This document shows positions 1 to 64,000 of a DNA stretch of 64,000 nucleotides, one piece after another. Position 1 is the first letter of the stretch. The number at the start of each line of letters is the position of its first letter. The notes below the pieces were generated by a model. It was not told the origin of the DNA and searched no databases. It was given only the letters and a program-made list of their open reading frames with translations. The position numbers were made by a program, and so were the translations under genes. The stretch comes from Synechococcales cyanobacterium bin31.maxbin.ball.101. Lineage in GTDB: Bacteria; Cyanobacteriota; Cyanobacteriia; Leptolyngbyales; Leptolyngbyaceae. The stretch is from the NCBI GenBank assembly GCA_013298165.1, contig JAAFJU010000011.1:980-64979 (forward strand). The letters run 5' to 3'.

Positions 1-476
1 ACTTCAATTTGATGGTCTGGAATGTTGACGATCCAGAACTCACTCACTCCTGATTCGGCGTAGATGGGGAGTTTGGTGGTGCGATCGTACTCTAGTGTGG
101 TGTCGGAGACCTCGATTAGGAGATAGATATCTTTTGCTTCGGGATGGCCAGATTCATAGAAGTCATCTTGCCATCGTAGAAGGGCAATATCGGGTTCGGG
201 CTGGGAGTATGTGCCGAGTTCGATCGGGTTTTGTACGGCAACAATATGAGCTTCTGCAATTGTCTTACTTAAGTGTGCGTTGATTCGGCTTACTTTTGCG
301 GCGTGTTTACTTCCGATCGAAGCCATGTGAACGATTTCTCCATTTAGTAATTCGTAGGGCGATCCTTCTTGAAGAATTCCGGTTTCGACCATGGCTCGGA
401 ATTCAGCGACAGTGAAACGTTTCCGTTCAAGTTGGAATGACTCTTGAGGACTGCTGCGATCGAGTTGGAGAACCAT
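1..476 (-). CDS. Uma2-family (DUF820) PD-(D/E)xK endonuclease, partial (C-terminus lies outside the window)
   Basis: My own translation of the minus strand from the ATG at 474-476: MVLQLDRSSPQESFQLERKRFTVAEFRAMVETGILQEGSPYELLNGEIVHMASIGSKHAAKVSRINAHL...PEPDIALL...IYLLIEVSDTTLEYDRTTKLPIYAESGVSEFWIVN. This is the typical Uma2 layout. The ORF is absent from the track because it runs off the window edge. Confidence 0.75.
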   Translation of the reverse strand, partial: MVLQLDRSSPQESFQLERKRFTVAEFRAMVETGILQEGSPYELLNGEIVHMASIGSKHAAKVSRINAHLSKTIAEAHIVAVQNPIELGTYSQPEPDIALLRWQDDFYESGHPEAKDIYLLIEVSDTTLEYDRTTKLPIYAESGVSEFWIVNIPDHQIE

Positions 477-542
477 GATTACACCCTTCTACGACGATGG
501 CTTGGTTTGAGTTTAACGATTTTTTGTGAGTTGCGAAGACTC

Positions 543-644
543 GATCCCCCTAGCCCCCTTGAAAAGGGGGGACATGAGATGGATTTAGACATTAACCCTA
601 AATTGACTCAAAGTCCCCCTTACCAAGGGGGATTTAGGGGGATC
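543..644. repeat. MITE-like palindromic element with GATCCCCCTA..CCCCCTT / AAGGGGG..TAGGGGGATC termini
   Basis: Terminal inverted repeats enclose two internal CCCCCTT-N4-AAGGGGG hairpins. The reverse complement aligns with the element at 38150-38266. It lies just downstream of the thrS stop codon. Confidence 0.6.
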
Positions 645-653
645 GGGCTTACG

Positions 654-2465
654 CTAAAAGTTACCGTTCGTGTTGTTGGCATTGACTAACCGATCGATCA
701 CCGTTGCAATCTCCAATGAACCCAGTTCGCCTTCGGCCCGAGTCCGAATGCTGAGGGAGTTGGATTCAATTTCCTTGGCACCGACGACCGCCATGACGGG
801 GATCTTGTCTTTCTCGGCGTTACGGATGAGCTTGCCGAGCCGATCGCCGCCCAAGTCCACTTCAGCCCGAATACCCAACAGTTGCATTTTCGCAGCAGTG
901 TCCTTGGCAAATTGCACAAAGTCATCGCCAACCGGGAGCAATCGGATTTGGACAGGTGCAAGCCAGGTGGGGAAGTCGCCTGCGTACTCTTCGATCAGGA
1001 TGCCGATCAACCGCTCAAGAGACCCAAACGGCGCACGATGCAGCATCACAGGGCGCTTGCGGGTTCCGTCTTCGGCGACGTATTCCAGGTCGAACCGATC
1101 GGGTAGTTGATAATCCACCTGCACGGTCCCCAATTGCCATTCGCGTTCTAGCGCATCCTGGAAAATGAAGTCGAGTTTTGGACCGTAAAACGCCGCTTCA
1201 CCAATACCTTCAAAGTTCGGCATTTCCAATTTCGTTACACCATTCCGAATGGCATTCTGCGCTTTTTCCCAAGCCTCATCCGAGCCGAGGTATTTGCTGG
1301 GATTAGCGGGATCACGGAAGCTGAGACGGGCGCGGAAGTTGCTCAGTTGTAGACTTTTGAACACGCTCAAGGTGAGTTCGACAACGTTGAAAAACTCTTC
1401 GTCGAGCTGTTCTGGTGTAATAAAGAGGTGGGAGTCATCCACGGTAAAGCCTCGAACCCGAGTCAAGCCACCGAGTTCGCCGGATTGCTCATAGCGATAA
1501 ACGGTCCCAAACTCGGCGAGGCGCATGGGGAGTTCCCGATACGATCGCAAATCACTCTTATAGATCTGAATATGAAACGGACAGTTCATCGGCTTCATCA
1601 CAAAACCAATCTCTTTTTCCTTTTCTTCTTGACTCTCCGCCATCATCGGGAACATGTCTTCAGAATATTTCTGCCAATGTCCTGACTGTTTAAACAAATC
1701 CACCCGAGCGATGTGCGGCGTGACGACGGGAAGATACCCGCGCTTGGTTTGTTCTTTTTTCAAATAGTCTTCCAGGATCGATCGCAGTAGCGTTCCCTTC
1801 GGTGTCCACAAGGGCAATCCAGGACCGACGAGATCCGAGAAAATAAACAATCCCATTTCCTTACCAATCTTGCGATGGTCTCGGCGAAGGGCTTCTTCTT
1901 TACGACGCTTGTACTCATCCAACTGTTCGGAGGTTTGCCATGCGGTGCCGTAGATGCGCTGAAGCTGAGCTTTGGTTTCGTCGCCGCGCCAGTAAGCTCC
2001 GGCAACCGATTCAAGTTCGATCGCCTTAGGATCCAAATCCCCCGTATTCTCAACGTGTGGTCCTGCGCAGAGATCCCACCACTGATCGCCGAGATGATAC
2101 AGCGTGATCGGTTCAACCAATCCTTCCAGGATTTCCAGCTTGTAGGGTTCGTTTTGAGCGGAAATCCGGGCTTTGGCGTCTTCGCGGGTGACTTCTTCAC
2201 GAGTGACGGGAAGCTTGCGGTTGATGATCTTAATCATCTCTTTTTTGATCGTCTTTAGGTCTTTATCGCTAAAGGCGTCAGGGGTATCAAAGTCGTAATA
2301 AAACCCATTTTCGATCCAAGGGCCGATCGTGACTTGAGCCTTGGGGAAGAGCTTTTGCACGGCCATGGCCATGACGTGCGAAGTGGTGTGGCGAATCTTT
2401 TTAAGATCTTCGGATTCGCTGGTTTTGGGCAAATGAATCTTTTCAGACGAGACTTGTTCAGACAT
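654..2465 (-). CDS. thrS: Threonine--tRNA ligase
   Basis: The 616-aa ORF shows an editing-domain HxxxH-type start (RHTTSHVMAMAV), the class II core (FRDP, GTVYRYEQSGEL.GLTRVRGFT.DD.H) and an anticodon-binding C-terminus. The likely start is the ATG at 2463-2465 (MSEQV...), preceded by GGAGAA. Confidence 0.95.
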   Translation of the reverse strand: MSEQVSSEKIHLPKTSESEDLKKIRHTTSHVMAMAVQKLFPKAQVTIGPWIENGFYYDFDTPDAFSDKDLKTIKKEMIKIINRKLPVTREEVTREDAKARISAQNEPYKLEILEGLVEPITLYHLGDQWWDLCAGPHVENTGDLDPKAIELESVAGAYWRGDETKAQLQRIYGTAWQTSEQLDEYKRRKEEALRRDHRKIGKEMGLFIFSDLVGPGLPLWTPKGTLLRSILEDYLKKEQTKRGYLPVVTPHIARVDLFKQSGHWQKYSEDMFPMMAESQEEKEKEIGFVMKPMNCPFHIQIYKSDLRSYRELPMRLAEFGTVYRYEQSGELGGLTRVRGFTVDDSHLFITPEQLDEEFFNVVELTLSVFKSLQLSNFRARLSFRDPANPSKYLGSDEAWEKAQNAIRNGVTKLEMPNFEGIGEAAFYGPKLDFIFQDALEREWQLGTVQVDYQLPDRFDLEYVAEDGTRKRPVMLHRAPFGSLERLIGILIEEYAGDFPTWLAPVQIRLLPVGDDFVQFAKDTAAKMQLLGIRAEVDLGGDRLGKLIRNAEKDKIPVMAVVGAKEIESNSLSIRTRAEGELGSLEIATVIDRLVNANNTNGNF

Positions 2466-2646
2466 GATGTTCTCCAGAAAAGCGATCGGCGATACGATTG
2501 CCAATGCTTAGTGATTAGGCTTTCCAGTTTAGCGCGGGATGCCTAATTTTGTTCGCTTTTCTATCCCTTTGTCTGAATTATTGCTGTAGACTGAAAACAG
2601 ATCACGAAATCAAGGTTGGTTACTGATTCGATCGAGGTTTTATTCT

Positions 2647-3363
2647 ATGACCACATTGCTTCCTATTCGTTCACCCATTAGTAAACCGATTCGTGATCTG
2701 TCCTTGGAACCGGGGAGTCGGATGACGATCGTAGCGGTGACATGGGACGAGTTTGAAGGAATTTTGGAAGAGATGGGCGATCACCGAATCGCACGCATTG
2801 CCTACAGTTTGAATACGTTGGAGATTACGGTGCCGCGTCCTGATCATGAACTGCCGACGGATTTGATCGGTGATATGGTGAAAACAATTTTGCGCATCTT
2901 GCGAGTTCGGTATCAGCCTTTTGGTTCGACGACGTTTAAGAAGCAGGGGATTGCGGGGATTGAGCCGGATGCTTGCTTTTATATTCAAAACTATGAACAG
3001 ATGATCGGTAAGCGGCAGCTTCAGGCGGGGGATCCTCCACCCGATTTGGCGATTGAGCTACGCTCCGCTAACGCGATCGAAACCGATGTAACTTCGCTGA
3101 CGGCGAGGGTCTACGACCGACCAGAGGTCAACGAAGCCTATAAAGCGATCGCGGTGCCGGAAGTGTGGATTTATGCCAATGGTGGATTGAAGATCTATTT
3201 GTTGCGATCGGGCGAGTATGTTCAGTCCCAGACCAGTGAGATTTTTCCGGAATTGCCGATCGTAGAATGGGTAGAGCAGGCGATCGATCGGGCTTGGACC
3301 GTTGGGAGTTTGGCGGCGTTAGAAGAAGTAGAAGATTGTTTGCGGGACCAAGTGTCACGATGA
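2647..3363 (+). CDS. Uma2-family (DUF820) endonuclease
   Basis: 238 aa. Motifs seen: VTWDEFEGILEE, RIAYSLNTLEITVP, PDLAIE...TDVTS and AVPEVWIY. Confidence 0.8.
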   Translation: MTTLLPIRSPISKPIRDLSLEPGSRMTIVAVTWDEFEGILEEMGDHRIARIAYSLNTLEITVPRPDHELPTDLIGDMVKTILRILRVRYQPFGSTTFKKQGIAGIEPDACFYIQNYEQMIGKRQLQAGDPPPDLAIELRSANAIETDVTSLTARVYDRPEVNEAYKAIAVPEVWIYANGGLKIYLLRSGEYVQSQTSEIFPELPIVEWVEQAIDRAWTVGSLAALEEVEDCLRDQVSR

Positions 3364-3398
3364 ATTCGCGTTTTGACGGTGGATTCAAACATTTCGAC

Positions 3399-4163
3399 TC
3401 ATTTCACCACAACTCGGTAGAAGGTCGTTTTCCCTGGATTATGGTCAAAGGCTCCATCAAAGTTCGCATCCGATAACCAATCAAATTTTCGGGTTTCGGG
3501 TGAATTAGAAAGCACGAGACCACACCGATCGCTCATACAAATTCCAATATGCCACAGACCATTTTCATAGTCAGTGCCATTGGCGATCGCAATATCCCCG
3601 CGTCTAGTCTGCGATTGCTCTAGTCGTTTCCCTTGTCCATTATCAAAGTCTTCCACCATGGACGGCACGTAGAGCGTATTGGTCCCGATCGTTCGATTCA
3701 ATGCCTTTTGAAATACCTTGTTCACCATAGCCGCGCAGGCCAACAGTCCACTGCTGGTATTGGGTTCGTACCGACTAATCCGACCGAGCAGGTCTGGAGC
3801 GATCGAGGCTTTGAAAATCTTCTCGGAAATCGCAAACTCTTGGGGGACAGCCTGCTCTAAGGTTTGCTGAGGCTGCTGCGCTTGAATGGTCTTCAGTAAC
3901 TGCTGGTACTCTGATTCTGGCATCGTCAAGGTTGTGGTGCTGGCTTTGTAGTTGTCGTACGTTGCCCTAGCCAACTTGAATGCAGGTTTGAAGCCGATCG
4001 CCATCACGCCCAAAACACCCACAGTCACTAAAAAATTACGGCTTACCTTAAAACGCGGTTGAGTGGTCATAGGGATTGATGGTTGGATGGATGGAGCCGA
4101 TCGTAGCTTAAATGTAGGATTTTGTGGGTGGGTGAGTGGAGGTTGGGTAGGCGATCGAGGCAA
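3399..4163 (-). CDS. Membrane-anchored protein with an NlpC/P60-like (papain-fold) Cys...His arrangement
   Basis: An N-terminal TM segment (FLVTVGVLGVMAIGF) is followed by SSGLLACAAMVNKVF and then RRGDIAIANGTDYENGLWHIGICMSD. This is the order of the Cys and His motifs in NlpC/P60 enzymes. The start may be the internal Met (MTTQPRF). The family call is tentative. Confidence 0.45.
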   Translation of the reverse strand: MPRSPTQPPLTHPQNPTFKLRSAPSIQPSIPMTTQPRFKVSRNFLVTVGVLGVMAIGFKPAFKLARATYDNYKASTTTLTMPESEYQQLLKTIQAQQPQQTLEQAVPQEFAISEKIFKASIAPDLLGRISRYEPNTSSGLLACAAMVNKVFQKALNRTIGTNTLYVPSMVEDFDNGQGKRLEQSQTRRGDIAIANGTDYENGLWHIGICMSDRCGLVLSNSPETRKFDWLSDANFDGAFDHNPGKTTFYRVVVK

Positions 4164-4209
4164 CTATTAGATAGAATAGAGGACCATACAGTTCAAACCA
4201 TGCTATCTG

Positions 4210-4482
4210 ATGGTTCAATGGGATCCCCAAAAAGCTCAAACTAATGTTGATAAACATGATGTTTCCTTTACGGAAGGAGCAAGTGTCTTTGATGATCCTT
4301 ACTCAATTACGATCGACGATCGCGAACATTCCATCGCTGAATCTCGATTTTTGACGATCGGTTATTCTGCACGAAACCGCATACTCGTTGTGATTCATAC
4401 CGATCGTGACGATGATATTCGGATTATTAGCGCTCGAAAAGCTACCCCAAAGGAGAGAAAGATCTATGAGTCCAACTTCTAA
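4210..4482 (+). CDS. brnT: BrnT-family (DUF497) ribonuclease toxin
   Basis: 90 aa: WDPQKAQTNVDKHDVSFTEGASVFDDP...RFLTIGYSARNRILVVIHTDRDDDIRIISARKATPKERKIYE. This closely matches the BrnT signature as I recall it. Confidence 0.85.
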   Translation: MVQWDPQKAQTNVDKHDVSFTEGASVFDDPYSITIDDREHSIAESRFLTIGYSARNRILVVIHTDRDDDIRIISARKATPKERKIYESNF

Positions 4483-4807
4483 ATCCCAAGCGATGACTGA
4501 TCAAGATGATGAGATGTTGTCAGAGTATGATTTCAGTCATGGTGTTCGTGGAAAGTATTTCGATCGGAACCTTGCGCCACAACTTCCGGGCGTTCAATTT
4601 TTGCGAAATTCAAAAGGACAGAAAACGGCTGTTCTCTTGAATCTTCAAGTCCATCAATCACTTTGGCAGCAGATTCTTAGCAATCACATTGATGAGTCTG
4701 AATTTCAATATTTAACAGACTCTCAAACTCATACACAGTCAGTTTTCATTGATTTCAAAACGAATCTTGTGCTTTGGCAGGAGATTTACGATCGGATTAT
4801 TGCATAG
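4466..4807 (+). CDS. Cognate antitoxin (BrnA-position partner), composite
   Basis: The ATG at 4466 overlaps the brnT 3' end by 17 nt and is preceded by AGGAGAGA. The protein contains the EMLSEYDFSHGVRGKY motif common in small antitoxins. That motif is followed by two copies of a roughly 30-aa unit ending in LWQ(Q/E)I. Confidence 0.6.
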   Translation: MSPTSKSQAMTDQDDEMLSEYDFSHGVRGKYFDRNLAPQLPGVQFLRNSKGQKTAVLLNLQVHQSLWQQILSNHIDESEFQYLTDSQTHTQSVFIDFKTNLVLWQEIYDRIIA

Positions 4808-4846
4808 AGTCACTAGAAAATTATTGAATATACTCACACACCCCTC

Positions 4847-5623
4847 GTGACCGACTACCAGCCACCCTTTGCAATTAACACGAAAATCATTCATCAAATT
4901 AGTACGATCGCAGAACAGATTGGACGCATTGATGGTCAAAATTTGCAGCCCTCTCCACAATTGCGAAAACAAAATCGGATTCGGACCATTCAAAGCACCC
5001 TGGCGATCGAAGGCAATAGTTTATCTCTAGAGCAAGTAACGGCGATCGTCGAAGGCAAACGCATCCTCGGTTCGCAACGGGAAATCGCCGAAGTTCAAGG
5101 TGCCATTCGAGCCTATGAAATGCTTCCCAAATGGAATCCAGGATCGATCGAGCATTTTCAGCAAGCCCACCATCTGCTCATGGGCGATATTCTGACCGAA
5201 GCAGGCAAATTTCGCAAGGGCCAAGTCGGCATCCACAAAGGCGATCACGTGGTTCACGTTGCGCCACCTGCTAAACGAGTTCCGACACTGATGGGAGACC
5301 TCATACAATGGCTCAAAACTTCCAACGATCATTCATTAATCAAAAGCTGTATTTTCCATTATGAATTGGAATTCATTCATCCGTTTATGGATGGCAATGG
5401 ACGCATGGGACGACTTTGGCAAACCTTGATTTTAGGAAAATGGAATTCATTATTTTATCTACTCCCGATCGAAACCCTGATAAAAGATCAACAAAAACAG
5501 TATTACCAAACTCTGGAAGAAGCCGATCGTGCCGCTGACAGTACCGTCTTCATTGAGTTCATGCTCGATATCATCGATCGATCGCTAAGCTTAGAATATC
5601 CCAATACACCCATAACGAATTGA
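4847..5623 (+). CDS. Fic-family protein (AMPylase-type) with an N-terminal inhibitory helix motif
   Basis: The Fic active-site motif is HPFMDGNGRMGRLW. An upstream TLAIEG matches the (S/T)xxxE(G/N) auto-inhibition motif. Confidence 0.9.
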   Translation: MTDYQPPFAINTKIIHQISTIAEQIGRIDGQNLQPSPQLRKQNRIRTIQSTLAIEGNSLSLEQVTAIVEGKRILGSQREIAEVQGAIRAYEMLPKWNPGSIEHFQQAHHLLMGDILTEAGKFRKGQVGIHKGDHVVHVAPPAKRVPTLMGDLIQWLKTSNDHSLIKSCIFHYELEFIHPFMDGNGRMGRLWQTLILGKWNSLFYLLPIETLIKDQQKQYYQTLEEADRAADSTVFIEFMLDIIDRSLSLEYPNTPITN

Positions 5624-5664
5624 TTTGGTATTACAATAAAGCTTAATCTCCAGCAGTTGATCTC

Positions 5665-6264
5665 ATGGCTTACAGCAGCTTTACCGTGACCCAAATCAAA
5701 GAAGAGTTTGGGATCGTCATTCGAGAAGGCGATCGGTTTTTGCCGACCGATTTACCCAAGATTTCGGTCAGTCAAAGGCTCTTAGGAATTTTGGAAGACT
5801 TACCTTGGGCGATCGCTGTCGGCACCGAAAAAGCTCGATCGGAAGTGATTATTAATCCCATTTTATTAGAAGTCCGTCGAGTGCTTCAGCAAAAAATCAG
5901 CGTGTTTTCCGGGGAAGAATTTAATGTAGAACCCGAACTCGGACTGAATGGCGTTTGTGATTTTGTGATTAGCCAATCGTCGGAGCAGCTTGTACTTGAA
6001 GCACCTGCGATCGTTCTCGTTGAGGCAAAAAAAGCGGATCTAAAACTGGGCCTCGGGCAATGTATGGCCGAAATGATCGCGGCACAGCGGTTTAATGCCA
6101 GTAAAGGCCGATCGATTCCGAGCGTCTTTGGCGTGATTACCAGCGGAACTCAGTGGAGATTTATGCAATTAGAAGGTAAGGAAATTACATTAGATTTACA
6201 GGATTATTCCCTACAGCCGATCGACGAATTGCTTGCAATATTGATCTGGATGGCGACACGATAA
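5665..6264 (+). CDS. PD-(D/E)xK-like nuclease-fold protein, unnamed family
   Basis: CDFVIS ... VLVEAKK gives a D...ExK arrangement. It has the same architecture as the ORF at 52196-52822 (VIDILVL ... LLVESKR, both with a ...LEGK... tail). Confidence 0.5.
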   Translation: MAYSSFTVTQIKEEFGIVIREGDRFLPTDLPKISVSQRLLGILEDLPWAIAVGTEKARSEVIINPILLEVRRVLQQKISVFSGEEFNVEPELGLNGVCDFVISQSSEQLVLEAPAIVLVEAKKADLKLGLGQCMAEMIAAQRFNASKGRSIPSVFGVITSGTQWRFMQLEGKEITLDLQDYSLQPIDELLAILIWMATR

Positions 6265-6315
6265 GATCCGATCGTTAGCGCTACAATAATTTCAACACCC
6301 TTCGGTAAACCTCCC

Positions 6316-6879
6316 ATGGTCACAACCACCCATAAATGGACCACCCGCGACCTCGACGTCATGCCCGACGACGACGGCTGGAAACGCCTTGAAATCATTG
6401 ATGGAGAACTCTACGTGACACGCGCACCCCACATCAACCACCAAGGCGCAGGCGGAAACATTCACTTTGAATTGGAAGCTTGGTCTCGCAGAACCAAGTT
6501 GGGTAAGCCTTTCCAAACCCCTGGCGTCATTTTCACCCCCACGGATGCGGTGATTCCTGATGTTGTATGGGTTAGTCAAGCTCGGTTAAATAATTGCATT
6601 GATGATGCGGGACATTTTACCGCTGCTCCTGAACTGGTTGTTGAAATCCTTTCTCCTGGCGATCGGAATCACCAACGCGACCAAGAATTCAAACTCAAGC
6701 TTTACTCTCGCCATGCTGTTCAAGAGTATTGGATCGTCAACTGGCAACTCAAAACGATCGCGGTCTATCGCCACCAGGACGGGATGCTTCAACTAGTGGG
6801 TACATTGATAGAGTCAGACAGTCTGACATCGCCGTTGTTGCCTGGATTTAATGCGGCGATCGGTCCTCTGTTTCAGTAG
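6316..6879 (+). CDS. Uma2-family (DUF820) endonuclease
   Basis: 187 aa. Motifs seen: LEIIDGELYV, PDVVWV, PELVVEILSPGD, KLKLYSRHAVQEYWIVN. Confidence 0.85.
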   Translation: MVTTTHKWTTRDLDVMPDDDGWKRLEIIDGELYVTRAPHINHQGAGGNIHFELEAWSRRTKLGKPFQTPGVIFTPTDAVIPDVVWVSQARLNNCIDDAGHFTAAPELVVEILSPGDRNHQRDQEFKLKLYSRHAVQEYWIVNWQLKTIAVYRHQDGMLQLVGTLIESDSLTSPLLPGFNAAIGPLFQ

Positions 6880-6919
6880 TTGATTGTAAAATACAGAAAT
6901 TATCATTCTAGAGTTTTTT

Positions 6920-7300
6920 ATGGACATGCTTTTAGAAGAAAGAAATCAAGTTACGATCGTCCGCACAGACCGGGGATTAACGATCGGAGGTACCCGCCTA
7001 ACGCTCTATGATGTGATGGATCATTTGGTTGCGGGATGGACACCTAAGCTCATTTTGAATTGGTTGCCCTTAACCGAAGAGCAGCTTGATGCAGCACTAT
7101 CCTATATTGAAACCAACCGCGCAGAAGTAGAAGCAGAGTATCAGACGGTTTTGAAAGAAACCCAAGAGAGAAAGAATTACTGGGACGATCGAAATCGCGA
7201 TCGTTTAGCAGAAATCGCTCAAATCCCTCCAAAAGCAGGCCAGGAAGCCATTCATGCCAAGCTCCAAGCCTGGAAGACTAAACTTGGATTAATCCCATGA
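6920..7300 (+). CDS. DUF433-like antitoxin-type protein
   Basis: GLTIGGTRLTLYDVMDHLVAGWTPKLILNWLPLTEEQLDAALSYI matches the DUF433 pattern. It overlaps the next gene by 4 nt (ATGA). Confidence 0.7.
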   Translation: MDMLLEERNQVTIVRTDRGLTIGGTRLTLYDVMDHLVAGWTPKLILNWLPLTEEQLDAALSYIETNRAEVEAEYQTVLKETQERKNYWDDRNRDRLAEIAQIPPKAGQEAIHAKLQAWKTKLGLIP

Positions 7301-7689
7301 TTGTTTTGGTTGACTACAATTTGACGGGCTACATTGTCTTGTTGCAAGGGACTTTGGCTTCAGAAGGTTGGTTAGAGCTATTATCAATTCAGTTTATGAC
7401 GTTGCAGGAAGTCGGATTGGCTGCGGATACGAACGATCGGATTATTTGGCAGTTTGTTCAGTCCAATCAAATGCTGTTACTGACGGCGAATCGGAATGCG
7501 AAAGGGGAAGATTCGTTAGAACAAACCATGCGGGAAGAAGGAACTGAAAAGTCGTTACCTGTTTTAACGATCGGAAGCCTCGATCGTATGATGGAGCGAT
7601 CGTACCGTGAGCAGTGCAGCGCTCGTATTGCCGATATTATTTTGTATGTCGAGAACTATTTAGGTGTAAGCCGTATTTACATTCCATAG
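7297..7689 (+). CDS. PIN-like / DUF5615-like partner of the DUF433 protein
   Basis: It is translationally coupled to the DUF433 gene. MIVLVDYNL... and ...LLLTANRN resemble the DUF5615 toxin-like family. The assignment is from memory. Confidence 0.5.
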   Translation: MIVLVDYNLTGYIVLLQGTLASEGWLELLSIQFMTLQEVGLAADTNDRIIWQFVQSNQMLLLTANRNAKGEDSLEQTMREEGTEKSLPVLTIGSLDRMMERSYREQCSARIADIILYVENYLGVSRIYIP

Positions 7690-7744
7690 TTGGAACCCAG
7701 ATTCGGTGTAAAATGTAAAGCTGTTGTTTTTCTCAAGCACTCCC

Positions 7745-9103
7745 ATGGCCCGTAGCTACCACATCACCACCTTCGGCTGCCAAATGAATAAGGCCGACTC
7801 CGAGCGCATGGCCGGAATCCTGGAGACCATGGGCTTTGAGAACGAAGACAACGCCGAAGTCGCAGACCTGATCCTCTACAACACTTGCACCATTCGCGAC
7901 AATGCCGAACAAAAAGTCTACTCCTACCTCGGCAAACAAGCCATTCGGAAAAAAACAAACCCCAACCTCACCCTCATCGTCGCCGGATGCGTCGCCCAAC
8001 AGGAAGGCGAAGCCCTACTGCGCCGCGTCCCAGAACTCGATCTCGTCATGGGACCGCAATACGCCAACCAGCTCGAAGACCTCCTAGAACAAGTCTTCAA
8101 CGGTGCCCAAGTCGTCGCCACAGAACCCGTCCACATCATGGAAGACATTACCAAACCTCGCCGTGACAGCGCCGTCACCGCTTGGGTCAATGTCATCTAT
8201 GGCTGTAACGAGCGCTGTACCTACTGCGTCGTCCCTGGCGTCCGAGGACTAGAACAATCGCGCACCCCAGAGGCCATCAAAGCCGAAATGGAAGATTTGG
8301 CAAAACAGGGCTACAAAGAAATCACGCTCCTCGGTCAAAACATCGATGCCTATGGCCGCGACCTCCCTGGCAGCAAACCCGACGGACAACATTTGCATAC
8401 GCTGACGGATTTGCTCTATTTTGTCCATGACATTGAGGGCATCGATCGTATCCGGTTCGCCACCAGCCATCCCCGCTACTTCACCGAGCGCCTGATTAAA
8501 GCCTGTGCTGAACTCCCCAAAGTCTGCGAACATTTCCACATTCCCTTCCAATCTGGCGACAATGATCTGCTCAAAGCCATGTCACGGGGCTACACCCAAG
8601 AGAAATACCGCCGCATTATCGACACTGTTCGACAATATATGCCCGATGCCGCCATTAGCGCCGATGCGATCGTCGGCTTCCCCGGTGAAACCGAAGAGCA
8701 ATTCCAAAAAACCATGACCTTAATTGAAGATTTGGGGTTTGATATGGTGAATACAGCGGCCTACTCCCCTCGCCCTGGAACGCCTGCTGCGCTTTGGGAT
8801 AATCAATTGAGTGAAGAGGTGAAAGTCGATCGGCTGCAACGAATTAATCGATTGGTCTCTCAGACGGCGCAATTGCGGAGCGATCGGTATGCAGGCCGCA
8901 TCGAAGAAGTTCTCGTCGAAGAACAAAACCCCAAAAATCCCACCCAAGTCATGGGCCGCACCCGCGCCAACCGATTGACCTTTTTCCAAGGCGACATTAC
9001 CCAATTAAAAGGCAAAACCATTCCCGTCAAAATTACTGAAGTCCGCGCATTCAGTTTGACTGGAGAACAAGTGGTAGAGCAACGGGTAGCGGCGATCGTT
9101 TAA
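7745..9103 (+). CDS. miaB: tRNA-2-methylthio-N6-dimethylallyladenosine synthase
   Basis: [20 protein letters not shown] is the UPF0004 domain, [11 protein letters not shown] is the radical-SAM CxxxCxxC motif, and a TRAM domain sits at the C-terminus. The start is taken at MARSYH. Confidence 0.93.
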
Positions 9104-9241
9104 CTCGGCCCTCACCCCAGCCCTCTCCCAAACTTGGGAGAGGGAGCCGGATATTGATTCATTCTTTGGGTCGGCTCCCCCAGAATTGGGGGCTGGGGGG
9201 CGGTTCGCCAGAATTCACAAATCAAACCAGGATTCTCTCAA

Positions 9242-10456
9242 GTGCTTCCCACCGATCTTCTCACCCACCGAATCAATGGCGAAACCGTTGTTCCTAAACG
9301 GGTAGAATTGAATGAAGAAATGACCACGATCGCCTCTGAACTGATCGATATTTTCACCCAGTCCAAAGGCAGCACCCGCGCCGAACTCAACCGTCTCCTG
9401 CTTGAACTCGAAGGCGAAGAAACTGACTATCGATTCAAACGCGGACTGGCCCATTTACTCACCAGTGCCTTCAGCGAATTTGAAACCATTTCGCCGCTAG
9501 ACCCGCCAATGTTGCGCGATCGGGTATTCGCCGCCTCAGCACTGACCATTCCGAGTTTGCAAAGCACGATCGTCACCCTCCAAAAAGTTGCCGACGAACT
9601 CACCCAAGAACTTTCCAAAGAAGTCCTCCCAGAACAAATCAAACAAGGACTCTACGCCGATCTCCCCGACAATCAAATCCTCACCGAATTCAAAGCCCCC
9701 ACCCCCGAAGCCTTACTCCACCGCTACAACCTCTCCCAAGTCCAAGGCATCTTCTACCGCGCCACCGACGTTCGCATTGACGCCCACCGCAACGAACCTG
9801 GACAATACAAACTCCTGTTTCGCTATAGTAAACTGTTTCAACTTATGAGCTATATCGAAGGCGATGCTGATCATGGATTCACCTTAACGATCGATGGTCC
9901 CACTAGTCTCTTTAGCGCTTCCACCCGCTATGGCCTAGCATTGGCAAAACTATTGCCTGCACTGTTGCATGTTACGAAATGGACCTTGACGGCAGATTTG
10001 CAAATGAAAGATTTCTATTCAGGCGAAATTCGCAAAACGCGATTTACCTTGGAATCAGATTGCGGGCTTGTCAGTCATTATCCACCGGGAAAAACCTACG
10101 ATAGTATGCTCGAAGAAGGCTTTGTCGATCGGTGGAACAAGACCAAAACGGAATGGAAATTAGAACGGGAAGTGGACTTAGTCCCGATTCCTGGAAGTGT
10201 TATGATTCCTGACTTTCGGCTAGTTCATCCCGATGGTAGAACCTATTTATTTGAGATTGTGGGGTACTGGCGACCGGAGTATTTGCGTAAAAAGTTTGCT
10301 CAAGTGCGCAAGGCCGATCGATCGGACCTCATCCTAGCCGTCTCCGAACGCCTCAACCTAGAGAAAGCAGGCGTGAAAATGCAGGATATTCCTGAGAATA
10401 CGATTTGGTTTAAAGATAAACTATTGCCGAAGGCTGTTTTGGCACTGCTGGATTGA
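9242..10456 (+). CDS. DUF790-family (Bax1-like) nuclease
   Basis: GTG start. The C-terminal IPDFRLVHPDGRTYLFEIVGYWRPEYLRKK is the hallmark I recall for DUF790. The N-terminus, LL.HRINGETVVP, is also typical. Confidence 0.7.
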   Translation: MLPTDLLTHRINGETVVPKRVELNEEMTTIASELIDIFTQSKGSTRAELNRLLLELEGEETDYRFKRGLAHLLTSAFSEFETISPLDPPMLRDRVFAASALTIPSLQSTIVTLQKVADELTQELSKEVLPEQIKQGLYADLPDNQILTEFKAPTPEALLHRYNLSQVQGIFYRATDVRIDAHRNEPGQYKLLFRYSKLFQLMSYIEGDADHGFTLTIDGPTSLFSASTRYGLALAKLLPALLHVTKWTLTADLQMKDFYSGEIRKTRFTLESDCGLVSHYPPGKTYDSMLEEGFVDRWNKTKTEWKLEREVDLVPIPGSVMIPDFRLVHPDGRTYLFEIVGYWRPEYLRKKFAQVRKADRSDLILAVSERLNLEKAGVKMQDIPENTIWFKDKLLPKAVLALLD

Positions 10457-10529
10457 GACAAAATTTAGAGTTATTGTTTGAGGAAGAGGATTAACGATCG
10501 CAATCCTAAGATTTTCAGGAGTCGTTACC

Positions 10530-11192
10530 ATGGCACGCTTAGTAGATCTGACTGCAGAAGAGCTTTTACTCATCCCTAATCATCGTCAGTTCTGGTATGA
10601 AGCGGCTATTTCAAAGGCTCCGATCGACCGAAGTGAATTCCAAACAGCCATTGAGACTATTTACAAAATCCTAGGACTCGACGTTCCCAAACTTCACTTT
10701 TGTGATGACCCTTGTGATTTGATTGAGAAAAGTCGTGACTTCTTCCAGCGACTTTATCATTGTGAGGGTGGAGCGGCTTTCGTGAGTCCTACAATGGCTA
10801 AAATTCACGAATTACATCTGCGTTTTATTTGTACGATCGGAGCCTATGAGAGTCTTCTAGGCGATCAGTTGTCTGTCATTTCTGAAGAAGAAATCGAAAA
10901 TGAATACAGAATTGACAATGAATTTGAAAAAATATTTCTCAGTAATTTACCTAATGGGTTTGATAGTCACTGTTTTGCAGGTCATAGGTCTTGGGTATAT
11001 CCTAGATTTGATGAGATAGGTACAGTATGTTGGATAGATTTCCATTTTTCTGTCATTCGACATACTGTCTCTGAGGACTATGATGAGTTAGCTTGGCAGG
11101 CGTACCGAAAGCTCATTCTGTTAGGGGGTTGGTTCGTTGCGTTCGAGTCTGATTGCTTTGTATGCGATCGGCCACATTACGATGAGAGATAA
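10530..11192 (+). CDS. Hypothetical protein
   Basis: A 220-aa ORF with a good AGGAG-like context. The N-terminus, LTAEELLLIPNHRQFWYEAAISKAPIDRSEF, recalls a multi-copy cyanobacterial family whose name I cannot give with confidence. Confidence 0.5.
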   Translation: MARLVDLTAEELLLIPNHRQFWYEAAISKAPIDRSEFQTAIETIYKILGLDVPKLHFCDDPCDLIEKSRDFFQRLYHCEGGAAFVSPTMAKIHELHLRFICTIGAYESLLGDQLSVISEEEIENEYRIDNEFEKIFLSNLPNGFDSHCFAGHRSWVYPRFDEIGTVCWIDFHFSVIRHTVSEDYDELAWQAYRKLILLGGWFVAFESDCFVCDRPHYDER

Positions 11193-11198
11193 TAAAAT

Positions 11199-11675
11199 TT
11201 GAGGCAAAACTGGGAATACTATCACCAGGTTATTAATTTAGTAGTACAAACAATACGCATGTCAAACAGTCATGATTCAGAACTCTATGTAGAGTTTACG
11301 ATTGCAATTACTGAAGGTGATGCCGAAGCTGTCTGTGACTGTATCGCGCGAGGTGTCAATATTCATCTCAGTCATATCGACGATCAAACGCCGCTTGGAG
11401 TCTCCGCTCTGGAAGGTAATCTAGACATTGTAAAGATCCTATTGGACGCTGGAGTTGATGTAAATGCTAGACAGCTCACGGATGGATTTACAGCCTTGAT
11501 GAATGCAGTAGCAGGAGGACATTTAGGCGTTGTCAGAACTTTGGTAGAAGCGGGCGCACGGGTTAATATGCAAAGCTTTCAAGGTGATACGGCTGAAAAT
11601 ATTGCGGAGTCTAATAACCATGAAGAAATAATGGCTTATCTCCAACCATGGCTCAGTGAACCTGAATGGGATTAG
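11199..11675 (+). CDS. Ankyrin-repeat protein
   Basis: TPLGVSALEGNLDIVKILLDAGVDVNA and FTALMNAVAGGHLGVVRTLVEAGARVN are canonical ANK repeats. The start may be the internal MSNSHD. Confidence 0.8.
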   Translation: MRQNWEYYHQVINLVVQTIRMSNSHDSELYVEFTIAITEGDAEAVCDCIARGVNIHLSHIDDQTPLGVSALEGNLDIVKILLDAGVDVNARQLTDGFTALMNAVAGGHLGVVRTLVEAGARVNMQSFQGDTAENIAESNNHEEIMAYLQPWLSEPEWD

Positions 11676-11749
11676 CTGCATAGACTTGTTCTCGTCGTAT
11701 TTGATACGATCGGCCACAGTATAATGTTTGAACCTACTATTTCACTCTT

Positions 11750-12040
11750 ATGTCACTGGATTATCCTGAATACGAAGAACTCCGCAAGAAAAGCCGATTC
11801 CTAGGATTGCTATGGCGACTCGGTGACATGGGTACCTACTTTGGTCTGATAGGCGCGATCGCTTCACCACTGATGGTCATTAATAATCAATTTGCAAATC
11901 GTAAGACTCCGTTGCCATGGAATAAAGCTATCGAATTTGGTCTGATTTCGATATTGTTTTTCGTAGTTGTTTTTTTGAGTGCTGGTCAGCTTAAGTGCTT
12001 TGCGATCGAAAGAGGTAAAAAACTCAAGAGTAAGTCCTGA
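11750..12040 (+). CDS. Small membrane protein (2 predicted TM segments)
   Basis: 96 aa with two hydrophobic stretches. I recognise no family. Confidence 0.4.
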   Translation: MSLDYPEYEELRKKSRFLGLLWRLGDMGTYFGLIGAIASPLMVINNQFANRKTPLPWNKAIEFGLISILFFVVVFLSAGQLKCFAIERGKKLKSKS

Positions 12041-12123
12041 TTTGATAATGGGGAGAATGAGCTTCGACATCGAACAGCAACTACGCTAAAATTAGACTGT
12101 AGTTTCAACGGTAGGTTTCATCC

Positions 12124-12339
12124 ATGACATCCCGTTCATCAACAACTTCGATCGAATTGATTCTCCATGAATTATCTGTGATAAATGTCGAGCAAGCCCA
12201 GAAAAACCAAGCTGCGATCGACCTTTTAGACTCATGGATGGATGACAGTGAAGAAGCGGCTGAGCATCAGCAAGCTTGGGACTTTTTGAAGACGGCACTT
12301 GACGAAGATCGTCTATCGAATCGCCCCTTGTTCCTATGA
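12124..12339 (+). CDS. Small antitoxin-like protein (VapB-position type)
   Basis: The C-terminus, AWDFLKTALDEDRLSNRPLF, matches a motif I recall from small cyanobacterial proteins that sit upstream of PIN toxins. Confidence 0.4.
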   Translation: MTSRSSTTSIELILHELSVINVEQAQKNQAAIDLLDSWMDDSEEAAEHQQAWDFLKTALDEDRLSNRPLFL

Positions 12340-12382
12340 ATCGATCTGAATTTACGACAACATTAGACTAGTAGTCCATTTA

Positions 12383-13000
12383 ATGAGTTCTTCCTTCCAA
12401 TTACAAGCCGTCGTTGAGGCTCCCAACCTTCCAGATGAGTTTGTATGTCCGTGGGAGTTTCAACCCCTGGAACCACTTTCTTGGATTAAATTGTCGGGTG
12501 GAATGACGGATCAGGACATTGGATCGATCGTTGCTCAACTCGTGCAATATAACCAATTGGATTTTTCAGGAGATTGCCACTCGATACTCGATCGGATTCT
12601 AAACGCCGAGAGTTTGATTTTACCAGGAGGACTTCAGGCTGTTTTTGCAGATCAAGTTATTGCTCCAAGTTGCTGCTGTGGACTCGAAACCTGGCGAGAA
12701 TGGCAAGTTTTTTTGACAACAGGAGATTCCCCTTGGCTAGGTCATGATCCCAGCCCATGGATTGAAACGGACAATGAACAGATCCGAATTTGGTCAGATG
12801 GCGGTTTAGGGGAATCAACCCAAAATGCATTTCGGATTGAGGTTGCCCGATCGACCTTTCGACAAGCACTACAGACCGTCGAACAGGACCTTCAGAATTT
12901 TCTGTACTGTGTTGATAGTTGGGCACAGACTATCGGTTTCAAATCATCGAAGAACTTTTCTCAGAAAATCAACCAATGCTTTGAGATTGGTGACAGCTAA
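12383..13000 (+). CDS. Hypothetical protein
   Basis: A 205-aa ORF lying 43 nt downstream of the antitoxin-like gene. It carries a Cys cluster (APSCCCGLETWREW). I recognise no family. Confidence 0.5.
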   Translation: MSSSFQLQAVVEAPNLPDEFVCPWEFQPLEPLSWIKLSGGMTDQDIGSIVAQLVQYNQLDFSGDCHSILDRILNAESLILPGGLQAVFADQVIAPSCCCGLETWREWQVFLTTGDSPWLGHDPSPWIETDNEQIRIWSDGGLGESTQNAFRIEVARSTFRQALQTVEQDLQNFLYCVDSWAQTIGFKSSKNFSQKINQCFEIGDS

Positions 13001-13098
13001 AGTTTGGAATGGCTGGAGTTTTTCAGACTTCGTAAAAGCGATCGGCTCAAGCAAGATATAATTGTAAATGTCACTGTTACATTTCTCGGAGTCTCGAT

Positions 13099-13584
13099 AT
13101 GACTGAAGCGTCAGACGATCGAAGCCCATGGACCGGACTCACCCAGCAGCAGCATCTCTGGATTGCGGCGACCATTTGGACGGTGGTGGGTGCCGGACTG
13201 TTAACCATGGGGAGCGTCTTTTGGTTTCATTTTCCCTACCTCGGCGACCTCGATCCGAAGCATCTTGCAGGCGGAACGATCGCGCTTAGTATTGGATTGT
13301 TAAAAGGAAAATTCGTCCTCGACAAAACGGCCAGCCGCGTCATCGATCGCACCGCCGACCTCAAAGAACCCAATCCCCTCAAAAGTATCTTTCAGATGTT
13401 CGGCACCAAAACGATCGCCCTCATCGCCTCCATGATGGGCATCGGTGTCATTCTACGGGCTGCAGGTGTGAGCTTCGAAATCCGGGGATTAATTTATCTC
13501 GCTGTGGGTGCAGGGCTACTCTGGAGTTGCCGCCAATATTGGATCTCATCATTCCAAATCGGCAAGCCTGACCCGACCACTTAG
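13099..13584 (+). CDS. Integral membrane protein
   Basis: 161 aa with about 4 hydrophobic helices. An intrinsic terminator follows it. Confidence 0.55.
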   Translation: MTEASDDRSPWTGLTQQQHLWIAATIWTVVGAGLLTMGSVFWFHFPYLGDLDPKHLAGGTIALSIGLLKGKFVLDKTASRVIDRTADLKEPNPLKSIFQMFGTKTIALIASMMGIGVILRAAGVSFEIRGLIYLAVGAGLLWSCRQYWISSFQIGKPDPTT

Positions 13585-13602
13585 ATTGCCCTCAACCCAT
13601 CA

Positions 13603-13630
13603 ACGATCGTGACCGTCACGATCGTTTTTT
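13603..13630 (+). terminator. Rho-independent terminator
   Basis: A perfect stem, ACGATCGTGAC / GTCACGATCGT, is followed by TTTTTT. Confidence 0.6.
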
Positions 13631-13701
13631 ATTGACTTTAAATAAAAAACGACGCTTCAACGTAAAATCATTCTCAATTCTTCATTCTCAATTCTCCCCC
13701 C

Positions 13702-14541
13702 ATGCCAAACCCCGCCGATCGTCTCAGCGAACTGTACCAACTCGCCTGCACCACTGCCCAAGGCGCAGCGGACATCCTGCTAGAGTATCGATCGAAATTT
13801 GAGATTGGGGGAGATCTCGATAGCCCTGTGACCAGTGCCGACCTGGCCGCCAATGACCATATCTTAAATACCCTCCAAACCCACCTTGGCCTTGAGGACT
13901 ATGCCTATTTAAGTGAGGAAACCTTCAAAATTCAAAACCCGGACGATCGACGTAAAGATTGGGTGTGGATCATCGATCCACTCGATGGTACGAAAGACTA
14001 CATTCAAAATACCGGAGACTACGCAGTTCAAATTGCCCTTGCGTATCGTGGAAGGCCCGTCGTTGCTGCAGTTGCCTGTCCTGGGATGGGTAAGCTTTAT
14101 AGCGCCTTGGCCGGAACGGGCACATGGGTGGAGGAGCAAGCTGGAAACCGTCGTAAAGTCACTGTTTCCAATCGATCGAACCGATCGGAGATGACCATTG
14201 TGACCAGCCGTAATCACAGCAGTGAGAAATTAGAAGAACTCATAAACATTTTAGAGGTCTCTACCCGCAGAGGGATGGGGAGTATAGGATGTAAGTTATC
14301 TGCCATCGTTGAACAGGATGCAGACCTTTACCTCTCAGTCTCCGGAAAAACAGCTCCGAAAGATTGGGATTTCGCCGCTCCTGAACTGATTCTCACAGAA
14401 GCAGGCGGACAACTGACTTACTTCGATGGAAGCTTGATTGCTTACAATCGCGAAGATGTCAATCAATGGAACGGAATTATCGCTAGCAATGGTACTTGTC
14501 ATGACGAACTCTGTAGTCTCCTTAGCGCACCGCCTGAATAG
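13702..14541 (+). CDS. Inositol monophosphatase family / 3'(2'),5'-bisphosphate nucleotidase-like
   Basis: WIIDPLDGTKDY is the metal-binding motif. Also present: SEE..., GSIGCKL and WDFAAPELIL. Confidence 0.85.
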   Translation: MPNPADRLSELYQLACTTAQGAADILLEYRSKFEIGGDLDSPVTSADLAANDHILNTLQTHLGLEDYAYLSEETFKIQNPDDRRKDWVWIIDPLDGTKDYIQNTGDYAVQIALAYRGRPVVAAVACPGMGKLYSALAGTGTWVEEQAGNRRKVTVSNRSNRSEMTIVTSRNHSSEKLEELINILEVSTRRGMGSIGCKLSAIVEQDADLYLSVSGKTAPKDWDFAAPELILTEAGGQLTYFDGSLIAYNREDVNQWNGIIASNGTCHDELCSLLSAPPE

Positions 14542-14566
14542 CAAGCTTCACACCTATTTAGGAACA

Positions 14567-14881
14567 ATGCAGAGTTTTCTGGTCAGTCATGATGGCGATG
14601 AAGAACTACAGCATTTGGTGAATGCCTTTGAAATGGGCCGAGATGTAGACTTCGGAGCGTTGGTGCTAAGTAAAGAAGGCATTTGCACCCCTGATGACAT
14701 CATTCCTTGGGGTGCCCTGCGATCGTTCTGCTACAGCAACCGTGAACTCGTTTTCGTCCGTCAATGCGGCAATCAATTCAGCAGCCATCGCCAGCACGTC
14801 AGCAAACTCAAGCACCTGCCGATTCTGCTCCACATTCTTCACCAAAACAGCCCTGAACAAGCTTCAACGTTCAGCCGTTAA
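14567..14881 (+). CDS. Hypothetical protein
   Basis: The track ORF was trimmed to the first ATG after the upstream stop codon. There are no family clues. Confidence 0.3.
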   Translation: MQSFLVSHDGDEELQHLVNAFEMGRDVDFGALVLSKEGICTPDDIIPWGALRSFCYSNRELVFVRQCGNQFSSHRQHVSKLKHLPILLHILHQNSPEQASTFSR

Positions 14882-14943
14882 TCCCTCAAATCCGGGCGAA
14901 CCAGGCCCCCCGGCCCCCAAGTTTGGGGGAGTTAGAGTGGGGA

Positions 14944-15591
14944 CTACATCATGCGACGGGCGATTACTGCGTAGAAAGGGTCGCCGCCGCTCATGCCTAG
15001 CATTTGTAAAATGGGATTTGCTGCCGATCGTTTTTCCACTACTTCCGGTGTGCTAAATCTAGGCACTGAACCGTAGTAAGACTTGACGAGATTAACCCGA
15101 TCGCTCTCACTGCCATCTCGCCAAGCGGCGATCGCCTTTTGGTAGAACATGCGGTTCGAAAAGCTCATGATACAGATGCCATCGGTTTTTAGGACTCGAT
15201 AGATTTCAGTAAAAATAGCCTCTGGATATTGCAAATACTGCACCGACACCGTACAGATCACCGCATCAAAACTTTGATCCTCCAGTGGCAATTGCAGATT
15301 TTCATTGAGGTTCTGCGTGAAATAGTGATTGAGTCTTGGATTTTTAGATAGTTCTTCTGCATTCATTCCATGGCCTTCCACATGCTCGAAGGCCATTTGG
15401 TTCGGCAAATGGGAGACCCAGCTACTCATGAGATCTAGAACCCGCATTCCCGGTTTCAGACGTTCTTGATACAAGTCCGTCAATTGAGCAATGAATCCAG
15501 TATCGACATGGGTAACAAGACGCGCTACATCATAAAAGTCGCGATCGTCCGTACTATCCAGCTTCTTGCGATCGGTCGGTGTCAAAATCAT
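14944..15591 (-). CDS. Class I SAM-dependent methyltransferase
   Basis: VLDLMSSW (motif I-like) and FDAVICTVSVQYLQYPEAIFTEIYRVLKTDGICIMSF are typical of the Methyltransf_11 family. Confidence 0.85.
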   Translation of the reverse strand: MILTPTDRKKLDSTDDRDFYDVARLVTHVDTGFIAQLTDLYQERLKPGMRVLDLMSSWVSHLPNQMAFEHVEGHGMNAEELSKNPRLNHYFTQNLNENLQLPLEDQSFDAVICTVSVQYLQYPEAIFTEIYRVLKTDGICIMSFSNRMFYQKAIAAWRDGSESDRVNLVKSYYGSVPRFSTPEVVEKRSAANPILQMLGMSGGDPFYAVIARRMM

Positions 15592-15714
15592 AGTTTTTAT
15601 GCCTCATGCCCCGTGGCGAATCCTATATATTGTTGCACCGCAGGAGACGGTTGAAAAAGCTCTAATCCATAATCTGTACTGGTGACTGACTTCCCTCCAT
15701 TCTCTCACTTTTTC

Positions 15715-17139
15715 TTATTCTTGAAGAGGTCTTTTTAGATAATCTTCTAATTCGTGGCTTAGCCATTCCACCTCAGGTGTGGTGAGTTGACCAGAGTTAA
15801 GGTTGATTTTACGCTTTCCCGCCCAAACGTTAAGTTCTGGCCAAAATGAAGTAAGCATATCTGGTTTTGATAGCTCAATTTTAGCGATATGTTCGACTCT
15901 TAGCTTTCGGGATTTCCAAAAAGTAATCCCAAATAGCTTATATGACAAAACAATAGTGGATGGCGTAACGTGAAGACGAGTATGGCCGATCAAATAAAAC
16001 AGAGCTATTACTAAAAGAGGTAAACCCGTTCCAAACACTAAGATCGGCATCCATAATGGTAATGGTTGAGGATTAACAAGGAGTAATAATAAATACCAAG
16101 TGTTCCAAACCAAAAAGATAATACCAGTAAGAACTAACCACCAACGAGAGGTGTCGAAAGGAATTAGTATCTTTAGATCGTTGTTGATGCCCTTTGTTAT
16201 TTCCACTTTGCAGTCAAAGGGCTTTTCTGTTACTAGAGCTGTATATTGCTGTTGTCTTTCGATCGCCCAGTCGCCAACCCTAAGGGTGTTGGACATACTT
16301 ACATCTGTATCATCATCTAAGTTGCGGAGAGCCTGCTGAGATGATTGGAACCTTCTCTCTAAGCTAGGATGAGTCGCTTGCTGAAGCCAGCCGACTAAGC
16401 GAGGGCTAAGATTCACCCGATCTTCAAAGCACAGCCGCAGATCTTGCTGGGGTAATTCATCGGGATTGCAGCCAGTCGCTAAATAAATTAGCGTCACGCC
16501 TAGAGCATAAATATCCGATGCGGCGGAAGTTCTCCCACCAAATTGTTCTGGTGGCATATAACCATAGGTACCCACAACCGTTTGAGTTCTGCTATTAATA
16601 GCGGTTTGTATCGAGCCAAAATCAACTAGATAGACCTGACCGGGACTATGGGCTGTGCGATCGGTTAATAAAATATTGCTAGGCTTAATATCTCGATGAA
16701 TCACGGCGGGTTGACGGGCGTGAAGATATTCCAAAATTTTCAGCAGGTCTCTGGCGATCGCTTCCAAATCATTTTCGCTGAAGGTACGACCCGCTTGAAT
16801 GCCCTGTTGCAAAGACTTGGCAGCAATATGACTCTGTACCAATGCAAAGCCTTTCCCCCGTTCTAGTTCCACTTCAAAGAAATCTAGATATTTAGGAATA
16901 GCAGGATGGTCGAGAGACTTTAACACTTCAGCCTCACGTTCAAAAAGCTTTAAATCTTCCCAGGTAAAGTCGGGTCCAAAAAGTAAAAGCTTAATAATGA
17001 CAGAGGTATTGGTCTGGGTATCGATCGCCAGAAAAGTTCTTCGTCCAGTTTGGCGACCCAGAAGGGTATCAATTTGATAGCGTTCTTTTAGTAAGCTTCC
17101 CGTTAATTCTTCCATTTTTATAGATAGAGATTTATCCAT
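15715..17139 (-). CDS. Ser/Thr protein kinase with a C-terminal membrane domain
   Basis: The Hanks motifs are present: VIIK, HRDIKPSNILL, DFG, GTYGYMPPE. Two or three TM helices and a conserved tail follow. Confidence 0.9.
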   Translation of the reverse strand: MDKSLSIKMEELTGSLLKERYQIDTLLGRQTGRRTFLAIDTQTNTSVIIKLLLFGPDFTWEDLKLFEREAEVLKSLDHPAIPKYLDFFEVELERGKGFALVQSHIAAKSLQQGIQAGRTFSENDLEAIARDLLKILEYLHARQPAVIHRDIKPSNILLTDRTAHSPGQVYLVDFGSIQTAINSRTQTVVGTYGYMPPEQFGGRTSAASDIYALGVTLIYLATGCNPDELPQQDLRLCFEDRVNLSPRLVGWLQQATHPSLERRFQSSQQALRNLDDDTDVSMSNTLRVGDWAIERQQQYTALVTEKPFDCKVEITKGINNDLKILIPFDTSRWWLVLTGIIFLVWNTWYLLLLLVNPQPLPLWMPILVFGTGLPLLVIALFYLIGHTRLHVTPSTIVLSYKLFGITFWKSRKLRVEHIAKIELSKPDMLTSFWPELNVWAGKRKINLNSGQLTTPEVEWLSHELEDYLKRPLQE

Positions 17140-17254
17140 GATTCATCGAGGTCGTAAATTACACGGGGCTATGATTTCTTTCTAACGTTTATACTTACCC
17201 TCAATGATCTGAGTAGTATTTTCATCGAAAAGCCTGTCTAAACTGATAGTGCCA

Positions 17255-17929
17255 TTACCTAAAGGACGGATAAAAATAGCCCTCACAGATCAAGTCCTGA
17301 CTACGGTGCTTCCGAGACCGTCCTCTTCTTTCTTCTCCTTTACTGAATGGCACAATCCTTTTACTGATACCGCCCAATGCCTGTGCCGCAATCATACGAA
17401 CATCGGAGTCAGGGCCTTTGGCTAGGACCAATAATTCATCAGTCACTCTAGGGTTACTTTTACTGATATGACCCAATGCCTGTGCCACAATCATACGCAC
17501 ATTGGAGTCAGGGCCTTTGACTAGGACCAATAATTCATCAATTACTCTAGGGTTACTTTCACCGATACGGCCCAATGCCCTTGCCGCAATCATACGAACA
17601 TCGGAGTCAGGGCCTTTGGCTAGGACCAATAATTCATCAATCACTCCAGGGTTACTTTCACCGATACGGCCCAATGCCTGTGTCGCAATCATACGCACAT
17701 TGGAGTCAGGGCCTTTGGCTAGGACCAATAATTCATCAGTCATTCTAGGGTCAATTTTTGTAGTGACCCTATGGGAAAAATCAGCGCAGATGTCGGCTTT
17801 ATCCATGTCTTTGACGGGAGCCGCAGAAGCGGAACTTGCCAATATTGCGATGGTCGCGATCACACCGGAGAGGGTTGCCAAACCGATCGCGTTGTTCATC
17901 TTGGTTAGGGTGTTGAGAATGCTTTTCAT
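17255..17929 (-). CDS. Secreted HEAT/PBS-lyase-type repeat protein
   Basis: A signal peptide is followed by four 33-aa repeats of the form DELLVLAKGPDS(N/D)VRMIA(T/A)QALG.I.(E/K)SNP.V. Confidence 0.8.
   Translation of the reverse strand: MKSILNTLTKMNNAIGLATLSGVIATIAILASSASAAPVKDMDKADICADFSHRVTTKIDPRMTDELLVLAKGPDSNVRMIATQALGRIGESNPGVIDELLVLAKGPDSDVRMIAARALGRIGESNPRVIDELLVLVKGPDSNVRMIVAQALGHISKSNPRVTDELLVLAKGPDSDVRMIAAQALGGISKRIVPFSKGEERRGRSRKHRSQDLICEGYFYPSFR
17362..17757. repeat. Four tandem 99-bp near-identical coding repeats
   Basis: CCCAATGC recurs at 17373, 17472, 17571 and 17670, an exact 99-bp period, inside the HEAT-repeat gene. Confidence 0.85.
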
Positions 17930-18301
17930 GGAGTATGTTCTTTTAAAGAATTGGAATTAATTAGGCTCCATTCTTTGTCGTTGGAGGTGGGTGAAAAGTT
18001 CCACATCGAAGGTCCAAGGTCTGATTGAGATTCAAGCTATGTTTTAGCAGTTGCTCTGTCGTTTGTTAGATTGTCACCGTTGCCTAGCCCATACTGCATA
18101 AAGACCACCGGATAGAATTCCCAACAAGTGCCCGTAGTTAGAACTAGCTTTGTCGATCGTCATCAGTTAACATGACCTTCGTCATCCACTATTTTTTGTT
18201 TTTTACAACCTTAACGAAATCTGGGATTCAAATTTGCAGATTGAGTTGTTCATACTTCATATCAGCAACGCCGATCGGGTTCAATGATCCGCGACGACCT
18301 C

Positions 18302-18667
18302 TCAACCCGTACCAAATTCCGTATATTGCCGCACCGCAGGCTCGTGGAAGGCCAGCACAATATCTTCCTTGGGAACACCTAAATCGACCAATGGATTGGC
18401 AATTCCTTCTTCTGTTCCATCATGTTGAATCCAAATCTTTTCAGCTCTGATGTCGAGATGTAAGATGCAGCTAAAACTGCGATGATTTTTAGACCAACCG
18501 ACGTGGAGAAGTTGATAGTGATCTCGATCGGTATCAAACAACGTTTCAATCTCGTACTCTTCCGCGCCTTCTCCTAGGTTCGATCGTTGTGCCCGCTCTG
18601 TCAGAAGCATCTGGATATATTGCCGATACTTGGCGACAGACGTTGTTTCACTAGTTTCTACAGCCAT
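18302..18667 (-). CDS. xisI: XisI-family protein
   Basis: YRQYIQMLL...DHYQLLHVGW...CILHLDIRAEKIWIQHDGTEEGIANPLVDLGVPKEDIVLAFH. Confidence 0.85.
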   Translation of the reverse strand: MAVETSETTSVAKYRQYIQMLLTERAQRSNLGEGAEEYEIETLFDTDRDHYQLLHVGWSKNHRSFSCILHLDIRAEKIWIQHDGTEEGIANPLVDLGVPKEDIVLAFHEPAVRQYTEFGTG

Positions 18668-19068
18668 TTTGTGAAGACCTCCTGTTCTACGTCATAAATA
18701 ACAAGCTTTAGCTGATAACGCTGTACTGAAGCCGCTATAAATTTTCCTTGAAAAAATGTCTCGTAAGTAGGACTTCGTACTGCTAGATAGAGAATCCGAT
18801 CGGGTTCTTGTTCAGCCAGTGCATCCCGGTAATTGAGAAATTGCCCTAATGCCGTGTGAAACTCAGAGACATTAGAAGATGTAATAAAGCTTTTGACTTC
18901 AACTGCGATCTTTTGCCCTTCTCGTTCAGCCGCAAGAAGCCGATCGGCGGCAAGATCGACCTTAAATTTGAAATCACCTAAATCGATCTCATAGTACTCC
19001 GATGTAATCCTCCAACCCTCTTTTACAAGTGCCGTTCTGACGACATTATGAAACCGATCGTTTGCCAT
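18658..19068 (-). CDS. xisH: XisH-family protein
   Basis: MANDRFHNVVRTALVKEGWRIT...DLAADRLLAAEREGQKIAVEVKSF. It overlaps xisI by 10 nt. Confidence 0.85.
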   Translation of the reverse strand: MANDRFHNVVRTALVKEGWRITSEYYEIDLGDFKFKVDLAADRLLAAEREGQKIAVEVKSFITSSNVSEFHTALGQFLNYRDALAEQEPDRILYLAVRSPTYETFFQGKFIAASVQRYQLKLVIYDVEQEVFTKWL

Positions 19069-19127
19069 CTCAATTAGGGGACTCCAGTGTAGCAACACTC
19101 AATCATTAGTTTAAGCTAGAAACCCAA

Positions 19128-21635
19128 TCATTTTTCGTCGTCTGTTTTGATCGAAGTAGGTTCTACATAATCAGCGGGTTTTCGGGCAAAGCGGCGGAGG
19201 TAGGTTGAAAAGACGCCGTAGAGGAGGAGGGCCGCTAAGATGGTGCCTGGAATCACGGTTAACCAGTTTCCCCGGAGGGAGGCTAAGGTCCGATCGAAGC
19301 CGCTAGCATCTGTTACTTCTCGCTGCTGACGCGCGCGTTGCAAAAACTCCAATTGATAACTCTGCGGATCTTCAGGTAGCGGCGCTGGACGATTTGCCCT
19401 GACCAAAACTGTGTCATCGCGAAGTTGGAAAAATAAGTCATCCCGATCGAACACATCCCGCACTTGATTCAATCCCTCATCTCGCTGCGCCGTTAACGCC
19501 ACGAGCATCCGATCGGCATTCCAAGGCGACAGCACCGCCTTAATCACGCCCTGTTCATCGGGCAGCGCCTGGACCTGGGAGCCATCTCGCTTGCGGCCCA
19601 GCCAGTCCTGAAGCGAAAAGCCCGCCGACTCGTCCAATGCTTGCGGAACCGGGAACTGATCTTTGAGACCGATCGCCACCCAATGGTCATCTTGTTTGGT
19701 CTCGGGCAACCGATCCGATCGGTACACTTTCAGCTTGACCGCCTCCGATCGGCTCAAGCGTCCCATGCGTTCCGCCACCTTCAGCATCAAATTCACCGAG
19801 GGCAAACTGGGCTGCGGAGCTAGAGCGATCGACATCTTGGACAAATCCTGGGGAGCCGCAAAGGGATAGCCGTACTGCATCAGCCGCAAGTCCGGCAGCT
19901 TCACATACTGCCGTCGTTTTAGATCAAAATTGGATTCTTTATGTACCGTCGCCCAGAGCTGTTGGTCCGTGGCGCGGTTGCACGATCGGCGTTCACGGGG
20001 GTCCAATTGGAACCGGATTTGGAGCTTGGAGAAGGGCTTGATCCGATCGGCGGGTAACTCCAAGGACAACTGCTCCCGTACCGCGCCTTGATCGGAATCC
20101 AGACGTTTCCCAGTGATGGGGATGCCGTCGAGTTGGACTTCGGCGAGGGAGGTGAGGGGATTGACCTGGGCGCTGTAGCTGAATCTTAGATTCAACATGT
20201 TGCCCCGATCGAACTGATCATCGGGCAATGCCTTCAGGTCATATTCCACCACGGGAGAATCCGCGCCCCGCACCGTCACATCTTCAATGCGTTCGTTGTT
20301 GTAGTTCCGCAAATCCTGGAGCATGAACTGGTCTTTCACAGGCAAAAAGGCAGGCCAATCCCGCATTGCAGGCGTCGGCACCTCATCCACCTGACGCACA
20401 ATCAACGTCTGACCTGTGCCAATCTGCCGATCGCGGGCCTGCACCAAAAACTGCACGGCTTTTGCCACGCCTTCATCCCCATTCCCCGTGGCCACTAGCA
20501 CCAAGCCATCGCCGCTGTTACTGCTGTTGGCCAAGGTCAAAACACCGACATCGTTAGGCAGCGGTTTACCTTGCTCATCTAAAACTTGACCGTCTTTGAT
20601 GCCGATCGCCAGTTTGAGTTTTGACAGTTCGGGTTGATTTTTGGGGGTGCCGACGACGACGAGCCGTTCCGGGGTTTTCTGTTCGTTGGGGGACTTGATC
20701 AGGCGGACTTCGATCGGACGAAACTGCGCCAGACGACCTAGAGATGATTGAAGACGGGCGATCGCGGTGAGCCAGGTTTCATTCATCTCTCCTGGGAGTA
20801 AATAGGCGAGGCGGTTTGGTTCTAGGCTTAAGGAATCAAACAGCGGGTAGGGATAACGGCTAAAGTCCAAGGCCACAGGCTGCGGGGCAAAATCAAACAC
20901 CATCTTGGAATCCGGCATTACTTCCGTCCAAAGCGACGGGTCAAAGGGATCTTGCGTACAAGTTGGCGAGTTGTTTTGCAAAGCGGCGATCACCACTTCG
21001 TTATAGTCCTGAATCGCCGCTGCCGGGATTTCAAATACCCCGCTGCCAATGTCGTCTTTTTTCCGGTTGAGGGGGACGCTGCCGATGCTGCTGCCGTTGA
21101 GGAGGACCGTCAGGTTCGATCGGGTGGCATAGAGTGCAGGGGAATGGCGATAGCGCAGGAGCATTTTTGCGCCCTTGGCTTGCCAATTGCGAGGTCGTGT
21201 GAATTGAATGCGGGCTTCGTCATAAATGCCATTCAGCCGCAGACGGTAGCCCACCACGGGACTGCGATTAAATTCCAAGACATATTGCCCTGGGGTCAAG
21301 GGTTTGACATAGGGTGTGGGGTCTTTGGGCGAAAGTCCTTCGGCTCCAGGCTGTGCGGGATCTCGGTCTAATGCTTTGGGCGTGGGCGCTTTGGGGGCGA
21401 CGCTGGCCGGGGTGACGGGCATGGCCGAGGTGGGGGCCTCGGGAGAGGCCCCGGAATTCGGGCTTTCTTGAGTACTTTCCTGAGCGATCGTCATTTCGAT
21501 CGGTTTTGCCGATGCCTGTGCTTTTTTTACCTGGCGGTCAAAATGAGGTGACGAACTCCAAATTGACACAAAAAACACACTCAAAACAAGTCTGTGTAAC
21601 GACTTATTTCGTATCCATCTTTCCCATAAAATCAT
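19128..21635 (-). CDS. BcsB-like cellulose-synthase regulatory subunit family protein
   Basis: 835 aa with a signal/TM segment at the N-terminus and a TM segment at the C-terminus. Two modules have the form ...LLRYRHSPALYATRSNLTVLLNGSSIGSVPL and ...LNLRFSYSAQVNPLTSLAEVQLDGIPI, as in BcsB. There is no bcsA in the window. Confidence 0.65.
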   Translation of the reverse strand: MILWERWIRNKSLHRLVLSVFFVSIWSSSPHFDRQVKKAQASAKPIEMTIAQESTQESPNSGASPEAPTSAMPVTPASVAPKAPTPKALDRDPAQPGAEGLSPKDPTPYVKPLTPGQYVLEFNRSPVVGYRLRLNGIYDEARIQFTRPRNWQAKGAKMLLRYRHSPALYATRSNLTVLLNGSSIGSVPLNRKKDDIGSGVFEIPAAAIQDYNEVVIAALQNNSPTCTQDPFDPSLWTEVMPDSKMVFDFAPQPVALDFSRYPYPLFDSLSLEPNRLAYLLPGEMNETWLTAIARLQSSLGRLAQFRPIEVRLIKSPNEQKTPERLVVVGTPKNQPELSKLKLAIGIKDGQVLDEQGKPLPNDVGVLTLANSSNSGDGLVLVATGNGDEGVAKAVQFLVQARDRQIGTGQTLIVRQVDEVPTPAMRDWPAFLPVKDQFMLQDLRNYNNERIEDVTVRGADSPVVEYDLKALPDDQFDRGNMLNLRFSYSAQVNPLTSLAEVQLDGIPITGKRLDSDQGAVREQLSLELPADRIKPFSKLQIRFQLDPRERRSCNRATDQQLWATVHKESNFDLKRRQYVKLPDLRLMQYGYPFAAPQDLSKMSIALAPQPSLPSVNLMLKVAERMGRLSRSEAVKLKVYRSDRLPETKQDDHWVAIGLKDQFPVPQALDESAGFSLQDWLGRKRDGSQVQALPDEQGVIKAVLSPWNADRMLVALTAQRDEGLNQVRDVFDRDDLFFQLRDDTVLVRANRPAPLPEDPQSYQLEFLQRARQQREVTDASGFDRTLASLRGNWLTVIPGTILAALLLYGVFSTYLRRFARKPADYVEPTSIKTDDEK

Positions 21636-21868
21636 AGCGGCATCCCTGTGATCGAATCTCAGTCATTCATCCCTCTCACAGTACAAAGGAATGAGCTAAA
21701 TCATTATAAAAACGCCACAATTAATTTAATTAAGGTTACTAACAAAAAATGACTAACTTATTCTAGAGTAGATGTAAAAATATTCAAAACCCTTCAAAAC
21801 TCGTTGTGCTGCATATTTTAGTTACAAAGCTAAATCTTTTTTCAATAAAACCTAATCTTTAAGCCCTC

Positions 21869-23815
21869 ATGTCTCACAGTACTGTAGACGGAAGACCTTC
21901 AGTGGATGCGATGATCCAGGACAACCCCCTCGTGTTGCCCTCTCATACGCAGGCACTCTACGCGGTCCAGCAGATGAGTCAGTCCCGAATGAGTTGTATC
22001 ATTGTTGCTGATGGGTCGCCGGACGATCGTAAAGTGGTCGGCATTTTCACAGAGCGTGATTTGGTTCGTGCCAGCGCTCGGGCTAGGCATCTAAATTCAT
22101 TGAAGCTGTCGGATTTGATGACAACGCCCGTGATCACTCAGGTTCGGGAGCATATTACCGATCTCTTTGATCTCCTGCAAAGCTTTCGTCAACATGGTAT
22201 CCGTCACTTACCGATCGTTTCCCTCACAGGCCAACCCGTCGGCATTGTCAGTCAAGAAAGCCTCCGCCAAGCGCTGCGACCGGGCGATCTGCTGAGGCTT
22301 CGTCGGGTGGATGAAGTGATGACGAAACAGGTAATTCAGGCGCAGCCTCAGGATTCGATCCAAAAGGTGGCGTTCCAGATGGCTCATCATAAGGTGAGCT
22401 GTCTCGTGGTGACGGAAGACGATCGGCCCGTGGGCATCATCACGGAACGGGACTTGGTTCAGTTTCAGGCATTGCAGATGGATCTGGAAACAACCCCAGC
22501 GAAAACGGTGATGAGTGCGCCGCTCTATCCCATCCTGCTGAATGACAGTCTCTGGAAGGCCAATGAAACCATGCGCGGTCTGCGAGTGAGGCGTCTGGTC
22601 GTGACGCATCCTTCCGGTGCTCTGGCGGGCATCATCACCCAGACCGATGTTGTCCAAACGCTGGATCCTGTCGAGATGTTTGCGGTGGTGGAGACGCTGC
22701 AACGGACGGTGGAGGAGCGAACCTCTGCACTGGCCCAGGAAATCAACGATCGCAAAGCCATTGAAGAAAAACTCCAGCGGGCGTTGTTCGCGGCCAATGT
22801 TGCGAACCAGTCTAAAAATGAATTTTTGGCTCATATGAGTCATGAGTTGCGGACGCCGCTAACGGCCATCCTCGGTTTTACAGAACTCCTCTCCACCGAT
22901 CTGACCTTGGGGGATGATAACTGTCGCTATCTCGATACGATTAATCGCAGTGGAAAATACCTGTTGAGTTTGATTAATGATCTCTTAGATATGGCGAAGC
23001 TCGAATCTGGGAATCTGCAACTGCGCCAAGGGAACTGTAATCTCGACGCTTTGATCTTGGATCTAGACCGCCTATTCCGTCACCGATCGCAATTAAAAAG
23101 TCTCACGTTTCAATTAAATCGATCGCCTGACTTGCCGCACTCGATCGTCACCGATGAGAAAAAACTCCGTCAAATTCTGATCAATCTAATTGGTAATGCC
23201 ATTAAGTTTACGGACCATGGATCAGTCACCGTTAGTATTCAGTCTCAGAGTTTAGAGGAAGGCTCTAAATTGGTGTTTCAGATTGAAGATACGGGCGTCG
23301 GGATTCCGACGGAGCATCGATCGGCGGTCTTTACGCCCTTTTTTCAGGTGACGACTCCTGGACGACTGCCTGAAGGCAATGGCCTAGGACTCGCCATCAG
23401 TCAACAGCTCGCCCAAAATCTTGGGGGTGTCATCAGCCTCGATTCGTCTCAAAGTGTGGGTTGCACCTTTAGGCTTGAGATTCCGTTAGGTCCGTCACAG
23501 CCCCATCGATCGCCGCCCACGGGATTGTCCTGGTTTAAGCAATTGCGTCAAGCGGCGTTGATGCTGAACCATGCGGACTGCCAAACCATTTTACAAGAAG
23601 CGCCTCGGGCTTTTCTGCCTCAGGATGTTTCTGCTTTGACGAATTTATTCCAAGTCAGTCTCGATCGATTTGATTTTGAAGGCATTGTTCAAATGGTCGA
23701 TCGTCAAATTGTCGATTATCAAATTTTCGATCGTCAGCTTGACGATGAGAACGCTCCTGTTCAAGGCTCTGCCCCGCTGATGAATCAGCGCAATCCTCTG
23801 CTCAATTCTCTATAA
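21869..23815 (+). CDS. Sensor histidine kinase with four CBS domains
   Basis: Repeated GI(F/I)TERDLV CBS signatures are followed by a coiled coil, the H-box HMSHELRTPLT and the HATPase N/G boxes (LINLIGNAIKFT, DTGVGI, GLGLAIS). Confidence 0.9.
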   Translation: MSHSTVDGRPSVDAMIQDNPLVLPSHTQALYAVQQMSQSRMSCIIVADGSPDDRKVVGIFTERDLVRASARARHLNSLKLSDLMTTPVITQVREHITDLFDLLQSFRQHGIRHLPIVSLTGQPVGIVSQESLRQALRPGDLLRLRRVDEVMTKQVIQAQPQDSIQKVAFQMAHHKVSCLVVTEDDRPVGIITERDLVQFQALQMDLETTPAKTVMSAPLYPILLNDSLWKANETMRGLRVRRLVVTHPSGALAGIITQTDVVQTLDPVEMFAVVETLQRTVEERTSALAQEINDRKAIEEKLQRALFAANVANQSKNEFLAHMSHELRTPLTAILGFTELLSTDLTLGDDNCRYLDTINRSGKYLLSLINDLLDMAKLESGNLQLRQGNCNLDALILDLDRLFRHRSQLKSLTFQLNRSPDLPHSIVTDEKKLRQILINLIGNAIKFTDHGSVTVSIQSQSLEEGSKLVFQIEDTGVGIPTEHRSAVFTPFFQVTTPGRLPEGNGLGLAISQQLAQNLGGVISLDSSQSVGCTFRLEIPLGPSQPHRSPPTGLSWFKQLRQAALMLNHADCQTILQEAPRAFLPQDVSALTNLFQVSLDRFDFEGIVQMVDRQIVDYQIFDRQLDDENAPVQGSAPLMNQRNPLLNSL

Positions 23816-23880
23816 GGTGCTCTCGTTTATGATAAAAATACACATCAGCGCTGTTAATTGCGCTGAAGGCAGCGATCGCT

Positions 23881-25755
23881 ATGATAATGACCCACCCTCC
23901 TGAAATTATCCAAACCCTCGATAGCCTGATCGATCGACAGCCTTTGCTCCTGCCTGCCCACACCTCCCTTCTGGATGCAATCCAAGCCATGCAGCGGCGT
24001 CAGACGAGTTGTATCCTGATTTCTGCTGCTTCTGAGCGATCTGATTGTGGAACGATCGATGGCATTTTTACAGAGCGAAATGCGGTTCAAGCGAGTGCCC
24101 AGGGTCTTGACTTAAGTAAGACCAAACTGATTGATGTCATGACGACGCCTGTGATTACCCACAACGCTGCTCACATTCCTGACATTTTTGCGATTCTCAA
24201 AATCTTCAAGCAGAAGCATATTCGTCATCTTCCCGTCTTTCATCCCGATGGCTATTTCCTAGGTCTGATTAGCCATGACAGTATTCGTCACTCCCTCCGC
24301 CCCAGTGACCTGTTGCGTCGTCGTCGAGTGGAAGAAGTGATGGTGGCAAAGGTGATTCAAGCAGAACCCAGCGTGCCTGTCTCGGAAATCATTGCGCTGA
24401 TGGCCCGTCATCGTCTGAGCTGTATTGTTTTAACGGAACGGGGACAGCAGCCTAGGGGTATTTTGACTGAGCGGGATGTCGTGAAGTTTCAATCCCATCA
24501 ACTGGATCTGTCCCAAACGATCGCCCGTGATGTCATGAGTCATCCGCTTCAGCCCATTGCATTAGATGAGAGCCTTTGGAATGCTAAGGAAAAAATGGAA
24601 GCCCTGCATGTCCGTCGGCTGGTGGTGGTGAATGAGGCGGGTCAATTGGCCGGGATCATTACCCAGAGCAGCATTCTCAATGTTCTTGATCCGATCGAAC
24701 TCGCCGAAAACTTAGAAACCCTGCAACATCTCGTAGAAGTCCGCACTGCATCACTGACCCAAGAAATTAAACATCACCAAGCCACGACCCAGCAGCTTGA
24801 AAAGGCGCTGACGGATTTGCAGATTGCCAGTGCCAGCAACACCGCAAAAAATGAATTCCTTTCCCATCTCAGCCATGAACTCCGCACTCCTCTGACTTCG
24901 ATTTTGGGCTTTACGGAGTTGCTCTCGACCGACTTGACCTTGACGCAGGATAATCGCAACAGTTTGGAGATTATCAATCGCAATAGTAAAGATCTGCTGC
25001 GCCTCATCAACAATCTCCTAGAACTCTCAAAAATTGAATCCGGCTATCTCCAACTCAATTGCACGACCTGCGATCTCTGGAGTCTTCTACAGGACATGGA
25101 AGGTCTCTTTCGACTCCGAAGTCGCGCCAAACAATTGACCTTTACGCTGGACCGATCGCCCGAAATCCCCCGCCATATCACCACCGATGAGAAAAAACTC
25201 CGTCAAGTTCTGATTAATCTCATCAGTAATGCGATTCAGTTTACTCATAGTGGCGAGGTTAAACTGATGGCCCAGATGCATGATGGAGAGCTATCTTTTC
25301 AGATCTCAGATACGGGACCCGGTATCCCTGAATCCAATCAGGCCAAGCTCTTTAAGCCTTTTGCGATCGCCTCTAGTCCAGAACAAATCTACAGTGGTCT
25401 GGGCAGCGGCACGGGGATTGGTCTTGCGATTAGTCAGCAGCTCACTGAGGTCTTGGGAGGCAAACTGCGCCTAATCTCTAGCAGCAATGAGGGCAGCACT
25501 TTCGAATTGCGATTGCCCGACAGTACGATTACGAATCCAGTCGTCTCTCCACATAGGGTATTTAATGAGCGAATCTGGTTGACGCATCTTCAGCAAGCCG
25601 CAACTCAGCTCAACTCCTATGGCTGTCGCCAACTGCTTTTAGAACCGCCCCGATCGCTCGATGGGGATTTCCTGGACGGTTTATTCACCAGGATCGAGCG
25701 ATTTGATTTCGATCGGGTTGTGATGCTGGTTGAAGAGAAGCTCTCTTCTCTCTAG
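23881..25755 (+). CDS. Sensor histidine kinase with four CBS domains (paralog of the upstream gene)
   Basis: It has the same architecture as the upstream gene: HLSHELRTPLT, LINLISNAIQFT, DTGPGI, GIGLAIS. Confidence 0.9.
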   Translation: MIMTHPPEIIQTLDSLIDRQPLLLPAHTSLLDAIQAMQRRQTSCILISAASERSDCGTIDGIFTERNAVQASAQGLDLSKTKLIDVMTTPVITHNAAHIPDIFAILKIFKQKHIRHLPVFHPDGYFLGLISHDSIRHSLRPSDLLRRRRVEEVMVAKVIQAEPSVPVSEIIALMARHRLSCIVLTERGQQPRGILTERDVVKFQSHQLDLSQTIARDVMSHPLQPIALDESLWNAKEKMEALHVRRLVVVNEAGQLAGIITQSSILNVLDPIELAENLETLQHLVEVRTASLTQEIKHHQATTQQLEKALTDLQIASASNTAKNEFLSHLSHELRTPLTSILGFTELLSTDLTLTQDNRNSLEIINRNSKDLLRLINNLLELSKIESGYLQLNCTTCDLWSLLQDMEGLFRLRSRAKQLTFTLDRSPEIPRHITTDEKKLRQVLINLISNAIQFTHSGEVKLMAQMHDGELSFQISDTGPGIPESNQAKLFKPFAIASSPEQIYSGLGSGTGIGLAISQQLTEVLGGKLRLISSSNEGSTFELRLPDSTITNPVVSPHRVFNERIWLTHLQQAATQLNSYGCRQLLLEPPRSLDGDFLDGLFTRIERFDFDRVVMLVEEKLSSL

Positions 25756-25775
25756 ACAGCGCACTAGATGACAGC

Positions 25776-26288
25776 CTAGAAGCGTAGTCCGACACCGCCC
25801 TGCAATGAAGCTGCTGTGCCGCGAGTGTCCTTATAAGCATCAAAGGAAATCACAGCATTGCCGAAGACGACCATATTGCTATTAGGCAAAGAATAATCGA
25901 CACCCGGTTGGATGGCAAAGCCTGTTTTGTCGCCGACGGGGGTGTTACCGCTGACGGGAATCGCCGCTCCGACACCGATGTAGGCATCGGTTTGCCAGTT
26001 GATGGGAATATCGTAGGAAACGGTGGGGACGAGGGCGACGCCGCTCCCCAGGAAGACTTGACCGCGCAAGGAGATGGGTGCTTCTAAGAACTTGTAGCGG
26101 CCCGATACGACGCCTGAAATTTTTCGACCTTCGCCGCCGCCTTCCGTCAGACCGATCGCAGGGCCGATCCCGATGTAGCTTCCGTAGGCAGCTTGGGCTT
26201 TAACCGGAGAGACCGCAGCCATCTGTAGGGCGATCGCCGCCACTCCACTCGCCAATCCCAAACCTGTGTGACGCACGAGCCGTTTCAT
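25776..26288 (-). CDS. Small outer-membrane beta-barrel protein
   Basis: It has a signal peptide ending AVSPVKA/QA, alternating Gly/aromatic beta-strand patterns and a C-terminal Phe (GVGLRF). Confidence 0.6.
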   Translation of the reverse strand: MKRLVRHTGLGLASGVAAIALQMAAVSPVKAQAAYGSYIGIGPAIGLTEGGGEGRKISGVVSGRYKFLEAPISLRGQVFLGSGVALVPTVSYDIPINWQTDAYIGVGAAIPVSGNTPVGDKTGFAIQPGVDYSLPNSNMVVFGNAVISFDAYKDTRGTAASLQGGVGLRF

Positions 26289-26442
26289 GGATTACTCCTC
26301 AAAGATGATAAAAATCGATCGATATCTATAAATCGCTCAACTTTAATAATACCCAAGAAACTTAAAATGGATTTGCTTTCACCTGCTTTCAGGCGGCAAT
26401 AAGTGGGTTGAGGGTAGAAAAATCTATCTTGAGGATTAGGGT

Positions 26443-27579
26443 TTAGCCGCCGATCGGGCTGGATTTAGGGCTGGGGTTTTGATTGGGGGTTGGGCTTGGG
26501 GAGGGTTCAGGCGTTTTGCCTGTGGTGACTTCCTTGGCGGTGACGACCTCGGGTAGGGTGCCGATGGACCAGAGGGCGGCTGCGGCTTCGGCGCGGGTGA
26601 CGTTGCGTTGAGGCTGTAAGAGTTTGGTATAGCCAAAGGAGCGTCGGACGTTAGATTGGTCGTTGTTTTGGAGGTCGAGGGCGATCGCTCGGAGGCTGTC
26701 GGGATGGTTGATTTTGCTGCTGTCTTGGAAGGGGATTGTTTTTTGGAGGGTTTCAATTGAGCCTGGGGTTTGGGGCGATCGGATGTCTAGGGGGACTTTC
26801 CAACGCAGGAGGTCTTCGCGCTTGAGGGGATCTGTGGGGCGAAATTTTTCAGTTTTGTCGTCGCCAGAGAGTTGGCTGGGGAGGATTCCAGCTTCGGCTA
26901 AACTCTGCAAAACGATAAAATCTGGGTCCGTGCTGGGAATGTCTGAGAAGGCAAGGGTGTTGCTGCTTCGATTTCCTGAGGTTTCAGCAGAGACGGCGGT
27001 TTCGTTCCCGCTCACAATGCGAATTTGTCGGGTGAGGCGAGATTTGTAGTAGTGGTTGTTGATTAGGAGCAGCCATTTTGCAAATTCTCGACGGGTGATG
27101 GGGGCGTTGAGTTGGTCGATGGTTTTACGATCGGTGTTTTTGTCGTCGGGGAGGAGGAGATTGAGGGCGAGAACGTCTTCTACGTAGGGCTTGAGCTGTG
27201 AGGGAAGTTTGTCTCGATCTTTCCAATCGGTGGGTGTGGGTTCAGGTTTTGGGGTGGGTTCAGGCGATCGGGCGATCGGTGTTTCGGGTTTTGCTTCGGG
27301 TTGGGGGGATGTTTGGGGTGTGGTTAGGCGAGGGTCTGGTTTTAATGCGTTTTCGGCAGCTTGATTTCCGGCGCAGCTTGAGAGGGCGAGCGTTAAGAGG
27401 ATGGCAGTGAAGGCGATCGGGCTTCGGCTCCGCTCAGCCCTCGTCTCGGGGGCTAGTGGGATTGGGCTTTGACTCTGCTCAGGTCTCGACTCGGAAGCTA
27501 GTGGGCTGAGCGGAGTCGAAGCCCACGGCATGGGGCCAAGATGAGACGAATATTTTCTAAAGTACGATCGCATAGCCAC
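26443..27579 (-). CDS. Lipoprotein with a Pro-rich linker and SLH-like domains
   Basis: The lipobox is LALSSC. A PEP/TP-rich linker follows. ITRREFAKWLL and VTRAEAAAALW resemble SLH motifs. The N-terminal 60 aa are partly encoded by a repeat element. Confidence 0.6.
   Translation of the reverse strand: MAMRSYFRKYSSHLGPMPWASTPLSPLASESRPEQSQSPIPLAPETRAERSRSPIAFTAILLTLALSSCAGNQAAENALKPDPRLTTPQTSPQPEAKPETPIARSPEPTPKPEPTPTDWKDRDKLPSQLKPYVEDVLALNLLLPDDKNTDRKTIDQLNAPITRREFAKWLLLINNHYYKSRLTRQIRIVSGNETAVSAETSGNRSSNTLAFSDIPSTDPDFIVLQSLAEAGILPSQLSGDDKTEKFRPTDPLKREDLLRWKVPLDIRSPQTPGSIETLQKTIPFQDSSKINHPDSLRAIALDLQNNDQSNVRRSFGYTKLLQPQRNVTRAEAAAALWSIGTLPEVVTAKEVTTGKTPEPSPSPTPNQNPSPKSSPIGG
27420..27524. repeat. 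105-bp element with about 21-bp terminal inverted repeats (GGCTTCGGCTCCGCTCAGCCC / GGGCTGAGCGGAGTCGAAGCCC)
   Basis: The inverted termini were read directly from the sequence. GAGCGGAGTCGAAG units recur at 56227-56375. Confidence 0.6.
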
Positions 27580-27664
27580 AGGCGAAAAACTCTGTTGAGG
27601 ATATTAACTTTCAGTGTATCGGTTGAGGTTGGCGATCGGGTCTTTCCTAAGAAGGTTTTTGGTC

Positions 27665-28051
27665 TCAAACTTCGACTTTGTAGCTCAGGGTATGTTCATC
27701 ACCGGGTAATCCTCGAAAGCCCCAGTCGTTTTTAGGGAGTTCGTGGATAGTGATTTCAAGGTCATTCGGTTCAATGCCTAAGGCAGAGGCCCGATCGAAT
27801 AGCAGGCGCATGAATTGTTTTTTCGCTTCTACGCTGCGTCCGACGAACATCGTCAGTTCGACGATCGTGTAGCGATTGGAGCGATCGTTGGAGTAGATAA
27901 AATCTTCGGGCAACATCGGGAAAAATCGTTGAAATCGCTTGTCCGCCGGATATTGAAAGGCATCCATCATGCAGGAATGAATCACGTCCGAGAGCTGTGA
28001 TTTGATGGGGTTGAGCTGGGCTTGGAGACCGTAGACTTTGATCATGGGCAT
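27665..28051 (-). CDS. Tautomerase-superfamily protein
   Basis: The start MPMIKVYG... places Pro at position 2. The length is about 128 aa, as in long tautomerase-family proteins. The longer track ORF adds a low-complexity leader. Confidence 0.65.
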   Translation of the reverse strand: MPMIKVYGLQAQLNPIKSQLSDVIHSCMMDAFQYPADKRFQRFFPMLPEDFIYSNDRSNRYTIVELTMFVGRSVEAKKQFMRLLFDRASALGIEPNDLEITIHELPKNDWGFRGLPGDEHTLSYKVEV

Positions 28052-28199
28052 GGGGCGGTGATGGGGTGGGGGAGTGATGGGGTGATTGGATTTTAGGCTA
28101 TTGCGGCGGGAATCTACACTTTTGTCCTGACCCATTGCGGTGGCTCCCGCGCTAATCTAGTTAAGGCGCTTGATTGAAAATTTCTAAAACCGATCGGAG

Positions 28200-28865
28200 A
28201 TGTTTCCCATGAATTTTGCACCCACTACTGAGGCGATCGCACTGTTTCGTGCTGCCTACGAAAACCGCTACACCTGGGATTCCAGTTTCCCTGGCTACAC
28301 TGCTGATGTGACCTACCGCTGTGCGGGCACGGAGTTTCACGGGAAAGCGGTGGTTTCTCCTGATCCTCGCATGGGCTATAAGGGCGAAGTCACTGAAATC
28401 GCTGACGAAGAAGTCTTGAAAGCCGTCATGGGTCAACTGTGGGAAACAGCTATCCACCGCGTGCGTCGTCCCTTTGAAAAGACCCATGCGGGCAATGTCT
28501 TTAGTTTTGGGGAAACGGATGAGAATGGTGCGATCGAGGTGATGCTGGAAGGCAAGCGCGATCACTACAAAGTGAAGGACAACGAAATCGTTCTGGTATA
28601 TCGCAACATCCACGGCCAATTCGTCAAGATCAACACCTTCTCCAGCCACCAAATGCCCGATGGCTACCTGTCCCACAAGTATGACTCGGTCTACAGTGAT
28701 CCCGAGACTGGAGAGCAAAAGGGTGAGAAACAGGACTTTGAAGATATCTACAGCGATGTCGGCGGCTACCAAGTCTTGACTCGTCGCACGATCGCCACCC
28801 TAGACGAAAACAAACAGCCCGTCACCATGGACTTTGAATTCACCAACGTCCAGTTGTTGAAATAG
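28200..28865 (+). CDS. DUF3386-like conserved cyanobacterial protein
   Basis: LFRAAYENRYTWDSSFPGYTADV is the N-terminal signature I recall for DUF3386. Confidence 0.6.
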   Translation: MFPMNFAPTTEAIALFRAAYENRYTWDSSFPGYTADVTYRCAGTEFHGKAVVSPDPRMGYKGEVTEIADEEVLKAVMGQLWETAIHRVRRPFEKTHAGNVFSFGETDENGAIEVMLEGKRDHYKVKDNEIVLVYRNIHGQFVKINTFSSHQMPDGYLSHKYDSVYSDPETGEQKGEKQDFEDIYSDVGGYQVLTRRTIATLDENKQPVTMDFEFTNVQLLK

Positions 28866-28896
28866 AGATTCCGGTTTCCAATTAAAATAAGGTCCC

Positions 28897-28981
28897 TGAC
28901 GAACCGCCCCCTAGCCCCCAATTCTGGGGGGACATGAATTTCTGAAGCCCCCAGAATTGGGGGTTGGGGGCGGTTTGCCAG
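28897..28981. repeat. Paired-arm CCCCAGAATTGGGGG-family palindromic element
   Basis: The left arm is CTGACGAACCGCCCCCTAGCCCCCAATTCTGGGGG. The right arm, CCCCCAGAATTGGGGGTTGGGGGCGGTTTGCCAG, is its near reverse complement. The element lies between convergent genes. Confidence 0.7.
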
Positions 28982-29016
28982 TGGTTGAAAACTTGGGATG
29001 CTATTTAGGCTAGGCC

Positions 29017-29664
29017 CTAACCCCGACGAGACTGCAATTTTCGGTACACGTCTTTAATATCTACATGATGCGCTGCGAGTCCGACCATCGTGTGATAAAA
29101 CAAATCGGCCACTTCCCCCGCAATGTCATCCCGATCGTCGTCTTTAAACGCCATAATCACTTCGGCACATTCTTCTCCCACCTTTTTTAAAATACTGTTG
29201 TCCCCACCCGCCAAGAGTTTGCAGGTATAGGACGCGGCGTCGGGATGGTCACGCCGATCGCAAATCACGTTAAACACTTGCGACAAGGTATCCGCAGGCG
29301 GCGCAGCAGGTCCCCCTTCCACCTGATGAAAACAACTGCGCGCCCCGGTGTGACAAGCAATATCCCCAATCTGCTCCACCGTCACCAACAAAGCGTCACT
29401 ATCACAGTCGTAGCGAATGGATTTGACCTTTTGCTGATGTCCCGAAGTCGCGCCCTTATGCCAAAATTCCTGCCGCGATCGGCTCCAAAACCAAGTTTCA
29501 CCACTGTCCAACGTCTTCTTCAAAGACTCCGCATTCATCCAAGCCATCATCAACACGGTCCCATCCAGGTAGTCCTGAACGATCGCAGGCACTAAGCCTT
29601 GGTCATTGTATTGAATCCGATCGATCGGCACCGAATTTGATGCAACCTTCTCCACAGTAGCCAT
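29017..29664 (-). CDS. hisIE: Bifunctional phosphoribosyl-AMP cyclohydrolase / phosphoribosyl-ATP diphosphatase
   Basis: GLVPAIVQD...VLMMAWMN...ETWFWSRSR...LWHKG.TSG is the HisI part. The CDxD and C...H motifs are present. The C-terminal HisE part reads SYTCKLL...[10 protein letters not shown]. Confidence 0.9.
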
Positions 29665-29846
29665 CCTACGTTCTCCCAATCGACAAACAACTGTTGACGA
29701 TTTAGCATAAGACTCAGCTACACCCTCTGTCACGCCTTTGCTATTTTTCTGACACACAGAACCCATATCCCTCGGCCATCTTAAGTCAACGCCTTGAAGC
29801 TAAGATTTTTTAAGTCAGTCTCTACCCAACTCTACCGAAAATAGTC

Positions 29847-30344
29847 GTGCCAAAATTTAAGTTCCTGTCGGTTAAAACAACCGCGATCGTCCTTGTAAAC
29901 CTGATGCTCCTCGGGGGCGGTCTCTTCCTCCTCTCCGAAGAACTTGATCTACCCGATGCCCCTCGCGGTCCTCGTGTCGCCTCCGCCTGTACCCAGTCCT
30001 GGCCACAACTCCCCAACAACATCACCCCCCAAAGCCTCAAACCCACCAAAGTCGTCATCCAACCCTGGAGAGGCCGCCACCACGTCTATGCCGAATTTGC
30101 CCTGCCGCCCTCCGGATATCTCGTCAATCATCAATTTCGCGTCAATCTAGACAATCTTGGCGATTTCTGTGGTGGTATTTCAGCTCGACCGGGTCAACCG
30201 GGTCAACCGGGGGTTGCGATCGCTCATTTTCGCACTCGCACGGCGCTCTGGTTAATTGCTCAAGGCAAACTCAATGCCCTCAATCAACCTGAGAATTGGC
30301 AACTCGAAGTTCTCCCACTGAATAGCCAAATTTCTAATCCCTAG
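29847..30344 (+). CDS. Hypothetical membrane-anchored protein
   Basis: 165 aa with an N-terminal TM segment. It contains a GQPGQPG micro-duplication. Confidence 0.45.
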   Translation: MPKFKFLSVKTTAIVLVNLMLLGGGLFLLSEELDLPDAPRGPRVASACTQSWPQLPNNITPQSLKPTKVVIQPWRGRHHVYAEFALPPSGYLVNHQFRVNLDNLGDFCGGISARPGQPGQPGVAIAHFRTRTALWLIAQGKLNALNQPENWQLEVLPLNSQISNP

Positions 30345-30389
30345 AATTTCAAATATTCATGAAAAATCGACTGTTAGAGCTAGGAAAGC

Positions 30390-30620
30390 TTATGACGGCA
30401 TATCTATCCAGTTAATCAAATCTTCCAAGCGTTCAAACTCTAAAAGGACATCAGATAATGCATCCAATCGATCGTTCGTCATTTTTTCAAGGCGTTGTTT
30501 GATATCAGCAGAAATATCAATTCCTAACCGACGGTTTAGCATTTTGACTAGAACCTCTGCTTTACCTTCAGCCTTGATTTCCCAATAAGCCCGTGATTCT
30601 TGAATGCTGGAAGCTAGCAT
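30390..30620 (-). CDS. DUF4351-like stand-alone domain (C-terminal module of Rpn-type nucleases)
   Basis: EGKAEVLVKMLNRRLG.I...IKQRLEKMTNDRLDALSDVLLEFERLEDLINWI matches the DUF4351 pattern I recall. Confidence 0.5.
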   Translation of the reverse strand: MLASSIQESRAYWEIKAEGKAEVLVKMLNRRLGIDISADIKQRLEKMTNDRLDALSDVLLEFERLEDLINWIDMPS

Positions 30621-30645
30621 GGCGTTTACCTCATTTTTCGTCAGT

Positions 30646-31038
30646 TTATGGAATGATTAACTCGCCTTTTCGAGTATCGATGATGATTCCAAACCGTTGT
30701 AGGAAGTCCATTCCGAGCAATCCACTGGTGAAGGCATTGGTCGGAAGATCGAGTGCAACGACTTGAAAATTTTCGACTCGTTGTCCGAGGCAGTTAAACC
30801 AGGGAATCGTGACGATCGGAGCCTGAAGGACTCCACCTGCTGCGACGATCGGAATGGTTTTCGATCGGCTGACTGCGCATCCCATGGTTTCGAGAACTTG
30901 GACTGGGAGAACGGTGTAGCTTGACCCCGTGTCGATCAGAAGTCGGAACAGGCTGGGTTCGGCGATCGGACTTCCTGCTGCTGCTTTGACGAGCCAGAGA
31001 TTTCGGTAGGATTGGGCGCGGTAGATTCTGGCGGTCAT
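30646..31038 (-). CDS. Retropepsin-like (clan AA) aspartic protease, module A
   Basis: LLIDTGSSYTVLP carries the D-T/S-G active-site motif. LLGMDFLQRFGIIIDTRKGELII is the typical C-terminal strand. Confidence 0.8.
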   Translation of the reverse strand: MTARIYRAQSYRNLWLVKAAAGSPIAEPSLFRLLIDTGSSYTVLPVQVLETMGCAVSRSKTIPIVAAGGVLQAPIVTIPWFNCLGQRVENFQVVALDLPTNAFTSGLLGMDFLQRFGIIIDTRKGELIIP

Positions 31039-31265
31039 AGGATGAAGGCGACGTTTTCTGGAATATGTCCGAAGAATTCAAAGGCAACGCCGCGACCTTG
31101 GGCGATCGACATGGCAGCGTATACGTCTTGGGAGTTGGGCGAATGGGCGAGAACTTCTCCCCGCAGAACTTCCAGCGTTTCCGGATCGGTTTCGGTGTAG
31201 GCGATCATGACCCATTCGCCGTCGTAACGATCGCGCATTTCGTCTAGGGTTAGGATGTTAGCCAT
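31035..31265 (-). CDS. DUF5678-like small protein, module A
   Basis: 76 aa, with YDGEWVMIAY...VLAHS. Its stop codon overlaps the protease A start codon (ATGA). Confidence 0.6.
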   Translation of the reverse strand: MANILTLDEMRDRYDGEWVMIAYTETDPETLEVLRGEVLAHSPNSQDVYAAMSIAQGRGVAFEFFGHIPENVAFIL

Positions 31266-31331
31266 GAAGGATTCCTCGTTGCTGACGGATGTTCAGACTT
31301 GCGATAATTATAGCTGCTCCTCCACCGTGAA

Positions 31332-31731
31332 TCAGAAAATGGTGAATTCCGATCGCTCTCCATCAAATTCAATCCGATATCGCCTCATGAGATCTCGTCC
31401 AACTAACATCAGATTATCAATGACCTCGCCGGGACAGCCTAAAACAATACAAGCTGAAAGGGTATACCGATCGAGCCGTAAAGCCGGCTGCATAGGGAAT
31501 CGCTAATGTAGAGACTCCGCAAACAGGAACACGAATGGCACGATCGATCGCCCTTGCCTTGACCTTCATCAATTGGTCCAATGCTACTAACGTACAGTCT
31601 GACCCCGTGTCTAAAATGGCTTGAGTGGAATAGCTCAGTGGGTTTTCGGAATTTGGGGAGAAGAGTTCGATCGGTAAAATTGGGATGGGCGGTATTGCTT
31701 CGCCTAAGTCAGTATAGGAATAGGTTGCCAT
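31332..31731 (-). pseudogene. Retropepsin-like aspartic protease, module B, interrupted by a frameshift
   Basis: Frame 1 reads MATYSY...AILDTGSDCTLVA...STLAIPYAAGF and then runs into a stop at 31417. The protease-like C-terminus (YTLSACIVLGCPGEVIDNLMLVGRDLMRRYRIEFDGERSEFTIF*) continues in the +1 frame down to 31332. The span is 400 nt, which is not a multiple of 3. Confidence 0.6.
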
Positions 31732-31732
31732 A

Positions 31733-32047
31733 TTAACGAATGACGGCACTCCGGACGATCGGATGTTTGACTTCTGAAACAACTTGGCGAATAAAAATTG
31801 GAGCATCACCGACTTGCTTTACGGCTCGATCGAATAATGCAGCAAAATCCCGATCGGCATCCATGACCTGTTCATCCACCAGCCAAACGTACTGCCCTAA
31901 ATAATCGACGATCAGTTGCGATCGTAAGTTCTCAAAAATATCGGCTTGTCGTTCCAGGTAAGCCATGGTCGGCTGATCGTCGATCGTAAGTTCATCTTGA
32001 TTGGATAATAGGATTGGCATAGGTCGATTACCTGAACGACTTTCCAT
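31733..32047 (-). CDS. DUF5678-like small protein, module B
   Basis: LGQYVWLVDEQVMDADRDFAALFDRA...PIFIRQV. Its stop codon is separated from the protease B ATG by 1 nt (TAAtATG). Confidence 0.55.
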   Translation of the reverse strand: MESRSGNRPMPILLSNQDELTIDDQPTMAYLERQADIFENLRSQLIVDYLGQYVWLVDEQVMDADRDFAALFDRAVKQVGDAPIFIRQVVSEVKHPIVRSAVIR

Positions 32048-32203
32048 AGTTTAGCGTATCCCATTAATGCCGTTATCCTTCCATCATCGCAACAAACTCA
32101 GGACGACCGTGCAGGGGGGCGAGATCTCTGTCGGTGGTGGCAAGCTGACGATATTCCTCGGGTTCTAAGCGGAAGGCGATCGTAAGGTCTTCTAAGGCTG
32201 GCT

Positions 32204-33649
32204 TTAGCTGACTGATGGCGCAGGACTCAAGTTGGTTTGCTCAAGCTCACTATCTTGAATCAATTTATCGCAGAGCTTTTCATATCCAGTGAGTAATAGA
32301 GCGTCAGATGGTAAAGAGATTCGCTGACGTTGTTGAACGACCTCTAGAACTAATGGCTCTAATATCGATTCGGCATGAGCCGATCGATCGCTTGACGCAT
32401 AAATATCCCGAAGTTTACTTTCAAAATTTTGCGATTGTAATTTCTCTAAAACCGCTTGAATATCGGATTCAGATAGCAAATACTCGAACGCTAACGTCAT
32501 CAATTCAGATTCTAAAATCTTGATGCTAATTTTATTGTCATCCTCAATCACGAGATCCAAGGTTGACTGCGAGGCGGAAGATGCCGCAGACCCAGCTAGG
32601 AAACCACCGACTAACCCACCCACAATGGTTCCTAAGCCTGGGAAAATAGCGGTTCCAATTCCTGCCCCGATCGCATAACCGCCTGCACCACCCGCAACCC
32701 CTGCCGCTGTCGTTGTCACATTCTTGACAAACTGTCCACCTGACATCCGCCCTCGGACCAGTCGAGTCACATCACCCGAGGATAGGACCAATGTAGTTAC
32801 GACACCTGTCACCACATTTCCCCGCAGTAACTTGGAAACATTACTCATTGCCGCTGCACCATAAATGGCGTTTCCCCCGCGAAGTCCAGTCGCAATCCAA
32901 GAGGCAGTTTGTGCGCCCATAGTCCTCACGACTGAATCTGTAATTGGTCGAAGGGCTTGCTCTACGCCTGTGCGTCCGATCTGTGCCATGAGAATGCTGG
33001 AAACCCAGGTTACACCCCCGACTTTCAGCCCTGAAAAGCAGGCTTGTTCGATCGCAACCTCCATGGATTGCCCGTTCCATCTTGCGTGGGCAAATGCAAT
33101 CACGGCTGAAATTCCCATCGCAGTCCCTGCCACGCGAATCCCATTCACCGCATCGTAGGTAATCGATTCGATCGTGCCACATCGTGCAATATTTCGAGCC
33201 TGTGCATAGGTGAATTGCCCCTGCCGCACGATGTCCTTTGCTTGACCGGGATCGGTAACGCCCTTGACCTGACCTTTTTTAATGCGTTCTTCCATCGCCT
33301 TAATCGCTGCATCATAGGAATCCGATGGCACCTCAATCTGCATCGGCGATCCATCCGCATTCCAGTAGCGAAACTGCCCATCATGAAAGCACTCTTGAAT
33401 GCATTTCGAGCCGGAATTGCAGTATTTACTTTGAATTTGAACGCCGTCTACTAGTCGATCGGCTCCATTTTTAGCATTATCGCCACCGACCAGTTTTGCA
33501 TTCTTACCCGCTATCACATCTCGAAGATGATTTGCCTTCTCTGCCGCAAATCCATGTCCCCGCTCTGCGTTTAAAATTACGTTATCCGCATAGATTCCAG
33601 CATTGTTCGCAATACCGTTACTAATCGCTGGAATATCTTCTGGGTTCAT
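32204..33649 (-). CDS. Unplaced 481-aa protein: soluble N-domain, glycine-zipper membrane core, acidic helical C-domain
   Basis: The start is taken at MNPEDIP. The N-domain carries ERGHGFAAEKANH...GGDNAKNGADRLVDGVQIQSKY. The core holds several hydrophobic segments, including GVAGGAGGYAIGAGIGTAIFPGLGTIVGGLVGGFLAG. The last roughly 115 aa are a helical, acidic tail. Confidence 0.7.
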   Translation of the reverse strand: MNPEDIPAISNGIANNAGIYADNVILNAERGHGFAAEKANHLRDVIAGKNAKLVGGDNAKNGADRLVDGVQIQSKYCNSGSKCIQECFHDGQFRYWNADGSPMQIEVPSDSYDAAIKAMEERIKKGQVKGVTDPGQAKDIVRQGQFTYAQARNIARCGTIESITYDAVNGIRVAGTAMGISAVIAFAHARWNGQSMEVAIEQACFSGLKVGGVTWVSSILMAQIGRTGVEQALRPITDSVVRTMGAQTASWIATGLRGGNAIYGAAAMSNVSKLLRGNVVTGVVTTLVLSSGDVTRLVRGRMSGGQFVKNVTTTAAGVAGGAGGYAIGAGIGTAIFPGLGTIVGGLVGGFLAGSAASSASQSTLDLVIEDDNKISIKILESELMTLAFEYLLSESDIQAVLEKLQSQNFESKLRDIYASSDRSAHAESILEPLVLEVVQQRQRISLPSDALLLTGYEKLCDKLIQDSELEQTNLSPAPSVS

Positions 33650-33786
33650 GATGAGATGTGTCTGTAAGTCGGGTGTTATTAAGATAAAATCTAATTTCTT
33701 TCTCCGCAACGTAAAATAGGTGGTCTTATTGGCAAATTCATAGACCTGTGAAGTTATGCGACAAAACGATCGTCAAAAAATTGCCT

Positions 33787-33884
33787 TCTCCGGTTCCCCC
33801 AGAATTGGGGGCTAGGGGGCCACAACCCGATCGGGAAACTGTTTAATCAAAGCCGAAATCACAGGTGATGGGGTCCGATCGCCC
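33787..33884. repeat. 98-bp direct repeat, left copy (duplicate of the helicase 3' end plus the downstream palindrome)
   Basis: 95/98 identical to 34763-34860. On the minus strand it still encodes GDRTPSPVISALIKQFPDRVVAP*, preceded by an in-frame TAG. Confidence 0.85.
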
Positions 33885-34350
33885 TACCTCAAGTCATCCA
33901 AAAGACGATCGATGGCTTAAAATAGGAAAACCGATAAAAACCTTGCATAGCGTGGAGGTAACGACCATTAGTCCAAAACTGGATACGGACTGGAACGATG
34001 AAGAACTTTATCAGGCCGTTGGAATCATCACACGTCAGTTTCCACTCCTGAAATGTCATGAATGTGCGATCGCGATCCGAAGCTGGCTCAGCCGTCGCAA
34101 AATTCCAAACAAAATTTGGAAGATTAGCACTCAAAATCCTGATGAAGACTTTATCCTCAGCGATCGTCTTGAACAACAAGGCATCACCGACTCTATCACC
34201 GATAATGGAATTCACTATGGTATAGAAGTTCGCGGTAAAATCTTTGATAACCTATCTCCTGAAGGGATGACACTAGAAGAATGGGTGCAAGACTTTCATT
34301 CTATTTCTGATGAGTTTGATGTCATTAGCTTTGAAGATCCTGAGAGGTAA
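33865..34350 (+). CDS. Papain-fold toxin-like domain protein (stand-alone, no delivery domain)
   Basis: The ordered motifs are LLKCHECAIAIRSWL (Cys), DNGIHYGIEV (His) and IFDNLSPEGMTLEEW (Asp/Asn). I recall this order from papain-fold C-terminal toxin domains of polymorphic toxins. The GTG/ATG start lies inside the left repeat. Confidence 0.45.
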   Translation: MMGSDRPTSSHPKDDRWLKIGKPIKTLHSVEVTTISPKLDTDWNDEELYQAVGIITRQFPLLKCHECAIAIRSWLSRRKIPNKIWKISTQNPDEDFILSDRLEQQGITDSITDNGIHYGIEVRGKIFDNLSPEGMTLEEWVQDFHSISDEFDVISFEDPER

Positions 34351-34356
34351 CAACGG

Positions 34357-34731
34357 ATGAACTCACTCTTCCCATTGCTTGAAAAAATTAAAACTAAACC
34401 AGGTCTGTACATTGGCAAAGCCTCGATCGCAGACCTCCGGATGTTCATCGTTGGATATCGATTTGCACGATCGGAAGCCAAATTGCCATCCACCGAAGCT
34501 GAAACCGACTTTTATAAAAACTTCCAACCCTGGCTCCAACTCCGGCTCAACGTCCGCACCTCTAATGCATGGGATAAAATCATACTGTTCACTGTATCGA
34601 ATGAGCAACAAGCATTTGATTACTTCTTCCAACTCTTAGGAGAATTTCTAGAACGCGATCGAGAACAAGATATTGATCCAATGCTCTTTGACTTGAGATC
34701 TGAAGCCATCATTGAGCGCAGGATTGCCTAG
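34357..34731 (+). CDS. Immunity-like protein
   Basis: It starts 6 nt after the toxin-like gene. LLEKIKTKPGLYIGKASIADLRMFIVGYRFA...F..F..WL...W..II.F...E..AF..FF.L..EF is a pattern I associate with immunity proteins next to polymorphic toxin tips. Confidence 0.45.
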   Translation: MNSLFPLLEKIKTKPGLYIGKASIADLRMFIVGYRFARSEAKLPSTEAETDFYKNFQPWLQLRLNVRTSNAWDKIILFTVSNEQQAFDYFFQLLGEFLERDREQDIDPMLFDLRSEAIIERRIA

Positions 34732-34762
34732 GATTGAGCTATTGCAACAATAGAACAAACCC

Positions 34763-34860
34763 TCTCCGGTTCCCCCAGAATTGGGGGCTAGGGGGCCACA
34801 ACCCTATCGGGAAACTGTTTAATCAAAGCCGAAATCACAGGCGACGGGGTCCGATCGCCC
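34763..34860. repeat. 98-bp direct repeat, right copy (the genuine helicase 3' end)
   Basis: See 33787-33884. It contains the helicase stop codon at 34788-34790 and a CCCCAGAATTGGGGG palindrome. Confidence 0.85.
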
Positions 34861-37097
34861 AACCCCTCCGGCTTACTCCAGGCAAACGGCGCACGCTTTG
34901 CCGCCGATAGCCAAAGCAATCGTTTCGCCCTTGTCATCGCCACGTAAAGCAATCGATATTCCTCCGCTTGCTTCAGTTCCTCCGCTCTTGCCCAAGCCGT
35001 TAATAGATCTGGTAACACCTTGCCATGAACTTGGGCACGAATTTGCGCACGAGCGACTTCTGAAAGGGTAAATGGACCTAAAAACTCCGCTGGACGCGGC
35101 ACGTAGAGTTTTCCTGGAATCATCGATTCATGTAAAAAGGGAATAAATACAAAATCCCAATCCAATCCCTTCGCCTTATGCATTGTAATGATCGTCACCA
35201 CACCCGATCGGGTATATAAATTTTCACTCGACTCCATCATCACAGGTTCAAATTGTTCTGAACTCACGATCTCACTCAGAATCGTAATCAGTTGCCCCAG
35301 TGATTGCTCTTGTAATTGCTGAGACAATCGCTCCGTTAACTTATCCGTTGTTGCCAACTCCGCCTGATCGTAATCTAAGGTATAGGCAAAAAATGGAATG
35401 ATTTGATAGAGCGGGAGTTCAATGCGGGATTTTAATAAACTGCGACAAATGCGGCTGGCAACTTGGGCTTCAGGACTGAGTTCGGGATCTAATGTACTGG
35501 GGTATAGAAACTGTTCTGGGGAAATCGCGATCGCATTCAAATCCTGCGCTGGAATTCGTTTGTGTGTGAGCAAAATCTTCAATGCTGCTTTCAACGCATC
35601 CGGTGAATGGGGCCGATCGCAAAATTGCAACAACGCCAACATCTCCGCCGGAATATGCGATCGACGCTCCTGTTCACCCACTTCAAAAATGGACAAAGTT
35701 GGATACAGTCGATGCAACTCACTCGCCACAAATCTCCCTTGATCATTGGTGCGCACCAACACCGCCGCACTGCGATCGGGCTGTGCCGTCAAAAGCTGCA
35801 ACATTCGATCGCCCATCCGCGCGACCGACTCATAGGTATCCCCAGGGCGATGAATCTCAAAGCCCGACGCTTCGGGTTCAGGATTGGCTTCCGGTTGTGG
35901 ATCATCAGCGGGAACCGCTTCAATCATTTGCGATCGAAACGGTAATTCCTTTCCCAATTTTCGCTGCGTCGCATTCGCCCAATTCAGCACATAATTTGCT
36001 GCGTCTAAAATCACCGCACTACTTCGTCCCGCCTGCGTCATCTCCGCCAACGCCCCCTCGGAATCGCAGACTTCACAGAACGATCGGAAAAATACTGGGT
36101 CCGCAGGCGTAAAGGTTGAATTAATCGCCTGATTGGGATCCCCCACCCGAATCAAATTCTGCACCCCATCCTGCAACGCCAAAATTTCCAGTAGCTGCGT
36201 CTGAAGCGGACTCGAATCCTGCGCCTCATCCTCAAACACCGCAAACACCTGCGATCGCCAATGCTCACAAGCTGATGAATCCTGCAAAACCCGCAGCGCC
36301 CCCAAAATCATCTCGTCGTAGTCCATCCAGTTGCGCGATCGCAATTGTCGCTGATACTCCTCGTAGAGACCCGCCGCGATCGTCAGCACCGCATAATCAT
36401 CGGGGCAATCCAGTCCCGCCGATCGTAAATCCTCCGGTTTCAATCCGGACTTTTTCGCTTCCTGCACCACCGTCATCGCCAACGCAGGCAGCACCTCCGT
36501 TCGCAGCACCGACTGCCGCCGCAACCGTTCGGTTTCTTCCCCGTCAAACGTCATGCCGTCTACCAGTCGCCCATACAGCCCAGGATGCTCCGTAATCCAT
36601 TGCTCCACCGCCCCACGAATCAGGCGATGACTTTGACTAGCCGTGCTGAGAATCGTGTCGTCGGTGATGCCCGAGAGATCGGGATAGCTACGGGCGATCG
36701 ACCATGCTAAACCATGCAAGGTCGTGACCAGAAATCCACCCATGGGGAGATTGAGCACCTTGAGCCGATCGCGGATCTTAGATTTCAAATTTGCCGCTGC
36801 CGATCGGGTGAAGGTGACGAGGATGAGCTGCCGTTTCGTATGTAATCCCTGACGGGCGATCGTAATGGCTGCTGCTACTGCCATTCCCGTGGATTTCCCG
36901 GCTCCTGGAACCGCTGACACCGCCAGTCTTCCACCTGTCCAGTCCGCAATTTCCCGCTGCCCTGGTCGCAACTCGTTTGCCCAAGCCTGAAGTAGGGCAT
37001 CTCGCTCTGGGTCGATTATCAGTGTTTTTTGAGAAGATTCAGCCACGTCAGCCCATTCCTGAAAGAGTACATTTGACCGATCGACAGCCCTTCTCAT
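34788..37097 (-). CDS. UvrD/Rep/PcrA-family ATP-dependent DNA helicase
   Basis: The motifs are Walker A (AVPGAGKST), motif II (FEDEAQDSSPLQ), TMHKAKGLDWDFVFIP and RLLYVAMTRAKRLLWLS. Confidence 0.9.
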   Translation of the reverse strand: MRRAVDRSNVLFQEWADVAESSQKTLIIDPERDALLQAWANELRPGQREIADWTGGRLAVSAVPGAGKSTGMAVAAAITIARQGLHTKRQLILVTFTRSAAANLKSKIRDRLKVLNLPMGGFLVTTLHGLAWSIARSYPDLSGITDDTILSTASQSHRLIRGAVEQWITEHPGLYGRLVDGMTFDGEETERLRRQSVLRTEVLPALAMTVVQEAKKSGLKPEDLRSAGLDCPDDYAVLTIAAGLYEEYQRQLRSRNWMDYDEMILGALRVLQDSSACEHWRSQVFAVFEDEAQDSSPLQTQLLEILALQDGVQNLIRVGDPNQAINSTFTPADPVFFRSFCEVCDSEGALAEMTQAGRSSAVILDAANYVLNWANATQRKLGKELPFRSQMIEAVPADDPQPEANPEPEASGFEIHRPGDTYESVARMGDRMLQLLTAQPDRSAAVLVRTNDQGRFVASELHRLYPTLSIFEVGEQERRSHIPAEMLALLQFCDRPHSPDALKAALKILLTHKRIPAQDLNAIAISPEQFLYPSTLDPELSPEAQVASRICRSLLKSRIELPLYQIIPFFAYTLDYDQAELATTDKLTERLSQQLQEQSLGQLITILSEIVSSEQFEPVMMESSENLYTRSGVVTIITMHKAKGLDWDFVFIPFLHESMIPGKLYVPRPAEFLGPFTLSEVARAQIRAQVHGKVLPDLLTAWARAEELKQAEEYRLLYVAMTRAKRLLWLSAAKRAPFAWSKPEGLGDRTPSPVISALIKQFPDRVVAP

Positions 37098-37248
37098 TCT
37101 GCCATTTCTTTATCAGAACGGTCTATCGAATGAAGCCATGGGGAAATCTTAAATCTTTGTTCAGTTTTTGTTGCGGTCGTAGGGCAAAATAGAGAGGTAG
37201 GATTTTACTAATGTAGAGTTCTGCCATCTAGTTTTTATTCCTACGTCA

Positions 37249-37608
37249 GTGACCATGGCGATCATTCAACTCGTGTCTCAATCTTGGAATTTCTCGCCAT
37301 CTAAGGCCGTCACTGCCATGGCGGCAGGGGTTGCAACGCCTGAGCGTATGTCTCAGACGGTGCGAAAGCCCTATCCCAATTTTAAGGTGATCGTCCTAAA
37401 TGATGATGAAAATACCTTTGAGCATGTGGTTAATACGCTAGTTCGCTACATTCCTGGAATGGTCAGCGATCGAGCGTGGAAACTCGCGGATGAGATCCAT
37501 AAGTCAGGTCGAGCGATCGTCTGGACAGGTCCCCTGGAACAGGCCGAGCTTTACCACATGCAACTGACGCACGAAGGACTCACCATGGCTCCGCTCGAAG
37601 GGGCATAA
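37249..37608 (+). CDS. clpS: ATP-dependent Clp protease adaptor ClpS
   Basis: KPYPNFKVIVLNDDENTFEHVVNTLVRYIPGMVSDRAWKLADEIHKSGRAIVWTGPLEQAELY. The start codon is uncertain; several in-frame candidates exist. Confidence 0.85.
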   Translation: MTMAIIQLVSQSWNFSPSKAVTAMAAGVATPERMSQTVRKPYPNFKVIVLNDDENTFEHVVNTLVRYIPGMVSDRAWKLADEIHKSGRAIVWTGPLEQAELYHMQLTHEGLTMAPLEGA

Positions 37609-37752
37609 ACTCATTTTCAGAAATCGGATCGTCACCCCGATCGTTGGTTTCTTTGCTTCGTCTCACCCTCATAACAACCTGTTTTAAAGGTCTCGGACTG
37701 ATACCTAGTCTGTGATCTATGCCCAATTAACAATCCTCTAGGAGAAAGCATT

Positions 37753-38067
37753 ATGTCCCCGATTCAGTCAGTGCAGGCTACTCCCACCACCGCCCGTCTA
37801 GTGATGAATCACTCGACCCACCTCCCTGGATTGATTGCGGTTTTAGAAAAACTTTCTCGTCATGATGGCATCAATACCATCACCCCCGGCGTCATTTGTC
37901 CAGTTCGTGCCCATGTTCCTCAGATGAGGCTGCGGGTTTCGGTGCCGATTCGCGGTGGCTTTAAAATCATCGCTCGGGCTGGCAAAATCGCTCAGGAAGT
38001 GTTTGTCTTGACGACGCTGCAACAGGCCGAACTCGAAGGCATTATTGCGCGATTGTTAAAAGGCTAG
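37753..38067 (+). CDS. DUF2103-like conserved protein
   Basis: LVMNHSTHLPGLIAVLEKL...ITPGVI...RLRVSVPIRGGFKIIARAGKIAQEVFVLT matches my memory of DUF2103. Confidence 0.55.
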   Translation: MSPIQSVQATPTTARLVMNHSTHLPGLIAVLEKLSRHDGINTITPGVICPVRAHVPQMRLRVSVPIRGGFKIIARAGKIAQEVFVLTTLQQAELEGIIARLLKG

Positions 38068-38149
38068 AACCTGCCCTGATAGACCGATCGAACCCCAGCT
38101 TACCGAAAGGTAGACTGGGGTTCGATCTAAATTATGAAAACAAATCCCC

Positions 38150-38266
38150 GATCCCCCTAAATCCCCCTTAAAAAGGGGGACTTTGAACTGAATCCAGCCG
38201 TTAAATCCATAAATCTAATCCATGAATTCAATCCGGTCCCCCCTTTTCAAGGGGGTTAGGGGGATC
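38150..38266. repeat. MITE-like palindromic element, second copy, inverted relative to 543-644
   Basis: GATCCCCCTAAATCCCCCTTAAAAAGGGGGACTTTGA ... CCCCCCTTTTCAAGGGGGTTAGGGGGATC. It lies between convergent 3' ends. Confidence 0.6.
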
Positions 38267-38292
38267 GAGTCTCGCGCGATCAATCTCTAAGT

Positions 38293-38631
38293 TTAGTAAT
38301 AGTAATCTTCCTCTTCCTCAACCCGATTGGCTTCGCTGATTTGGTTGAGCGGCAGACTCAGGGCGCAGGAGAAGGTGAGCAACGCCGACATCACCGCACA
38401 AAACTTCAACCCAAACAACGCCCAAGCCCATTCCTGCGGCACCCAAGGCTGAACTGCGATCGTCACACAATGCACAATCCAATAGGCAAAACTCATCGCA
38501 AACAGCATCCACTGACTTTCATCTAAGTCTTCATCGCGGATCGCCGTATTGTTATAGAGAAGATATAGCCCAATCGCACTGGCAAAGAACGAAGCCAAGG
38601 TCCAACTGTGAGTCATGCAGGAATGTGCCAT
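38293..38631 (-). CDS. Small integral membrane protein
   Basis: 112 aa with 3 hydrophobic helices and an acidic tail (EEEDYYY). Confidence 0.5.
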   Translation of the reverse strand: MAHSCMTHSWTLASFFASAIGLYLLYNNTAIRDEDLDESQWMLFAMSFAYWIVHCVTIAVQPWVPQEWAWALFGLKFCAVMSALLTFSCALSLPLNQISEANRVEEEEDYYY

Positions 38632-38897
38632 ATCGAGAATTCTCCACTGCGTTTAATAAAGTTGCTTGTGATACAGACTTTTAATGAGGGGGTTGGGGCG
38701 TATTTCGGGTTCGCATTTCTGCTTGAAGCTAGTTTAAAAGCCAAACCTGGGAAGAACGTGAAAAAGAACACAAAGAGCAATGAACATCCGCTTATTTCTT
38801 AAGCGATCGCAACATTTGCAGGAGTAAATAGGTTTAACTGTTAAGTAATACGTCAGAACATATTGAAAAATAACGCTCGCCCATCTCCTTTCTCACC

Positions 38898-39815
38898 ATG
38901 CAGTTGCCCATCGTCTACCACCCGAACTACACCGTCCCGCTACCGTCCACCCATCGATTTCCCATGGTGAAGTTTCGGATGTTGCACGATCGTCTCCTCA
39001 AGGACGGCATCGCCAACCCGTCGCAATTCCACCAGCCCGATCGCGCCCCCCAGCATTGGATCGAATCGGTTCACGATCCGGACTACGTCAATGCCTACTG
39101 CAATGGAACCCTGGATGACAAAGCCTTTCGGCGGATTGGTTTGCCCTGGAGTACAGAACTGGTCGATCGCACCTGCATCGCGGTTGGCGGAACGATTCTA
39201 ACGGCCAAACTCGCGCTTCAACAGGGGTTAGCCTGTAACACTGCCGGAGGAACTCACCATGCCTTTCCGAGCTATGGATCGGGGTTTTGTATTTTTAATG
39301 ATTTGGCGATCGCGGCCCGTATTCTTCAGCGCGAGAACCTGGCCCAGAAGATTTTGATTTTAGACTTGGATGTTCATCAGGGCGATGCGACGGCGTTTAT
39401 TTTCCAGGACGACCCGTCGGTGTTTACCTTTTCGATGCATTGCGAAGTGAACTTTCCGGGAACCAAACAAAAAAGTGATCTGGACGTGCCGTTGCCGATC
39501 GGTCTCGAAGATGACGCCTATTTACAAACCCTCGATCGCTATCTGCCCGATTTGCTCAGTCAGGTGAAGCCGGACCTGGTTCTTTACGATGCAGGCGTTG
39601 ATCCCCACCAGGGCGATCGGTTAGGAAAGCTATCCCTGACGGACAGCGGGCTGTTTCGGCGGGATATGCAGGTGATTACGGCTTGTTTGAAGGCAAGGTA
39701 TCCGATCGCCTGTGTTATTGGCGGTGGGTATTGCGAAGATTTCGATGCTTTGGTGTATCGTCACTCCCTGCTGCACCGCGCGGCGAGTGAAGCTTATGAG
39801 CAGTTTCAGTTGTAG
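38898..39815 (+). CDS. Histone deacetylase-family (arginase-fold) amidohydrolase
   Basis: GGTHHAFPSYGSGFCIFNDLAIAA and LDLDVHQGDAT are the catalytic and metal-binding motifs. GGGY lies near the C-terminus. Confidence 0.9.
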   Translation: MQLPIVYHPNYTVPLPSTHRFPMVKFRMLHDRLLKDGIANPSQFHQPDRAPQHWIESVHDPDYVNAYCNGTLDDKAFRRIGLPWSTELVDRTCIAVGGTILTAKLALQQGLACNTAGGTHHAFPSYGSGFCIFNDLAIAARILQRENLAQKILILDLDVHQGDATAFIFQDDPSVFTFSMHCEVNFPGTKQKSDLDVPLPIGLEDDAYLQTLDRYLPDLLSQVKPDLVLYDAGVDPHQGDRLGKLSLTDSGLFRRDMQVITACLKARYPIACVIGGGYCEDFDALVYRHSLLHRAASEAYEQFQL

Positions 39816-39823
39816 TGAAAATT

Positions 39824-39908
39824 CTGACGAACCGCCCCCAACCCCCAATTCTGGGGGCTTTGAATGGTTTTTAACAGTTCTTACTCCCCCAGAATTGGGG
39901 CTGGGGGG
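39824..39908. repeat. Paired-arm CCCCAGAATTGGGGG-family palindromic element
   Basis: CTGACGAACCGCCCCCAACCCCCAATTCTGGGGG ... CCCCCAGAATTGGGGCTGGGGGG. It fills the gap between two convergent genes and abuts the response-regulator stop codon. Confidence 0.65.
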
Positions 39909-39909
39909 C

Positions 39910-40623
39910 TTAAGCCTTGGCTTCTTCGGCCATTTCAGGGGATTCAAACTTGTAACCCACGCCGCGTACGGTCTGGATAAGGGCGGGTTGGCTGGTGTCG
40001 ATTTCGATCTTTTTGCGGATTTGACCGATGTGGACATCGACGACGCGCTGATCCCCGACGTATTCGTAATCCCAGACTTGCTGAATCAGGTCCGATCGTC
40101 TCCACACGCGACCTGGGTTGCTTGCGAGGAAATGCAGCAGGTCAAATTCCAATGCCGTCAATGGCACCAAATCATCATTGAGTTTGACTTCTCGACGGAC
40201 GGGATCAATCACCAGTCCACTGAAGACCAGACATTGCTGCTCAGCGGTGGTTACGGTGCGTTGACGCTTGAGAATGGCCCCAATCCGCGCTCCCAACTCG
40301 ACCAGACTAAACGGCTTCGTGATGTAGTCATCGGCACCTTGGCTAAAGGCCCGGACTTTGTCCGCTTCATCGGTCCGACTCGTCAACATCAAAATGAACA
40401 CATTCGTCCGACTTTGCATTTCTTGACAAAGGGCGTAACCGTTTGCATCCGGGAGGTTCACATCCAAAATGACCAAATCTGGATTAAAGCTTTCAAAGGT
40501 CGCCAAGGCGCTCTTGCCATCTTCCGCTGCTTCGACTTGATAATCCTGCTTACTAAGGAAGCGATGGATTAAGTTCCGAATTGCGTTCTCATCATCGACC
40601 ACTAAAATTTTGGCTTGAGCCAT
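39910..40623 (-). CDS. OmpR-family two-component response regulator
   Basis: The receiver domain reads ILVVDDE...DLVILDVNLPD...TSR...KPF. The winged-helix output domain reads LT..EFDLL.FL..NPGRV..R..L...VW. Confidence 0.9.
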   Translation of the reverse strand: MAQAKILVVDDENAIRNLIHRFLSKQDYQVEAAEDGKSALATFESFNPDLVILDVNLPDANGYALCQEMQSRTNVFILMLTSRTDEADKVRAFSQGADDYITKPFSLVELGARIGAILKRQRTVTTAEQQCLVFSGLVIDPVRREVKLNDDLVPLTALEFDLLHFLASNPGRVWRRSDLIQQVWDYEYVGDQRVVDVHIGQIRKKIEIDTSQPALIQTVRGVGYKFESPEMAEEAKA

Positions 40624-40889
40624 AACCAAATATCCCTAACGCTTAAATAATGAGCAACTCACTTTAAAGAATAAAGCTAGATTGTGATGCACCTAGAAGG
40701 TCTCTGTGAGAAATTATTAATTTCACATGTTCCGTAAGTACGACTGTGTTAAGTTCGCATCAAGTTATAGTATGCCTTAGGTTGTAGAGAACGAACCACT
40801 CAGGATTGGTAAGTTTCTTCACAAAGCAGTTGTGATGCCTAAGACACCTAAGCTAATCTAGGGGTGAGACTAAAAAAGCACCCCCCACC

Positions 40890-41525
40890 ATGAGCGATCA
40901 AACTCCTTACGAAAAGCTTGGCGTTGCTGAGTCAGCTAGCTTTGAAGAAATCCAGGGTATCCGCGATCGTCTCCTACGTGAGTATGCAGACGATCCGAAG
41001 AAGTGTGCGGAAGTTGAGGCATCCTATGATTCGGTCCTGATGCAGCGCCTTAAGCTTCGTCAAGAGGGGAAAATCAAGGTTCCCGATGGCATTCGGTTTG
41101 CAGAAAAAACGTCATCTTCCTTCCCCAAGATCTCGATGCCCTCTCTGCCGAACAATAGCGATTGGCTGACGGGCAGTTTTGCGTCGCCCGGTCTGGTGGA
41201 GTGGGGGATACCAACAGGGATTGCGATCGCCTTAGGGACGATCGTAGCGCTGAATCCCTCGCCTGCGACGGTTCAATTTGTTGCCGCTATGGCTACGGGT
41301 AGTGCGCTCTACGGGGTTTACCGGAAGGAACGAAGCTTGGGCCGATCGGTCTTGTTTGGGATCGGAGGATTGATTGGCGGCTATCTGCTGGGGGTTGGTT
41401 TATGGGGCATTCTGCCGACTAATCTTCAGTTGGCGATTCCAGGAGATGGAAGACAGGCCCTTGATGTTCTGGTCACTTGGTCGGTCTGTGCGGTGCTATG
41501 GCTCGTGGCGCTCTTTGTTAAATAG
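40890..41525 (+). CDS. CPP1-like (DnaJ-like N-terminus plus membrane domain) protein
   Basis: TPYEKLGVAESASFEEIQGIRDRLL is J-like and lacks HPD. LKLRQEGKIKVPDGIRFAEK and three TM helices follow. Confidence 0.6.
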   Translation: MSDQTPYEKLGVAESASFEEIQGIRDRLLREYADDPKKCAEVEASYDSVLMQRLKLRQEGKIKVPDGIRFAEKTSSSFPKISMPSLPNNSDWLTGSFASPGLVEWGIPTGIAIALGTIVALNPSPATVQFVAAMATGSALYGVYRKERSLGRSVLFGIGGLIGGYLLGVGLWGILPTNLQLAIPGDGRQALDVLVTWSVCAVLWLVALFVK

Positions 41526-41546
41526 AAGGCGATTTCTGGCGAACCC

Positions 41547-41984
41547 CTAGCGAACTCCCAGTGAAACCCGATCGCCTCCGACCGACTTGAGCTTCATCAG
41601 GATTTGAATCACGTTGTCGTAGGGCAAGGTGCGATCGGCGTTAATTAGGACCATGCCTTTGGCGTTCTGTTGAAGGTAGGTTCTGACTTGAGGCTCAATT
41701 TGCTCTAGGGTCACAGGGATTTCTTGACCACCTGCTCCACTCCCAATCAGATAAAGTTTTCCTTGGGCATCAATTTTGATGATCTGTGGATCCACCTTTT
41801 TGTCATTGGTTGGACTGCTGCCTTGACCCGATCCGGGAAGCTGAACTTTGACAGAACCCGTGCTGTTGGTCAAGGTCATCGACACAATGATGAAGAAGGT
41901 CAAAATCGTCATGATCACATCCATCATGGGGATCAAGTTGACCTCTGGCATTTGGGACGATCGGTTTTGGCTTTTGAATTTCAT
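41547..41984 (-). CDS. exbD: ExbD/TolR-family biopolymer transport protein
   Basis: EVNLIPMMDVIMTILTFFII is followed by a periplasmic domain. No exbB gene lies adjacent. Confidence 0.85.
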   Translation of the reverse strand: MKFKSQNRSSQMPEVNLIPMMDVIMTILTFFIIVSMTLTNSTGSVKVQLPGSGQGSSPTNDKKVDPQIIKIDAQGKLYLIGSGAGGQEIPVTLEQIEPQVRTYLQQNAKGMVLINADRTLPYDNVIQILMKLKSVGGDRVSLGVR

Positions 41985-42068
41985 CTGAGAAACCTAATTT
42001 CTGCCTTAAATTTTATCCTAAATTCAGAACCCCCAGAATTTGGGTGCGATTCGGCTCCAATTCTAAAT

Positions 42069-43466
42069 CTACCCCCCTTCATTCCAAGCCCGCTCAGCAT
42101 CAGCCAAGGCCCGATCGATCGGCTTTTGCCCCAGCATCGCGCTTTGCAGATTTTCGTAGATTACCTTCTGAAGCCGCTTTCCATCCTTCATCGCGGGAAC
42201 CAGGACTTCAGCGCTTCGAAGCTGGGCGGCGCTGGTGATACGGGCACGATCGATCGGTCCTGGCGCATCCGGTAGTTTTGTAAAATAGCTATCCTGGAGT
42301 CCTGACTCCGTGGAAGGCAAGACATTGGCCGCTTTCGCAAAGGACAATTGATTGGCAGGATTCCCCACAAAGAGCGCGAACTTCAAAGCCGCTTCGGGCT
42401 GGTCCGTATCCTTGGGAATGACGAGATTCATCACGGCCACGTTCCGCTTTCCGGTTTCGCCTGTGACTTGCTGGGAGGCGAGGGATTGGGCGGCGATCGT
42501 GGGTGAATTTTTAGCCAGGGTCTTAAAAAACTCCGGGCTGGTGGCCACGATCGCGGTTTCGCCCCGTTGATAGAGGTCTAGACCGTAGCGATAGCCTTCG
42601 GTGAGGACTTCCTTGGGGATGACATTCTTGTTGTACAGATTGACCCAATCCTGGAAAATCGATCGCATCAGGGGCGTATTAAAAGCCGCCTTGCCGCTGC
42701 GATCGACCAATTGAACCCCGCGCTGTACAAAACTCTCTAGAACTTCACCCGAATCCATCGGCGCAAATGTCATGAAAAACGCATATTTACCAGTTTTTTC
42801 TTTGACGATCGGAGCGACCTGCATGAGTTCTTGAAAGGTGGTCGGCGGTTTTGAAATGCCCGCTTGTTGAAACAGGGTCTGGTTATAAACGGCGATGCGC
42901 GTCGTCAGATACCAAGGAATCCCGAAGGCTTTGCCATCGATCGTACTCGCCTGCCAAATATTGGGTAAATACTGGGCCACGGTTTCCGCTGGGATTCGGC
43001 TGGTTAAATCTAACCAAGCGCCTTTAGCGGCCAACTGAGAGGCAAAATTGGGGTTTAAATTCACGACATCGGGCGCAGTCTTCGCCGCCACCGCCGTCAG
43101 AATTTTGCTTTCCATGCCTGCCCAAGGCACATCCACCCAGTTGACCCGCACAGTTGGATTTTCCCGTTCAAACTGCGCAATTAACGTTGTAAAGTACTCC
43201 GTGTACTGAGGCTGAAGCTGCATCGTCCAAAATTCTACCTCAGCCCGATCGTCCCGCTTGCCGCCACTGCAGCTCACCAGTCCCACCAACAGGACACCCA
43301 CGCAACCGATCGCCACCATCGCCCGCAGCCCCCTCGCCCAAACCTTAGCTCGACCGATCGAATAGCGCGTCCACTGTGTTAAATACTGCGTCCAACGTTG
43401 AATCTGTTGAATCCTGAGGTTATTCGGGAGAGGCATGAGACTGTCTGGGGGTATCCGAGTTCTCAA
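42069..43466 (-). CDS. ABC transporter extracellular solute-binding protein (family 1, sugar-type), lipoprotein
   Basis: The lipobox is LVGLVSCSG. The overall pattern (VEFWTMQLQPQ..., NWVDVPW, AVYNQTLF) fits family 1. The true start is probably internal. Confidence 0.85.
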   Translation of the reverse strand: MRTRIPPDSLMPLPNNLRIQQIQRWTQYLTQWTRYSIGRAKVWARGLRAMVAIGCVGVLLVGLVSCSGGKRDDRAEVEFWTMQLQPQYTEYFTTLIAQFERENPTVRVNWVDVPWAGMESKILTAVAAKTAPDVVNLNPNFASQLAAKGAWLDLTSRIPAETVAQYLPNIWQASTIDGKAFGIPWYLTTRIAVYNQTLFQQAGISKPPTTFQELMQVAPIVKEKTGKYAFFMTFAPMDSGEVLESFVQRGVQLVDRSGKAAFNTPLMRSIFQDWVNLYNKNVIPKEVLTEGYRYGLDLYQRGETAIVATSPEFFKTLAKNSPTIAAQSLASQQVTGETGKRNVAVMNLVIPKDTDQPEAALKFALFVGNPANQLSFAKAANVLPSTESGLQDSYFTKLPDAPGPIDRARITSAAQLRSAEVLVPAMKDGKRLQKVIYENLQSAMLGQKPIDRALADAERAWNEGG

Positions 43467-43533
43467 ATTTTCCCATCGAATGGCGTTTGTTCAAAAAAGT
43501 TCGATCGCCCTCTAGACAGTTCAAATGTTTTAG

Positions 43534-43547
43534 GATACAAGTGTTCT
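43534..43547 (+). promoter_or_regulatory. Candidate LexA operator
   Basis: GATACAAGTGTTCT has one mismatch to the cyanobacterial LexA box RGTACNNNDGTWCB as I recall it. It lies 40 nt upstream of the lexA ATG and just upstream of a CATAAT -10-like hexamer. Confidence 0.35.
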
Positions 43548-43586
43548 ATGGGGATATTCCCATAATGCTGTGTTCAAGCTTGACCT

Positions 43587-44219
43587 ATGGAAACCTTCGA
43601 CCATTCTGAAAATTTAACTGAAGCCCAACGGCAGCTCTACGACTGGATTGTGGATTACATTACCGCAAATCAGCATTCGCCCTCTATTCGTCAGATGATG
43701 CGAGCGATGTCTCTAAAGTCTCCTGCACCCGTGCAGAGTCGTCTAGAGCATCTTCGGAAGAAGGGTTACATCGGATGGGATGAGGGTCAAGCTCGGACGA
43801 TTCGCCTATTGCATCAGCGCCCCATGGGAATTCCAGTGGTGGGGGCGATCGCCGCTACCAGCCTAGTGGAGAACTTCCCTGATGTGGACGTTGAGATGTT
43901 GGACTTCTCGAATTTGATGTTGAAGCCCGGTCACTTCGCCCTGAAGGTTCGCGGCCACAGCATGATCGAAGCCTTGATTGACGATGGCGATACGGTGATC
44001 ATGCAGCCTGTCATTGATGCGAAGAATGTTAAAAATGGAGCGATCGTCGCCGCCCATGTGAGTGGGAAGACCACGCTGAAGTACTACCACAAGAAGGGTT
44101 CCAAAGTGACCCTCATGCCGGGTAATCCCGATCGGAGCCTCTATCCCGAAACAGAACTTAAAGCCTCTGAAGTTGAGCTACAAGGTCTGCTGATTGCAGT
44201 TTGGCGCGATTGTAAATAG
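43587..44219 (+). CDS. lexA: LexA-family repressor (S24 peptidase)
   Basis: The N-terminal winged HTH reads SIRQMMRAMSLKSPAPVQSRLEHLRKKGYI. The S24 domain has VRGHSMIEALIDDGD (Ser) and TLKYY (Lys). Confidence 0.85.
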   Translation: METFDHSENLTEAQRQLYDWIVDYITANQHSPSIRQMMRAMSLKSPAPVQSRLEHLRKKGYIGWDEGQARTIRLLHQRPMGIPVVGAIAATSLVENFPDVDVEMLDFSNLMLKPGHFALKVRGHSMIEALIDDGDTVIMQPVIDAKNVKNGAIVAAHVSGKTTLKYYHKKGSKVTLMPGNPDRSLYPETELKASEVELQGLLIAVWRDCK

Positions 44220-44241
44220 ACCCTGACCATCTCTACAAACA

Positions 44242-44281
44242 ACCCTCAGCGCTTCTTGTTGGCAACCTGAGGGTATTTTTG
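44242..44281. terminator. Hairpin terminator between convergent lexA and sucD
   Basis: ACCCTCAG-N17-CTGAGGGT is followed by ATTTTT. Confidence 0.55.
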
Positions 44282-44285
44282 TGAC

Positions 44286-45227
44286 TTAGCTCGCGGTTCG
44301 TTTGGATTGTAGGGTTTTCGATCGCGTCTTAATCCGAGAGGGCGTCAAAATTCGTTGGAGCAAGTCCGGAATCTGGCTAGGCCGATCGGCCACGGGTACG
44401 CCAGCCTGTTTCAAAGCAGAGACTTTGCTTTCTGCGGTTCCAAGATCAGGACCAAATCCGCCCTGTTGTACTTCAATAATGGTTCCCGCATGGCCCATGC
44501 GTCGATCGCGGGGTGCAGTATGGCCTGCAATGTAAGCGACGACAGGTTTTTCGATCGACTCGGCAATATAGTTCGCCGCCACCTCTTCACTGTCTCCCCC
44601 CATTTCGCCCACGAGGACGATCGCATCCGTCCCCTCATCCTCTTCCAGCATTTGCAGCCACTGCGGCAACGTCGAACCCACAATCAAATCAGAACCCAAA
44701 CTCACGCCGATCGACTGACCAATGCCAGCTTTTGTCATCAGGCGTGCCACTTCATAGGTTAGAGGACCATTCCGAGTAATCAACCCGACTCGTCCCGGCG
44801 TGTAGAACATCGGTGGGTGAATGCCTAGGAGCATTTTTCCTGGAAGGATCACGCCAGGGCTATTAGGACCCACTACCAGCGTGTCATTGGCTTCTGCCTG
44901 TTGAATCAGGTGAATCATGTCGATCGGTGGGACGCCCTGACTAATGATAATGAGTTGACGGATCCCTGCCCGCATCGCTTCCGTCGCCGCATCTAATACT
45001 TCGTAGGGATGGCTAAAAATAATCGAAATATCGATCGCGCCATACTTGGCAACCACTTGTTCCACCATGTCTAACACAGGAATGCCCGCGATCGTCGTCC
45101 CACCATGTCCTGGACTGACCCCTGCAACTAACTGGGTTCCATAGCTATGAATTAATGGTGCGTAGGTCGTGGCTAAAGGACCTGCAATGCCTTGTAATAT
45201 AACTTGATTGCTTTGGGAAAATATCAT
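44286..45227 (-). CDS. sucD: Succinate--CoA ligase alpha-subunit-like (CoA-binding / phosphohistidine subunit)
   Basis: VILQGI.G, GVSPGHGG, VGPNSPGVI and the phosphohistidine loop RMGHAGTII are present. Confidence 0.8.
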   Translation of the reverse strand: MIFSQSNQVILQGIAGPLATTYAPLIHSYGTQLVAGVSPGHGGTTIAGIPVLDMVEQVVAKYGAIDISIIFSHPYEVLDAATEAMRAGIRQLIIISQGVPPIDMIHLIQQAEANDTLVVGPNSPGVILPGKMLLGIHPPMFYTPGRVGLITRNGPLTYEVARLMTKAGIGQSIGVSLGSDLIVGSTLPQWLQMLEEDEGTDAIVLVGEMGGDSEEVAANYIAESIEKPVVAYIAGHTAPRDRRMGHAGTIIEVQQGGFGPDLGTAESKVSALKQAGVPVADRPSQIPDLLQRILTPSRIKTRSKTLQSKRTAS

Positions 45228-45729
45228 GAGTACGAGTTGTATAAAGACAGTAAACGGTTAAACGATGAAATAAAGAATTCATTCAACGTAAACAAAAAGT
45301 GTCAGCCTTCTAATGTGCGACTAACAATAAAATCAAACGACAAAAATATACAAAAATGTGATTTAAACAGGCATAATTCAAAACTAAATGGAAGCTATCG
45401 ACTCCTTACAATCCTCTCTCCACCTCATTTTTCACCCGCCTCTCTGAAAGAATTTCTAATATGACAAAAATACTAGAATGCTCTTACAAGGATTACAAGG
45501 TAGGCATTTGATCATGCTAATCAAAGCGTATCAAATACAACAAACATAATGACTGTGTATTTTCAATTAAATCCTTAAGTGAGACTACTATGACTCTGGG
45601 ACAGCTACATCAGTAGATCTTCTGACAAATATCTCTCAAAAATTAGAATACGGATACTAACTAAATAAATCCGTATATCTACAGTCTGTAAAGTCACTAA
45701 GACTGTATTAATCCCAGGTTAAGAAGGTA

Positions 45730-46986
45730 TTAAAATCTTGATTTATCTAGTTTAGCCCATTTCAGCGCCTGCCCGATCGCAAAATCAAGTTCGTCACAAA
45801 GAATGATTGGCCCGCCCATCAGTAACTCCTTGGCTCGATCGCTATCGGGTCCAATCCATCGAATGGTGATTAATGGCAATGTTCTGCCGGGATTGGTCCT
45901 AGGACTTATGGAAGAACTGCTCGGGAGAGGCCCTTCAGTGGTGTGGTGTGAAAGTGACGATCGCGTTTTGGTCTGGAGGAATTCTAGCAGAGTCTGAGCA
46001 ATCGCCTCGCCAGAAACGATGCCGCTGATTAAATTTAGCAGGATGACTTCAACTTGAGGATTTTGTGACATGGCTTCTAGGCCCTGAAGCAGCCGATCGC
46101 AAAAGCTCTGAACATCCCAATTGTGGTGGGTTTCACTGCCAATATTCAGAAAGGCAATGGGTTTTCCCCCCGCTTGATAGAAACTATCCATGGTGGCCAT
46201 GGTTAGCCCGGAGCCATTACAAAGGATGCCAACCACCCCTTGAGTATCCAGGGTTGACTGGACAGCCAGTCCTGGTGCTTCAAACCAGGACAAATCGTCT
46301 GTGCTAGGAAGCTCTGGTTGTTTCATGGGCTGAGCATCAAAGGCAGCTAGGTCGGGATGACGTCCGATCGCCCCATCATTCACCGTCACTTTCCCATCTA
46401 GGGCCATGACTTCCCCGCTATTACTGACACCTAGGGGGTTAATCTCGACCAGGTCGAGGTCTTTTTCAACGAGGAGGTGGTACATTTTCTCCACCACTAA
46501 ACTCACTGCCGTCATCAATGGACCCTCTAGACCCATCTTCAACGCAAGGCGACGAGCGTAGAAGGGCGAAAATTCTCCTTCCACCACGACTTGATGGGCT
46601 GAATCGATCGCACTCCGTACTTCATTGCCTCCCTGAGTACTGCCAAGGAGCACTAATCGCCGGAGGGAGCGATTTAAGGTGACGGCTAGATAAAATTCAC
46701 GATCGACTTGAAATTTCTGTTCGGCGAGGAGGGCGGACGGCTTTTCTCCCATGATTGAGAGATTGAACAACACTTGGGCCGCAGCGATCGCATCGATCGT
46801 CGTAGACACAAATCGGATCCCACCCAGTCTGCCTCGCCCTCCGACATGCACCTGGGACTTGAGGACAATCGGATAGGGAATGGAGAGATGCTTGAGATCT
46901 TGGATCCGATCGATACGCTGAGAAGGAAGGACCGGAATTCCGACATATCTAAAAAGCTCTTTAGCCTGATATTCCAACAAATCCAT
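45730..46986 (-). CDS. sucC: Succinate--CoA ligase beta-subunit-like (ATP-grasp subunit)
   Basis: MDLLEYQAKELFRYVGIPV, VLKSQVHVGGRG..GG, EINPL and GILCNGSGLTMATMD are present. The C-terminal region is longer and more divergent than in the canonical protein. Confidence 0.8.
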   Translation of the reverse strand: MDLLEYQAKELFRYVGIPVLPSQRIDRIQDLKHLSIPYPIVLKSQVHVGGRGRLGGIRFVSTTIDAIAAAQVLFNLSIMGEKPSALLAEQKFQVDREFYLAVTLNRSLRRLVLLGSTQGGNEVRSAIDSAHQVVVEGEFSPFYARRLALKMGLEGPLMTAVSLVVEKMYHLLVEKDLDLVEINPLGVSNSGEVMALDGKVTVNDGAIGRHPDLAAFDAQPMKQPELPSTDDLSWFEAPGLAVQSTLDTQGVVGILCNGSGLTMATMDSFYQAGGKPIAFLNIGSETHHNWDVQSFCDRLLQGLEAMSQNPQVEVILLNLISGIVSGEAIAQTLLEFLQTKTRSSLSHHTTEGPLPSSSSISPRTNPGRTLPLITIRWIGPDSDRAKELLMGGPIILCDELDFAIGQALKWAKLDKSRF

Positions 46987-47168
46987 CGCTATGTCGCCCT
47001 GTAAGTCGATATTTTCTTTCCACATAAATCCCAACACAAATCGTTCTGGTCTGCAACTATAGGTCTAGATTTCCAGGTGTCTGATTTAGTTTTGCTATCA
47101 TTCCATCATACTTCCCTCCTAAAAACAGATGACACGATTTTAGGGAGACGAAGTATTATTGACGGGTA

Positions 47169-47609
47169 GTGGCTGAGAAGGCGAACGAAACTTACATGAC
47201 TGAATTAAAATCTGCTGAAGCAAAAATCAATGCAAGTTTAGAGGAGAGCGGCTCACTAGCCCCCCTCGCGGAAGGTGATGAAAGTACGGCTGAGTTGAAG
47301 GCGATGCTGTCCAAGGGCGTGGAAGTTGTTAGCAACCTGGATTCGATCCTGGGTAAGTTTTTTACGGAATATAAGCAGCTCATCATTTCTTTGGGTCTTG
47401 TGTTTGGTGCGATCGTTTCGGTTAAGTTGACGTTGGCCTTGTTGAGTGCGTTGAATGAAATCCCCCTAGTTGAACCCATTTTGGAGCTTGTGGGTCTAGG
47501 ATATTCTGCCTGGTTTGTGACGCGCTTCATGCTGAAGTCTGAGAAACGTCAAGAGTTCTATGCAAAGTTCTCGGATACGAAGGATCAAGTCTTGGGTAGC
47601 AAGAAATAG
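47169..47609 (+). CDS. CAAD-domain / CurT-like thylakoid membrane protein
   Basis: A two-TM hairpin (ISLGLVFGAIVSVKLTLALLSALNEIPLVEPILELVGLGYSAWFVTRFML) is followed by an amphipathic tail. Confidence 0.7.
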   Translation: MAEKANETYMTELKSAEAKINASLEESGSLAPLAEGDESTAELKAMLSKGVEVVSNLDSILGKFFTEYKQLIISLGLVFGAIVSVKLTLALLSALNEIPLVEPILELVGLGYSAWFVTRFMLKSEKRQEFYAKFSDTKDQVLGSKK

Positions 47610-47650
47610 GGTTTAGAGCCAATCTAGCTAGTTCAGTTAATGAGTTGAAA

Positions 47651-47688
47651 ATAAGCGATCGGGTTTGACACTCGGTCGCTTATTTTTT
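47651..47688 (+). terminator. Hairpin terminator after the CurT-like gene
   Basis: An imperfect stem, ATAAGCGATCGG / CGGTCGCTTAT, is followed by TTTTTT. Confidence 0.5.
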
Positions 47689-48505
47689 AGCTATTGATCT
47701 TGCGGAGTAGATCTTGAATCAATGCACGATCCCCGGCTGCAGGAACAGTTTCGAGGTAGATTTCCAGGTCGTGACGGGCTTCGGGCCAGCGTTGGAGTTG
47801 GAAATAAAGAATGCCCCGATCGCGAAGTTCATCAGGGGCATTGGGAAAGAGGAGGAGGATCCGCTCGACGGCGGCTAGGGCGTTTGGGATGTCGCCTTGG
47901 TTGATGGCGATCCCCTTGAGATTGCCGAGGAGCCGGACGAGAAATTCACGATTACTGACGCTTCTTAGATGCTCAGGTCTAAGTTTGATCGGTTCTTGGT
48001 AGAGCTTTTGCAGCAGCGCTTCGCAATCATCTGGAAACAACACTTCTCCGCCGTTAAACGCATCGACATAGACATCCATTTCACGAACGTCAGGACGAAT
48101 CAGAAAATGTCCCGGCATTCCAATCCCTAACATCGGAAAATTTAGACGTTTTGCAATGGAAAGATAGACGAGTGACAATGTAATGGGAATTCCTAAACGA
48201 TGTTCTAGAACCTGGTTGAGGTAGCTGTTCTGGACATTGTAATAGTCCATGCGATTGCCATTAAATCCCAGATCGTCGTAGAGATACTGGTTAATGGTTT
48301 GGATCACTTTTAGGGGATAGCGGGTGTCTGGGAGACGATCGGCGATCGCCCTGGCCATCGCATCTAGACGCCCTAGGGACTCATCAATGTCGAGGGTAGG
48401 GTGCGCTTCTTGAGCGATGTACAGAGCAGCACGCTCAAGATTAATGGCTTCATCAGGCTGACGAATTTCACGGATGAAACATCGCCGCGCAAGGGAAAGT
48501 TGCAT
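47687..48505 (-). CDS. SirB1-like transglutaminase-fold plus TPR protein
   Basis: INLERAALYIAQEAHP.LD....L..LD.MA..I...L is followed by GIPITLSLVYLSIAKRL..P..GIGMPGHFLIR and then C-terminal TPR-like helices. Confidence 0.65.
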   Translation of the reverse strand: MQLSLARRCFIREIRQPDEAINLERAALYIAQEAHPTLDIDESLGRLDAMARAIADRLPDTRYPLKVIQTINQYLYDDLGFNGNRMDYYNVQNSYLNQVLEHRLGIPITLSLVYLSIAKRLNFPMLGIGMPGHFLIRPDVREMDVYVDAFNGGEVLFPDDCEALLQKLYQEPIKLRPEHLRSVSNREFLVRLLGNLKGIAINQGDIPNALAAVERILLLFPNAPDELRDRGILYFQLQRWPEARHDLEIYLETVPAAGDRALIQDLLRKINS

Positions 48506-48566
48506 AGACCTATCGTCAACAGAAAAAGGTGTCTACTTATTGTAAGCCCCGATCGGCCTGTGTGTC

Positions 48567-50147
48567 TCAAGCCTCTGGGGGATAATAGTCTTTGCCTGCT
48601 CCGTAGGTGAAGGCTTCGATCGATCGATAAGCCCGGTATTGGAATGCCGGGGGTTGGCCTCGGAAAAATTGGGTGAGAACGGGGAGGTTGCGCTCGGCGA
48701 TCGCATTGAATCCGGTATATAAGCCCAAATTGACAAAGTGTCGCATCCAGTCTAGTAGCGTCAGTAGCCCGACCTGCGGCAGGATCTTGAAAATAATTCC
48801 TGGGGATTTGATCGAGGTTTGCCAGAGGGTTTGGGATAAGGCCCCGAATTGGACGACATCTTGTAAAAAGGGTTTGAGTACCAAGGGTCCAAGGGCTTCC
48901 ATTTCGGTGAATACGTCGGCGAGAAGCTGGTTGATCTGTTCTGGGGGGAGCGTTTGGTTCAGTTTGACGCTCATGGATTTTTGGAAGAGCCAGGTGACTT
49001 GCAGGTTGGGTTGGTAGGGCTGAATCAGGGCGAGACTGCCCGCGTCGAGGCATTGGGTTTGGAGGGCTTGACCGATCGCATCCGACAGTCGAATCAAATG
49101 CCGCATCATCGCCCCAAATCCACCAAAACTCAGGGGAGACTGTGCGCCGCTGCCGTCGCCGAGGGAGACAATCCGATCCCATTCGGGGACGAGGGGGCTG
49201 TTTTTGTAGCAGGGGAAGAGGCCGAAGAGGGCGCGTTTGATGTCTAGTTGGTCGATCGCGGTATTTTGATACTCCGGTAACAGGCGGAAATATTCGTCGA
49301 AGAGGGTTTCGATCGAGATCCGATCGGGCTGGGCGTCTAAATAGGTAAATAGATAGGTGGTGCGGCCATCACGTGCGGGGAAGGCTTCCCAAAAGTATTG
49401 GCATTGATTTTGAATGGGTGTGAAGGTGGCGATCAGGTCGGCGGTGCTGTTTTTTGTGTAGCCTGTGGCGCAGGTGCCGACGACGAGGCAGACGGAGTCG
49501 GGCTTTTTGCCGTTGCGGGATTGGAGGGCGATCGGAGAATTATGCCCCATCATGTCCAGCAAGAGTCGCGATTTGATAGAGCTTTGATCTGTGTTGTCTT
49601 GACTGTAAGAAACTTCGACGCCGTTGGGATGAACGATCGCGGTTTTGAAGGTGGCATTTTCGAGGAGTTTTCCGCCCTGTTTTAGAAATTTTTGTTTGAG
49701 GGTTTCGAGTAAATAAACCGGGTCAACGCCTGTATTTAAGACATCTTCGGTCCAGAGTTCCCGATCGCCAAACTTAATCCGAATGGGATTGAATTCACTG
49801 ACGATCGCTTTGTCGAGTTCAGCTTGGGTCAATAATTTAAGCTCGATCAAACCTCTCAGTTCATCGCGGCTGATGTTCCATTCTTGGTCTCGGCCTTTGA
49901 GTTTTCCCCGTTCTAATATGGCAACTTTGTAGCCTTGCAAAACCAGGGTGAGGGCGATCGGTAATCCCAGCGTTCCGCCTGCTACTACTACGTCGTAGTC
50001 CAGTTGATTTAAATCCTGGTCGCTTTCGCTGACGACTTGCGCGGGTGTGCTGCGGGAGGTCGATCGAAGTTCGGTCCAGCGATCGTCCAGGGTTTTGAGC
50101 GCAGCAAGGGTTTCGGGTAGATGGGCGAGATGGGTTTGGGTCAACAT
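48567..50147 (-). CDS. FAD-dependent oxidoreductase of the CruA/CruP lycopene-cyclase-like family
   Basis: DYDVVVAGGTLG is the dinucleotide-binding motif. The length and cyanobacterial context fit. The subfamily call is from memory only. Confidence 0.5.
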   Translation of the reverse strand: MLTQTHLAHLPETLAALKTLDDRWTELRSTSRSTPAQVVSESDQDLNQLDYDVVVAGGTLGLPIALTLVLQGYKVAILERGKLKGRDQEWNISRDELRGLIELKLLTQAELDKAIVSEFNPIRIKFGDRELWTEDVLNTGVDPVYLLETLKQKFLKQGGKLLENATFKTAIVHPNGVEVSYSQDNTDQSSIKSRLLLDMMGHNSPIALQSRNGKKPDSVCLVVGTCATGYTKNSTADLIATFTPIQNQCQYFWEAFPARDGRTTYLFTYLDAQPDRISIETLFDEYFRLLPEYQNTAIDQLDIKRALFGLFPCYKNSPLVPEWDRIVSLGDGSGAQSPLSFGGFGAMMRHLIRLSDAIGQALQTQCLDAGSLALIQPYQPNLQVTWLFQKSMSVKLNQTLPPEQINQLLADVFTEMEALGPLVLKPFLQDVVQFGALSQTLWQTSIKSPGIIFKILPQVGLLTLLDWMRHFVNLGLYTGFNAIAERNLPVLTQFFRGQPPAFQYRAYRSIEAFTYGAGKDYYPPEA

Positions 50148-50219
50148 GATTGAGAGAGATGTCTAGGGTTTACGGTCGCAGGCGACGGATTTATGCGATT
50201 GCTGATTCATTACGATCGA

Positions 50220-50426
50220 CTATGTTGACCAATCTACAATTGATAGCCCCGGTACCAGGGAAAAATCTCGATAATTGCATGTCACCACCGTTGCATTATT
50301 GGCCAATGCGATCGCTGCAATTCGCATATCCTTTTGCAGTCGTTGCTTGGCTAATGCCGGATTCCCCTTAGCGTTTTTCCATAGCAATAGCGATGCTGTG
50401 TCTGTATCTAAAATCCAAAGGCTCAT
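50220..50426 (-). pseudogene. PIN-domain (VapC-like) toxin lacking the central third
   Basis: The 68-aa product joins a PIN N-terminus ([11 protein letters not shown]) directly to a PIN C-terminus ([27 protein letters not shown]). About 60 residues of a normal PIN domain are missing. Confidence 0.5.
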
Positions 50427-50432
50427 GAATCC

Positions 50433-50780
50433 TTATCCTATACTGGGATGGGGTTCTAACCCACGTTCTGCTCTCATTTCTGCCATGATCTCAGCAAAAT
50501 CTGGATCCCCTTCGTACATGCCAATAAACTCGGTCCAAGGGTTCTCTGGCTCTGTGACTTCTGTGCTGGAAACGATCGGAAAACTCAAGACCTCAGTTTC
50601 GGCCAATTGAACCTGTACCATTTTTTGGAGTTGTTCGATCGCAGCTTCTCTGGTTGATGCGGTGACTTGGCAATCACGTAATTCTGCCACGGAAGCCACA
50701 AACTGTTCTGGTCCCACGGACTTAAGCAAAAGATGAAAATTCAAGTCTGCGATATCACGATGGGAAATGGGAAGATTCAT
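50433..50780 (-). CDS. Antitoxin-like partner of the PIN remnant
   Basis: It lies 6 nt upstream of the PIN remnant. The tail, WTEFIGMYEGDPDFAEIMAEMRAER, is typical of cyanobacterial antitoxins that I recall. Confidence 0.5.
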   Translation of the reverse strand: MNLPISHRDIADLNFHLLLKSVGPEQFVASVAELRDCQVTASTREAAIEQLQKMVQVQLAETEVLSFPIVSSTEVTEPENPWTEFIGMYEGDPDFAEIMAEMRAERGLEPHPSIG

Positions 50781-50815
50781 TTGAGTTGCGCCTCAGAAAG
50801 CTACCGTGGGTTCAA

Positions 50816-51019
50816 TTATAGCCTGTTCCTTTGCGTATTTTCGTTGGATCCATCCTGTTTCGATTGCTTTTCTGCTTGAAACTGCTGAAGATATTGATTC
50901 ATGATAGTAGGTCCATCAATGCCCTCACCCCGATCGAGTTCTGCAATCCCAACTGCTATTTTTTGCTTTGTATTTTCAATCCAAGCTTGATGTTCAACAT
51001 TGGGGATGATCTTTAACAT
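50816..51019 (-). CDS. ParD/CopG-like antitoxin fragment, orphan
   Basis: IAVGIAELDRGEGIDGPTIMNQYL resembles the ParD C-terminus. There is no toxin partner. Confidence 0.45.
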   Translation of the reverse strand: MLKIIPNVEHQAWIENTKQKIAVGIAELDRGEGIDGPTIMNQYLQQFQAEKQSKQDGSNENTQRNRL

Positions 51020-51061
51020 GGAGTCCTGATCGTGAGGGACAGGTGTATTGTAGCGATTTCT

Positions 51062-51787
51062 CTAATGTCGAGCGGCTACGCCAAGGTAGAGTTCGCCGAC
51101 TTGTGGATCGTTCAGCAAATCGATGCCTCGTCCTTCAACCCGATCGCGCCCGGATTCCAGGACGTAGCCCCGATCGGACATTTGCAAGGCTTGTTTGGCG
51201 TTTTGTTCGACTAATAAGATCGCCGTGCCCGATCGTTTGATTTCTTGAATTTGTTCAAAGACCGACTGCACCATGATGGGCGATAGGGCGGCGGATGGCT
51301 CATCTAAAATCAACAGCTTCGGGCGGACCATCAGGGCTTTGGCCATGGCGAGTTGCTGCCGTTCGCCGCCTGAGAGCGTTCCAGCCCGTTGTTTTCGTCG
51401 TTCGCCCAGCTTGGGGAACCGATCGTACATTTCTTGTTTAAGTTTTTGAGTGGGCGTATTGCTGACGTAGGCTCCCATGTCGAGGTTTTCTTCGACGGAG
51501 AGCGATCGGAAGACGTTGGCGATTTGGGGGACGTAGCCGATGCCTTTGGGGACGATCGCGTCGGGTCTTAGTCCGGTGATAGGTTCGCCGTCGAAGGTGA
51601 TCGTGCCTGTGTGGGGTGAAATCAAGCCGAAGATGGCTTTGGCGAGGGTGGATTTTCCGGCTCCGTTGGGTCCGATGATGGTGACGAGTTCGCCGGGGTG
51701 GACGTTGACGCTGATGCCTTGGAGGATGTCTACGTCTTTGATGTAGCCAGCGTGAACGCCTTCAACCAGTAGGAGCGGAGTGGTCAT
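51062..51787 (-). CDS. Branched-chain amino acid (HAAT-family) ABC transporter ATP-binding protein, LivF type
   Basis: The motifs are Walker A (GPNGAGKST), LSGGERQQLAMAKAL, Walker B (LLILDEPS) and the C-terminal tail LNDPQVGELYLG. Confidence 0.9.
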   Translation of the reverse strand: MTTPLLLVEGVHAGYIKDVDILQGISVNVHPGELVTIIGPNGAGKSTLAKAIFGLISPHTGTITFDGEPITGLRPDAIVPKGIGYVPQIANVFRSLSVEENLDMGAYVSNTPTQKLKQEMYDRFPKLGERRKQRAGTLSGGERQQLAMAKALMVRPKLLILDEPSAALSPIMVQSVFEQIQEIKRSGTAILLVEQNAKQALQMSDRGYVLESGRDRVEGRGIDLLNDPQVGELYLGVAARH

Positions 51788-51870
51788 GGAAGTGCCAATA
51801 TGAATTCAGTTAGCCGCATTATACAAGAATTCATATTGGCATCAGCGTATTCTGTCTCGTCTCGTCGCTG

Positions 51871-52023
51871 CTAGAAGCTGCCGAGGAGGAAGACGATCGT
51901 AAAGACAGACAAGAACCCAAACACCAAGGCCACGATCGTTGGATAGGGTGCGTGATTCATGTTGTCGAGATATTGGTTGACCTGGTGGTCGTTGGCTTCG
52001 GGACGCCAAATCATCGGTTTCAT
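51871..52023 (-). CDS. Possible 50-aa single-TM protein (below the track cutoff)
   Basis: My own translation: MKPMIWRPEANDHQVNQYLDNMNHAPYPTIVALVFGFLSVFTIVFLLGSF*. GAGG lies 9 nt upstream of the ATG. Confidence 0.3.
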   Translation of the reverse strand: MKPMIWRPEANDHQVNQYLDNMNHAPYPTIVALVFGFLSVFTIVFLLGSF

Positions 52024-52195
52024 AATGCAGACCTCTTTGATGGAGTGATAAAGGGTTTGATTATCAGAGCTTGCAGACTGATGTGGATGTAATCTGCCAG
52101 TTCTGTTTCGTAGCCCTAGTTTATCGTGCTGGTCCGATCGGATTGAAAAATCAGGTGTAAATCTTGATGATTGTATAACGATTGTTCATGATTTT

Positions 52196-52822
52196 CTAAG
52201 GGCTATCCCCAAAGCCTTGAACGATCGTCCCCACACGCTTCAACACCTGTAATAGCTCTGATAAATCGCCTGTATTTCGCAGCGAAAACTCCTTGGATTG
52301 GGCGTAGGTTTTGCCTTCTAGCTTGAGGAGTAGGGAGTTGGCACCATTGCTAATGAGGCCAAAGGTGGGATATTCCGGATGCGGGCTGCCACACATATAA
52401 GTCAATGCCTGGGGCAATGCTGGTTCCAATGAAAAGGTGTTGCGTTTTGACTCGACTAATAAGGCCCATAGTTTGTCATGTAATACTAAAATATCAATCA
52501 CCCCGCGCAGGGTTTTGCCGTCATCGATCGCCTGGATTTTGACGGTGTATTCTGTGGTCATGGTGAAGGGCGATCGGTAAAATCCAGCCAGTGAAAGCAG
52601 TCGCGATAGTACAACCATTTTGACCGCACCTTCGGCCATGGGCTGCTGACTGAGATAAAAGTACTCGGTTTCGATTTCTGCTAAGGCTTTCTCTTCATCT
52701 GGATTCAAACTTGGCAAATCCCGCTGCCATTCCAAGAAAAAGCTTTTATCCCGTGACGGGACTAGCTCAAATTTCTGGATAACATCCCGGAGCGTTAGAT
52801 TTTTGATCTGTGTCGCAGTCAT
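52196..52822 (-). CDS. PD-(D/E)xK-like nuclease-fold protein, paralog of 5665-6264
   Basis: GVIDILVL ... LLVESKR ... FGLISNG ... LKLEGK. Confidence 0.5.
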   Translation of the reverse strand: MTATQIKNLTLRDVIQKFELVPSRDKSFFLEWQRDLPSLNPDEEKALAEIETEYFYLSQQPMAEGAVKMVVLSRLLSLAGFYRSPFTMTTEYTVKIQAIDDGKTLRGVIDILVLHDKLWALLVESKRNTFSLEPALPQALTYMCGSPHPEYPTFGLISNGANSLLLKLEGKTYAQSKEFSLRNTGDLSELLQVLKRVGTIVQGFGDSP

Positions 52823-53030
52823 GGTGAGGGCGATCGGGTATCGGGTAAGTGGCTTCTCTTACGTCATTTTATCCTACGAGTCAATCTTGTAGAACCTGGA
52901 GTGCCTAAAAAATAGTTCAAAGAAATAAGAATCCGCATACAGTGGAACATGTTCAATTTCCTGATCGTCTCTATCTTTAGGTGTATAACGACTCATCCCT
53001 TCGATCTGTTCCTCTTAGTCATTCTTCTCT

Positions 53031-54347
53031 ATGCGCTTCCAAAAACTGATCAAATCTTGGAGACTTGTCTGGCTCTTTAGCCTAGGCTGTATCGCGGTTC
53101 TGCTTTGGGGAACGATCGTCGCGACGCCTGCGCTGAGCCGTGATGTGAGGCCACCTGTCAGCATTCCACCCGTCAGTATTCCGAGTACGATTCCGGGCAA
53201 TAACGCGCCCCGATCGGTCTGGGATATCACCCCCGTCCCGTCCCCGCCCCCGATTCAATTAGATATCCCGATTCCAGCGCCCATTCCCCGCACCGAAATT
53301 CGTGGTGTTTGGTTGACGAATAATGACCTGCCCATGATGGAAAATCGGACTAGGCTCCGCAACGCCATGACTCAGCTAAGTGCGTTGAATTTCAATACGC
53401 TATATCCTGTGATTTGGAATTCGGGATATGTGAATTATCCCAGTGCCGTGGCGCAACGCTATGGAATCCAACCCTTTGTGCGGAAAGGCTCCGATGGTCA
53501 TGATATTTTGGCTGATTTAGTCAATCAAGCGAAGTCAAACAGACTGTTGGTCATTCCTTGGTTTGAATTTGGATATATGGTGCCGCAGACATCAGAACTC
53601 GCAACGGCTCACCCCGACTGGCTGACGGAAACCCGGGATGGCGGGCAATTGTCCAATGGTCCAGCGGGAGAAGTCGCTTGGCTCAATCCCTTCCATCCTG
53701 AAGTTCAGCAGTTCATCACAGAACTTATCGTGGAAGTGATCACGAAATACAATGTTGATGGCATTCAATTTGATGACAACATGGGTCTTCCGCGCGAGTT
53801 TGGCTACGATAAATTCACCCGCTCTCTCTACCAAAAAGAAACCAAAAAGTCTGTTCCTGCCAACATGGCCGATGCGGCTTGGGTTAAATGGCGTGCTGAT
53901 AAAATCACGGCGTTCATGACGCAACTGAATAAGACAGTAAAGTCCCAAAGGAGCCGCGCCATCTTCTCCATCTCGCCAAACTATTACGATCATGCCTACA
54001 AATTGACCTTACAGGATTGGATTAATTGGGTCCGATCGGGCATCGTGGATGAATTGATTATGCAAGTCTATCGATCGGATCTCAACAGTTTCACCGCCAA
54101 ACTTAATCGTCCCGAAATCATCGAAACCCAGCAAAAAATCCCCACTGCGATCGGCATTCTCACCGGACTCCGCCGCCGCCCTGTGTCCATGAGTCAGATT
54201 CAATCTCAAACTCGTACCGCACAGCAACGGGGTTTGGGAGTCTCGTACTTCTACTATGAAAGTCTTTGGGATGATGCTCCTGAAGGCGTCATGGAGCGCA
54301 TTGCAGGATTCCAGTCGTTGTTTCCAACCCCGATGATTCGATCGTAA
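53031..54347 (+). CDS. Glycoside hydrolase-like family 10 (GHL10 / DUF187) protein, secreted
   Basis: A signal/TM segment and a Pro-rich linker precede IRGVWLTNND, FNTLYPVIWNSGY, WFEFGYM and DGIQFDDNMG. Confidence 0.75.
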   Translation: MRFQKLIKSWRLVWLFSLGCIAVLLWGTIVATPALSRDVRPPVSIPPVSIPSTIPGNNAPRSVWDITPVPSPPPIQLDIPIPAPIPRTEIRGVWLTNNDLPMMENRTRLRNAMTQLSALNFNTLYPVIWNSGYVNYPSAVAQRYGIQPFVRKGSDGHDILADLVNQAKSNRLLVIPWFEFGYMVPQTSELATAHPDWLTETRDGGQLSNGPAGEVAWLNPFHPEVQQFITELIVEVITKYNVDGIQFDDNMGLPREFGYDKFTRSLYQKETKKSVPANMADAAWVKWRADKITAFMTQLNKTVKSQRSRAIFSISPNYYDHAYKLTLQDWINWVRSGIVDELIMQVYRSDLNSFTAKLNRPEIIETQQKIPTAIGILTGLRRRPVSMSQIQSQTRTAQQRGLGVSYFYYESLWDDAPEGVMERIAGFQSLFPTPMIRS

Positions 54348-54352
54348 ATCAG

Positions 54353-55354
54353 ATGATGAACAACGGCTGCACCTATACCGATCGAATCCCGAAAAAAACA
54401 GAGTCTCAAACTGTTTTAGATTACTATGTTCAACGCTATACGCATTCTTCTAGAGACGAGTGGTTCGATCGGATTGGCAACGGTCAAATTCACTTGAATG
54501 GCCAACCAACAACCCCTGAGACCCTGATCAAATCGGGTCAAATTTTGAGTTACGATCGGCCCCCGTGGGAGGAGCCGGATGTTCCACTGACGTTTGAAAT
54601 CTGCTATGAAGACGAGGATTTGCTGGTCATTGTCAAACCTTCGGGATTGCCTGTGCTGCCCGGTGGTGGATTTTTAGAAAACACGCTGCTGGGATTACTG
54701 AAGCGATCGTATGAGCAAAACCCACCGATTCCCATTCATCGTCTCGGGCGCGGAACGTCAGGGCTGATGCTGCTAGCCCGTAGTCCATTGGCTAAAGCAA
54801 ACCTGACGAAACAAATGACCGATCGTCTGATTCAAAAGGTTTATCTAGCTTTAGTGAGTGGCGTTGTGAAGCGCGATCGAATCGAAATTCATCAACCCAT
54901 TGGAAAAATCGCTCACCCAGTATTGGGATATCTGTTCGCCGCTAGTCCAGACGGATTGGTTTCCGAAAGCCATTTAGAAGTCTTGGAACGCCGCTCTGAT
55001 TCAACCCTCTGTGCCGTTCAGATCTTCACAGGCCGCCCGCATCAAATCCGAATTCATACGGCAACGATCGGACATCCACTCGTGGGAGATCCGCTCTATG
55101 AAATTGGCGGTACTTACAAGCTCAACCAAAAATCCCCCAACTCTTCAATCAACTTAATGAATGAGGAGCGAGGGATGTTAAATAACGGGATGTTGAATAG
55201 AAATGATAGTCGGCCAGATATTGCAGTGCCGGGGGCCTGTGGCTATCATCTGCACGCCCATCGGTTGAGCTTTCGCCATCCCCGATCGCAAGCAACCATG
55301 ACCTTTACAGCCCCGCCGAGCAATCCCTTACTCAATCTCCAAACCACCATATAG
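54353..55354 (+). CDS. RluA-family pseudouridine synthase
   Basis: An S4-like N-terminus is followed by HRLGRGTSGLMLLA (catalytic Asp), GRPHQIRIH and GDPLY. Confidence 0.9.
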   Translation: MMNNGCTYTDRIPKKTESQTVLDYYVQRYTHSSRDEWFDRIGNGQIHLNGQPTTPETLIKSGQILSYDRPPWEEPDVPLTFEICYEDEDLLVIVKPSGLPVLPGGGFLENTLLGLLKRSYEQNPPIPIHRLGRGTSGLMLLARSPLAKANLTKQMTDRLIQKVYLALVSGVVKRDRIEIHQPIGKIAHPVLGYLFAASPDGLVSESHLEVLERRSDSTLCAVQIFTGRPHQIRIHTATIGHPLVGDPLYEIGGTYKLNQKSPNSSINLMNEERGMLNNGMLNRNDSRPDIAVPGACGYHLHAHRLSFRHPRSQATMTFTAPPSNPLLNLQTTI

Positions 55355-56158
55355 GAAGTCCAAAGCGCGGTTTCTCAAATCATAGTAGCGGGGGTCTTCC
55401 ATGATTTGGGAGCGATCGCGCGGGCGAGGGAAGGGGATTTCGAGGATTTCGCCGATGGTTGCGCCGGGACCATTAGTCATCATGACGAGACGATCGGCCA
55501 AGAACAAGCATTCATCCACATCGTGCGTCACCATCAACACTGTCGCGTCATGGTTGGCCACAATATTTGCGACTTCTTCCTGCATTTCTTCCTTGGTAAT
55601 CGCATCCAAGGCTCCAAATGGCTCATCCAAAATCAAGATTTCAGGATAGAGACAAAACGCACGGGCGATCGCTACCCGTTGGCGCATCCCGCCGGATAAC
55701 TGAGGTGGCTTTTTCTCCATTGCTTCACCCAATCCCACCATGGTCAAATGCTCACGCACAATGTGATCTTTGTCCGCTTTGGATTTGGTGGGATGGACAG
55801 AATCTAGAGCTAGATAAACGTTCTCGTAGGCCGACAGCCAAGGCATCAGGGAATAGCTTTGGAATACCGTCATGCGATCGGGACCGGGTCCTGTTACTTT
55901 CTGACCATTTTTGCGGACTTCACCTTTATCGGGAACGGCAAATCCAGACACGGTATTGAGCATGGTGGATTTCCCACAGCCCGAGTGACCGATCACGCAG
56001 ACAAATTCTCCTGCATGAATTTCTAAACTGATGTCTTTGATGACGACGTTATCGCCTGCTGTACTCGGATAGATCTTAGTGACGTTATCGATTTCAATGA
56101 GTGGTGTCGTCGATCTCGATGAGGTGGTTGGTAATGGTTTGGTTTGAGTGGCGACCAT
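55328..56158 (-). CDS. cmpD: Bicarbonate (BCT1) / nitrate-type ABC transporter ATP-binding protein
   Basis: GHSGCGKST, LSGGMRQRVAIARA and ILILDEPFGALD are present. The start is taken at MVATQTK, since the longer ORF reads through a repeat cluster. Confidence 0.85.
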   Translation of the reverse strand: MVATQTKPLPTTSSRSTTPLIEIDNVTKIYPSTAGDNVVIKDISLEIHAGEFVCVIGHSGCGKSTMLNTVSGFAVPDKGEVRKNGQKVTGPGPDRMTVFQSYSLMPWLSAYENVYLALDSVHPTKSKADKDHIVREHLTMVGLGEAMEKKPPQLSGGMRQRVAIARAFCLYPEILILDEPFGALDAITKEEMQEEVANIVANHDATVLMVTHDVDECLFLADRLVMMTNGPGATIGEILEIPFPRPRDRSQIMEDPRYYDLRNRALDFLYGGLEIE

Positions 56159-56226
56159 GGGACAAGACCTTGTGGGTAATGTGAACTGGAAATGCTGGAA
56201 ATGTTTGGGGGGATTGCGTTGTGTTC

Positions 56227-56375
56227 GGGGTTCGACTCCGCTCACCCCACGATCATTGTTGAGGGCTGAGCGAAAAGTCGAGGACTGAGCGGAGTCGAAG
56301 TCCGGCAAAGTCGAGGACCGAGTGCAGGATCGAGGACTGAGCGGAGTCGTTCGCGGAGCGTTGCGTTAGCAAAGT
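56227..56375. repeat. Cluster of GAGCGGAGTCGAAG-type repeat units
   Basis: GGGGTTCGACTCCGCTCACCCC, GGCTGAGCGAAAAGTCGAGG, ACTGAGCGGAGTCGAAGTCC and ACTGAGCGGAGTCGTTCGCGGAGCG lie in the cmpC-cmpD spacer. Confidence 0.5.
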
Positions 56376-56381
56376 CCGGCC

Positions 56382-58373
56382 TTACGCCGCCTTACGACCA
56401 GGGCCGATCGGAATTTCAGCCATTGTGATATCGCGTTTGATTTCCAGACTGTTGAGATAGGCGATCGGATCTTCAGCGCTAAACTTCGTTCCATCGACTA
56501 GCTCAATGCTATTGCGAATGTAGGAAATCTCAGTCTGCCCCAATTCACGAGAAGCGGTACTAAAGACGCCCACCTGACAGGTTGCTTCCAGGACTTCCAC
56601 CCAATTGCGTGGGAATGGAACATCACCCCAGCGCGCCATTTGAGTCATCTGCCAGAGATGTTCCGTTCGGCTCGGACGGTTAACGCCTTCCCCAGCGAAC
56701 ACGTGATGGGCGATCGGTTGATGTTCAGTTTCAGCAATATTGGCTTCGGGTGATAACTGAATGTATTCCATCGGCGTTCCTAGATATTCGCGTCTCGCCA
56801 AGATTTCTCGAATCTCTTGAGCATTGGCCGGGTCAGCACAATATTGACAAGCATCCAGCAATGCTTTCGTCAATGCAATGTGCGTGTTCGGATAGGCAGC
56901 CGCCCAGTCTGCACGACAGCCGAGAACCTTACCGGGATGGCCACTCCAGATATCCACATCGCGAGCGATCGTGAACCCTGTATGCTCCATTTCAGCCCGC
57001 AGATTCCATGGATCTCCTACGCAGAAACCATCGATCGTTCCCGCTTTCAAATCCACGGCCATTTGTGCAGGTGGAATTTGTTTGAGTTCGAGATCTTTGT
57101 CTGGATCAATGCCTGCGGAGGCTAACCAATATCGGAGTAGCAAATTGTGCATTGAAGAAGGATGCACCACACCCATACGGTGCGGCTTTTCTGGCGAAGC
57201 ATCCAATACTTTTTTGAAGTCAGCTAGGGTATGAACGCCTTGCTCTAGGAAGCGACGATCGAGGGTAATGGCATTCCCATTTCGGCTCATGGTGAGGGAT
57301 GAGACGATCGGCGTACTTTCTCCAGGTCCACCTAAGGTCATCCACAATGGCATTCCTGAAGGCATTTGTGCGCCATCAATAAAGCCATTCCGCAACCCAT
57401 CCACAATCCCTCGCCAAGAGGACTCACGGACTAGGGAAACTTCGTCCAAACCATGTTTTGTAAAGAATCCTTTTTCCTGAGCGATCGCGATCGGTGCGCA
57501 GGCCGTCAACGGCACAAACCCGATTTCCAAATTGACCTTTTCCAAACCATGACGCGACACCACTGGAACTTTGCGCGCCCGCATTTTCTTCACTTGCTTC
57601 TGCTGGTTCAAGAAGTAAATGACTTCACTGCGAAGCTGATAGTAACTTGGGTGACGAACGGCTTCTAAGCGCTTCCGAGGACGGGGAATATCCACCTCCA
57701 AAATGCCACCGACCTTCGAGCCAGGACCATTGGTCAACATGACAATCCGATCGCTCATCAACACCGCTTCATCCACTTCATGCGTCACCATGATGGCCGA
57801 CACACCCGTCTCTTCACAAATGCGCGTCAACTGTTCCTGAAGTTTTCCGCGAGTCAGAGCATCCAGTACCCCAAATGGTTCATCTAACAGTAAAACCTTC
57901 GGTTGAATAGCCAACGCACGAGCGATCGCCACCCGTTGGCGCATCCCACCCGAAATCTCAGTCGGCAGCTTATCAATAGAGCCGATCAATCCGACCATTT
58001 TGATATAGCGTTCAACGATTTCCTTGCGCTCTTCAGGCGACTTTTCCGTAAGTACTTCATCAACGGCCAGCGCAACGTTATCGCGAACGGTCAACCAAGG
58101 AAGAAGAGAGTAGTTTTGGAAAACGACCATGCGATCGGGACCTGGCCCTGACACCATCATGCCTTCTAGTTGAACGAGTCCACCCGTTGCGAGACTCAAC
58201 CCTGCAATCATGTTCAGCAGCGTGGACTTACCGCAACCTGAGTGACCGATCAAGGAAATAAACTCACCTTGCTTAATACTGAGATTGATTCCTTTCAGGG
58301 CGTTGTATTCCTTCCCACCACCGAGAGGGAAGGTTTTTTCTGCATTTTCGATGTGAATGAATTGCTCTGACAT
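56382..58373 (-). CDS. cmpC: Bicarbonate/nitrate-type ABC transporter ATPase with a C-terminal solute-binding-like regulatory domain
   Basis: The N-terminal ABC ATPase has GHSGCGKST and LLLDEPFGVLD. The C-terminal half of about 400 aa resembles NrtA/CmpA ([20 protein letters not shown]). Confidence 0.85.
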   Translation of the reverse strand: MSEQFIHIENAEKTFPLGGGKEYNALKGINLSIKQGEFISLIGHSGCGKSTLLNMIAGLSLATGGLVQLEGMMVSGPGPDRMVVFQNYSLLPWLTVRDNVALAVDEVLTEKSPEERKEIVERYIKMVGLIGSIDKLPTEISGGMRQRVAIARALAIQPKVLLLDEPFGVLDALTRGKLQEQLTRICEETGVSAIMVTHEVDEAVLMSDRIVMLTNGPGSKVGGILEVDIPRPRKRLEAVRHPSYYQLRSEVIYFLNQQKQVKKMRARKVPVVSRHGLEKVNLEIGFVPLTACAPIAIAQEKGFFTKHGLDEVSLVRESSWRGIVDGLRNGFIDGAQMPSGMPLWMTLGGPGESTPIVSSLTMSRNGNAITLDRRFLEQGVHTLADFKKVLDASPEKPHRMGVVHPSSMHNLLLRYWLASAGIDPDKDLELKQIPPAQMAVDLKAGTIDGFCVGDPWNLRAEMEHTGFTIARDVDIWSGHPGKVLGCRADWAAAYPNTHIALTKALLDACQYCADPANAQEIREILARREYLGTPMEYIQLSPEANIAETEHQPIAHHVFAGEGVNRPSRTEHLWQMTQMARWGDVPFPRNWVEVLEATCQVGVFSTASRELGQTEISYIRNSIELVDGTKFSAEDPIAYLNSLEIKRDITMAEIPIGPGRKAA

Positions 58374-58495
58374 AATATTTTTAGATGAGGTGTGCGATCG
58401 GAAATCAATCTGAATTCCATTTATCAATTAGAAATTGTTCTTGAATTGAAGCCTGTGGGGGCGCGCTTTCCGCGCCCAAACCCACCCCGAATCTC

Positions 58496-59323
58496 TTATT
58501 GCCCCTTCATAATCTGAGCCTGCAACCATTCCATAAACTTATCCAACAGCAATCCAACCATCCCGATATAGACCAAGGCCAAAACCACTTCACTAATGTA
58601 GTTGTTTTGATAAGCTTCCCAGATGAAGAACCCGATTCCGACAATACCCGACATCACAATCTCTGCTGCAATAATCGCCAACCAAGACAAGCTGATCGCA
58701 ACCCGAAGTCCAGTGAAGATGTAAGGAAGTGCGGACGGTAGCAAAATCTTGAAGAAGTACTTTTGCTTAGAAACCTGGATTACTTTTGCAACGTTGTTGT
58801 AATCATCTGGAATCTCACGAACGCCCACCGCTGTATTAATCAAGATCGGCCAAACTGCAGTAATAAAGATTACAAAGAGTGCCGCAGGTTCGTTCTTGTT
58901 CAACGCAGCTAGTGAGATGGGAACCCAAGCCAAAGGCGGTACCGTTCTGAGGAACAAGAACAACGGATCAAGCGCTTTCGACAGCAGTGGCGTCGTCCCG
59001 ATCGCAATCCCAGTCCCAATCCCAACGATCGCCGCTAAGGTGTAACTAATTGCAACTCGCTGAAGACTTGCAAGGGTTTGCCAGAACATTCCTTTATCAA
59101 TACCACCGCGATCGTAGAACGGAAAGAACAAAAGAGTACGAGTTCTTTCATCGGTAAATAAACTGCTGGGTCCTGGCAATAATGTAACTTTTGACTGCGA
59201 TAGTCCTTCCCAGATTAGTAGAAATAGAGTGATGGCGATCGTAGGAGGTAGAAGGTCTTTCCAGAGCTTTGTAATATTAACCCCGGCGAACATCGTACCT
59301 TTAGACGGTAGGCTTGCTGACAT
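58496..59323 (-). CDS. cmpB: Bicarbonate/nitrate-type ABC transporter permease
   Basis: 275 aa with six TM segments and the EAA-like loop (QKYFFKILLPSALPYIFTGLRVA). Confidence 0.9.
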   Translation of the reverse strand: MSASLPSKGTMFAGVNITKLWKDLLPPTIAITLFLLIWEGLSQSKVTLLPGPSSLFTDERTRTLLFFPFYDRGGIDKGMFWQTLASLQRVAISYTLAAIVGIGTGIAIGTTPLLSKALDPLFLFLRTVPPLAWVPISLAALNKNEPAALFVIFITAVWPILINTAVGVREIPDDYNNVAKVIQVSKQKYFFKILLPSALPYIFTGLRVAISLSWLAIIAAEIVMSGIVGIGFFIWEAYQNNYISEVVLALVYIGMVGLLLDKFMEWLQAQIMKGQ

Positions 59324-59391
59324 GACGAATCTCTCAATTTATGCGTAATGAACAGTGGACTAAATAGTGAAATTTAACTAGCCATTAAGCC

Positions 59392-60756
59392 TTAAGCTTT
59401 AATCGCCTTAATTGCCAAACTATCTAGATAAGCTTGAGGCTTAGTAGAATCAAACGTCGCTCCATCAAAGAATTTTTCAATTCCGCGTGAAACGTTAGTG
59501 GGAATATCCTTCGTTGTGACATTTGGATTCATATTGGTTAGCTCGGTTGCGGCCTCACGCCAATACTTCTCTCCACTCACCTGAGTGACAATCCGATCGG
59601 CCTCTTGAAGAAGTCCCGTCGGTTGGAAACCCCAGCGAACCGTCTCCGTCAAGAACCACTTATCGTGACTCTGATAGGGATAGGACACACTGCCTTTTGC
59701 GTCTTTCCAGTAGCGAATTTTTGTTTTCTCATCCGTTACAGGCGTTAACGAATCTCCCATGGGATAGGTTCCTTCGTAGGCCCCACGTAAGAACTCTGTA
59801 GGAACATTAAAGTACTTCCGTTGAGCCAGAATTTGGACCATCTCCTCGCGGTTTGCCGGATCATCGCACCAAATTTGAGCTTCTATTACCGCCTTAAGCA
59901 ACGCTTTTGTCGCCTTTGGATTTTGTTCAACCCATTCCCGACGCACCGACAAATACTCTTCTGGATGCGCCTCCCAAACCTGTGCCGTCAACATGGCTAA
60001 GAACCCAATTTTGTCCTTTACAATGCGACTAGGCCAAGGATCACCTGTACTAAAGCCATCCATGGTTTCAGTCCGCATGTTCGCAACAGTCTGGGATGCT
60101 GGGACAGCTAAGAGATCGACATCCTTATTGGGATCAACGCCATTCGCCGCCAACCAATAACGCAACCAAAAATCTTGATTAACTTTGGGGAAGGTATAGG
60201 CTACTTTGAATTTCTTGCCTGCAGCCGCTAAGCCCTTGATGTATTCCGCACCACCTGACTGTGCCAGGTTTAATTCAATCCCTTTACCTTTATGCTTTTT
60301 CGCGATCGCAACACCATTCCCATGGGTACAAAGCTGAGCCAACACGACCATCGGCACCTTTCGATTACCTTTGGTGATCAGACCCTCCGACAGCAAATGA
60401 GGCATGGGCATCTGCCACTGTCCACCATCAATCCCGCCACCGCCAGAGCCAATTTCGATATTGTCTCGTGCTGCACCCCAAGAGGCTTGCTTTGAAATCT
60501 TCACGTCACTCATCCCATGACGGACGAAAAATCCTTTCTCTTGAGCAATGATCAGAGGGGCAGCTTCAGCGATCGCAATATAGCCCAATTTGATTCCAGA
60601 TACTTCTGGCGTTGTTGCTGGACTCAGGCTTAGCGGCGCAGCCTTGGCTGACATTGAATCTGGAGAGGGCGGGTCGAGACTACAGCCCTTCAGCAATGAA
60701 GCCCCTACAGCAGCACTCGCGGTCAATAAAAATTGACGACGACGGAACGATGGCAT
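59392..60756 (-). CDS. cmpA: Bicarbonate-binding lipoprotein of the BCT1 transporter
   Basis: It has a Tat/lipobox-type leader ([21 protein letters not shown]). [22 protein letters not shown] and [16 protein letters not shown] match my memory of CmpA rather than NrtA. Confidence 0.8.
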
Positions 60757-60974
60757 GAATGCTTCCTCCTTAAGGACTAGGGAATGAATGACAAAGATAG
60801 AATAAATCTATCGCGCCTTTGATTTGAATAGGTGTTTTCTATTTCTATGGGTATCATAGCGGCTTTGTTAAATAGAGGGAAGTCTTAGTTTCTGATGTTT
60901 ACCATAGGTTTTATGTATGGTAAATTAGGAGGAAGCCGTTTACGGTTAGATGACGTCCCATTTCCTGCTAGACT

Positions 60975-61901
60975 ATGACCCAAGCTACACTTCACCAGCT
61001 CAACATCCTTGAGGCGATCGCTCGTCATGGCAGTTTTACCCGTGCCGCAGAGGAATTAGGATTGACGCAGCCTACCGTTTCACAGCAGATCAAGCAATTG
61101 ACAAAAGCTATGGGTCTTCCGCTATTTGACCAGATTGGGAAGCGGATTCATCTCACTGAAGCAGGAGAATCTGTTTTGATCGCGAGTCGCGACATTGCCG
61201 ATCGGGTGGCGCAGCTTGAAATGCATCTCAGCGATCTGCAAGGGATGGAAAAAGGTAGACTTCGCCTTTCCACGACGACGACGGCTAAATATTTCGTCCC
61301 CCGACTGCTCGGTCCGTTTCATCAACAGCATCCCGGTATCACGCTCTCTCTAGAAATTACAAACCAAGCCGAAGTGATGCAACGGCTCAGCAACAATGAG
61401 GACGACCTCTATTTCACAGGTCGTCCGCCGCGTGATATGGATGTGGAACTGCGACCTATTTTGCCGAATCCTCTAGTTGTCGTAGCCAATCGATCGAATC
61501 CTCTCGCTGGACTGAAAAATATTTCGCTCAAGCAACTCGCAGAACAGCCCATGATTATGCGAGAGTCTGGATCCGGGACTAGAGCGATCGTAGAGCAATT
61601 TTTTGTCGATAACCGTTTAGATGTAAATCCAATTATTGATCTCACCAGTAATGAAGCGATTAAGCAGGCGATCGTTGGTGGACTCGGCGTTTCAGTCCTT
61701 TCCCAGCACACCCTCGCCCTGGAAAACAACGAAAGCCCCCTCGTCATCTTGGACGTGGAAGGCTTTCCGATTCAGCAATATTGGTACTTGGTTTACCCAT
61801 CCGGCAAACAACTCTCCGTTGCTGCTCAGGCTTTTATCGACTTTATTCTAGAAGAAGGGAAGCAGTCGATCGAAGAAACCCTCTCCAACACCCTGCAATA
61901 A
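60975..61901 (+). CDS. cmpR: LysR-family (CbbR/RbcR-type) transcriptional regulator, divergent from cmpA
   Basis: ATLHQLNILEAIARHGSFTRAAEELGLTQPTVSQQIKQLTKAMGLPLFDQIGKRIHLTEAGE is near-identical in pattern to CmpR as I recall it. The divergent arrangement with cmpABCD is classical. Confidence 0.8.
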   Translation: MTQATLHQLNILEAIARHGSFTRAAEELGLTQPTVSQQIKQLTKAMGLPLFDQIGKRIHLTEAGESVLIASRDIADRVAQLEMHLSDLQGMEKGRLRLSTTTTAKYFVPRLLGPFHQQHPGITLSLEITNQAEVMQRLSNNEDDLYFTGRPPRDMDVELRPILPNPLVVVANRSNPLAGLKNISLKQLAEQPMIMRESGSGTRAIVEQFFVDNRLDVNPIIDLTSNEAIKQAIVGGLGVSVLSQHTLALENNESPLVILDVEGFPIQQYWYLVYPSGKQLSVAAQAFIDFILEEGKQSIEETLSNTLQ

Positions 61902-62001
61902 CCCCTAGAAACTCAGAACCCCCAAAATATAGCCCTTACGGGCATCTAAGAAAGGGGGCTGGGGGCGGTTCGTCAGTCGTTTTACGTTAAACTGAAATCC
62001 T

Positions 62002-62667
62002 TTAAACCGTCGTATGCGTCTCTGTGTCCTTTGTAACAGAGGGCAAAATCTCCTCATCCTTCTTCCGAGACTCCAACCACAGCGGAAGGCCGATCGCCAC
62101 AGCCACCAACAGCAAAGCCACAAAGGCAAACTGCGTCGCAAAATCAATCAACTTTTCCAGCGGCACCACTTGGCCTGCAAAGTAGGAAAGACCCACCATT
62201 ACACTCGCCCAAGTGATTGCGCCTGCGACGTTGTATCCCATAAACGTCCAGAATGGCATTCCCGAAATTCCAGCCAAAGGACTGGCAAAAACGCGAAACA
62301 ACGCAATAAACCGTCCAAAAAAGACCGCTTTCCCGGCATTCTCACTAAACTTCCGCCGCAAATCTTCCAACTGACTCTCTTTAAACCGTAGAAGCTGCCC
62401 GAGTTTAGTCAGTAGCGCCCAGCCACCCTTTGCGCCGATCGCATAGCCCACTGTTCCACCCGCCGCTGCCCCACAGGCCGCATCGAGCAAGACCCATTGC
62501 ACCTCAAGCTGATGGCTTCCCGCCAAAAAGCCGCCCACGATCGTCACGGTCTCTCCCGGAATCGGCAAGCCTAAATTCTCCAAGAAAATTCCAAAAAAAA
62601 CAGCCCAGTAGCCATATTTTTGGGCGATCTGCTCAATAATCTCGGGGGAGAGAAACTCAAATGACAT
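62002..62667 (-). CDS. DedA-family membrane protein
   Basis: FLENLGLPIPGETVTIVGGFLAG and GRFIALFRVFASPLAGISGMPF are present. Confidence 0.85.
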   Translation of the reverse strand: MSFEFLSPEIIEQIAQKYGYWAVFFGIFLENLGLPIPGETVTIVGGFLAGSHQLEVQWVLLDAACGAAAGGTVGYAIGAKGGWALLTKLGQLLRFKESQLEDLRRKFSENAGKAVFFGRFIALFRVFASPLAGISGMPFWTFMGYNVAGAITWASVMVGLSYFAGQVVPLEKLIDFATQFAFVALLLVAVAIGLPLWLESRKKDEEILPSVTKDTETHTTV

Positions 62668-62812
62668 GACAAACCTTTACAAAGCTTCACTATCTAATGA
62701 TGACGTGTCGATCGACAGACTGTCAATGCCAGAAATCCCCATATCAGGCTCTCCTGACGGGAAAACACGTATGATTCATTCAGTAAAATCGCTGAAAAAA
62801 TCGAAGATATCC

Positions 62813-63259
62813 TTAGGATGCCTTTTTCGATCGCAAATGATGCACTAATGCTTCTAATCCCAGCCTATAGCTATCCGCCCCAAATCCACTGATTTGACCG
62901 ACTGCAATGGGCGCAATGTAGGAATAATGTCTAAATTCTTCGCGCTTGTGGATGTTGCTCAAATGTACTTCCACGACAGGAATAGCAACTCCACTCAGGG
63001 CATCACGCAGCGCGACACTGGTGTGCGTGTAACCCCCTGGATTGATCATGAGTCCATCACGGCACCCCATGGCACCTTGAACCGCATCGATCAATGCACC
63101 TTCGTGGTTGGATTGAAAAAATTCAATGACCACACCCAAGCCTTGAGCCTGTGCAGCTAGGCGAGCATTAATGGCGTCCAACGTATCAGAGCCATAGATT
63201 TCAGGCTCTCGTCTACCCAGGAGGTTTAAGTTCGGACCGTGCAAGACCAAGACATTCAT
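62813..63259 (-). CDS. aroQ: Type II 3-dehydroquinate dehydratase
   Basis: [38 protein letters not shown] and [15 protein letters not shown] are present. Confidence 0.93.
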
Positions 63260-63640
63260 AGATCAAATCTGTCTAAACGATCGACCATCGGAGTCTAGTA
63301 CCGGGAGCGATCGACCGGAATCGGAATTAATTCAGGCTCAACCTCAGGACCCAATAATGAGTCAATTATTTTCTGAGCGAGTTCCTTTAGCCTATCCAGC
63401 AGCGCGTCAATGAAATCCATGAACAGACCTCTTCTTTCGTATAGCCTGAATTAAGCGCCCGACCTAAAATCCGTCTAAAGAAACTCTCTAGGGGATGAAA
63501 GTAGGGAAAACGATTAACCCAATCTTAACAAGTAAACGCAGTAAAGCCAAGGGGTAATCTATGGAACTTTTACTGTGACCTTTCTTATCATAACGAATTC
63601 TTTACATATCGCAAGGTCGGTTTCTACGAATCCCATCGGG

Positions 63641-64000
63641 TTATACGCCTTGCCCTGCTGCTAGAAGTTGTCGCCGCAGTAAATCTAGAGCCGTGCAAAT
63701 GGTCACAGTCCTGACCCATTCCCGACCCCGATCGCCGAACCGATAGGGCATTGCGGTCACGCCTTGGGGACCTGCCACGCCGATGTAGACTAGTCCCACG
63801 GGTTTTTCTTGACTGCCGCCACCGGGACCTGCGATGCCCGTAACACTCAAGCCCCAGTCTGTCCCGAGCCGATCGCGTACGCCCATGGCCATCTGAGCCG
63901 CGACCGCCTCACTCACGGCCCCATCCTGTTCTAAAACAGCGGTTTCAACGCCGAGCAGCGCAGACTTGACCCGATTGTCATAGGCGATCACGCCGCCCCA
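63641..64000 (-). CDS. CinA C-terminal domain (nicotinamide-nucleotide amidohydrolase type), partial
   Basis: GGVIAYDNRVKSALLGV...AVSEAVAAQMA.GVR...D.GLSVTGIAGPGGG...KPVGLVYIGV. The ORF continues past the window end. Confidence 0.85.
   Translation of the reverse strand, partial: WGGVIAYDNRVKSALLGVETAVLEQDGAVSEAVAAQMAMGVRDRLGTDWGLSVTGIAGPGGGSQEKPVGLVYIGVAGPQGVTAMPYRFGDRGREWVRTVTICTALDLLRRQLLAAGQGV

Follow-up and report, generated by a model that had tools for sequence, protein, structure and literature searches.

Two divergent gene pairs of a DUF5678-like protein and a retropepsin-like protease with toxin–antitoxin-like organization in a cyanobacterial genome

In a 64,000-nt stretch of contig JAAFJU010000011.1 of the Synechococcales cyanobacterium bin31.maxbin.ball.101 (assembly GCA_013298165.1), hereafter the window, we identified two neighboring gene pairs, A and B, each consisting of a gene for a small DUF5678-like protein and a gene for a retropepsin-like aspartic protease. 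Comparison with relatives indicates that partner and protease constitute a conserved, tightly coupled and co-inherited two-gene unit. We give roughly even chances to the reading that each pair is a toxin–antitoxin or abortive-infection cassette, in which the protease would act as the effector and the acidic partner would neutralize it, probably by means of a disordered tail.

All four genes are located on the minus strand, and in each pair the small gene is 5′ and the protease gene 3′. In pair A, the small gene (31035–31265) encodes an acidic protein of 76 aa with a pI of 4.25, and the protease gene (30646–31038) encodes an intact single-domain enzyme of 130 aa with a pI of 9.18. The ORF list places small gene B at 31733–32047 (longest ORF, 104 aa); since the alignment with relatives puts the start at an internal ATG at 32020, the true product is probably a protein of 95 aa; its pI is 4.59. 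The tight coupling described in the initial annotation was recovered when the sequence was rechecked: the stop codon of small gene A overlaps the start codon of protease A (ATGA at 31035–31038), and in pair B a single nucleotide separates the stop codon of the small gene from the protease start codon at 31731 (TAAtATG at 31729–31735). The single D-T-G motif attributed to each protease was likewise located, at 30925–30933 in protease A (LLIDTGSS), which also has a GLLGMDF motif, and at 31603–31611 in protease B (AILDTGSD; ILDTGSDCT with the residues that follow). A DUF4351 gene at 30390–30620 was considered as a third component and rejected, as homology with relatives stops at the protease stop codon.

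The two pairs had been described as tandem copies of one module. A recent tandem duplication was rejected: the proteases are 23% identical, and BLASTP detects no similarity between the two small proteins. Judging from these comparisons, pairs A and B are two old, divergent subtypes, for which we use the terms A-type and B-type.

The retropepsin-like identity of protease A was borne out by Pfam matches above the curated cut-offs, to Asp_protease_2 (1.9e-12, 48.1 bits; cut-off 24.3) and to gag-asp_proteas (9.8e-11, 42.5 bits; cut-off 28.2). With TIGR02281 (clan_AA_DTGA; 7.4e-9) it scores 35.8 bits against a cut-off of 57.95, and by this profile protease A is a relative of the family rather than a member. 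The TIGR02281 name is attached to some database homologues of protease A. T37 and G38 never vary in the A-family alignment, D36 hardly does, and the stretch G106-L-L-G-M-D111 is conserved; in the B family LDTGSDCT and G-R-D are invariant. Proteases of both families thus have one D-T/S-G per chain and a C-terminal G-x-D (ILG-type) motif, a combination that implies a homodimeric enzyme. A lone retropepsin-like domain of ~130 aa, carrying a single DTG plus a G-x-D motif, is also the layout of the prokaryotic single-domain clan AA peptidases, or pSNCAPs (COG3577/TIGR02281 and COG5550/TIGR03698; Llorens et al. 2009, PMC2642776), and of Rickettsia ApRick/APRc, whose structure (PDB 5c9d) is matched by the A-family profile at 0.0094. 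The window-type proteases differ from pSNCAPs and ApRick in having neither a membrane anchor nor a signal peptide, and from pSNCAPs also in having an obligate small partner gene, a feature not described in PMC2642776.

Profiles of both families match the HTLV-1 protease as well (A family, 0.0044; B family, 5.3e-6 to the protease chain at positions 24–119, the whole domain). Such matches would suit descent from a retroelement or virus, the genes being gag-pro-like leftovers that now serve no function in the cell. We regard this as highly improbable: there is neither a reverse transcriptase nor an integrase nor any repeat structure nearby, purifying selection is clear on both genes across phyla in the family alignments, a tblastn search of the phage collection returned no match, and PHROG gave only a weak one.

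Protease B, taken at first for an intact gene, is disrupted in the assembled sequence. Its N-terminal part (31417–31731, minus strand) runs into a premature stop at 31417, and the C-terminal third, which includes the conserved GRD motif and ends in IEFDG, is encoded in another frame (31332–31493, minus strand); intact B-type relatives are single ORFs of 132 aa. Three-frame translation and alignment with intact homologues identify one extra base within a run of Ts at ~31480–31482 (three Ts on the minus strand, GGCTTTACGG), and a profile search of the genome splits the gene into two matches, at profile positions 1–85 and 79–132. A programmed frameshift was rejected, as all relatives, including three paralogues in the same genome, are single ORFs. 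The surplus base is either a mutation or an assembly error. Taken as assembled, pair B appears to be defective: a one-base frameshift inactivates its protease and leaves its partner as an orphan. The read-through product of protease B scores below every Pfam cut-off (RVP, 15.7 bits versus 20.7). Protease B is acidic, so the contrast between an acidic partner and a basic protease is limited to pair A, a point against the toxin–antitoxin reading.

The label ‘DUF5678-like’ given to the small proteins holds in the sense of distant relatedness, although both window proteins score below the curated gathering cut-off of 23.2 bits of Pfam DUF5678 (PF18929): 0.039 and 14.2 bits for small A, 0.0016 and 18.7 bits for small B. 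The model is matched at E <= 0.1 by 28 of the 36 small-A family members (best, 1.1e-5), and hhalign links the small-A and small-B families with a probability of 86.6% (E 4.5e-6). On account of these sub-cut-off scores, family matches and the A–B profile match, we regard both proteins as distant relatives of DUF5678. The small-A family is represented by 1643 clusters (50% identity) at E <= 1e-3. In its alignment E17, W18, G36, V38 and H41 are invariant, and the C-terminal tail, ...IPENVAFIL, is conserved right up to its final residue and predicted to be unstructured. The AF2 model of small A has an overall pLDDT of 85.6, which falls to 55 in the tail; in the model of small B residues 31–90 form a core with pLDDT > 94, and both tails are disordered. 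The conserved residues differ between the A and B small families (alignments and hhalign), which fits co-evolving binding surfaces better than a shared enzyme site. Foldseek found no match in the PDB at E <= 0.001 for either model, and a profile search of PDB sequences with the small-protein family had no match either; that no solved antitoxin or inhibitor resembles either model counts against the toxin–antitoxin reading.

The survey of adjacency suggested in the initial annotation found the small gene and the protease gene together far beyond chance. The 80 A-type loci that we fetched came from cyanobacteria, Verrucomicrobia, Nitrospirae and Bipolaricaulota; each of the 78 near-full-length A-type protease domains in them was adjoined by a small-A gene, located upstream in 77 cases and downstream in one. 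At most of these loci the two genes overlap by ATGA or lie <= 5 nt apart; across A- and B-type loci together gaps range between −8 and +17 nt, and neither a frameshift nor a fusion is conserved. Two partner–protease fusions, P0232 and P0256, were considered as evidence of interaction and set aside, as they have no DTG and look like products of decay. B-type proteases have a small gene upstream in about 38 of 41 loci. Distribution is patchy: among 401 cyanobacterial genomes, 22 contain small-A and four a B-type protease, and every one of the 12 intact A-type proteases adjoins a small-A gene; about 95% of these cyanobacterial genomes have no copy of the pair, and neither do three genomes of the same family. 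Pairwise distances of partners and proteases correlate with r = 0.90 (mirror-tree), with similar rates of divergence.

The cassettes are also mobile. Pair A recurs in at least three contexts as a block of ~670 bp with 92% identity, and in relatives with a 96%-identical protease A the slot of pair B is occupied by a VapBC-type cassette (a PIN gene plus a 66-aa gene). At 32073–32240 of the window, on the minus strand, there is a start-less 3′-end remnant of a small gene whose full version in relatives has 103 aa. At the related loci L129/L130 the 103-aa gene is intact and pair A follows directly; at L125–L127 two copies of its tail bracket the VapBC cassette; at L081 the tail is followed by a B-type pair. 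The remnant marks an insertion hot spot after which cassettes sit. Homology with L125 and L129/L130 restarts at 31301–31314 (minus strand), where a TATAAT is contained in a short AT-rich near-palindrome, GCTATAATTATCGC; from the comparison with relatives we infer this TATAAT as a candidate −10 box of pair A. The short palindrome overlapping it hints weakly at autoregulation. A promoter and terminator consensus scan found sites no commoner than in shuffled sequence and did not call the TATAAT upstream of small A.

This genome contains 15 small genes and seven intact proteases, the small genes being 11 small-A ORFs and those of four B-type pairs. Four of the 11 small-A genes are accompanied by an intact protease, two by a deleted or remnant protease and five by none. 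Other genomes have eight intact orphan small genes and three more with a broken or truncated protease, and in one genus an orphan small gene persists at a fixed locus; the genomes surveyed for decay yielded no intact protease that lacked a small partner. Decay is asymmetric, in that proteases disappear or break while their partners survive. A point against the toxin–antitoxin reading is that the orphan small genes may instead serve some separate function.

This asymmetry bears on the possibility that the protease acts with a substrate or cofactor, i.e. that the partner is processed by the enzyme or serves as a subunit for its dimerization, the pair being a maturation or regulatory unit with nothing toxic about it. 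Retroviruses encode the transframe or p6* peptide just upstream of the protease, and its free C-terminus inhibits the mature enzyme. The A-type partner recalls that layout, with its gene directly before that of the protease and its C-terminus conserved to the last residue, a polypeptide end that could fill the substrate cleft of a retropepsin; the genes are separate here and the partner has a folded core, and the resemblance is one of layout only. The co-evolution of partner and protease would also suit a substrate or cofactor, as would the absence of a recognizable DNA-binding domain from the 75-aa core partner, in which it differs from classical type II antitoxins. Still, small genes stay intact after the protease has been lost or broken, in this genome and in others, which argues against this explanation, since a substrate or cofactor whose enzyme has gone would be expected to decay at the same rate as that enzyme. 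With the insertion slot common to the cassette and VapBC and with the patchy, multi-copy distribution also against it, we consider a substrate or cofactor role unlikely.

The toxin–antitoxin reading draws on several likenesses to type II systems. The upstream gene is small, encodes an acidic protein and is coupled in translation to the larger effector gene that follows, the partner has a disordered conserved region, and the adjacent, co-oriented small genes are inherited as a unit. The cassettes are multi-copy and interchangeable with other toxin–antitoxin cassettes, VapBC taking the same slot in close relatives, and orphan partners outlast effectors. An aspartic protease as effector is a difference, in addition to the core partner devoid of a DNA-binding domain. 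It also counts against this reading that tblastn searches of the plasmid and phage collections returned no copy of the pair. As to the toxin–antitoxin-like organization proposed initially, the tandem duplication no longer belongs to the argument; what supports it is a coupled, co-inherited unit, patchy multi-copy spread, a site shared with VapBC and asymmetric decay, four traits expected of toxin–antitoxin or immunity-type pairs.

Longer relatives of the small proteins extend this comparison. Some have N-terminal heads, DUF433 (4.1e-5) or HTH_23 (2.1e-5), of DNA-binding types known from antitoxins. The small domain is nearly always C-terminal in longer relatives, with diverse N-terminal additions, and an N-terminal Phycobilisome domain (PF00502) was found in six of the 10 longest relatives scanned; one such partner, of 342 aa, has an intact protease 5 nt downstream. 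Phycobilisome-domain partners, several of them cyanobacterial, are not foreseen by a simple antitoxin model. They would be at home in adaptor-guided regulated proteolysis, where the DUF5678-like domain docks on the protease and the N-terminal domains bring targets or signals (e.g. phycobilisome-related ones), in a stress response rather than in addiction or defence. The window's own partners, however, consist of the bare domain and lack a targeting part, most cyanobacterial genomes sampled and the three same-family genomes have no such pair, and asymmetric decay and cassette mobility are more in keeping with a selfish or defence module than with a physiological pathway. We consider the adaptor explanation quite unlikely.

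A two-gene cassette of similar design is found among the phage-defence candidates of PADLOC. PDC-M08, FAM_03167>>FAM_00414, has 381 occurrences in RefSeq and belongs to the PDC systems listed as untested (Payne et al., bioRxiv 10.1101/2024.01.29.577857). In both cassettes a gene for a small protein precedes one for a retropepsin-like protease. Protease A matches PDC-M08B at 6.5e-10, and PDC-M08A matches four of the 36 small-A family members (best, 1.7e-4); no PADLOC model matched the window's own small A or small B, and for pair B the protease gave 0.019 with M08B and the small protein no match with M08A. By these profiles the A-type pair appears to be a distant relative of PDC-M08. PDC-M08 is defined by embedding in restriction, BREX or DISARM loci; the window pairs, unlike it, are situated in a hot spot for toxin–antitoxin cassettes. 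The earlier statement that no function has been shown for such pairs was right in that the literature holds no experiments, but the pair is not unknown, given the relation of the A-type to PDC-M08. Our literature search found no paper on a toxin–antitoxin pair with an aspartic protease toxin, and nothing on DUF5678 in such a role, on PDC-M08 or on retropepsins in connection with anti-phage defence.

If the pairs are toxin–antitoxin or abortive-infection cassettes, we infer the following mode of action. The downstream gene would supply the effector, a cytoplasmic retropepsin-like aspartic protease that works as a homodimer, each chain contributing one DTG; left unchecked, this enzyme would cut proteins of the cell (or of a phage) and arrest growth. 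The upstream gene would be translated first, in coupling with the protease gene, and its acidic DUF5678-like product would bind and neutralize its own protease. In the A-type, the neutralizing part would most likely be the conserved, hydrophobic, disordered C-terminal tail (...IPEDxAFIL-COOH), seated in the substrate cleft of the protease or at the dimer interface. Loss of the partner through proteolysis, stress or phage attack would then set the protease free.

A bolder version, which we put forward only tentatively, is that the pairs may be founding examples of a class of toxin–antitoxin or abortive-infection systems in which a retrovirus-type aspartic protease is the toxin and the tail of a DUF5678-fold partner is a product-like plug. 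N-terminal heads would serve as sensors, the phycobiliprotein-like head possibly as a decoy reporting attack on the antenna, e.g. by cyanophage, and arrays and orphans would reflect diversifying cognate specificities, as in toxin–immunity arrays.

This genome is a good test case, with an intact and a naturally broken pair adjacent to each other, two divergent subtypes, many orphan partners for cross-neutralization and a defined insertion site shared with VapBC. Bacteria and archaea commonly encode retropepsin-like proteases, the roles of which have scarcely been characterized; here is a protease family with an obligate small partner that behaves like an addiction or defence module. Should the protease indeed be a toxin and the partner tail a plug-like inhibitor, the pairs would bring a new effector chemistry to toxin–antitoxin and phage-defence biology, would provide a natural protein inhibitor of retropepsin-type enzymes and would offer a prokaryotic comparison for the restraint of retroviral proteases.

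Four genes run head to tail on the minus strand from 32047 to 30646 and form two pairs, each made of a small DUF5678-like partner and a retropepsin-like protease. In pair B, the longest ORF of small B (31733–32047, −) encodes 104 aa, with alignment to relatives indicating the ATG at 32020 (95 aa); protease B, which is split, starts at 31731 (−), one base past the small-B stop. In pair A, small A (31035–31265, −; 76 aa) is followed by protease A (30646–31038, −; 130 aa), whose ATG overlaps the small-A stop (ATGA, 31035–31038). Each protease has a single D-T-G motif (30925–30933 in protease A, 31603–31611 in protease B). The overlap, the 1-nt spacing and the single motif per protease had all been described in the initial annotation and are found at these positions. 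A stand-alone DUF4351 gene (30390–30620, −; 76 aa, 1.3e-12) starts 25 nt past protease A; it is not adjacent to the pair in relatives and looks like a separate small insert.

Protease A matched the Pfam families Asp_protease_2 (1.9e-12) and gag-asp_proteas (9.8e-11), both over the cut-off, while its match to TIGR02281 falls under the cut-off of that model. The DUF5678 match is weak for the two small proteins of the window (0.039 and 0.0016); 28 of 36 small-A relatives matched DUF5678 at E <= 0.1 (best 1.1e-5). The proteases fall within the single-domain clan AA peptidases of prokaryotes, about which ‘little is known’ (Llorens et al. 2009, PMC2642776). Among solved structures, retroviral proteases and ApRick of Rickettsia are closest to them in sequence; that the pair is a relic of a retroelement we consider highly improbable.

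The reading frame of protease B ends at 31417, and the C-terminal third (31332–31493) lies in a different frame. Homologues are single ORFs of 132 aa with invariant LDTGSDCT and GRD; compared with them, protease B carries one base too many in a stretch of three Ts (∼31480–31482), due to mutation or assembly error. A programmed frameshift was ruled out, because the genome has three further B-type pairs, all intact. Proteases A and B share 23% identity, small A and small B show no BLASTP similarity, and these two results rule out a recent duplication of the modules. A common core of the two partner families is visible only in profile versus profile comparison (hhalign probability 86.6%, E 4.5e-6). 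Pairs A and B are two old subtypes, now adjacent. The earlier description of two tandem copies holds in that both partner–protease modules are real; protease B is broken, however, and ‘copies’ is the wrong word.

To assess linkage, we scanned the protease A alignment against one genome per species and obtained 80 loci, mostly from cyanobacteria, with some from Verrucomicrobia, Nitrospirae, Bipolaricaulota and others. In these loci, HMM searches identified 78 near-full-length A-type protease domains; a small-A gene is located directly upstream in 77 and directly downstream in the remaining one (locus L074). The commonest junctions are the ATGA overlap and spacings of −1 or +5 nt. For the B type, a homologous small gene lies upstream in about 38 of 41 loci. 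The adjacency survey proposed in the initial annotation thus came out in favor of the pairing. Partners and proteases are co-inherited: their pairwise distances correlate with r = 0.90, and mean divergence is nearly the same (0.475 and 0.497, respectively). By gene order and divergence, partner and protease are an obligate unit. An Oscillatoriales contig (L069, 1448–6268) has five consecutive partner–protease modules, in one of which the partner domain is doubled; the window is therefore not alone in having tandem arrays of the cassette.

Distribution was counted over 401 evenly sampled cyanobacterial genomes, of which 22 have small-A and four the B-type protease; three genomes from the same family as the window have neither. 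The genome of the window is exceptional, with four B-type pairs and 11 small-A ORFs: four with an intact protease, two with a defective one (an in-frame deletion of the DTG region and a C-terminal remnant) and five with none. It also has two small single-domain aspartic proteases of a third type (C96:5468–5692, −, and C211:15152–15373, +; 145–151 aa, VDSGA/VDTGA) without a DUF5678-like partner, one of which overlaps an unrelated upstream gene (212 aa) by 8 nt. The other 400 genomes contain 25 small-A genes, of which 12 have an intact protease, three a broken, deleted or remnant one, eight are intact orphans and two are broken genes; each of the 12 intact A-type proteases adjoins a small-A gene. 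No protease remnant was found within about 1.5 kb of the orphans, and no intact A- or B-type protease was found without a partner. Pair B of the window follows the same pattern of decay, with partner intact and protease broken. In one genus (loci L133–L137, ∼520–800 in each), five genomes have an intact orphan small-A at the same locus, flanked by genes for a membrane prenyltransferase-like protein and an alpha/beta-hydrolase; a complete pair is present elsewhere in some of the five.

Such asymmetric decay would be expected of a protease that does harm once its partner is missing and of a partner that is harmless or useful by itself. The most likely and best supported explanation, to which we give an even chance, is that the pair is a toxin–antitoxin or abortive-infection cassette. 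The retropepsin-like protease, presumably active and toxic, would be the effector, the DUF5678-like protein would bind and neutralize its own protease, and some trigger is assumed. Close linkage could also belong to a protease and its substrate or cofactor, which we regard as unlikely, or to a protease and an adaptor for regulated proteolysis, to which we give slightly less credence; the main argument against both is that orphan partners outlast their proteases.

The AlphaFold2 model of small A, built from the family alignment (pLDDT 85.6), predicts a strand, a helix, a long hairpin, a helix, a strand and a low-confidence tail of 11 residues. This tail (G-x-I/V-P-E-D-x-A-F/V-I/M-L, then stop) is the best-conserved stretch past the hairpin and ends the protein in nearly all family members. 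For small B, a confident core is predicted (residues 31–90, pLDDT above 94; two helices, hairpin, helix, strand) between disordered ends. No solved structures resembling either model were found. Invariant residues differ between the small-A family (E17, W18, G36, V38, H41) and the small-B family (Q34, L45, D63, D65, L71, R74, V89), which favors binding surfaces over a common catalytic site. Small A (pI 4.25) and small B (4.59) are acidic proteins, protease A (9.18) a basic one. In the A-type cassette, neutralization would probably be exerted by the disordered C-terminal tail, either within the cleft or at the interface of the dimer.

The small-A family comprises 1643 representative clusters in an exhaustive profile search (E <= 1e-3). 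In almost every relative the partner domain is C-terminal; N-terminal additions include HTH_23 in A-type (2.1e-5) and DUF433 in B-type (4.1e-5) relatives. Unexpectedly, six cyanobacterial representatives (P0167, P0175, P0179, P0189, P0196 and P0204) have an N-terminal phycobilisome-protein domain (PF00502, up to 2.5e-29); the two inspected lack the usual bilin-binding Cys context. At locus L143 (G364:C269), a 342-aa protein of this kind (1197–2225) is followed after 5 nt by an intact retropepsin-like protease (2231–2683). These fusions are the main observation not predicted by the toxin–antitoxin or abortive-infection model.

Protease A is 96% identical on metagenomic contigs. In nucleotide comparison, the block of ∼670 bp with pair A is 92% identical and its flanks differ; it runs from ∼48 nt before small A to the protease stop codon. 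In loci L129/L130 the site is ‘empty’: the end of a 103-aa gene is followed within about 50 nt by a TATAAT box (31301–31314 in the window) and small A. In L125–L127 (L125 3767–4724) the gap is filled by a VapBC-type cassette on the other strand (PIN plus 66 aa), flanked on both sides by a copy of the last 60–110 bases of the 103-aa gene. In the window this gene is reduced to a tail remnant (32073–32240) and the gap holds pair B; in L081 a B-type pair follows this tail, and no pair A comes behind it. Because these layouts differ just 3′ of the 103-aa gene, this spot is a hot spot for exchange of small cassettes, classical toxin–antitoxin included. Other A-type pairs have mutually unrelated surroundings (a HigA-type antidote gene; Uma2 nucleases; NB-ARC/TPR and trypsin genes). 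A Roseofilum pair (L148 5777–7106) directly adjoins hisIE (PRA-CH/PRA-PH), which in the window lies ∼900 nt past protease A (compared region 29017–31265); this could be coincidence or a second preferred site. Upstream of the pairs, a 501-aa glycine-zipper protein (32204–33709, −), whose relatives are annotated as YeeR_C (PF27347), matched PDC-M09B (3.8e-8) of PDC-M09, a further PADLOC candidate defence system; the region from 30.4 to 34.9 kb therefore forms an islet of modules of the candidate defence or toxin type.

Protease A itself matched PADLOC PDC-M08B (6.5e-10); PDC-M08A was matched by 4/36 small-A relatives (best 1.7e-4) and not by small A of the window. PDC-M08, the cassette FAM_03167>>FAM_00414 with 381 occurrences in RefSeq, belongs to a set of 145 candidates derived from genes lying inside BREX, DISARM and type I restriction loci (Payne et al., bioRxiv 10.1101/2024.01.29.577857). 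We found no paper on the partner–protease pair. Modules of this type are already listed as a candidate defence system, so the pairs of the window are not a new category; the partner–protease module is a good and cheap experimental target.

Follow-up and report, generated by a model that had tools for sequence, protein, structure and literature searches.

A stand-alone YeeR_C (PF27347) protein with a conserved glycine-zipper hairpin in a cyanobacterial accessory region

Gene and domain organization

The window, that is the whole stretch of 64,000 nucleotides of cyanobacterial DNA that was analysed, contains in an accessory region a solitary gene located among toxin-like genes (Tox-PL-2). The open reading frame at 32204-33649 is real and is read from the minus strand, the translation of the plus strand being full of stops (Table 1). 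It is not a chance reading frame, because more than 2,157 homologues and 3,517 family clusters at 50% identity exist. A longer version of 501 aa starting at an upstream TTG codon (33709) was rejected, since homology to the closest relatives is first seen some 6 nt before the ATG at 33649. The proteins of the closest relatives begin at the methionine equivalent to this ATG and the homology with them starts there, so that 481 aa is the right length. The presumed promoter region was not conserved in a relative with 87% identity, and simple scans around the gene detected neither a sigma-70-like promoter nor an intrinsic terminator.

The original prediction described a protein of three parts, a soluble N-domain with patterned motifs, a hydrophobic core rich in small residues that ends in a long glycine zipper and an acidic helical tail. 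This architecture is borne out by the composition. The residues G, A, S, T and V make up 36% of the N part (residues 1-168) and 61% of the middle part (residues 169-358, with 18% glycine and only 5 acidic residues), and the C part (residues 359-481) has 22 D+E versus 10 K+R. All the motifs quoted in that prediction are present: NAERGHGFAAEKANHLRD at residues 27-44, GGDNAKNGADRLVDGVQIQSKY at residues 55-76, CNSGSKCIQEC at residues 77-87 and the glycine zipper at residues 317-353. Those of the N-domain are among the best-conserved columns.

Table 1 Features of the gene and of its product, with positions in the window
Feature	Position	Strand	Basis
Complete CDS, 481 aa plus stop, member of Pfam PF27347 YeeR_C	32204..33649	-	ORF list, translation, homologues, identical annotated protein
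Presumed promoter region, 215 bp, from the start codon to the divergent Tox-PL-2 gene	33650..33864	.	Sequence
N-terminal helix, residues 3-27; sequence variable except Y20, D22 and N23	33569..33643	-	AlphaFold2 H3-27, pLDDT 79-93; conservation
Alpha/beta head domain, residues 28-158	33176..33568	-	pLDDT 92-98; invariant or near-invariant columns
Motif block, residues 30-77, RGHGFAAEkANHL...VGGDNAKNGADRLVDG..IQsKYC	33419..33562	-	Sequence
Central helical region, residues 160-326, rich in Gly/Ala/Ser/Thr	32672..33172	-	AlphaFold2, composition, conservation
Glycine-zipper helical hairpin, residues 315-357: GxxxGxxxGxxxG, Pro337 turn, GxxxGxxxG	32579..32707	-	Per-column conservation, 150 representatives
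Acidic C-terminal helical domain, residues 362-473	32231..32566	-	AlphaFold2, composition, conservation
Unconserved low-confidence tail, residues 474-481	32207..32230	-	pLDDT ~40; alignment ends

Most of the near-invariant polar residues are held by the head domain (H32, E37, N40, D44, D64, R65, Q73, K75, Y76, Y95, E106 and D110), whose elements follow the order a1-b1-b2-b3-a2-...-b4-a3 in the AlphaFold2 model. In the same model the central region consists of helices 160-191, 196-225, 229-256, 264-289 and 304-326 (pLDDT ~87-95); its conserved polar positions are D166, K209, Q223, R226, the stretch K273-L-L-R-G-N278, S303, Q306, K309 and N310. The C-domain is formed by helices 369-389, 394-405, 409-418, 422-439 and 449-473 (pLDDT ~86-97 over residues 371-470), and there the conservation falls on I-E-D-D-A (368-372), E396 and R441. 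Past the position of the short tail, a relative with 90% identity runs on into about 230 aa of TPR repeats.

Family and distribution

The gene product is almost certainly a stand-alone, minimal member of YeeR_C (PF27347), the same module that forms the C-terminal half of Escherichia coli YeeR. An identical protein on a Logan contig carries the precomputed annotation PF27347:YeeR_C, and PF27347.1 is annotated (also precomputed) on all the 120 homologues listed. The first reading of the sequence could not place the protein in a family, and this stood for the databases searched, since neither the single protein nor a 38-sequence profile gave a significant match in NCBIfam, in PDB sequences or in a Pfam-A copy that lacked the PF27347 model, but the protein now has its place in YeeR_C and can be aligned to the C-terminal portion of E. 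coli YeeR. The same reading expected homologues to exist unannotated, and nearly all of those found are indeed named "hypothetical protein".

The family has thousands of members across many bacterial phyla. Homologues with 45-60% identity come from Cyanobacteria, Proteobacteria, Binatia, Firmicutes, Riflebacteria, Chlamydiae and Campylobacterota, and this range also holds among cyanobacteria, enterobacteria and clostridia, making the minimal forms unusually conserved. Records encoding a homologue are rare among plasmids (10 of 72,556) and phages (1 of 50,697). Some members are of clinical or genetic relevance, such as the yeeR gene of the E. coli Ag43 operon and cassettes carried by chromosomal integrons of Vibrio. 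In the searchable literature we found no functional study on YeeR, YeeR_C, PF27347 or PDC-M09 and no experiments on family members, and YeeR is explicitly termed uncharacterised; no tested function of the family came to light in that literature, and nothing similar was detected among solved structures.

Predicted structure and the glycine zipper

The AlphaFold2 model built on a deep alignment of 150 representatives reached a pLDDT of 87 and a pTM of 0.81 and shows the alpha/beta head, the helical region and the acidic helical C-domain, the segments of the supposed hydrophobic core being predicted together with the head and tail domains. It replaced an earlier model from 38 close homologues, which was poor (pLDDT 54). 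Foldseek comparisons found no match at E<=0.001, either for the good model against PDB and BFVD or for the poor one, in which the head was expected to dominate, against PDB. The predicted fold was not seen among solved structures. Within the folded body low confidence was confined to the glycine zipper, with pLDDT <50 in the monomer model.

The zipper is real and conserved position by position, as a nearly charge-free G-x3-G hairpin with a proline turn. Among 150 diverse representatives G320, G324, G328, G332, P337, G340, G344 and G348 are each kept in ~84-99% of the occupied columns, and only ~6% of the residues of the segment are charged. Since the columns are conserved and nearly free of charge, they do not look like a disordered soluble linker, the finding that would have spoken against the first reading, despite the low AlphaFold2 confidence there. 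The helix-length segments claimed for the core are indeed predicted as helices at good confidence, but they are only marginally hydrophobic and do not score as canonical transmembrane helices. The most hydrophobic window of the protein lies in the zipper (residues 334-352) and is the only 19-residue window that reaches a Kyte-Doolittle value of 1.75. By a simple sum the best 19-residue window has an apparent insertion energy of +3.3 kcal/mol; family medians ranged from +3.2 to +7.3 kcal/mol and less than 5% of the members had any window at or below +1. By this simple-sum energy no segment is hydrophobic enough for insertion by the translocon, whereas a canonical polytopic inner-membrane protein would have several such segments.

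Two adjacent charge-free helices with a GxxxG repeat, the feature of glycine-zipper 2-TM domains, are present, as they are in SlyB-type and related Gly-zipper domains, and one family member has received from the NCBI annotators the RefSeq name "glycine zipper family protein". No Pfam Gly-zipper model matched at E<=1 and the sequence match to SlyB was marginal (E=4.1). SlyB-type and Gly-zipper proteins are small lipoproteins or outer-membrane proteins, whereas the hairpin here is part of a 470-aa protein that is probably cytoplasmic. To judge from the sequence, the zipper may best be taken as a motif shared with the Gly-zipper 2-TM families rather than as demonstrated membership. Phage tape-measure segments (PHROG 794, 167 and 1047) also gave weak profile matches to residues 177-369 (E 3e-6 to 2e-4). 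We rejected a kinship with them: the resemblance is one of composition and does not extend beyond the small-residue region, tail genes are absent from the context and a single phage record encodes a homologue.

Genomic context

To analyse the neighbours of the family, 1,068 ORFs taken from 80 loci were clustered all against all. No conserved partner gene was found, no neighbour family being common to more than 7 of the 80 loci, and the locus of the 87% identical relative has only the gene itself in common with that of the window. Neither a characterised housekeeping family nor conserved synteny, which the original prediction had named as counter-evidence, was found. In Vibrio parahaemolyticus a copy with 60% identity is part of an array that adjoins an IntI-type integrase, with attC-like repeats on its flanks and neighbouring cassettes that vary between strains. 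This homologue is an integron gene cassette, an assignment that applies to it alone, the copy in the window being found in a different, cyanobacterial context.

HTH-WYL regulators are located upstream in 7 Firmicute loci and on the Lactococcus plasmid pNCDO184A, and a TerB gene directly upstream in 4 loci. The immediate neighbours include restriction, Eleos (LeoA/LeoBC), MADS, AbiL and PDC genes in a tally made without a control set, and a NERD-helicase and AAA genes follow downstream of a GTPase fusion. The two upstream neighbours of the window gene had no PADLOC match. Many loci have housekeeping neighbours only, such as gyrB beside the Methylovulum copy, or the Ail/Lom gene and arsRBC between which the Citrobacter copy has its fixed site. 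One phage copy lies directly after the endolysin gene. Small subfamily-specific neighbours were observed in Lachnospiraceae. Both the Lactococcus and the Selenomonas plasmid copy are followed by a gene of ~285 aa, and these two genes are mutually unrelated.

Fused domains and topology

Many members carry fused extensions, among them PH-like, Sel1/TPR, TerD, GTPase, Zn-ribbon and true transmembrane extensions. PH-like and Sel1/TPR extensions dominate, and the domain fused most often looks PH/GRAM-like from its motif and gives a weak EbsA-like match. Strongly hydrophobic segments are added by 13 of the 109 extensions. Six extensions open with signal-peptide-like segments, and in these members the module might sit outside the cytoplasm. 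The PH-like domain is found at either end of the module, and GTPase and Zn-ribbon domains immediately precede the head, an arrangement suggesting that both termini are probably cytoplasmic and that any membrane crossing would occur in pairs. Rhs, PAAR, LXG and other delivery domains were absent from the ten fusion proteins scanned, which belong to the representatives of each extension type that were compared with Pfam.

Comparison with known systems

By tblastn the window protein has 34% identity over its residues 30-441 to the full-length, 838-aa E. coli YeeR (b2001, CP4-44 element). With the K-12 YeeR the identity is 47% over residues 30-129 (BLASTP E=7e-30, K-12 YeeR residues 408-508); the K-12 protein is cut off about 100 residues into the module and only this first part survives. 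E. coli YeeR has ~400 aa more at its N-terminus, including a Cys-rich stretch and some 5-6 hydrophobic segments, whereas the window protein is the bare module. The contexts differ as well. In E. coli the gene belongs to an integrative element and is co-transcribed with the genes of the adhesin Ag43 and of IrmA (agn43-yeeR-irmA) under OxyR/Dam control, unlike the solitary cyanobacterial gene. Release of IrmA does not need Ag43 or YeeR.

The PADLOC candidate PDC-M09B gave a weak, nearly full-length profile match (E=3e-8; residues 31-364 aligned to positions 67-397 of the 480 in the profile), with a second weak match to the B model at E=5e-7, and other family members match it too. No paper in the searchable literature names PDC-M09. 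The score is far below that of a same-family match, and PDC-M09 is a multi-gene candidate, to be recognised by a strong PDC-M09B match together with PDC-M09A. Here the PDC-M09B match is weak, and PDC-M09A was not among the 25 commonest families matched by 139 flanking proteins.

Of the V. cholerae integron cassettes with unknown function that one study tested, 18% showed anti-phage activity, among them Epona, a protein with an Mrr_cat nuclease domain and a 2-TM holin-like domain (bioRxiv 10.1101/2024.07.02.601686). By functional analogy YeeR_C may resemble Epona, the Vibrio homologue being a single-gene cassette as well and the module having an N-terminal polar alpha/beta domain followed by a putative two-helix membrane element. 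In a comparison by description only, the ~470 aa of YeeR_C include a large conserved helical region and a C-domain that are absent from the description of Epona.

Possible function

Our preferred reading, held tentatively and with somewhat less than even confidence, is that the protein works on its own as an accessory effector in stress or phage defence, that it spreads horizontally and that it acts on the cytoplasmic side of the inner membrane by means of the zipper hairpin. Family membership, conservation, mobility, the lack of obligate partners, the predicted fold and the zipper pattern are directly supported by the data presented above. We infer membrane insertion, oligomerisation, a trigger and any defence role, which could be arranged as follows. 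The conserved alpha/beta head would be the sensing or catalytic part; at rest, the helical region of small residues and the acidic C-domain would be packed with it. The element entering the membrane would be the Gly-x3-Gly hairpin (residues 315-357), probably in oligomeric form, since one hairpin by itself lacks the hydrophobicity for insertion, and both termini would remain cytoplasmic. Once triggered, the protein would disturb membrane integrity or ion balance and growth would stop. In favour of this reading are the conservation of the family, its mobility without partner genes, the WYL, Ter and defence genes near some copies, the weak PDC-M09B match, the anti-phage activity of V. cholerae cassettes, the zipper hairpin, and the hydrophobic and PH-like extensions. 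Counting against an effector are the lack of a translocon-grade segment, the low model confidence of the zipper, the many housekeeping neighbourhoods, the weakness of the PDC-M09B match with PDC-M09A missing from the commonest neighbour families, and the six extensions with signal-like starts. The co-transcription with Ag43 and IrmA in E. coli is as compatible with a part played at the surface or in virulence as with one in defence.

Such a role outside defence could be that of an accessory envelope or stress protein that senses or buffers membrane, ion or metal stress in a Ter-like manner, or supports surface structures, being expressed with adhesins in E. coli. We consider it rather unlikely. 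The TerD fusions and TerB neighbours, the OxyR/Dam-controlled operon, the fixed site beside arsRBC in Citrobacter and the housekeeping neighbourhoods at many loci are all consistent with it, but a physiological stress system would not usually be so patchy and cassette-like in its distribution or so lacking in synteny, the WYL-regulated and defence-island contexts point elsewhere and IrmA is released without Ag43 or YeeR.

The density of invariant polar residues in the head suggests an active site, and the protein could be a membrane-associated Mrr-like (PD-(D/E)xK) nuclease, in which the head would cut incoming or modified DNA, the helical region and zipper would be only a membrane anchor and the effect would come through DNA cleavage. 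That fold calls for an a-b-b-b-a-b core with an acidic residue where b2 starts and (D/E/Q)-x-K in b3. The predicted secondary-structure order of the head agrees with such a core, E37...D64...Q73-x-K75 resembles by eye the D...QxK of Mrr_cat, with D64 and Q73-x-K75 near-invariant, and hhalign picks the same register, VGG..G.D...IQxKY on Mrr VGG.GDGGIDG...VQAKRW; the description of Epona as Mrr_cat plus two TM is a further parallel. Against it, the hhalign comparison with the Mrr alignment was at noise level (P=0.28, probability 0.2%), no Pfam match to Mrr_cat or any PD-(D/E)xK family appeared at E<=1, no nuclease was among the 50 Foldseek matches in PDB listed for each of the two models, and the extreme polar conservation in the helical region and C-domain would be left unexplained. 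An Mrr-like head is thus suggested as a motif resemblance, one without statistical support, and we regard this nuclease as unlikely.

The same resemblance enters a bolder form of the effector that we prefer, and this form appears to us rather doubtful. It would be a single-protein abortive-infection or defence system with a new fold, in which a divergent head of Mrr type, on sensing or cutting nucleic acid of a phage, would free the zipper hairpin to oligomerise in the inner membrane and collapse the membrane potential. Triggering or localisation would be adjusted by whichever PH-like, TerD, GTPase, TPR or transmembrane domain is fused to the module. If true, it would give a function to E. coli YeeR and to a class of Vibrio integron cassettes.

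It is quite improbable that the protein is simply a soluble cytoplasmic enzyme or scaffold whose Gly-rich stretch is flexible or packs helices with no membrane role. The marginal hydrophobicity throughout, the confident globular prediction outside residues 325-361 and the lack of a signal peptide in the 470-aa forms are compatible with that, but strict i/i+4 glycines on two hydrophobic charge-free helices together with an invariant proline are unlike a linker, and the repeated fusions to true transmembrane segments and PH-like domains and the RefSeq name given to one member also speak for a membrane role. Finally, it is very improbable that the gene is a selfish cassette of the addiction or toxin kind, or that its product is exported to form pores in other cells: toxin modules abound in integron arrays and genomic islands, the window gene has toxin-like neighbours, a few members begin with signal-like segments and the phage copy follows an endolysin gene, but across the 80 loci there is no conserved antitoxin or immunity neighbour nor any conserved downstream gene, the extensions are mainly PH-like and Sel1/TPR with no delivery domain in those scanned, the fusions to GTPase, Zn-ribbon and TerD domains suggest a protein that stays in the cytoplasm and the family is rare on plasmids and in phages.

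If YeeR_C proteins are defence or membrane-stress effectors, they would add a compact new module to the repertoire and a long-standing "y-gene" would be explained. If they are not effectors, the family is still a well-defined target for structure-function work, in which the conserved residues and the glycine zipper are the obvious positions to mutate.

The gene and its family

The gene at 32204-33649 is read on the minus strand as an uninterrupted frame of 481 amino acids plus stop; the coordinates of the original prediction were right, but translation of the plus strand is broken by many stops. An alternative TTG start at 33709 would give a longer ORF of 501 aa, and was discarded. The closest relatives begin to resemble the gene only ~6 nt before the ATG at 33649, and the same methionine opens their proteins, so the 481-aa reading stands. 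All the motifs pointed out beforehand are found in the translation, and the composition bears out the proposed three-part layout (see table).

The protein had no significant match in the copies of Pfam-A and NCBIfam searched, nor any in a PDB sequence search with the single protein or a profile as query. Homologues, whose existence had been anticipated, are plentiful (>2,157 in a search of a 5.8-billion-protein collection) and PF27347.1 is a precomputed domain on all 120 of the 120 homologues among the matches listed. An identical protein encoded by a 3.7-kb contig of Logan run SRR9948923 also carries PF27347, its accession spelled out there as YeeR_C (the C-terminal module of E. coli YeeR), which overturns the earlier view that no family could be assigned. 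Judging from the alignments the link with E. coli YeeR is direct: residues 30-129 are 47% identical to residues 408-508 of K-12 YeeR, and the full-length YeeR of other E. coli (838 aa) shows 34% identity over residues 30-441.

In K-12 only a truncated remnant of yeeR is present (PMC6480617). YeeR has been called uncharacterised; agn43 and irmA are co-transcribed with it under OxyR control, and the release of IrmA does not require it (PMC4807369; PMC8614746). No mention of YeeR_C, PF27347 or PDC-M09 was found in the literature searched. The K-12 protein (510 aa; locus L001 8780-10312) retains an N-terminal region with ~5-6 hydrophobic segments but, in comparison with L082 6780-9296, no more of the YeeR_C module than the ~100 residues at its start, so its label "inner membrane protein" is uninformative on the module. 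The original prediction holds as an observation and in part as an interpretation. The window protein belongs as an ordinary member to a family that is catalogued though uncharacterised, and is therefore not categorically new.

Features of the YeeR_C protein (residues) and of the genes around it (nucleotides of the window)
Feature	Position	Strand	Remarks
N part	residues 1-168		36% G/A/S/T/V
Middle part	residues 169-358		61% G/A/S/T/V, 18% Gly, 5 acidic residues
C part	residues 359-481		22 D+E vs 10 K+R
N-terminal helix	residues 3-27		AlphaFold2 model
Alpha/beta head	residues 28-158		pLDDT 92-98
Long helices, shorter ones between	residues 160-191, 196-225, 264-289, 304-326		pLDDT ~87-95
Acidic C-domain, four to five helices	residues 362-473		AlphaFold2 model
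Two tandem pairs, small ORF overlapping 130-aa retropepsin-like ORF	30646-31265, 31417-32047	-	
Tox-PL-2 (papain-fold toxin 2), 161 aa	33865-34350	+	Pfam E=7e-30; divergent, upstream of the YeeR_C gene
124-aa ORF, no family match	34357-34731	+	7 nt after Tox-PL-2 gene
DUF4351 gene	accessory patch around the YeeR_C gene		
UvrD-type helicase gene	accessory patch around the YeeR_C gene		

Distribution and mobility

Searched with a profile, a set of 1.84 billion representatives at 50% identity gave 3,517 clusters at E<=1e-3, of which 819 reached E<=1e-30. The 199 loci at 45-87% identity (one genome per species) span Cyanobacteria, Gamma- and Alphaproteobacteria, Binatia, many Firmicutes, Riflebacteria, Chlamydiae and Campylobacterota. 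ORFs were called in 80 loci and all 1,068 proteins clustered; the family itself aside, no neighbour family was found in more than 7 of the 80, and an 87%-identical Synechococcales relative has in common with the window only the gene and ~140 nt downstream. From both observations we infer that the YeeR_C gene moves alone. Phage and plasmid records seldom contain a homologue (1 of 50,697 and 10 of 72,556, respectively), and several of the ten plasmid records are multi-megabase and of chromosome size. The sole phage homologue, a 650-aa version (L100 5479-7431, Oscillospirales phage IMGVR 15609780), has an endolysin gene directly before it and a DNA invertase after it, a typical moron or lysis-module position.

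The clearest example of the gene moving singly is Vibrio parahaemolyticus, where a 60% identical homologue lies within an array of small same-strand ORFs adjoining an IntI-type integrase. Each ORF has attC-like repeats of ~120 nt on both sides, with a TAAC inverse core at the start and a GTTAG core at the end, and the 5' boundary of the YeeR_C cassette is identical between strains while the adjoining cassettes differ. The array belongs to the chromosomal integron (L089 1-9660, also L085-L090), and the other cassettes of L089 include acetyltransferases, ABM, zf_Tbcl and many unknowns. One study of integron cassettes from V. cholerae whose function is unknown found anti-phage activity in 18% of those tested, none of them a YeeR_C member (bioRxiv 10.1101/2024.07.02.601686), by analogy a relevant precedent for reading this protein as a mobile effector.

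The best-supported reading, which we hold tentatively, is a self-contained mobile accessory effector at the inner membrane, in which the cytoplasmic head would be the sensing or catalytic part and the glycine-zipper hairpin the part entering the membrane. In many lineages the gene is found in surroundings of the kind usual for inducible stress or anti-phage genes. Breadth, conservation, single-gene mobility, the unmatched fold and the uncharacterised status make YeeR_C a reasonable experimental target.

Neighbours and domain fusions

HTH-WYL regulators adjoin the gene in seven Firmicute loci and on the Lactococcus plasmid pNCDO184A, a TerB-like gene is directly upstream in four loci, and small GTPase genes and scattered defence genes (type II restriction-modification, LeoA/LeoBC, MADS, AbiL and several PADLOC phage-defence candidate families) are also found; all these neighbours are recurrent but not universal. 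Other surroundings are plainly housekeeping: the Citrobacter copy occupies a fixed site with an Ail/Lom gene on one side and arsRBC on the other, and the Methylovulum copy adjoins gyrB.

Eight loci from Lachnospiraceae and relatives (L043, L053, L069, L073, L051, L055, L059 and L062) have a subfamily-specific order, a 115-aa ORF, a 133-aa TerB-like ORF immediately before the YeeR_C gene, and immediately after it a 108-157-aa ORF with no Pfam or PADLOC match; this is possibly a local operon of three or four genes. In pNCDO184A (L083 4940-8780) the WYL regulator is followed by a 665-aa YeeR_C protein, named "glycine zipper family protein" in RefSeq, and a 285-aa ORF whose residues 156-269 match the N-terminal end of the PADLOC model BnzA (Bunzi) at E=1e-13.

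Among the 150 best representatives 96 are at least 600 aa long, and 109 N- or C-terminal extensions were clustered. The dominant extension domain (37 of 109) has ~130 aa, is found at either end and carries a PH/GRAM-like motif, one example giving a sub-threshold match to an EbsA-like family (E=9e-4); Sel1/TPR repeats (13), repeated Zn-ribbons (5) and TerD (4) follow, and many extensions are unique. A Ter-like role in the envelope or in stress, with which the TerD fusions and TerB-like neighbours would agree, we regard as unlikely. A GTPase fusion was also found. Strongly hydrophobic segments are present in 13 of the 109 extensions, and E. coli YeeR has ~5-6 of them; the recurring membrane-anchor and PH-like fusions point to a membrane-proximal function. 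Since one and the same soluble domain can be attached to either end, and a GTPase or Zn-ribbon domain comes directly before the head, both termini of the module are most probably cytoplasmic and membrane crossings, if any, paired. The closest relatives of the window protein (P0002 at 90% and P0004 at 84% identity) come in two forms, bare with ~480 aa or with ~230 aa of C-terminal TPR repeats, so this extension was gained or lost inside one narrow cyanobacterial clade.

Predicted structure of the head and the zipper

With 38 close homologues AlphaFold2 produced a poor model (pLDDT 54), and with 150 diverse representatives one of pLDDT 87.1 and pTM 0.81. Foldseek comparison of the latter with PDB and BFVD gave no match at E<=0.001, and there was likewise none in PDB for the poorer model, confident in the head alone; the modelled fold is without a match in these collections. 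The near-invariant polar residues of the head (H32, E37, N40, D44, D64, R65, Q73, K75, Y76, Y95, E106 and D110) are found in the model on helix a1, where strand b2 begins and inside strand b3. They recall the E...D...(E/Q)xK arrangement of PD-(D/E)xK nucleases, and the head stretch VGGDNAKNGADRLVDG..IQSKY looks like VGGTGDGGIDG...VQAKRW of Mrr. A comparison by hhalign with an alignment of Mrr sequences put these two motifs in register, at a probability of 0.2% (P=0.28), and the link has no support from Pfam or Foldseek; the Mrr-like head is kept as a lead, not a finding. A membrane-held nuclease acting on DNA would have a likeness in Epona, a V. cholerae anti-phage cassette with an Mrr_cat domain and two transmembrane helices (bioRxiv 10.1101/2024.07.02.601686), and is on this evidence quite unlikely.

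The helix-length hydrophobic segments of the original prediction are modelled as helices but fall short of transmembrane-grade hydrophobicity. Only one 19-residue window reached 1.75 in a Kyte-Doolittle scan (residues 334-352; others 1.0-1.4), and by simple sums of Hessa apparent insertion energies the best window of the protein is at +3.3 kcal/mol. The family medians are +3.2 for helix 160-191, +3.4 for the zipper and up to +7.3, and a window of +1 kcal/mol or lower exists in less than 5% of members. On these figures YeeR_C is not a canonical polytopic membrane protein.

The glycine zipper itself proved conserved position by position: G320, G324, G328, G332, P337, G340, G344 and G348 are each kept in ~84-99% of occupied columns in the 150 representatives, with hydrophobic residues between them and ~6% charged ones. 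This pattern describes two putative small-residue-faced helices with a proline turn between, and is not that of a linker. The hairpin is too weakly hydrophobic to insert alone, and could do so as a pair or oligomer. In the AlphaFold2 monomer pLDDT drops below 50 only in the latter half of the zipper region (residues 325-361), which is compatible with such insertion without proving it. A purely soluble protein would agree with the energies; beside the conserved zipper and the membrane-anchor fusions we find it improbable.

Genes around the YeeR_C gene in the window

The gene sits in an accessory patch with toxin-like, retropepsin-like, DUF4351 and UvrD-type helicase genes. The 124-aa ORF could be the immunity partner of the Tox-PL-2 protein; neither has a PADLOC match. 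A toxin or addiction role for the YeeR_C protein itself, in spite of such company, is very improbable. The two tandem pairs look like toxin-antitoxin-style modules: their small ORFs have 76 aa and 104 aa (the latter with a weak DUF5678 match), the second 130-aa ORF has a DTGS motif and no Pfam match, and the first combines this motif with an Asp_protease_2 match.
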